Origin: a virus
Lineage: Duplodnaviria; Heunggongvirae; Uroviricota; Caudoviricetes
DNA length: 6,522 bases
Virus record (IMG/VR): IMGVR_UViG_2534681912_000007
Strand: one strand, 5' to 3'
Shown here: piece after piece, positions 1 to 6,522 of the stretch
Position numbering within the stretch: position 1 is the first letter of the stretch
How the letters are laid out: the number at the start of each line of letters is the position of its first letter
Translations under genes and position numbers: made by a program
Notes under the pieces: generated by a model
Told to the model about the DNA's origin: nothing
Database searches by the model: none
What the model saw: the letters and a program-made list of their open reading frames with translations, nothing else

Positions 1-80
1 TCATATTCGCCCTGACTTTCCAGAACCATACGGACTGCCCGTTGACGGACTTCAGGGGAAAAACGAGTATTTTTAGTCAT
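1..80 (-). CDS. IS3-family transposase OrfA, N-terminal 26 codons (5' partial in window, continues past position 1)
   Basis: The reverse complement of 1..80 translates without a stop to MTKNTRFSPEVRQRAVRMVLESQGEY. A Shine-Dalgarno-like AAGAGG/CAGG lies just upstream of the ATG. This N-terminus is recalled as characteristic of the IS629/IS1203-type OrfA helix-turn-helix protein. Confidence 0.7.
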   Translation of the reverse strand, partial: MTKNTRFSPEVRQRAVRMVLESQGEY

Positions 81-134
81 CCTGTTTACCTCTTTCTCAG
101 GAAGTTTAGTCTCCAGGATTCCCGGGGCGGTTCA
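1..134 (-). mobile_element. Left end of an IS3-family insertion sequence (IS629/IS1203/IS3411-like), partial; continues beyond window start
   Basis: Read on the minus strand from 134, the sequence is TGAACCGCCCCGGGAATCCTGGAGACTAAACTTCCTGAGAAAGAGGTAAACAGG followed by ATG at 80. It has the TG... terminus typical of IS3-family inverted repeats and matches my recollection of the IS629-group left end. The ORF that follows encodes MTKNTRFSPEVRQRAVRMVLESQGEY, recalled as the OrfA N-terminus of this IS group. Exact element identity needs an ISfinder comparison. Confidence 0.7.
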
Positions 135-330
135 GATATTTATTCCATGCCTCCAGCAACGATCTTTCTTCCTCCGTTGCGATTTCCAGATCTACAGCAT
201 CCTGCAGTGGCGCAATATACTCACTGAATTCCTGGATGTAGAACTGTGTGGTGACGGTCTTCCAGCCATTCGGCTCCTGCTGTATCGAAGCATACCAGGC
301 TATTTCAATATCGCTATGCTGCGGCAGCAT
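106..330 (-). pseudogene. Remnant of a second tail fibre assembly gene (tfa-like C-terminal domain), 5'-truncated and 3'-interrupted by the IS insertion
   Basis: The 74-aa ORF contains [29 protein letters not shown], closely matching the C-terminal part of the intact Tfa at 1110..1694 ([29 protein letters not shown]). There is an in-frame stop immediately upstream of the Met at 331..333. The IS terminus begins inside codon 66 at position 134, so the last 8 residues (NRPGNPGD) and the stop at 106..108 are encoded by IS sequence. Confidence 0.7.
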
Positions 331-338
331 TTAACCCC

Positions 339-367
339 TTGTAATTCATCGCCATAATTGATTTAAT
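339..367 (+). promoter_or_regulatory. Putative sigma70 promoter for the methyltransferase gene (-35 TTGTAA 339..344, 17-bp spacer, extended -10 TGaTTTAAT 359..367)
   Basis: Hexamer matches to consensus read directly from the sequence, in the AT-rich region upstream of the + strand ORF. An alternative pair is TTGATT 358..363 with TATAAC 381..386. Prediction only. Confidence 0.25.
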
Positions 368-386
368 TCACAAATAAAACTATAAC

Positions 387-1055
387 ATGGTGAAATCAAT
401 GAAAAAAAACACAGATGATGGGGCTAAAATTTACACACCACTTACCCTAAAGCTTTATGACTGGTGGGTTTTGGGAGTATCAAATCGGCTTGCATGGGGA
501 TGTCCTACAAAGGAACACCTTCTTCCACACTTTCTGGAACATGTAGGTAACAACCATCTGGATATTGGTGTTGGAACTGGGTTTTACCTTACTCACGTAC
601 CTGAGAGTAGTCTGATATCTTTAATGGATTTGAACGAAGCTAGCCTGAACGCGGCATCTACAAGGGCTGGGGAATCAAAAATTAAACATAAAATTAGCCA
701 TGATGTTTTTGAACCTTATCCCGCGGCGTTACATGGTCAATTTGATTCCATTTCCATGTTTTACCTTCTTCACTGCCTGCCTGGAAATATATCTACAAAA
801 AGCTGTGTAATACGCAATGCGGCGCAGGCCTTAACTGACGATGGAACTCTATACGGAGCCACAATTCTTGGCGATGGAGTTGTGCACAATAGCTTCGGTC
901 AAAAACTGATGCGCATTTACAATCAGAAAGGCATCTTTTCAAACACAAAAGATTCCGAAGAAGGCTTAACACATATACTCTCAGAGCATTTCGAGAATGT
1001 TAAAACCAAGGTTCAAGGTACTGTAGTAATGTTTTCCGCTTCAGGGAAAAAATAG
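387..1055 (+). CDS. Class I (Rossmann-fold) SAM-dependent methyltransferase, substrate unknown; moron-like cargo gene
   Basis: 222-aa ORF convergent to tfa. Motif I LDIGVGTG at aa 58-65, acidic post-I residue in LISLMDL (D81), motif II FDSISMFYLLHCLP at aa 119-132 and motif III LTDDGTLYGATIL at aa 149-161 give the canonical MTase order. No DNA-MTase catalytic motifs ((D/N/S)PP(Y/F) or PCQ) are present. The start may instead be ATG 399 (MKKNTDD...), which has GGTGA at 389..393 as a Shine-Dalgarno with 5-nt spacing. The gene is visibly AT-richer than the flanking tail genes. Confidence 0.75.
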   Translation: MVKSMKKNTDDGAKIYTPLTLKLYDWWVLGVSNRLAWGCPTKEHLLPHFLEHVGNNHLDIGVGTGFYLTHVPESSLISLMDLNEASLNAASTRAGESKIKHKISHDVFEPYPAALHGQFDSISMFYLLHCLPGNISTKSCVIRNAAQALTDDGTLYGATILGDGVVHNSFGQKLMRIYNQKGIFSNTKDSEEGLTHILSEHFENVKTKVQGTVVMFSASGKK

Positions 1056-1062
1056 CATCCAA

Positions 1063-1095
1063 CCGCAGCACGTTCTTGCTTAAGACGTGCTGCGG
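1063..1095. terminator. Perfect 11-bp inverted repeat (CCGCAGCACGT / ACGTGCTGCGG) with 11-nt loop between the convergent methyltransferase and tfa genes; possible bidirectional terminator
   Basis: Stem arms 1063..1073 and 1085..1095 are exact reverse complements. It lies 8 nt after the methyltransferase stop (1053..1055) and 15 nt after the tfa stop (1110..1112). On the minus strand the stem is followed by UUGGAUGCUAUUUUUU; on the plus strand there is no U-tract. Confidence 0.4.
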
Positions 1096-1109
1096 CATAA
1101 TCCCAATGA

Positions 1110-1694
1110 TTACTCCCTGACAGGGTTCGTAGGCCACTCAATATCAGGTGCAGTTGATGTATCAACACGGTTCAGCAACACCCGATACTTTTTCCAGGCT
1201 TCCAGCAATGAGGTTTCTTCCTCCGTTGCAATTTCCAGATCTGCAGCATCCTGAAGCGGCGCAATATGCTCACTGGCTACCTGCATCAGGTTGTTTTTTG
1301 TTTCTTCCGCCTCCCGGATCCGGAACAGTTTTTCTGCTTCCGTATCCTTCACCCAGGCTGTGCCGTTCCACTTCTGAAACTCCCCTTCCGGCGATAACCA
1401 GGTAACATTTTCCGGTAACGGACCGAGTTCAGAAATAAATAACTCGTCCCCTGACGCTACGTCATAAACCGTTTTCCCCCGATGGTCTTCAACGAGATGC
1501 CACGATGCCTCATCACTGTTGAAAACAGCCACAAAGCCAGCAGGAATATCTGGTGGTGCAATATCGGTACTGTTTGCTGGCAGACCTGTATGAGGCGGAA
1601 TATATGCGTCACCTTCACCAATAAATTCATTAGTTCCGGCCAGCAGATTATAAATTTTTATGGTCCGTGCTTGTTCACTCATTCTGAATGCCAT
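1110..1694 (-). CDS. tfa: Tail fibre assembly protein Tfa (lambda Tfa homologue, 194 aa)
   Basis: [78 protein letters not shown]... is near-identical over its full length to lambda Tfa as I recall it, with the same 194-aa length. The start ATG (1692..1694) overlaps the stf stop TAA (1694..1696) by 1 nt. Confidence 0.95.
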
Positions 1695-4600
1695 TATGCA
1701 AGCCTCACAATATAGTTAAATGCGATGTTTTTGACGGTGTTTTCCGCGTTACCCGCAGCGTTAACGGTGATGGTGTGTCCATGTGAACCAATCGCAACGG
1801 AGTGCGTATGCGCACCAATACCTACAGTATGTGCATGTGCGCCAGAACTTGCTGCAGTACCAGACAGCGAGTGGGTATGAGCACCTGCTGACTGTGTCTG
1901 AATACGTTGATAATACGATCTATAGGAAGAAGTCTCCGGGCTTACTTGATACTGTGAATTCTGGACATAAGTGAACCCACCGCCATCATAAAATGCTAAC
2001 GCAGAACCGCCGCCTCCTGGCCAACGAATACCATTACCATGAGTATGAACACCGGCAGACCCCGTAGAGCCACTCAGACTGTGCGTATGCGCCCCGGTGT
2101 TATTCGTGGATTTAGTGCCGTAATCAAACGACGATGTGGTTTTCGTCCCCAAATCCGTACTGGATGCGCTGGCGCTGTGGGTGTGCGATTTTATGCCGTC
2201 CTGTTCCTGAGACAATACGGCCCGGCCACTGGCGGGTTTGCCCTTGATTGTCCAGCCGCGCATATCTGGAATAACACCTGAAGGATAGGCAATAGCCAGT
2301 TTCGGATATGCTGCCTTATCAAACGTCTGCCCCTGCATGATTGCATAACCTGCAGGTGGTGTATCTGATGGCCACGGCAGCGGAACACCTGGCGGAAACG
2401 CTTCAATATTTGCCGAGCCGTCAAATTTTACGCCGTTAATTGTCCTTGCAGTTTGCAATTTGGTTGCTGTGCTTGCATTACCCGATAAAGATCCAGTGAT
2501 ACCACCACTCGCGTTTAATTTAGTTGCAATTGTAACATTGCCAGTATGGTTACTAATTATAAACGGCCTTAAGCTATTGTGCGTACCAAGACTGTTACCC
2601 GAATCTGTCAACATAAAATATGTGTTTGATCCATCATTTCGGATAAAGAATCCATAGTTGCCATAGGCAATACGCAGACCATTTGCTGACCTTGAAATAA
2701 CCTCACCAGCAGCAGTTAAACCACCTGAAAGAGTCCCTCCAGTTAATGCCAATGCCCCAATATTTGAAGGGGTCAATGTGATATTTGCACTACCATCAAA
2801 TGACACACCGTTAATCGTTCTGGCTGCCTGAAGTTTCGTGGCGGTCGCAGCATTACCTGTAGTGTTTTGATTACCGGTAGCGTTGACTCCAGGCAAGTTG
2901 ATATCTGCCGATCCATCAAATGCCACGCCCCCAATCTTACGTGCTGTCTTGATCTTGGTCGCAGTATCTGCGTTTCCGGTCAAATTACCAGTAACACTAC
3001 CACCAACTTTTAGTCCATTACCGATGGACACCAACCCTGATCTTAAGTTTATAGAGAATGGTCTTAATGAACCGATGTCTCCATTTTCCCCCTCCCCTTC
3101 ATTAGTCGGAATAAGATGAAGATGATCTTCGGAACGCCTAAAAATAAGGCCAAAGGCTTGGTTGAATATTCGAAGAGCATTTATCGTGCTGATTTTTAAC
3201 TGCCCTCCCATTGTGTCGCCAGTTTTTTGAACTGAACTATCTTTAACAGTTTTAACTGCCTTTGGCGTTGCCGCCAGCTTTTCACTGGTGCTGTTTGTTG
3301 CACTGCTGAGCTGTACTATCCCCTTTTTCGTCGTGCTCGCATCCTCCAGCGCCACGGCGGATGCAATATCCTCTGCCCGTTTTGCTGCTGTCTCGGCGCG
3401 CGTTGCCGCGGATTCAGCAGCAACTTTGCTCTGAGATGCAGCCGTCGCACTGCCTGCCGCCTCTGATGCTTTCGTTGTTGCTGTCGTGGCACTACCTTTC
3501 GCTGCTGACGCTTGTCTGGTCGCCTCATCTTTTGAAGCAGACGCAGATGATGCCGATGACGCCGCTGAACTGGCTGACGATGCGGCTGCCGCCTTAGAGG
3601 AAGCAGCATTGTCTGCTGAAGTCTTTGCATTTGTTTCAGAGGTTTTTGCTGCAGAAGCAGACCTCGCTGCTGCAGTGGCTTGCTCAGTGGCTTTGCCAGC
3701 CTTCGTTGTGGCTGTTGAAGCGGATGATGCGGCGCTTTCTGCCGATTTTCCGGCGGCGGTGGCACTGGCTGAGGCCTGCCCGGCACTTGTTGACGCGGCA
3801 CTGGCAGATAATGCAGCCGCTGTTTTTGAACCTGCCGCAGCTGAGGCGCTCTGTCCCGCTGCTGTTTCAGAAGACTTAGCGTTCGTCTCGGACGTTTTTG
3901 CCGCCTTCGCGGAATTTCCTGCCGCCGTTGCCGAGGAAGCTGCACTACTGGCACTTGATGATGCATTCGTTTCTGAAGATTTCGCTGCCTCTTTTGAGGC
4001 CGCCGCACCCCGTGCCGAGGTGGCAGCTTCTGACGCCTTCGTGGTCGCTGTGGATGCAGAAGTGGCTGCCGATTTTTGTGATGCTGCGGCATTCGTTTCT
4101 GACGTTTTCGCGGCACTGGCGCTGGTAGCTGCCGCGCTTTTTGATGACTCTGCAGCAGCAGCACTTTTTGCTGCTTCACGGGCCTTTGTCGATGCCGTTC
4201 CTGCGCTGGAAGACGCTGACTGAGCCGACGACGCGGCCTGTCCGGCTGACGTGCTGGCGGCACGTGCTGAGGCTGCAGCATCGGTTGCATGAGTTGCCGC
4301 CTCGCTGGCTGATGCACTGGCATCGCTGGCTGATTTTTTCGCGGCTGCCGTATTCTGTGCAACCGCGGAGGCGTTACGTGACACCTCTTCCACCATCTGC
4401 TCAAAGCGGCGCAGTGCCTCCGGTCGGACATCATCCTCCGTCATGGCACCGAGAAAATCATTCAGCGTACCTGGTCTGGAACCTTCATAGACGGTAATGG
4501 TCCCGGCATGTGAAGGCGGAAAACCTTCAACCAGCAGGGTGACGCTGTACTGGCCATGCTCAACATCCATGCTGTAACGTCCGGCTTCATCCGGATTTTC

Positions 4601-4720
4601 AGAGGCCACCGTGTTCACCACCACCGTGCTGCTGGTTCGTCTGGCCTTCAGCACAATGGTGCAGTTCTGTACTGGTTTTCCTGTGCCATCTTTAAGCACG
4701 CCAGAAATTTTTACTGTCAT
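1694..4720 (-). CDS. stf: Side tail fibre protein Stf (lambda Stf/StfR family), 1008 aa, mosaic
   Basis: N-terminus [22 protein letters not shown]... and C-terminus ...[31 protein letters not shown] match lambda Stf as recalled. It has a long Ala/Ser/Thr-rich segment with KTSETNA-type repeats, three GNAxTATK(L/I)xxAR(K/T)I(G/N)GVxFDGSA(D/N)I units and C-terminal HxH repeats. A GGTGG Shine-Dalgarno lies 6 nt upstream of the ATG at 4720. Confidence 0.95.
1766..2188 (-). other. C-terminal His-x-His repeat region of Stf (SHTHS, GAHTHS, GVHTHG, GAHTHS, GAHAHT, GAHTHS, SHGHT); putative metal-coordinating distal tip
   Basis: Seven HxH motifs in aa ~845-985, read directly from the translation. The same motif type coordinates metal ions in the T4 gp37 long tail fibre tip (established knowledge). 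Confidence 0.6.
2408..3181 (-). repeat. Internal tandem duplication of a ~95-aa shaft module within Stf (unit A aa 514-608 = nt 2897..3181; unit B aa 677-771 = nt 2408..2692), with an extra fibre-repeat unit between them
   Basis: [29 protein letters not shown]...[16 protein letters not shown]...[31 protein letters not shown] aligns without gaps to [29 protein letters not shown]...[16 protein letters not shown]...[31 protein letters not shown]. Shared positions include LRI, SLRPF, GNAxTATK, TAR and FDGSA. A third [26 protein letters not shown] unit lies at aa 621-647. Confidence 0.6.
3326..4378 (-). repeat. Coding low-complexity Ala/Ser/Thr-rich repeat region of Stf (aa ~115-465) with diverged tandem repeats at DNA level
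   Basis: The protein is dominated by A, S, T, K, E with recurring [14 protein letters not shown] and [10 protein letters not shown] motifs. Recurring nucleotide motifs such as gcattcgtttctga(a/c)g(a/t)tttcgc appear at ~3961 and ~4089, with variants at ~3618 and ~3877. The GC-rich repetitive composition creates long spurious ORFs in other frames. Confidence 0.8.
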
Positions 4721-4734
4721 ACTTTTCCACCAAT

Positions 4735-4767
4735 AAAAAAAGCCCGCAGCAGTGACGCCACGGGCTT
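4735..4767 (-). terminator. Intrinsic terminator after lom (minus strand), immediately upstream of the stf ribosome-binding site
   Basis: Minus-strand RNA would read AAGCCCGUGGCGUCACUGCUGCGGGCUUUUUUUUAUUGG. A GC-rich stem (GCCCGUGG pairing with CUGCGGGC, including G-U wobbles) is followed by a U8 run, which corresponds to the A-run at 4735..4741 on the plus strand. Confidence 0.6.
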
Positions 4768-4871
4768 CAGGACAGTGTAACTTTACGTTTCCTCAAACGC
4801 AGTTCACCCCATAAGGTGGATGAACCTGCGTATCATAACAATATTTACAGAAGATAAATCGGCGTCTGTTG

Positions 4872-5471
4872 TCAGAAACGGTATCCGATACCAACAATAA
4901 ATGCATCCGTTCGCCAGTCGCCACTACCGGAACCTTCATAAGCAAGGTCAATGGTTACGGATTCGGTCGGGTTAAACTGCACGCCAGCCCCCCACGCCAG
5001 AGACGTGTTGCTGTGGCGACCGTCATCACTTCCGGTCAGCACATCGTGCGTTTTCCCCTTGTTGTCAGTTACGCGGAGATAATCCCCGGAGAAAGTCGAC
5101 ACACGGCTGTAAGCCACACCCACCATCGCATAAGCACTGAACCATTCATTCACGCGTACAGACGGCCCCGCCATCACGCTGAACCAGCGGTTACGCACGG
5201 AATCTTCATGCCAGCGGGTATCGCTGTAATGCGTTTTTTGCTCATCCTCAGCATTGGCATAACTGAAGGACGTAACCAGCCCCAGCGCGTCCGTAAACTC
5301 ATAACGGTATTTCACGTTAATCCCCTTCAGATCATCACTGCCGGGAACATCAGTACGGGCATGAAGATACCCCGCGCTCAGTGTGGACTGATGCTCAGAC
5401 GCCCACGCAGGCGCACCAGAGACAAACAGACAGACGACTGCGGACAAAATAACAGCACAAAATTTACGCAT
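4872..5471 (-). CDS. lom: Lom outer membrane protein (Ail/Lom family), 199 aa, with Sec signal peptide
   Basis: MRKFCAVILSAVVCLFVSGAPAWA|SEHQSTLSAGYLHA...WHEDSVRNRWFSVMAGPSVRVNEWFSAYAM...GIGYRF closely matches lambda Lom as recalled. It has an N-terminal hydrophobic signal with an AWA cleavage motif and a C-terminal aromatic residue typical of beta-barrel outer membrane proteins. A GAGAGGT Shine-Dalgarno precedes the ATG at 5471. Confidence 0.95.
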   Translation of the reverse strand: MRKFCAVILSAVVCLFVSGAPAWASEHQSTLSAGYLHARTDVPGSDDLKGINVKYRYEFTDALGLVTSFSYANAEDEQKTHYSDTRWHEDSVRNRWFSVMAGPSVRVNEWFSAYAMVGVAYSRVSTFSGDYLRVTDNKGKTHDVLTGSDDGRHSNTSLAWGAGVQFNPTESVTIDLAYEGSGSGDWRTDAFIVGIGYRF

Positions 5472-5493
5472 AATTACCTCTCGCTTTTCTGCA

Positions 5494-5520
5494 ATAAAAA
5501 AGGCGCCATTTCTGACGCCC
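5494..5520 (-). terminator. Intrinsic terminator after J (minus strand), between J and lom
   Basis: Minus-strand RNA would read GGGCGUCAGAAAUGGCGCCUUUUUUUAUUG. The stem GGCGUC/GGCGCC includes one G-U pair, has a 6-nt loop and is followed by a U-run. It lies 20-45 nt downstream of the J stop at 5539..5541. Confidence 0.6.
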
Positions 5521-5538
5521 GTATAGGGGTTATAAAAT

Positions 5539-6522
5539 TCAGCTGATACTGATGCCTGCGGTGGCTTTCTTCATCACCACAACCAGCAAATCGCTGATAC
5601 TTGCTGTGGGATACCAGCCATTTACCCACCATGCTGATACAGAAAACTCCAGCGTCATGTCGCCGCGACCAGCAGGCATATCAATAACACCACTGTAAAT
5701 CAGCGTATTATCCAGCGCGGTACGGTTATAAATTTCAGCACCGTTTTTCCGTACTATCAGGCGGCATGACGAATAAATATCGTTATTCTCCCGCTCATGT
5801 TTAGCGCCGCTGAATGCCACCGCCGGAATAACAATTTGCCTGTCAAAAGGCTGATCGTCATAAATCCTGACGGTAATGGTCCCTGATGGCCACCGCTCCG
5901 GTGCCCGGGAGTCCCGCGGAAAAGCCTTACCCACTGTTTTGACTATATCGCCTTCAATCTGGTTGGCTGACAGTTTCCCCTTAATCTGACAGTTCTCATT
6001 AATTGTGACATTGTTGAGCGTCCCGGCGTTCGCATTCACACTGCCACTGATATCTGCATTTTTAGCGGTCAGTTTTCCGTCCGGTGTCAGGGAAAATGCC
6101 GGAGGATTACCGCCGCTGGTAATGGTGGGAGCCGTCAGGCGTTTCAGGAACACGTCGTTCATGAATATCTGATCGCCCTGACCAACAAACATCGGCTTTG
6201 TGTTGCCATTCGCAGGATTAATCATCGCAATCCTGTCTGCCGCCAGCAGCACCTGACTCTGCATTCCTGCTGGCGTATTCTCAATACCGGCACCGATACC
6301 CGCAATATAAAGGCGTCCGTCCTGCATCTGCTGCAGCTTCACAGCCCACATGCTGTTCAGATTATTATTTGTATCAACCTGAACCTTCTGTATCTGCTGG
6401 ATTGCCGCACTCTGATTTTCCAGTTTTTTATTGACGGTCTGCGTGATTTCATTGCTGACATCCGTAATGGACGTCCTGATTTCAGCCAGGTCAGGCGCAA
6501 GCTGACCGTTATCAATCTGCGT
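5539..6522 (-). CDS. J: Tail tip host-specificity protein J (central tail fibre), C-terminal ~327 codons; 5' part lies beyond the window end
   Basis: The frame stays open from the window edge at 6522 ([161 protein letters not shown]...) to the stop at 5539. This matches the C-terminal region of lambda J as recalled, in the canonical J-lom-stf-tfa order. The Met at 6351 in the ORF track is internal, not the true start. Confidence 0.95.

Follow-up and report, generated by a model that had tools for sequence, protein, structure and literature searches.

IS629 is an IS3-family insertion sequence of E. coli and Shigella, of which IS1203 and IS3411 are treated as isoforms and whose sub-types lie 4-5% apart (PMC3271280). 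It duplicates 3-4 bp of its target upon insertion, and 62% of the copies in O157 lie in prophages or prophage-like elements (PMC3271280). Another described system close to the locus reported here is a three-part prophage module, found in most E. coli genomes, in which a tail-fibre-assembly (tfa) gene is followed by one for a methyltransferase and by a remnant of tfa. In K-12 the module stands beside appY/ompT and consists of a tfa gene, an opposite-strand class I methyltransferase gene and a C-terminal tfa fragment, which we take to be tfaD, ybcY and tfaX of the DLP12 prophage. In O157:H7 the 3' part of the same remnant, beside the same methyltransferase gene, carries ISEc8, an element of the IS66 family.

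The DNA analysed here (hereafter the window, 6522 bp in all) is identical to the reverse complement of L004:1-6522, the scaffold JH768587.1 of E. coli H730 (GCA_000261405.1); a literature search on strain H730 found nothing relevant. It is the terminal 6522 bp of a scaffold contig, with position 1 (L004:6522/6523) abutting an assembly gap of 1067 N. The sequence-only reading of this DNA had placed an IS3-family element of the IS629/IS1203 group inside a tfa remnant at the window edge, and this proved correct: we put at roughly 96% the probability that the window ends in a single complete 1310-bp IS629, inserted in the 3' part of a non-functional tfa fragment that belongs to a lambda-like prophage at the ompW/yciE-trp locus, about 0.4 kb short of the right-hand prophage end. 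Both the element and the kind of place are already known, and the find is an ordinary one. In JH768587.1 the body of the element falls in the N gap; the whole element was studied in a sibling contig, L003, a gapless 725-kb ENA contig with the same locus and 99.48% identity to the window over 6522 bp. The features of the window are collected in Table 1.

Table 1. Features of the 6522-bp window, with the strand on which each is read and the evidence for it
Feature	Position	Strand	Evidence or detail
IS629, left 134 nt (IS positions 1-134)	1..134	-	100% identity to IS3-family transposase loci; equals L003:10197-10330
orfA, first 26 codons and 2 nt: MTKNTRFSPEVRQRAVRMVLESQGEY	1..80	-	ATG at 80-78; read from sequence
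Left terminal inverted repeat (IRL), 5'-TG start	94..134	-	41-nt arm, 78% complementary to right end in L003
Chimeric ORF, 74 aa	106..330	-	65 codons and 1 nt of tfa remnant, then 8 codons and stop from IRL
Target-site duplication, left copy, ATC (GAT on +)	135..137	-	ATC before IRL and after right inverted repeat (IRR) in L003 and L004
Native tfa remnant, insertion target, C-terminal fragment	135..330	-	Caudo_TAP PF02413
Class I SAM-dependent methyltransferase, cargo gene	387..1055	+	Methyltransf_12/23/25 matches, RefSeq
Intact tfa, 194 aa	1110..1694	-	Caudo_TAP at 151 bits
Side tail fibre, 1008 aa	1694-4720	-	ORFs, RefSeq name
lom	4872-5471	-	ORFs, Pfam families on record, RefSeq names
J, C-terminal part	5539 to window end	-	ORFs, Pfam families on record, RefSeq names

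The reverse complement of window positions 1-134 begins TGAACCGCCCCGGGAATCCTGGAGACTAAACTTCCTGAGAAAGAGGTAAACAGGATGACTAAAAATACTCG..., and from 134 the minus strand reads TGAACCGCCCCGGGAATCCTGGAGACTAAACTTCCTGAGAAAGAGGTAAACAGG and then enters the orfA start codon. Many complete E. coli genomes have loci, annotated 'IS3 family transposase', that agree with it at every base (134/134, E 4e-63), and 3,558 of the 5,426 complete genomes (approximately 66%) contain the same stretch at about 90% identity or more, 22,855 times in total, so that its identity as an IS is not a matter of chance. The element had also been taken as a hint of an enterohaemorrhagic E. coli or Shigella host background, but the group is so widespread, being present in two thirds of complete E. 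coli genomes, that the hint is a weak one.

In L003 the complete element occupies 10197-11506 (1310 bp), with ATC on either side. Its ends (10197-10237 and 11466-11506) form 41-nt imperfect terminal inverted repeats of the TG...CA type, which are 78% complementary and perfect over their outermost 14 nt (TGAACCGCCCCGGG). OrfA (108 aa) matches HTH_Tnp_1 at 49 bits and the N-terminal part of the NF033516 IS3 transposase profile at E 1.2e-11, under the whole-protein cut-off, while OrfB (295 aa) matches HTH_21, rve (DDE) and rve_3 as well as the NCBIfam profile NF033516 'IS3 family transposase' itself at 316 bits (cut-off 160). The two genes overlap in the -1 phase in this copy, the window showing only the first 26 orfA codons, and the ALIL pseudoknot RF01497 of Rfam (L003 10532-10648, 120 bits, gathering score 50) spans the overlap, just 3' of an A6 run that comes immediately before the orfA stop; for the O157 IS copy the RefSeq annotation includes a programmed frameshift. 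By analogy with the IS3 family, an OrfAB transposase would be produced by programmed -1 frameshifting at the A6 run, stimulated by the ALIL pseudoknot, and the element would transpose by a copy-out-paste-in route via a circular intermediate with abutted ends (bioRxiv 10.1101/2023.06.07.543989). Staggered cuts in the target, again as expected from the family, would then leave a 3-bp duplication.

The insertion site could be reconstructed from genomes which have the prophage without the IS. Window positions 135-1200 match more than 3,000 complete genomes, among them UTI89, S88, APEC O1, IHE3034 and 55989, which carry the empty site, and the best IS-free matches have 100% identity and stop exactly at 135. 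The UTI89 alignment shows the empty site as ...GGAATAAATATC followed directly by GGGTATTGTTGAATCG... (in short form, AAATATC and then GGGTATTG), with ATC present once. In both L003 and L004 ATC stands at both sides of the IS and the sequence 3' of the right-hand ATC resumes exactly where the empty site continues; in JH768587.1 this is seen past the 1067 N, where the IS resumes for its final 93 bp (...CCCGGGGCGGTTCA), right inverted repeat included, and gives way to ATC and then to GGGTATTGTTGAATCG.... The gene order downstream is the same as in IS-free UTI89. The event was thus a simple transposition, the IS lying between two copies of ATC with both flanks colinear with the empty site. An OrfB transposase gene, a right inverted repeat, a 3-bp duplication and related prophages lacking the insertion had all been named beforehand as the companions to be expected of such an element, and all were found.

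The stretch of IS expected to be unsequenced in JH768587.1 is 1310-134-93 = 1083 bp, near the 1067-N gap estimate. The cutting of the IS at 134 nt is an assembly artefact and no biological truncation, the short-read assembly having broken inside the repeat, and the IS629 repeat therefore explains why the contig, and hence the window, ends there. The H730 copy appears to be single and complete, judging from the gap size, from both junctions with their duplication and from the sibling L003 (34/6522 differences).

The target ORF is a tfa remnant, as had been proposed. It matches Caudo_TAP PF02413 at 42.2 bits (cut-off 22.1) over profile positions 75-111 of 131 only, the reconstructed 89-aa allele shares 81% identity, over its residues 27-89, with the intact Tfa (residues 132-194), and RefSeq treats the UTI89 counterpart as a pseudogene, incomplete and without the N-terminus; what is left of the gene is thus its C-terminal portion. 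The proposal that the IS terminus lands within codon 66 of this ORF and supplies its last 8 codons and stop was borne out to the base. Codon 66, at 135-133, is C/TG, in which C comes from the target and TG are the first two bases of the IS, and the IS also supplies codons 67-74 (NRPGNPGD) and the TAA stop at 108-106, whereas in the uninterrupted UTI89 allele codon 66 is CGG and the ORF continues to 89 aa. The exact 74-aa protein is encoded on 68 public contigs, one of its names being 'tail fiber assembly protein [Escherichia coli H730]' (EIG41586.1), and so the 74-aa 'tail fiber assembly protein' of public records is an artefact, a chimeric ORF whose tail comes from the IS.

On the minus strand the genes run in the order J (C-terminal part), lom, stf, tfa, methyltransferase (on the opposite strand), remnant and IS. 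Past the IS the remnant is completed by its final 24 codons, after which come a DUF4376 fragment and one of ompW, then yciE, yciF, yciG and trpA-E. The prophage is at the ompW locus and the ompW fragment is its right end (L001:7729-7854; L003:11698-12900), beside yciE/yciF/yciG and the trp operon. An IS629 is also present in a phage deposited in GenBank as PPompW_EH2201. A direct repeat of the tfa 3' end (135-237 and 1184-1286, 84% identity over 103 nt) brackets the methyltransferase gene; with the sequence past the IS counted in, it grows to 216 nt at 89.8%. This flanking by repeats of the tfa 3' end suggests that the methyltransferase gene arrived via recombination at the end of tfa.

The side tail fibre contains a long Ala/Ser/Thr-rich low-complexity stretch, especially at about 3300-4430, which gives rise to spurious long ORFs at 3316-4434 (minus strand) and 3486-4223 (plus strand). 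There is no Pfam match on record for this protein, and it differs from the fibre of UTI89, with which there is no alignment over 3272-4145 of the reverse-complemented window. A 45-aa ORF at 1000-1137 (minus strand), overlapping the 3' ends of tfa and of the methyltransferase gene, is probably not a gene; its RefSeq label is 'hypothetical protein' for UTI89 and, oddly, 'nucleocapsid protein' for K-12 RP437.

Several other explanations of the window edge were weighed against a complete, simple IS629 insertion. Only 134 nt of IS lie within the window and the contig stops there, as would also be seen with a solo end, the truncated relic of an IS, or with an assembly chimera of IS reads and tfa, but the same junction is present on 68 contigs from independent assemblies (NCBI drafts, ENA metagenome assemblies and Logan), the right junction with its duplication is on the same scaffold and the element is full-length in L003; these observations speak against a solo end or chimera, to which we give hardly any weight. 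The sequence-only reading had further raised deletion or inversion of adjacent DNA by the IS, with prophage cargo beyond it lost or rearranged. IS629 and its relatives do make deletions in O157 genomes (general knowledge; see the IEE discussion in bioRxiv 10.1101/2023.06.07.543989) and the far side of the IS is not visible from the window itself. However, the ATC is intact on both sides and the right flank is the exact continuation of the empty site in JH768587.1 and in the gapless L003, with downstream gene order identical to that of IS-free UTI89, and this duplication and colinearity rule out such an event at the locus, making it just as improbable as a relic. Since the IS is only about 0.4 kb inside the prophage end there was no cargo beyond it to lose, and no prophage cargo has been lost at this site. 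A third alternative concerns the name of the element. RefSeq calls the O157:H7 copy 'IS3-like element IS1203 family transposase', and as all three names are in use for isoforms of a single element (PMC3271280) it might be argued that this copy belongs under IS1203 or IS3411. It is only 96.1% identical to that O157 copy, a gap of about 4% which is the reported distance between sub-types, whereas it is 99.85% identical (1308/1310, with the same ends) to a mobile_element of the Stx2a phage record LC567824.1 whose annotation reads 'insertion sequence: IS3 family IS629'. Going by the GenBank annotation of near-identical copies, this is IS629 of the IS3 family, and either of the other names seems to us unlikely to be the better one.

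A different question is whether the 3' end of the tfa remnant is a preferred landing and recombination site, the insertions there being independent and site-preferring and not one inherited event. It could be argued for because junctions at the same nucleotide occur in two prophage contexts (stf-tfa-methyltransferase here, and the Rac-like context of L014 and L016), ISEc8 lies 29 bp away and breakpoints recur. Other contigs break off at ...AAATATC, directly in front of the IS, with 160 index blocks for the 65-aa truncated product, and in L014 and L016 (ends 3196/3195) the remnant is in the Rac-like order tfa, pin (invertase), ynaE, ynaM, methyltransferase, remnant. One name for the 65-aa product comes from Shigella sonnei. 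These contigs are compatible with the same insertion having been spread by prophage recombination, or with recurrent insertion. When complete genomes are aligned with the IS-free locus, the same three end points recur, query positions 396, 419 and 491 (L001:7095, 7118 and 7190), which lie 30-125 bp downstream of the IS629 site, and the protein cluster of the ORF has several alternative C-termini, but much of this pattern resembles the usual mosaic boundaries of prophages, here placed where tfa homology stops. We consider independent, site-preferring insertion doubtful. The earlier description of the region as a rearrangement hotspot fares accordingly in part: the nearby ISEc8 and the recurrent breakpoints speak for it, while a single IS insertion is by itself no proof.

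As for consequences, the simple insertion of IS629 is probably selectively neutral, because a pseudogene was hit, at its 3' end, and the site is downstream of the divergent methyltransferase gene and faces away from it; that gene is left intact. The idea that the IS drives the methyltransferase gene was dropped because a promoter and terminator scan of window positions 1-1200 gave no more sites than in shuffled sequence; nor did the scan reveal any site directed from the left inverted repeat toward that gene. The insertion thus carries little biological weight, being a textbook IS629 copy, probably neutral, in a prophage pseudogene. When 1200-nt and 80-nt junction queries were searched against 5,426 complete RefSeq E. 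coli genomes, none had the exact junction, and the three matches at a coverage of at least 80% were of 86-91% identity and unrelated; IS-free versions of the locus are found in ExPEC, APEC, EAEC and ETEC strains. Being on 68 draft and metagenome contigs and in none of the complete RefSeq genomes searched, the junction is a lineage marker.

Compared with the described systems, the element shows the same 1310 bp, TG...CA repeats, orfA/orfB overlap, ALIL pseudoknot, 3-bp duplication and prophage location as IS629 of E. coli and Shigella, and nothing of substance is different; only the insertion site is absent from the complete RefSeq E. coli genomes searched. The prophage module has the same gene order as that of K-12, at approximately 93% DNA identity, and the target ORF of the window is the counterpart of the downstream tfa fragment of K-12. 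In K-12, however, the methyltransferase gene is frameshifted, the upstream tfa is truncated and there is no IS, whereas in the window tfa and the methyltransferase gene are intact and the remnant carries IS629. In O157:H7 the ISEc8 in the remnant is of another IS family and inserted independently, 29 bp further 3' than IS629 (L002:5015-8720; L019:3420-5810), and in strain F8798 ISEc8 is itself split by an IS629 isoform of the IS1203 type.

Follow-up and report, generated by a model that had tools for sequence, protein, structure and literature searches.

A chimeric tfa remnant and a convergent methyltransferase gene behind the side tail-fibre genes of a lambdoid prophage: counterpart of tfaD-ybcY-tfaX in Escherichia coli K-12

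Why does a second, shorter tfa-like sequence lie behind the intact tail-fibre assembly gene (tfa) of a lambdoid prophage, with a methyltransferase gene between the two? The question is raised by a stretch of 6,522 nucleotides from the IMG/VR virus record IMGVR_UViG_2534681912_000007 (Caudoviricetes), which was analysed over its whole length and is referred to here as the window. We hold with high confidence that the open reading frame (ORF) at 106–330 is a non-functional recombination scar and corresponds to the pseudogene locus tfaD-ybcY-tfaX of Escherichia coli K-12. The features of the window are as follows:

1–134, minus strand: left end of an IS3-family element, with the start of orfA at base 80 and running off the window
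106–330, minus strand: chimeric ORF of 74 aa (from the ORF list), very probably a tfaX-type pseudogene, cut by the IS
135–226, minus strand: tfa-derived remnant, ORF codons 36–65 plus one base (DNA alignment, Pfam)
227–330, minus strand: start of a gene of a 79-aa family (35 codons; phrog_3893 match), fused in frame to the tfa remnant
331–398, no strand: divergent spacer separating the chimeric ORF from the methyltransferase gene, with an RBS (AAGGGG) and a promoter-like TTGATT-17-TATAAC at 358–386
387–1055, plus strand: class I SAM-methyltransferase ORF of 222 aa (Pfam Methyltransf_12/23/25/11)
1063–1095, no strand: GC-rich hairpin where tfa and the methyltransferase gene converge (fold energy)
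1110–1694, minus strand: intact tfa, 194 aa (full-length Caudo_TAP match, E=1.9e-44)
1184–1286, minus strand: repeat copy within the intact tfa (true homology 1184–1275; DNA alignment)
1694–4720, minus strand: stf, side tail-fibre gene upstream of tfa, 1008 aa (Pfam phage_tail_N, Gp34_trimer, Collar, Phage_fiber)
4872–5471, minus strand: lom
5539–6522, minus strand: C-terminal part of J

All major ORFs of the window are thereby assigned (J, lom, stf, tfa, methyltransferase, fragment and IS). The phage structural genes all lie on the minus strand, and the methyltransferase gene, on the plus strand, converges on tfa. The product of the intact tfa covers positions 1–130 of the Caudo_TAP profile (PF02413) in Pfam, and its residues 127–191 align with the C-terminal part of the Mu protein Tfa U (PDB 5YVQ_B). 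Lambda records match the window over 1061–1750, tfa included, with 94% DNA identity.

The earlier note had placed a second piece of tfa about 800 bp downstream of the first, on the same strand and with the methyltransferase gene in between, and such a piece is indeed found at 780 bp. Its likeness to tfa is smaller than the block of near-identity of about 45 aa that had been proposed: in BLASTP the ORF at 106–330 shares 31 of 45 residues with the intact Tfa (69%, E=6e-16) across a gap of three residues, and the truly homologous part comprises ORF residues 36–65, with 26 of 30 aa identical. Against Caudo_TAP the ORF scores 42.2 bits (E=1.1e-10), above the gathering cut-off of 22.1 bits, over profile positions 75–111 of 131 only. 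Aligning the nucleotides of the two tfa regions yields a significant direct repeat of 103 nt (135–237 vs 1184–1286, 84% identity), of which 135–226 vs 1184–1275 is genuine tfa homology (80 of 92 nt identical). A spurious ORF whose similarity is owed to chance or low complexity has next to no probability: such an explanation could appeal to the shortness of the ORF and its overlap with an antisense ORF, but the pairwise and Pfam E-values and the DNA identity of 84–87% over 92–103 nt speak decisively against it.

The description of the ORF as a truncated copy of tfa therefore needs to be divided. A remnant of the 3' end of tfa in direct orientation is present; the ORF as a whole, however, is a chimera of three parts, namely the 5' end of a gene from a 79-aa family, a piece of the Tfa C-domain, and a tail contributed by an IS3-family element. 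Residues 1–35 are not derived from tfa and match phrog_3893 (E=3.9e-7 on residues 3–37), so that the two-domain architecture of Tfa is absent from the ORF. The switch into tfa sequence lies at CAGTGAG, at window position 226, as seen when the window is aligned with the intact tfa, with phage Ayreon and with a Klebsiella phage. At the other end, the last nine codons and the stop codon are encoded by the terminal inverted repeat of the IS, since homology to the window starts at base 135 in every relative. Moreover, the ORF does not directly follow a fibre gene, being cut off from tfa and stf by the terminator hairpin and the convergent methyltransferase gene.

The source of codons 1–35 could be traced with tblastn, in which the N-terminus of the ORF found a decayed copy in phage Ayreon (75% identity) and a 79-aa ORF of Klebsiella phages (51%); the 79-aa ORF is seen in locus L009. 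The family to which it belongs comprises 125 protein clusters of nearly constant length, mostly 79 aa, from Klebsiella, Raoultella, Enterobacter, Citrobacter, Salmonella, Pantoea and Erwinia, and its members are mostly mislabelled as 'DNA polymerase V' in NCBI records. In the Klebsiella phage Kp4882-3 the gene is preceded by a perfect LexA-type box and followed by an ORF in which a UmuD-like motif, GFPSPAADY, was recognised by eye; a Pfam search with the latter ORF matched no family. Protein searches with the 40-aa N-terminus returned mostly truncated entries of the TfaX type and a few partial Citrobacter 'DNA polymerase V' entries with 84–86% identity. In one genome PGAP labels the stretch 232–312, on the plus strand, as 'DinI family protein (partial)', which neither Pfam nor NCBIfam reproduced. 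In phage Ayreon the 79-aa gene continues beyond the junction at which the window turns to tfa, and the ORF is thus an in-frame fusion of the 5' end of the 79-aa gene with the 3' end of tfa. Ayreon is the only case in which the gene runs past the junction, and the methyltransferase gene there is mostly deleted. A pre-fusion state, with the methyltransferase gene beside a full-length 79-aa gene, was not found among the relatives searched. Kp4882-3 has the 79-aa gene without a methyltransferase gene, and the Enterobacter homologues of the methyltransferase (61–64% identity) are chromosomal, have no 79-aa gene as neighbour and lie beside an ORF of 677 aa, presumably dcp. Uropathogenic E. coli (UPEC) 536, in which the methyltransferase gene occurs without the fragment, was considered as a pre-fusion state and rejected, as it represents a further deletion of the DLP12 remnant.

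The third part of the chimera comes from an insertion sequence. An IS3-family element has inserted into the tfa remnant between bases 134 and 135, and its terminal inverted repeat ends at base 134. Its orfA, read from base 80 to base 1 and out of the window (MTKNTRFSPEVRQRAVRMVLESQGEY), has a product beginning with MTKNTRFSPEVRQRAV, and the terminal sequence TGAACCGCCCCGGG is one that we take to match IS629/IS1203. Window 1–134 has a 98% identical counterpart in locus L002, where an annotated IS3-family transposase element has its edge. None of the complete E. coli genomes and IMG/VR loci examined has the IS at base 134/135, and the IS copies of L002, L035 and L080 lie elsewhere. The insertion has cost the fragment the last 24 tfa codons, the stop codon and the hairpin, and has given it a new tail of nine codons.

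What the fragment looked like without the IS can be read from the relatives. In IS-free copies it continues to the natural end of tfa (...DIEWPANPVRE, the 89-aa form), a stop codon and a second terminator hairpin, and the repeat, between window 1061–1286 and the fragment, then measures 226 nt at 88–89% identity, with perfect runs of 39 and 35 nt. Since lambda homology also ends at 1061, tfa together with its hairpin is a conserved module end. Deletion of the methyltransferase cassette through the direct repeats, as suggested in the earlier note, is plausible in general, and mosaic loci lacking the cassette do exist (see below). In the window itself, however, the leftover repeat is 103 nt long at 84% identity with a longest perfect run of 16 nt, the 39- and 35-nt runs having gone; because the IS has removed the best homology, such a deletion is less likely here than in the IS-free relatives.

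The cassette between the repeats extends from 227 to 1060 and contains the start of the 79-aa gene, a 56-nt divergent spacer and the methyltransferase gene, whose stop codon is 5 nt from the cassette boundary. The methyltransferase matches phrog_2132 (E=4e-157) from residue 5 onwards, and translation most likely begins at the ATG at 399, giving 218 aa. It is the intact counterpart of the K-12 pseudogene ybcY, which sits in the same position, and constitutes a moron between the two tfa sequences: in 20 genomes tfa and its terminator are directly joined to the downstream DUF4376 fragment, lambda homology to the window stops at 1061, and the base composition differs from that of the surrounding phage genes (GC 0.37–0.45 across 301–1100 vs 0.47–0.55 in the flanks). 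The only hairpin near the gene is the one shared with tfa at 1063–1095, with fold energies of -28.5 and -23.6 kcal/mol on the two strands (z = -5.4 and -5.5). A promoter consensus scan of the spacer gave weak matches only, no more than in shuffled sequences. PADLOC matched neither the methyltransferase nor the ORF credibly to a defence system, and a search of NCBIfam yielded sub-threshold methyltransferase matches only.

In the view of the earlier note, a new distal stf and tfa module together with the methyltransferase moron was recombined in, leaving the original 3' end of a tfa gene behind; read literally, this would be a recent event in this prophage and the fragment a relic of its own previous tfa. 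Several observations agree with this: the fragment represents the 3' end of a tfa in direct orientation, DNA that accompanies the methyltransferase gene is joined to its upstream edge by an illegitimate junction, and siblings without the cassette exist at the same site. Such a 5' edge is what would remain after a crossover of an incoming arm of tfa plus moron with the middle of a resident tfa, which supports an exchange of tfa and moron sequences as the source of the remnant. That the remnant is this prophage's original tfa end is not supported, however, because the same junction is present in K-12 DLP12 and in most complete E. coli genomes. Of 5426 complete E. coli genomes, 3798 (~70%) have the composite (135–1060, counted as present at ≥80% coverage), some with several copies, and the larger stretch 1–1750, with this particular tfa, is found in 1493 genomes. 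Prophages carry it at argU/ompT (DLP12) and at a prophage end inside ompW, the latter with the stf and tfa of the window (100% over 135–3200), O157:H7 has it in a different local arrangement, and it is found in the plaque-forming or induced/free phages PhiR26_1, PhiR29/30, 2G7b, ev243, Turner and Kati. The N-terminal residues (at least 44) and the junction do not differ between the 87 copies examined, and in K-12 DLP12, ompW prophages, O157:H7 and free phages with other tfa and stf genes the junction is identical and the fragment 97–100% identical. The presence of the composite in 70% of genomes, with several tfa/stf modules and at several sites, marks it as an old inherited scar rather than a recent event specific to this prophage, and suggests that it entered this lineage ready-made. 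A recent origin is accordingly very improbable in our estimation, the more so as fragment-type sequence does not extend over the entire conserved block in any of the nine cassette-less siblings examined.

These cassette-less siblings also indicate how the composite has moved. A chimeric probe of 600 nt, in which the downstream DUF4376 fragment and the fragment's 3' end were fused in register with tfa, gave single-piece matches in 20 complete genomes. In these, tfa runs directly into this DUF4376 fragment at the same prophage end, and the cassette is absent, an arrangement for which the earlier note had suggested looking in relatives. A 900-nt version of the probe gave 381 genomes with that downstream context in total, about 361 with the cassette and 20 without. 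Nine cassette-less loci were fetched, eight of them at the ompW site and one (L111) next to uspF/ompN, and all are mosaics of 'tfa-type' and 'fragment-type' SNPs within the repeat zone, with switch points that differ between them (1089–1125 in EFF60, 1130–1170 in rl0044, patchy in others). No pure parent, that is a tfa with fragment-type sequence throughout, was found among the nine, and the tfa of phage ev099 is only partly fragment-like. The Tfa protein of the cassette-less EFF60 is identical to that of the cassette-bearing strain 118UI (WP_000885577.1). The mosaics fit recombination between the repeats, either as loss of the cassette or as gain from a composite-bearing donor; they could partly reflect general shuffling of alleles among tfa genes instead of repeat-repeat crossovers.

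Further evidence points to the conserved 3' block of tfa as the place of recombination. In a survey of 80 IMG/VR loci and the fetched genomes, the collinear homology that begins at base 135 breaks off in more than 25 loci either at 1095/1101 or at one of the positions 1207, 1230 and 1255, of which the latter three fall inside the conserved tfa block, and other breakpoints, in tfa and stf, were recorded at 1342, 1548, ~1606–1643, ~1837–1899, 2377/2396 and beyond 3200. Breakpoints within the conserved block mean that one cassette with its fragment is joined to different Tfa N-domains and fibres. This pattern fits the described domain organisation of Tfa, in which the fibre-binding domain at the N-terminus varies and the helical domain at the C-terminus is conserved (North et al., 2019, as summarised in PMC9608196), and also an experiment in which lambda recombined with prophage stf/tfa DNA of 88% identity by Red-beta at a frequency of ~2e-6 (PMC3945230).

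Could the ORF, 89 aa long when uncut, nevertheless be a functional small gene, for instance a free oligomerisation domain of the Tfa C-terminus that acts as an accessory or decoy chaperone? It retains a conserved start codon with the RBS AAGGGG 4 nt upstream, has a PHROG family of its own (phrog_2341) and is present in viable phages, all of which count against its being a scar. In K-12, an RpoD holoenzyme SELEX peak (in vitro) and an H-NS site have been reported in the spacer between ybcY and tfaX (PMC3946193), but when our sequence is compared with that report the promoter hexamers proposed for tfaX would overlap the tfaX ATG. The polymorphism of the ORF amounts to 10 synonymous and 14 non-synonymous differences, one of these a stop; the resulting pN/pS of 0.35, from 24 variable sites, is no higher than and not distinguishable from that of the neighbouring methyltransferase gene, which weakens the case for neutral decay. 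This crude count is distorted by end artefacts of the gapless scan and by the low divergence of the copies. As most copies are at least 97% alike in DNA, their conservation is little informative in any case.

Against a function stands, above all, the state of the C-terminal end, which is not conserved. The fragment has at least eight different 3' forms in IS-free relatives (89, 88, 101, 106, 110, 82, 66 and 61 aa), besides the 74 aa of the window. The K-12 form is ended by a stop codon, the 2G7b and 106-aa forms result from frameshifts, and the 101-aa DLP12 type from a deletion at DTS; ISEc8 has inserted next to the fragment in O157:H7, the IS3-family element has cut it in the window, and UPEC 536 has lost it altogether. 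The fibre-binding N domain is lacking, and PGAP annotates the fragment as a pseudogene missing its N-terminus. Having been truncated independently many times, the ORF is most likely non-functional, and we regard a functional small gene as an unlikely alternative with only a small share of the probability. The fragment probably does nothing, its only likely 'activity' being that of a stretch of homology.

How the scar may have formed can be outlined from the junction. Originally, the 79-aa gene would have been located divergently upstream of the methyltransferase moron, which itself would have stood just downstream of tfa and its terminator. A single ancient illegitimate crossover from codon 35 of the 79-aa gene to about codon 140 of tfa would then have produced the order tfa, terminator, methyltransferase gene, fusion of the 5' end of the 79-aa gene with the 3' end of tfa, and terminator. 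By this event the methyltransferase gene would have become flanked by a direct repeat of ~226 nt, because the piece retained is the C-domain common to all Tfa, followed by the same hairpin. Distribution and mosaics suggest that the composite has since been inherited and moved among lambdoid phages and prophages by homologous recombination, with the conserved tfa 3' end and the terminator as exchange sites; in this manner it would have come to stand beside tfa/stf modules of different specificity, and would have entered or left one and the same prophage end. The insertion of the IS3-family element into the remnant at 134/135, by contrast, is directly seen in the window.

The locus is already known, as it is a widespread counterpart of the annotated tfaX/ybcY/tfaD remnant of K-12, and it illustrates the well-known mosaic evolution of lambdoid tail-fibre regions while offering little new biology. 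What can be added is descriptive: TfaX-type ORFs consist of the start of a 79-aa gene associated with an SOS operon, fused to the conserved Tfa C-domain; a repeat of the tfa 3' end and terminator brackets the methyltransferase cassette; and the presence or absence of this cassette is polymorphic at the same prophage end. For annotation, the ORF is best labelled a pseudogene fragment, not a tail-fibre assembly protein. A more far-reaching idea, which we consider a long shot, is that the retained C-domain block and terminator serve as a portable homology arm for the moron, and/or that the 89-aa ORF is expressed as an interfering domain. If the former were true, the methyltransferase moron could hop into any lambdoid phage with a Tfa-type chaperone gene; if the latter, the tail-fibre assembly of co-resident or superinfecting phages would be disturbed.

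Among known systems, the invertible segments of Mu (G), P1 (C) and e14 (P) resemble the locus in having two tfa-related sequences downstream of one stf, and some relatives, such as phage Turner, even possess a DNA invertase gene between tfa and the cassette. In the window, however, the two copies are in direct orientation on the minus strand, there is no invertase ORF, inverted crossover sites are missing from the flanks (inverted matches measure only 14–23 nt and are imperfect), and what lies across the upstream junction is a small unrelated gene instead of an alternate stf'. The earlier note had already argued that the fragment is not the alternate arm of a Mu G-type segment, and we likewise attach virtually no probability to its being an alternate tfa' of this kind.

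Compared with the assembly proteins themselves, that is lambda Tfa, Mu U and P2 G (PF02413), the recombination scar corresponds in residues 36–65 to the conserved C-terminal domain. It differs from them by the lack of the N-terminal fibre-binding domain, by its foreign N-terminus and IS-derived C-terminus, and by its position, which is not beside a fibre gene. The methyltransferase gene agrees with lambdoid morons in the sense of Hendrix and Juhala, being an accessory gene of low GC content between segments that are contiguous in relatives. Unlike these, it stands between two copies of the tfa 3' end and terminator, and shares the hairpin of tfa rather than having a terminator of its own. The clustering of breakpoints in the conserved tfa 3' block is in turn the same as in the exchange of lambdoid tail-fibre modules via conserved linkers.

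The closest parallel is tfaD-ybcY-tfaX in the DLP12 prophage of K-12. In the annotated MG1655 region the order and orientation are those of the window, with tfa, a convergent methyltransferase gene and a co-oriented tfa fragment, and the DNA of DLP12 (locus L007) is 98% identical over window 135–1548. TfaX, with its 61 aa, is identical to ORF residues 1–61 and includes the same 5' junction. The two loci differ in their state of decay: ybcY is a pseudogene, whereas the methyltransferase gene of the window is intact, and tfaD lacks its stf, whereas tfa and stf are both intact in the window. TfaX ends at a stop codon after 61 aa, the fragment of the window being cut by the IS3-family element instead, and the tfa part of the K-12 fragment is shortened at its 3' side, its homology to the intact tfa ending at window position 1130.

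The N-terminus of the 74-aa tfaX-type ORF (window 106-330, minus strand) comes from a 79-aa family gene, which in Klebsiella phage Kp4882-3 (L009) is preceded by a LexA-type box:
L009 3469-3484: LexA-type box
L009 3504-4071: 79-aa family gene region
The box upstream of the gene is perfect (TACTGTATATAAAAACAGTA), and the ORF that follows the gene contains the UmuD-like motif GFPSPAADY, which was spotted by eye; no Pfam family was found for this motif-bearing ORF. Together, the box before the 79-aa gene and the UmuD-like motif after it suggest that the gene belongs to an SOS-regulated operon in Kp4882-3. The label 'DNA polymerase V', under which the small 79-aa protein appears at NCBI, looks like a misnomer. 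On the opposite strand, PGAP annotation of strain B-1109 (L114) contains a further call:
Window 232-312 (L114 3098-3178), plus strand: partial 'DinI family protein'
This call runs antisense to the N-terminal part of the 74-aa ORF, and a DinI protein at this position had no support from Pfam or NCBIfam.

The tfa remnant within the ORF was the insertion target of an IS3-family element, presumably IS629/IS1203-like:
Window 1-134: left end of the IS3-family element, with the start of orfA at base 80
An IS at exactly the same position was found neither in the complete E. coli genomes of the collection nor in the fetched IMG/VR loci. Downstream of the IS-free tfa fragment at another prophage end (L001), two further degraded genes follow:
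L001 5561-5830: DUF4376 domain protein pseudogene fragment with an internal stop
L001 5213-5338: truncated ompW
From this layout it follows that the prophage is inserted in ompW and that its end carries a series of chaperone-gene remnants.

Relatives carry additional genes around the methyltransferase cassette. E. coli O157:H7 FRIK804 (L115), whose tfa fragment is abutted by an ISEc8 element, has approximately 2.8 kb of stress-type genes (3968-6770) between the methyltransferase-side terminator and the tfa 3' end. This block encodes a manganese catalase and a general stress protein, plus two proteins resembling ferritin. The locus resembles an accretion hot spot for accessory genes. In phage Turner (L005 3962-5609), a gene for a DNA invertase, together with roughly 1 kb of short ORFs that carry no annotation, separates tfa from the cassette, which is thus able to sit beyond an inversion system.

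The methyltransferase probably starts with the ATG at 399 (218 aa) rather than at 387. The PHROG profile alignment to this ORF begins at residue 5, and the Enterobacter homologues are 218 aa long with the N-terminus MKKQTD. Base 387 is abutted by a site reported for ybcY of K-12:
Window 358-386: promoter-like TTGATT-17-TATAAC
The nearest homologues outside Escherichia are chromosomal and share 61–64% identity (Enterobacter, L098-L101; match at 3001-3654). The surroundings of the L098 copy are not those of a phage tail fibre, and it adjoins a 677-aa ORF that we take to be dcp (dipeptidyl carboxypeptidase).

Additional ORFs are predicted at the 3' end of the methyltransferase gene and in the middle of stf:
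Window 1000-1137, minus strand: 45-aa ORF, RefSeq hypothetical protein WP_001309429.1
Window 3300-4400: long extra ORFs of 372 aa (minus strand) and 245 aa (plus strand)
The first overlaps the hairpin, the tfa stop, and the methyltransferase 3' end, and is probably spurious. The stf middle is repetitive and Ala/Ser/Thr-rich, yielding long antisense or out-of-frame ORFs, and the 372-aa and 245-aa ORFs are almost certainly artefacts of biased composition.

Phage Ayreon (L008 3200-3600) retains only the last approximately 48 codons of tfa, located after a tail-fibre gene whose product reads as if it ended in a putative self-chaperoning C-terminal domain. Its tfa homology begins at window position 1255, within the conserved 3' block, and the remnant is followed by the hairpin, then by just the final 36 nt of the methyltransferase gene, and then by the 79-aa family gene, which contains an in-frame stop. 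The Ayreon locus is a sibling of the window locus in a further state of decay.

Follow-up and report, generated by a model that had tools for sequence, protein, structure and literature searches.

What is a methyltransferase gene doing at the tail fibre end of a lambda-like prophage? We addressed this question for a window of 6,522 nucleotides, the entire stretch of Caudoviricetes DNA analysed here (IMG/VR record IMGVR_UViG_2534681912_000007), in which tfa (1110..1694), a 1,008-aa tail fibre gene (stf; 1694..4720), lom (4872..5471) and the 3' end of J (5539..6351) form a block on the minus strand. As the initial annotation stated, a 222-aa open reading frame (ORF; 387..1055) on the plus strand is convergent to this operon. 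That annotation presented the ORF as an orphan methyltransferase that was not recognised as a named characterised protein and that looked like a self-contained cassette; the former part of this description did not survive database comparison, and of the latter the reading as a movable cassette did.

Identity and distribution of the gene

The ORF product is 100% identical to WP_000240999.1, and it matches, with 100% identity over 222 aa, a protein cluster that holds 6,589 member sequences. The gene is ybcY of the DLP12 prophage, annotated in thousands of genomes, so that its description as an unnamed protein has to be withdrawn. In Escherichia coli K-12 MG1655, ybcY (b0562) is a pseudogene within the cryptic prophage DLP12, with 99% DNA identity to the window ORF, and the K-12 layout, tfaD-ybcY-tfaX, has the same order and orientation as the window. 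The profile of PHROG 2132, labelled as of unknown function, matches the window protein over positions 1-218 of 218 (4.2e-157). K-12 ybcY, WP_000240999.1 and PHROG 2132 represent the same gene as the window ORF, and the tfa-ybcY-tfaX arrangement, the spacer and the promoter sequence match as well. The difference is that the K-12 copy is broken near its start by a 2-bp deletion (window positions 401-402, within the ATG-A8 start tract), whereas the window copy is intact and resides in a prophage tail fibre region where tfa, stf and lom are still intact, the 3' end of J is present and tfaX is cut by an IS3-family element. As judged by sequence comparison, the window ORF is the intact form of the named, widely annotated, uncharacterised ybcY, and the sequence finding adds nothing beyond the existing annotation. 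A literature search covering ybcY, tfaX, b0562, the WP accession and moron methyltransferases retrieved no functional study of ybcY, which the broken K-12 copy may explain.

The ybcY ORF was found in 3,832 of 5,426 complete E. coli genomes (about 70%), and window positions 300-1110 were found in 3,839 of the 5,426 at 95% identity or more. This conserved gene, which evolves under purifying selection (see below), is among the commonest cargo genes of E. coli prophages; its substrate, once found, would inform the annotation of thousands of genomes, and its chemistry could reveal a new kind of lysogenic conversion. In ATCC 11775, ybcY, annotated there as WP_000240999.1 'class I SAM-dependent methyltransferase', is located at the edge of a complete lambda-like prophage beside the trp-yciGFE region. 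The gene also occurs in isolated lambda-like phages: full-length copies are present in 14 phage records, some with a named propagation host; in phage ev243, the gene order is J-lom-stf-(two small genes)-ybcY-tfaX-hydrolase-ompT-int. Two short contigs from metagenome-assembled genomes (MAGs) assigned to Firmicutes ('Bacillus sp.', L014, and 'Planococcaceae', L022) carry the E. coli ybcY-tfaX pair at 99% protein identity, most likely as a result of contamination or mis-binning.

A ybcY insert flanked by tfa 3'-end repeats

Homology to tfa in both flanks, one of the original observations, was recovered by profile searches. On the right, tfa is an intact tail fibre assembly gene (Caudo_TAP, 1.9e-44; PHROG 105, 9e-101). 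On the left, a tfaX-type remnant of a tail fibre assembly gene (106..330, minus strand) matches Caudo_TAP over residues 31-67 (1e-10) and PHROG 2341 (2e-46). The 74-aa ORF of this remnant takes its final codons from an insertion sequence, so that the true homology starts at 135, and it is 93-96% identical to the stretch adjoining ybcY in K-12 (where it is annotated as tfaX), ATCC 11775 and phage ev243. At the nucleotide level, a direct repeat of 103 nt (135..237) is 84% identical to the 3' end of tfa (1184-1286), the right copy of the repeat that brackets the ybcY cassette; the unique insert between the two tfa 3'-end copies spans positions ~238-1060. In ATCC 11775 and Escherichia albertii, the left repeat extends over 227 nt with 88.5% identity and carries its own hairpin.

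The left repeat and the tfaX remnant are truncated in the window at 134/135 by the end of an IS3-family element (1..134, minus strand; first ORF starting at 80 on the minus strand, MTKNTRFSPEVRQRAV...). This segment is 100% identical to sequences annotated as 'IS3 family transposase' that are present in many copies per genome, and no contiguous match to window positions 1-400 was found in complete E. coli genomes.

That the insert behaves as a movable cassette is borne out by comparison with other loci. In five of these, the alignment with the window breaks off at 1095-1101 and picks up again at 1131-1132, with different cargo in between: genes for general-stress, ferritin-like and Mn-catalase proteins in one O157:H7 strain (L094, 5717-8517) and ynaM-ydfK-pinR in another strain (L095, 5711-7467), both at the junction 1096-1131. 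On the evidence of these alignments, the gap that separates the hairpin downstream of ybcY from the tfa stop codon is a hotspot for cargo genes. The AT-richness attributed to the ORF relative to the tail genes was also confirmed, with a GC content of 41.1% for ybcY (GC3 35.9%) compared to 48.2% for tfa, 52.0% for stf and 53.5% for lom. Inserted between phage genes, bounded by tfa repeats and with 41% GC against 48-53% around it, ybcY has the placement and base composition of a moron. In common with the lambda-type morons lom, bor and ompT, it is independently oriented cargo of distinct base composition between conserved phage genes, present in some and absent from other related phages; the difference is that lom, bor and ompT encode envelope proteins with known roles, whereas the ybcY product is a predicted cytoplasmic enzyme.

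A long, repetitive stretch of the tail fibre gene rich in Ala, Ser and Thr (3150-4450; about 60% GC, strong AT skew) yields long spurious ORFs in the other frames, for example, 3316..4434 on the minus strand (372 aa) and 3486..4223 on the plus strand (245 aa). A 45-aa ORF on the minus strand (1000-1137), listed in RefSeq as the hypothetical protein WP_001309429.1, overlaps the 3' end of ybcY and the hairpin and is probably a spurious gene call.

Start codon and transcription signals

The true start of ybcY is likely to be ATG 399 (M5; 218 aa) rather than ATG 387, because each of the 25 aligned homologues starts at M5, as does the PHROG profile, and the K-12 annotation places the start there as well. 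GGTGA at 389-393 is a possible ribosome-binding site for ATG 399. A run of eight A residues follows this likely start codon immediately (399-410; ATGAAAAAAAAC), and the ATG-A8 tract may be prone to slippage.

The divergent spacer upstream (331..386, plus strand) has a GC content of 26.8% and contains two candidate sigma-70 promoters, TTAACC-16-CATAAT at 331-358, detected in a consensus scan, and TTGATT-17-TATAAC at 358-386. The promoter-like hexamers pointed out initially do not exceed the chance level, the scan having found three where 3.1 are expected; the element at 358-386 is nevertheless listed as the constitutive sigma-70 promoter of ybcY in a genomic SELEX study of K-12 (PMC3946193). 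The same study lists an H-NS site in the K-12 ybcY/tfaX spacer and reports binding of both RNA polymerase and H-NS to this spacer in vitro (PMC3946193), and the H-NS binding suggests that ybcY is silenced under laboratory conditions. If the promoter at 358-386 is used, the transcript would start 3' of ATG 387 and a few bases before ATG 399.

A hairpin (1063..1095) lies in the interval separating ybcY from tfa, which are convergent. It has two fully complementary arms of 11 nt each (1063-1073 and 1085-1095) and an 11-nt loop, exactly the stem that had been described downstream of the ORF. The computed energy of its fold, -23.9 kcal/mol (z = -5.85), was equalled by none of 200 shuffled sequences. 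There is no U-run on the plus (ybcY) strand and a better one on the minus (tfa) strand, and the hairpin is probably a terminator common to ybcY and tfa. Its interpretation as a terminator private to the cassette was rejected: relatives carry a second copy beyond tfaX, in the left repeat, so the hairpin belongs to the tfa 3'-end repeat and is common to the two convergent genes.

Fold and enzyme class

All four elements of the class I SAM-dependent methyltransferase motif set reported for the ORF are in place, namely, motif I, LDIGVGTG, at residues 58-65, D81 within LMDLN, FDSISMFYLLHCLP at residues 119-132 and LTDDGTLYGATIL at residues 149-161. Matches to the Pfam models Methyltransf_12, _23, _25 and _11 exceed the respective gathering cut-off in every case, and Pfam detected no domain other than the methyltransferase core. 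The AlphaFold2 model, built from 26 homologues (pLDDT 89.3), contains the seven-stranded sheet ending in an antiparallel hairpin that is typical of class I enzymes and resembles solved members of the class. In motif I, GxGxG, the residues G61, G63 and G65 are invariant among the 26 homologues, as are H105 and D106, and D81 is invariant across 69 sequences; D81 and D106 align with the aspartates that contact the ribose and the adenine in CysG (PMC11408123). The profile and structure searches suggested as a check on the assignment thus recovered a SAM-binding Rossmann fold with motif I, D81 and D106, and by sequence and model YbcY is a predicted class I SAM-dependent methyltransferase.

Across the 69 sequences, which extend down to 34% identity, Y24, G61, D81, H129, G157 and D189 (222-aa numbering) are invariant, and the residues that are at least 90% conserved include D25, W37, C39, H57, C130 and N186. 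From this pattern, Y24, H129 and D189 are probable substrate-site residues, as is the near-invariant C130.

Comparison with characterised enzymes located the protein within the class and did not connect it to a specific activity. None of the curated cut-offs for membership in PmtA, BioC, UbiE/UbiG, NodS or RquA was reached: the hits listed for the window protein, to the NCBIfam models of CpaM, RquA and PmtA, have only 16-18 bits against cut-offs of 175-390, and the 69 family members gave weak partial hits only (best E-value 1e-10, for BioC), most commonly to BioC, UbiE, CpaM and NodS. Searches of solved structures with the single sequence and two profiles matched nothing past the generic core, and the cluster names of distant relatives are generic only.

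A parallel at the active site comes from CysG and BelI (PDB 9FCD, 9FCE), Ca2+-dependent carboxyl O-methyltransferases of cystargolide and belactosin biosynthesis (PMC11408123). In hhalign, the ybcY family matched CysG with 96.8% probability, and H129-C130 of YbcY align with the first two residues of the His-His-Asp calcium site of CysG. The identity is, however, about 21%; the second histidine is replaced by Cys130, the metal-binding Asp191 of CysG has no aligned equivalent, Arg22, which contacts the substrate carboxylate, corresponds to V28 by its spacing from the Y-D motif common to both proteins, and CysG and BelI are encoded in biosynthetic clusters, unlike YbcY. Membership of YbcY in the CysG/BelI group was rejected on the grounds that, in the alignment, neither the metal-site aspartate nor the substrate arginine is conserved. 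Among solved structures, the best sequence match is juvenile hormone acid O-methyltransferase (JHAMT; PDB 7EBS, 7EC0; profile E-value 6.5e-6), which shares with YbcY the pattern FDxxxxFYxLHxxxx following motif IV; however, the match covers only the core, at 21% identity, and JHAMT is an insect enzyme acting on a terpenoid acid.

Capture from a chromosomal gene family

An exhaustive search yielded 1,326 cluster representatives of the ybcY family, and a scan of one genome per species identified 527 loci with a ybcY relative, the best 80 of which were kept. Copies with at least 99% identity to the window protein were confined to Escherichia and Shigella, apart from the two evidently contaminated MAG contigs, and each is flanked by tfaX. 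In contrast, no tfa was found near any copy at or below 75% identity; such copies occur in Citrobacter, Enterobacter, Klebsiella, Salmonella, Yersinia, Erwinia, Pantoea, Proteus, Pseudomonas, Xanthomonas and Dyella. The association of homologues with tail fibre regions, proposed for a survey by the initial annotation, accordingly holds for the close copies and fails for the distant ones. The chromosomal relatives are lone genes at different sites; in the 75 non-prophage loci, no partner conserved across genera was detected, with synteny observed only within genera, for example, in Pseudomonas. Because the distant copies are lone chromosomal genes without tfa, the prophage ybcY is, by its phyletic and genomic context, a captured member of this proteobacterial family. 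With such a broad chromosomal family behind ybcY, the label 'orphan' is misleading.

In Proteus, the homologue is divergent to a PAPS-reductase/DUF3440 (IbrA-like) gene and a 215-aa partner (P. mirabilis L083, 3563-5455, and other loci). This arrangement was seen in one genus only and probably reflects shared ancestry rather than a functional link.

Selection and persistence in decaying prophages

Estimates of dN/dS for ybcY were 0.19-0.20 against the copies in prophage remnants and 0.10 against Citrobacter. These values of 0.1-0.2 indicate that the coding sequence is under purifying selection, with the proviso that the estimates within E. coli are based on about 11-13 substitutions. In strains 23AR0806 (L092) and 82.0312 (L093), what is left of DLP12 after its decay reads ybcH-ompT-ybcY-tfa(pseudo)-int(pseudo)-tRNA-Arg-folD (3816-6800), such that ompT and ybcY alone are intact, and tfa and int are pseudogenes. 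At least 80% of the remnant ompT-ybcY-tfa'-int'-argU is present in 1,119 of the 5,426 genomes; the ybcY frame is open in both copies that were checked, and the sampled entries give it as a methyltransferase CDS. Homology between the remnant and the window begins at position 304, so that the spacer with the candidate promoters is retained. Judging from these loci, ybcY seems to outlive the rest of a DLP12-type prophage.

We consider it probable that the intact ybcY encodes a stand-alone, cytoplasmic class I SAM-dependent methyltransferase and that lambda-like prophages carry it as a moron at their tail-fibre/b-region end. Under this model, the two tfa 3'-end copies around the gene would allow its gain or loss by homologous recombination; ybcY would be transcribed alone, against the late operon, from the sigma-70 promoter in the AT-rich, H-NS-bound spacer, with transcription ending at the hairpin it has in common with tfa and translation starting from ATG 399. 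In the lysogen, YbcY would methylate a low-molecular-weight metabolite, a xenobiotic or a lipid-like compound, and this methylation would benefit the host cell, not the virion. A more specific scenario can be put forward tentatively, namely, that YbcY is a domesticated prophage enzyme which, along with ompT, is among the few genes kept from a decayed DLP12-type prophage and which methylates a specific small molecule derived from the gut or the host, or a membrane lipid, by means of a His-Cys, possibly metal-assisted, active site. The gene would then represent an uncharacterised family spread across Proteobacteria and fungi that escaped study because the K-12 allele is dead.

The opposite possibility, that ybcY is a neutral passenger, a silenced and functionless hitch-hiker that is common only because the DLP12-type prophage end and ompT are so and is slowly decaying, appears unlikely to us. 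The K-12 pseudogene, the truncated variants (among them one of 161 aa, represented by 445 member sequences), the H-NS site in the spacer and the neighbouring ompT, which could carry ybcY along, are all compatible with such a passenger. So is the K-12 ybcY mutant, which behaved like the wild type in an Hha-toxicity assay, the sole assay on record (PMC2408971), although this null result says little because the mutation removes a gene that was already inactive in K-12. Disruption without a phenotype, which the initial annotation had named as a potential counter-indication, is therefore on record for the K-12 copy, but it is outweighed by the purifying selection observed elsewhere. Neutral drift is further at odds with a frame that is intact where the adjacent tfa and int are already pseudogenes, with catalytic-site residues that are invariant across genera down to 34% identity, and with the retention of the family as a lone chromosomal gene in many genera.

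Substrate class and alternative functions

If ybcY is, as we favour, a functional moron, the question becomes which class of substrate its product modifies. With the modelled structure as query, Foldseek retrieved mainly enzymes that act on small molecules and lipids, and a small number of tRNA and mRNA-cap methyltransferases appear further down the list; by the model, the closest relatives in structure are O-, N- and C-methyltransferases of small molecules or lipids. The initial proposal that small-molecule, lipid/LPS, protein or RNA substrates are likelier than DNA is in line with this neighbourhood. YbcY and its relatives are best described as an uncharacterised branch of the small-molecule-type class I methyltransferases.

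A narrower reading, to which we assign a low probability, is that YbcY is an enzyme of lipid or envelope conversion that modifies phospholipid head groups, quinones or other membrane lipids and travels with lom and ompT, surface-altering cargo to which ybcY is linked. The top Foldseek hit is PmtA, a bacterial phosphatidylethanolamine N-methyltransferase of similar length (PDB 8YS9; E-value 5e-12, TM-score 0.62-0.68), and the weak hits to the PmtA, RquA, UbiE and UbiG models, as well as the match to the terpenoid-acid methyltransferase JHAMT, point in the same direction. Yet YbcY and PmtA share 15-16% identity, the 15.7 bits obtained with the NCBIfam PmtA model lie well under its cut-off of 390, Pfam recognises the methyltransferase core alone, and the Foldseek list is flat.

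Methylation of nucleic acids, whether DNA or RNA of the phage or the host, in the service of anti-restriction, epigenetic control or tuning of translation is considerably harder to reconcile with the data, and we judge it very improbable. The original statement that DNA-methyltransferase catalytic motifs are missing was correct, as neither the (D/N/S)PP(Y/F/W) motif nor the PC motif was found in the YbcY protein; with 218-222 aa, it has no extra target-recognition domain, no restriction partner is encoded near ybcY, the chromosomal homologues are lone genes, the closest structural neighbours are small-molecule enzymes, and no DNA methyltransferase was among the top fold matches listed. We agree with the initial annotation that the sequence does not separate lysogenic conversion from defence or anti-defence; nevertheless, a component of anti-phage defence or counter-defence is the least credible of the alternatives, the location of ybcY in a prophage cargo hotspot and a PADLOC-DB hit to mad2 (E-value 0.009, 12.9 bits), the sole match to a known defence system, being set against the facts that this hit does not rise above noise and is limited to the generic methyltransferase core, that no partner gene is conserved across the homologue loci, and that the homologues occur in ordinary chromosomal settings.

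Returning to the small-molecule methyltransferase that we favour, domain fusions within the family comprise one with cytochrome P450 and one with RCC1, too few to name a pathway. Among the distant members, fungal proteins such as P0147 from Endocarpon pusillum have N-terminal extensions of about 100-170 aa, and P0254 (719 aa) is the methyltransferase-cytochrome P450 fusion, a combination that fits small-molecule chemistry.

Follow-up and report, generated by a model that had tools for sequence, protein, structure and literature searches.

The question raised by this locus is whether a side tail fibre gene (stf) with lambda-like ends encodes a lambda Stf in which the shaft alone was replaced, as a preliminary description of this DNA had proposed, or a fibre in which the distal receptor contact differs as well. 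In the window, the whole stretch of 6,522 nucleotides analysed here, stf is an intact ORF (1694..4720, minus strand, 1008 aa plus stop in the ORF list), and the lengths given at the outset for this protein and for lambda Stf (774 aa) were both correct. The gene order J-lom-stf-tfa, with all genes on the minus strand, is that of lambda:

5539-6351, minus strand: C-terminus of J (ORF list, Pfam)
4872-5471, minus strand: lom (ORF list, Pfam)
1694..4720, minus strand: stf, complete side tail fibre gene (ORF, RefSeq identity, genome matches)
1110..1694, minus strand: tfa, tail fibre assembly chaperone, 194 aa (Caudo_TAP, PF02413)

With a PF08400 N-terminus and a gene that follows J and lom and directly precedes tfa, the product has the features of lambdoid side tail fibres, a class of trimeric fibres carried by virions that speed adsorption. 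Pfam families matched in the analysis of stf were PF08400, PF21446, PF07484, and PF03335. An exact-sequence search of a 15-billion-protein collection, performed with and without the stop codon, returned no match to the protein; this notwithstanding, it is fully identical to the VR50 protein in RefSeq (WP_000216487.1), an accession for which a literature search found no paper. In VR50 the counterpart locus adjoins trpA-yciGFE and a cut ompW, and stf in all likelihood encodes the side tail fibre of an E. coli prophage of the lambda kind that integrated at ompW, beside the trp operon. At an identity of at least 99%, the gene is present in 423 of 5426 complete E. coli genomes (~8%), a near-identity for which recent spread, and not selection, could be responsible.

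The N-terminal half of the protein comprises the following:

4409..4720, minus strand: virion-attachment domain, aa 1-104 (PF08400, lambda Stf structures)
3350..4408, minus strand: Ala/Ser/Thr-rich region with unbroken heptad periodicity, aa 105-457 (composition, autocorrelation)
3497..3811, minus strand: 105-aa block of 15 heptads, aa 304-408, found in StfR and not in lambda (global alignments)
3251..3349, minus strand: linker of 33 residues, aa 458-490, at the junction between N-terminal half and distal cassette (DNA breakpoints)

The PF08400 (phage_tail_N) match covers aa 1-134 (E 5.6e-70), and the N-terminus also matched residues 1-94 of lambda Stf in the solved lambda entries 9e7m/9mgh (E 3.6e-47), with aa 1-104 being 86.5% identical to lambda and 89.4% to StfR. 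Downstream, aa 105-457 are 37% Ala and 23% Ser, with a hydrophobic-position autocorrelation of 0.35-0.45 at lags 7, 14, 21, 28, and 35, and a Fourier peak at 3.49 residues; we infer that this region would form a trimeric coiled coil. That the N-terminal ~490 aa track lambda, as had been suggested, is true of the ends of this half (81-87% identity over aa 1-303, and 84% over aa 409-490) but not of the half as a colinear whole, as the extra block at aa 304-408 faces nothing but gap in lambda (0%) and is 91.4% identical in StfR. Within the protein, aa 192-295 are similar to this block (z = 9.6), and the indels in the Ala-rich coil, of 105 and 112 aa, are heptad multiples. Short diverged repeats were found by Tandem Repeats Finder and direct-repeat search in the Ala-rich part only, and for this repetitive region, where BLASTP alignments were shifted, global alignments to lambda and StfR were used. 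StfR of the K-12 Rac prophage (b1372, 1120 aa) is colinear with stf over aa 1-490, with an identity of 89-93% and the 105-aa block included, and judging from these alignments it is StfR, not lambda Stf, that is the closest relative of this half. The length gain over lambda had been attributed entirely to an expanded centre. Because the ATPKAVK junction lies at aa 385 in lambda (aa 490 in both stf and StfR), and stf carries the 105-aa extra block, the additional 234 residues are not all central, and divide into 105 gained in the coil, 140 gained in the centre (285 aa, compared to 145 aa in lambda), and 11 lost at the C-terminus. A changed fibre length is plausible, given a coil with 15 more heptads and a shaft that is longer as well.

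The centre contains a shaft with two modules and three repeats:

2396..3250, minus strand: central shaft of the T4 gp34 / Mu S type, aa 491-775 (structure-sequence matches, PF21446)
2996..3223, minus strand: beta-prism-type module 1, aa 500-575 (homology to module 2)
2897..2977, minus strand: GNADTATK...FDGSADINL fibre repeat 1, aa 582-608 (regex, alignment)
2777..2857, minus strand: GNAATATK...FDGSANITL fibre repeat 2, aa 622-648 (regex, alignment)
2498..2725, minus strand: beta-prism-type module 2, aa 666-741, the gp34 P4 region and Mu S 268-349 (HMMER)
2402..2482, minus strand: GNASTATK...FDGSANIEA fibre repeat 3, aa 747-773 (regex, alignment)

As first noted, this centre differs from that of lambda: a forced alignment of aa 491-775 reached 13-17% identity, and no DNA match was found to either lambda or StfR. 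Searched alone against solved structures, the centre matched Mu S (5YVQ, E 7.9e-26) and T4 gp34 (5NXF/4UXE, E ~1e-17), and the whole-protein search returned the same two (E 3.3e-30 and 1.9e-17, respectively), while PF21446 covered aa 620-722 (E 1e-26). The beta-prism within triple beta-helix repeats that marks gp34/Mu S-type shafts is thus represented here, with the support of a low-confidence AlphaFold2 monomer model (pLDDT 61.7, pTM 0.35) that was used for strand pattern and Foldseek only; Foldseek with this model returned the gp34 and Mu S families only, and module 1 is predicted in it to have five beta-strands in the same order as module 2. The gp34 shaft is a triple beta-helix punctuated by two beta-prisms, and its published domain limits were used here (PMC5537660). 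Module 2 aligns by HMMER with gp34 ~1040-1105, in the P4 region, and closely with Mu S 268-349 (E ~1e-25), whereas module 1, a diverged copy, did not itself match any solved structure by sequence. StfR has one related module (49% identity over stf aa 666-775) in a 414-aa centre that is mostly unrelated. Unlike its gp34 and Mu S counterparts, the stf shaft joins a coiled coil of lambda type to a tip of gp37 type. The duplicated module and the fibre repeats reported previously are real: aa 500-607 and 666-772, each a module with its following repeat, are identical at 45 of 106 positions (42%, z = 24 against shuffles), and three GNAxTATK...FDGS repeats start at aa 582, 622, and 747. This module-versus-module alignment was used instead of a BLASTP self-comparison of the centre, which returned the diagonal only; at the DNA level, Tandem Repeats Finder and direct-repeat search detected no repeat of the modules or of the GNA repeats.

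The distal part of the fibre reads as follows:

2039..2395, minus strand: collar and outbound needle strand with HxH motifs 1-3, aa 776-894 (PF07484, 2XGF)
1880..2038, minus strand: head (distal knob) block of 53 residues, aa 895-947 (T4 gp37 alignment)
1694..1879, minus strand: returning needle strand with HxH motifs 4-7 and a conserved 11-residue end, aa 948-1008 plus stop (motifs)

The Collar family (PF07484) matched aa 778-825, and the T4 gp37 tip (2XGF) aligned over aa 743-1008 with gp37 785-1026 (E 1.2e-79). All seven HxH motifs, at aa 846, 878, 892, 948, 962, 971, and 980, are intact and spaced as in T4 and StfR, which share the collar and needle as well, while lambda Stf has eight such motifs; the C-terminal end is identical to that of gp37. 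A collar followed by a paired-strand HxH needle, with a gene for a chaperone of the Tfa/gp38 class adjacent, is what characterizes gp37-type tips, intertwined trimers whose HxH histidines coordinate iron ions, and we infer metal binding and a trimer structure for the stf tip also. Here the claim that the C-terminal ~230 aa track lambda was borne out in part, namely for aa 776-894 (85.7% identical to lambda and 89.9% to StfR) and aa 948-1008 (90.2% and 98.4%), but it failed for aa 895-947, where identity falls to 21% with lambda and 25% with StfR, and DNA comparison to either gave no match. This head block, located between the third and fourth HxH motifs, where the outbound strand gives way to the returning one, is 53 aa long compared to 45 in lambda, 36 in StfR, and 33 in T4. 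It aligns, with ~18 inserted residues and without detailed residue correspondence, to T4 gp37 ~935-962, a segment that includes the host-range residues G938, T939, V941, G943, Y949, Y953, and A955; the rest of stf is unrelated to gp37. Receptor specificity of the T4 or lambda head domain is for OmpC/LPS, and the stf head block is the probable receptor contact. Because this block is foreign to lambda and StfR and aligns with the T4 host-range head domain, the receptor-binding tip was probably not kept, contrary to what had been proposed, and conservation is limited to the collar/needle scaffold. The block was found in 720 E. coli genomes (~13%), but in 2 phage records only.

At the DNA level, gene nt 1469/1470 is where similarity to StfR, O18, GN04171, and phage 204576 breaks off, and a second sharp junction lies at gene nt ~2320-2344, in the same places in every comparison. 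Stf and StfR are 88.8% identical over nt 1-1470, 86.9% over nt 2344-2657, and 91.4% over nt 2830-3027, with no match in that comparison at nt 1471-2343 and 2658-2829. Divergence along the gene is clearly not uniform, and these abrupt changes bear out the mosaicism by modular recombination that had been suspected. The allele of strain 203740 is 78-90% identical over nt 1-800, switches sharply from ~85% to 100% at nt ~800, and is almost entirely identical from there to the end, dipping to 87% and 98% at nt 1201-1400 and to 99% at nt 2501-2600. Mu S residues 83-150 align to the stf linker, whose motif also precedes the cassette in one other fibre (P0002) and occurs twice in another (P0007). The natural junctions, at lambda aa 385 and 529-531, coincide with R393 and S528, the fusion points of engineered lambda Stf (PMC11338833). 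These comparisons show blocks of stf that were exchanged by recombination at conserved junctions. The stf-type centre (423 E. coli genomes) and the head block (720) differ in occurrence, one fibre (P0010) combines this centre with another head and a second (P0026) another centre with this head, and the head block, on these alignments, assorts independently of the centre. An invertible host-range switch of the Gin/Cin/Pin kind was considered for this locus and rejected, as neither the ORF list nor Pfam revealed an invertase or recombinase ORF or domain in the window, and the tfa remnant described below has the orientation of tfa.

The distal half of stf is also part of a larger unit:

135..3345, minus strand: 3.2-kb cassette of distal stf (aa ~460 on), tfa, methyltransferase gene, and tfa remnant (identity to prophages L008 and L009)
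387..1055, plus strand, opposite to stf: class I SAM-dependent methyltransferase gene inside the cassette, 222 aa (Pfam)
106..330, minus strand: remnant of a second tfa, cut at nt ~135 (Caudo_TAP)

Identity over the cassette is 99.6% across 3195 nt in L008 and 99.5% across 3211 nt in L009, two myovirus prophages where the fibre gene follows P2-type baseplate genes (Tail_P2_I, Baseplate_J, GpU), and the segment shared with P2-type prophages starts at window 3329-3345. The distal 518-aa part of stf is likewise found on other N-termini in P0002 and P0007. The former, a P2 gpH-type fibre with a PF12571 N-terminus, has an identical 518-aa distal half, joined at the same 19-residue motif, together with the same tfa and methyltransferase genes; it differs from stf in its P2-like attachment part, in the lack of a coiled coil, and in a gene position after P2 baseplate gene I, not lom. 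These matches show the distal half of stf, tfa, the methyltransferase gene, and the tfa remnant moving together as a cassette between lambdoid and P2-type prophages, phage types unrelated to each other, and the 99.5% identity of the distal cassette in other prophage types implies a recent, successful transfer. The tfa start codon overlaps the stf stop, and the product (PF02413, E 1.9e-44) shares 93-99% of its residues with lambda Tfa and 95-97% with TfaR; the remnant retains Caudo_TAP aa 31-67 (E 1.1e-10) and is annotated in VR50 and O18 as a partial tail fibre assembly pseudogene. The methyltransferase matched Pfam Methyltransf_12/23/25/11 and PHROG 2132, of unknown function, gave weak PDB matches to small-molecule O-methyltransferases only, and has a GC content of 39-43% compared to 46-61% for stf. 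It might modify the fibre, the receptor, or the lysogen surface, so masking the fibre's own receptor, although any functional link to the fibre is pure conjecture, and we regard it as quite unlikely that the 3.2-kb unit is a self-contained host-range cassette to which this enzyme is functionally tied.

The explanation that we hold to be very likely is that stf encodes a five-block mosaic lambda-like Stf with a head of its own type and a mobile distal cassette, and thus a protein very probably made of at least five blocks with different histories. The first block would be the attachment domain with a Rac StfR-type heptad coiled coil, 15 heptads longer than that of lambda; the second, the short conserved linker; the third, a gp34/Mu S-type shaft of two diverged beta-prism modules, with three GNAxTATK...FDGS turns between and after them; the fourth, a collar of the gp37 type together with its needle, which bears seven HxH motifs; and the fifth, the 53-aa head block of its own type, set between outbound and returning needle strands. 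Three Stf chains would trimerise, aided by the adjacent Tfa chaperone, the N-terminal domain would dock on the tail tip, coil and shaft would set the reach of the fibre, and the distal head block would contact a surface receptor, probably other than that of lambda Stf. Ur-lambda Stf agrees with this fibre in gene position, in the linker motif, in attachment domain and coiled coil, and in having Tfa and the same collar/needle scaffold; its coil, however, is 15 heptads shorter, its centre of 145 aa is unrelated, and its 45-aa head block is a different one.

If stf were instead a lambda Stf with both ends conserved, receptor-binding tip included, and only its shaft swapped and expanded, specificity would be lambda-like and only reach or geometry would change; the 86-90% identity of collar and needle strands to lambda, the closeness of Tfa to its lambda counterpart, and a centre unrelated to lambda's all fit such a view. 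It is, however, very unlikely in light of a head block with so little identity to lambda and no DNA match, its alignment with the T4 gp37 host-range head residues, its presence with other centres in about 300 further genomes, and an N-terminus that stands 15 heptads apart from lambda. The two homologous tandem modules, each followed by a GNAxTATK...FDGS repeat, could also suggest that the centre arose by a recent internal tandem duplication in the stf lineage, rather than being acquired as a pre-formed cassette. The modules are, however, just 42% identical in protein, and the absence of a detectable DNA repeat between them leads us to reject a recent duplication; moreover, the two-module centre recurs with 100% identity behind a P2-type N-terminus and with 99% identity behind a second N-terminus of myovirus type, and T4 gp34 has the same two-prism arrangement, all of which makes this origin extremely unlikely. 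Modules 1 and 2 are an old, diverged pair and not a recent expansion.

A different concern is that stf might be a decaying remnant in a defective prophage, without present function, its mosaic pattern being historical only. The tape-measure gene is in fact frameshifted in the VR50 copy of the prophage, which means that some hosts may carry this fibre within a prophage that is defective. In several strains the region is broken up by IS elements, and the window itself ends in an IS3-family element. Against decay, the 3-kb ORF is intact and at least 99% identical in the 423 genomes, the chaperone gene and each of the seven HxH motifs are likewise undamaged, and the distal cassette is near-identical in other prophage types, and we therefore deem this reading unlikely and retain that of a five-block mosaic fibre.

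With this, stf is an ordinary but clearly mosaic fibre gene, an instance of textbook tail-fibre shuffling of low novelty, and because mosaic tail fibres are textbook modular phage evolution, the finding is without conceptual consequence. In practical terms it has a modest but real value, as it provides a residue-level block map of an allele carried by ~8% of complete E. coli genomes, with natural junctions that are the fusion points already used for lambda Stf chimeras, and a head block, common in genomes and almost absent from isolated phages, that may offer host-range engineering a new receptor-binding specificity. The map also corrects an easy mistake, as high identity of a gp37-type C-terminus does not equal a conserved receptor-binding tip.

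Two further observations concern the surroundings of related loci. The related allele in GN04171 is accompanied by an inverted tfa and fibre fragment, which is not so at the stf locus, and in VR50 the flank beyond that locus runs straight into the ompW remnant.

The 1008-aa side tail fibre (Stf) encoded in the window is mosaic, and it is real, intact and common; the protein is itself uncharacterised and of a type that is well known. In global alignments to the annotated records of lambda Stf (774 aa, an Ur-lambda-type record) and of StfR, the side fibre of the K-12 Rac prophage (1120 aa), divergence along stf is plainly not uniform, and the reading frame, the lambda-like ends and the foreign centre proposed in a preliminary description of this DNA are all borne out.

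Identity of window Stf to lambda Stf and StfR by protein block, and of the stf gene to that of StfR (gene nt, positions in the stf gene)
aa 1-104: lambda 86.5%, StfR 89.4%
aa 105-303: lambda 81.4%, StfR 93.0%
aa 304-408: lambda 0% (all gap), StfR 91.4%
aa 409-490: lambda 84.1%, StfR 91.5%
aa 491-665: lambda 16.6%, StfR 20.6%
aa 666-775: lambda 12.7%, StfR 49.1%
aa 776-894: lambda 85.7%, StfR 89.9%
aa 895-947: lambda 20.8%, StfR 24.5%
aa 948-1008: lambda 90.2%, StfR 98.4%
gene nt 1-1470: DNA 88.8%
gene nt 1471-2343: no DNA match
gene nt 2344-2657: DNA 86.9%
gene nt 2658-2829: no DNA match
gene nt 2830-3027: DNA 91.4%

The central idea of that description, a modular mosaic side fibre, holds, but the N-terminal half is closest to StfR rather than to lambda Stf, the extra length consists in part of 15 coil heptads, and the head itself is swapped. 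Nor are the N-terminal 490 aa colinear with lambda, as had been claimed: the ATPKAVK junction lies at aa 385 in lambda and at aa 490 in window Stf and StfR, so that the 234 residues by which window Stf exceeds lambda Stf are split into +105 in the Ala-rich part, +140 in the centre (285 vs 145 aa) and -11 in the C-terminal part.

In the attachment domain, aa 1-134 match the Pfam domain for the N-terminus of prophage tail fibres, and aa 1-94 match the portion of lambda Stf that has been resolved in structures of the lambda virion. The stretch aa 105-457 contains 37% Ala and 23% Ser, shows clean heptad periodicity (hydrophobic-position autocorrelation of 0.35-0.45 at lags 7 to 35; Fourier peak at 3.49 residues) and would form a long trimeric coiled coil. 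The Ala-rich block absent from lambda measures exactly 15 heptads, and two related database proteins, P0004 and P0006, correspond to window Stf minus 112 and 105 coil residues (16 and 15 heptads). Only three length classes were sampled; they suggest that fibre length may be tuned by recombination between heptad repeats in register. In the Ala-rich region (window 3350-4408, minus strand) the distance from RNAS to ALEDA is 342, 237 or 230 aa, always 6 modulo 7, and the length variants found here, P0004 and P0006 included, differ by whole heptads (indels of 105 and 112 aa).

At the other end of the molecule, the receptor-binding tip of T4 gp37, known from a crystal structure, aligns with aa 743-1008 (E 1.2e-79), and window Stf has seven HxH motifs spaced as in T4 and StfR, vs eight in lambda. 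Tips related to those of T4 and lambda have already been described as a family (PMC9659904). The C-terminal part had been called lambda-like, with its receptor-binding tip kept; this is true of the collar and needle scaffold (aa 776-894 and 948-1008) but not of aa 895-947, which differ from lambda in length and sequence and align with the T4 head. In gp37 the chain follows the needle outwards, folds into the head domain at its tip and returns. The corresponding block, between HxH motifs 3 and 4, differs in length and sequence among the four proteins compared.

Length of the head block
window Stf: 53 aa
lambda Stf: 45 aa
StfR: 36 aa
T4 gp37: 33 aa

The host-range mutations G938V, T939I, V941E, G943S, Y953 and A955E map to the T4 gp37 head (PMC5221442), and the residues concerned, counted along the alignment to gp37, fall opposite window aa ~897-940. 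Because the head block differs in both length and sequence, we read the tip as a kept scaffold with a swapped knob. The probable receptor-contacting knob is not conserved with respect to lambda, and the receptor specificity of window Stf may well differ from that of lambda.

Searched by sequence against the PDB, the centre (aa 491-775) matches T4 gp34 (E ~1e-17) and phage Mu fibre S (residues 268-349, E ~1e-25). The gp34 stretch concerned folds as a triple beta-helix interrupted by beta-prism domains; the second of two paired modules in the centre falls on the P4 prism (domain limits from PMC5537660). AlphaFold2 modelled the centre as a monomer with low confidence (pLDDT 61.7) and predicted the same pattern of five strands in both modules; Foldseek with this model returned gp34 and Mu S only. 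The paired module reported earlier is confirmed, aa 500-607 and 666-772 sharing 45 of 106 aligned residues (z = 24 vs shuffles), as are the GNAxTATK...FDGS motifs, starting at aa 582, 622 and 747. A recent expansion was considered and rejected, as no DNA-level repeat was found linking modules 1 and 2, which makes them an old pair. Four records filed as plasmids (CP088590.1, CP088669.1, NZ_CP146657.1, NZ_CP070135.1) also carry the central shaft, 96-100% identical as protein, and it occurs at ~69% identity within the S fibre protein of many P1/P7-like phage-plasmids.

Haggard-Ljungquist et al. (1992) and Sandmeier et al. (1992) reportedly treated the exchange of fibre segments in what are now classical papers. 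Such exchange between lambda, P2, Mu, P1 and T-even phages has long been described and is cited as a well-documented case, and experiments have measured the recombination of lambda stf with Rac stfR (PMC3945230). In window stf, the junction at gene nt 1469/1470 recurs in comparisons with StfR, strains O18 and GN04171, and phage 204576, and a second lies at gene nt 2320-2344; the fusion points of engineered lambda Stf chimeras, R393 and S528 (PMC11338833), are at or beside these natural junctions (lambda aa 385 and 529-531). GN04171 has stf in common with the window over nt 1-1469 only (97.4%), followed by a different distal part. In strain 203740 the identity is 78-90% over nt 1-800 and almost complete beyond, with dips at nt 1201-1400 (87% and 98%) and nt 2501-2600 (99%). 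The centre is found in 423 E. coli genomes and the head block in 720, so the head sits on other centres too; among related proteins, P0010 combines the window centre with another head, and P0026 another centre with the window head. Beyond its distal part, GN04171 (L006:6423-8409) carries tfa, then a further tfa and a partial fibre gene, both inverted, an arrangement that resembles the layout of an invertible host-range segment.

The first junction lies in a linker (aa 458-490) whose repeat is present in two or three copies in some alleles. In O18 (L005:1281-4388), window gene nt 1394-1469 match nt 1394-1469 colinearly and again nt 1528-1601 and 1658-1733, and the related protein P0007 carries the repeat twice; the junction motif is therefore a repeat unit that can be multiplied.

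The exchanged segment extends into neighbouring genes. The window is the right end of the tail region of a lambda-like prophage:

5539-6351, minus strand: C-terminus of tip protein J
4872-5471, minus strand: lom
1694-4720, minus strand: stf, 1008-aa reading frame
1110-1694, minus strand: tail fibre assembly gene tfa, 194 aa, its start overlapping the stf stop codon
387-1055, plus strand: class I SAM-dependent methyltransferase gene, 222 aa (PHROG 2132, function not assigned)
106-330, minus strand: remnant of a second tfa gene
1-134: start of an IS3-family transposase, orfA from minus strand 80..1

The 518-aa distal half of window Stf recurs in P0002 (716 aa, 100% identical) and P0007 (779 aa, 99%) on quite different N-termini, that of P0002 being P2 gpH-like (PF12571), and in both the join lies at the linker motif used in window Stf. 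Their contigs carry P2-type baseplate genes upstream (Tail_P2_I, Baseplate_J, GpU, gpD) and, downstream, tfa, the methyltransferase gene and the tfa remnant as in the window. Against two P2-type myovirus prophage loci, DNA identity is 99.6% (L008, window 135-3329) and 99.5% (L009, window 135-3345), which indicates that a 3.2-kb cassette has passed between prophages of siphovirus type and myovirus type very recently. The unit of exchange is larger than the stf gene, and the linker serves as its left-hand homology. What the analysis usefully provides is the block map, a head block that is a candidate for host-range work, and this cassette shared with P2-type prophages. The methyltransferase gene (flanks 135-1109) lies between tfa and its remnant in opposite orientation, has a GC content of 39-43% vs 46-61% over stf, gives only weak PDB matches, to small-molecule O-methyltransferases, and accompanies tfa and the distal fibre in prophages of both the lambdoid and the P2 type.

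In most E. coli genomes the match to the window begins only at nt 135, which implies that the IS cuts the tfa remnant at the end of the cassette that P2-type prophages also carry; window 1-134 is not prophage sequence. The orfA begins MTKNTRFSPEVRQRAVRMVLESQGEY (minus strand, window 80..1). E. coli chromosomes matching the full length also exist, and in strain VR50 the same prophage is flanked by a truncated ompW and the trp-yciGFE region. Window Stf is identical to RefSeq WP_000216487.1 (VR50), for which a literature search found no paper mentioning the protein. As 423 of 5426 complete E. coli genomes carry the full gene at >=99% identity, the sequence is common, and it is already generically annotated ("prophage tail fiber N-terminal domain-containing protein").

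Strong terminator-like hairpins lie on the minus strand at 5501-5520, after J and just upstream of lom, and at 4739-4768, just downstream of lom and before stf (13-bp stem, then a T run); as pattern matches, they would fit lom being an independently transcribed insert ("moron") in the late operon. The prophage copies are damaged in some strains, stf being split by an IS3-family element in SW070919 (L010:3060-7399) and the tape-measure gene frameshifted in VR50 (L001:17578-18388).
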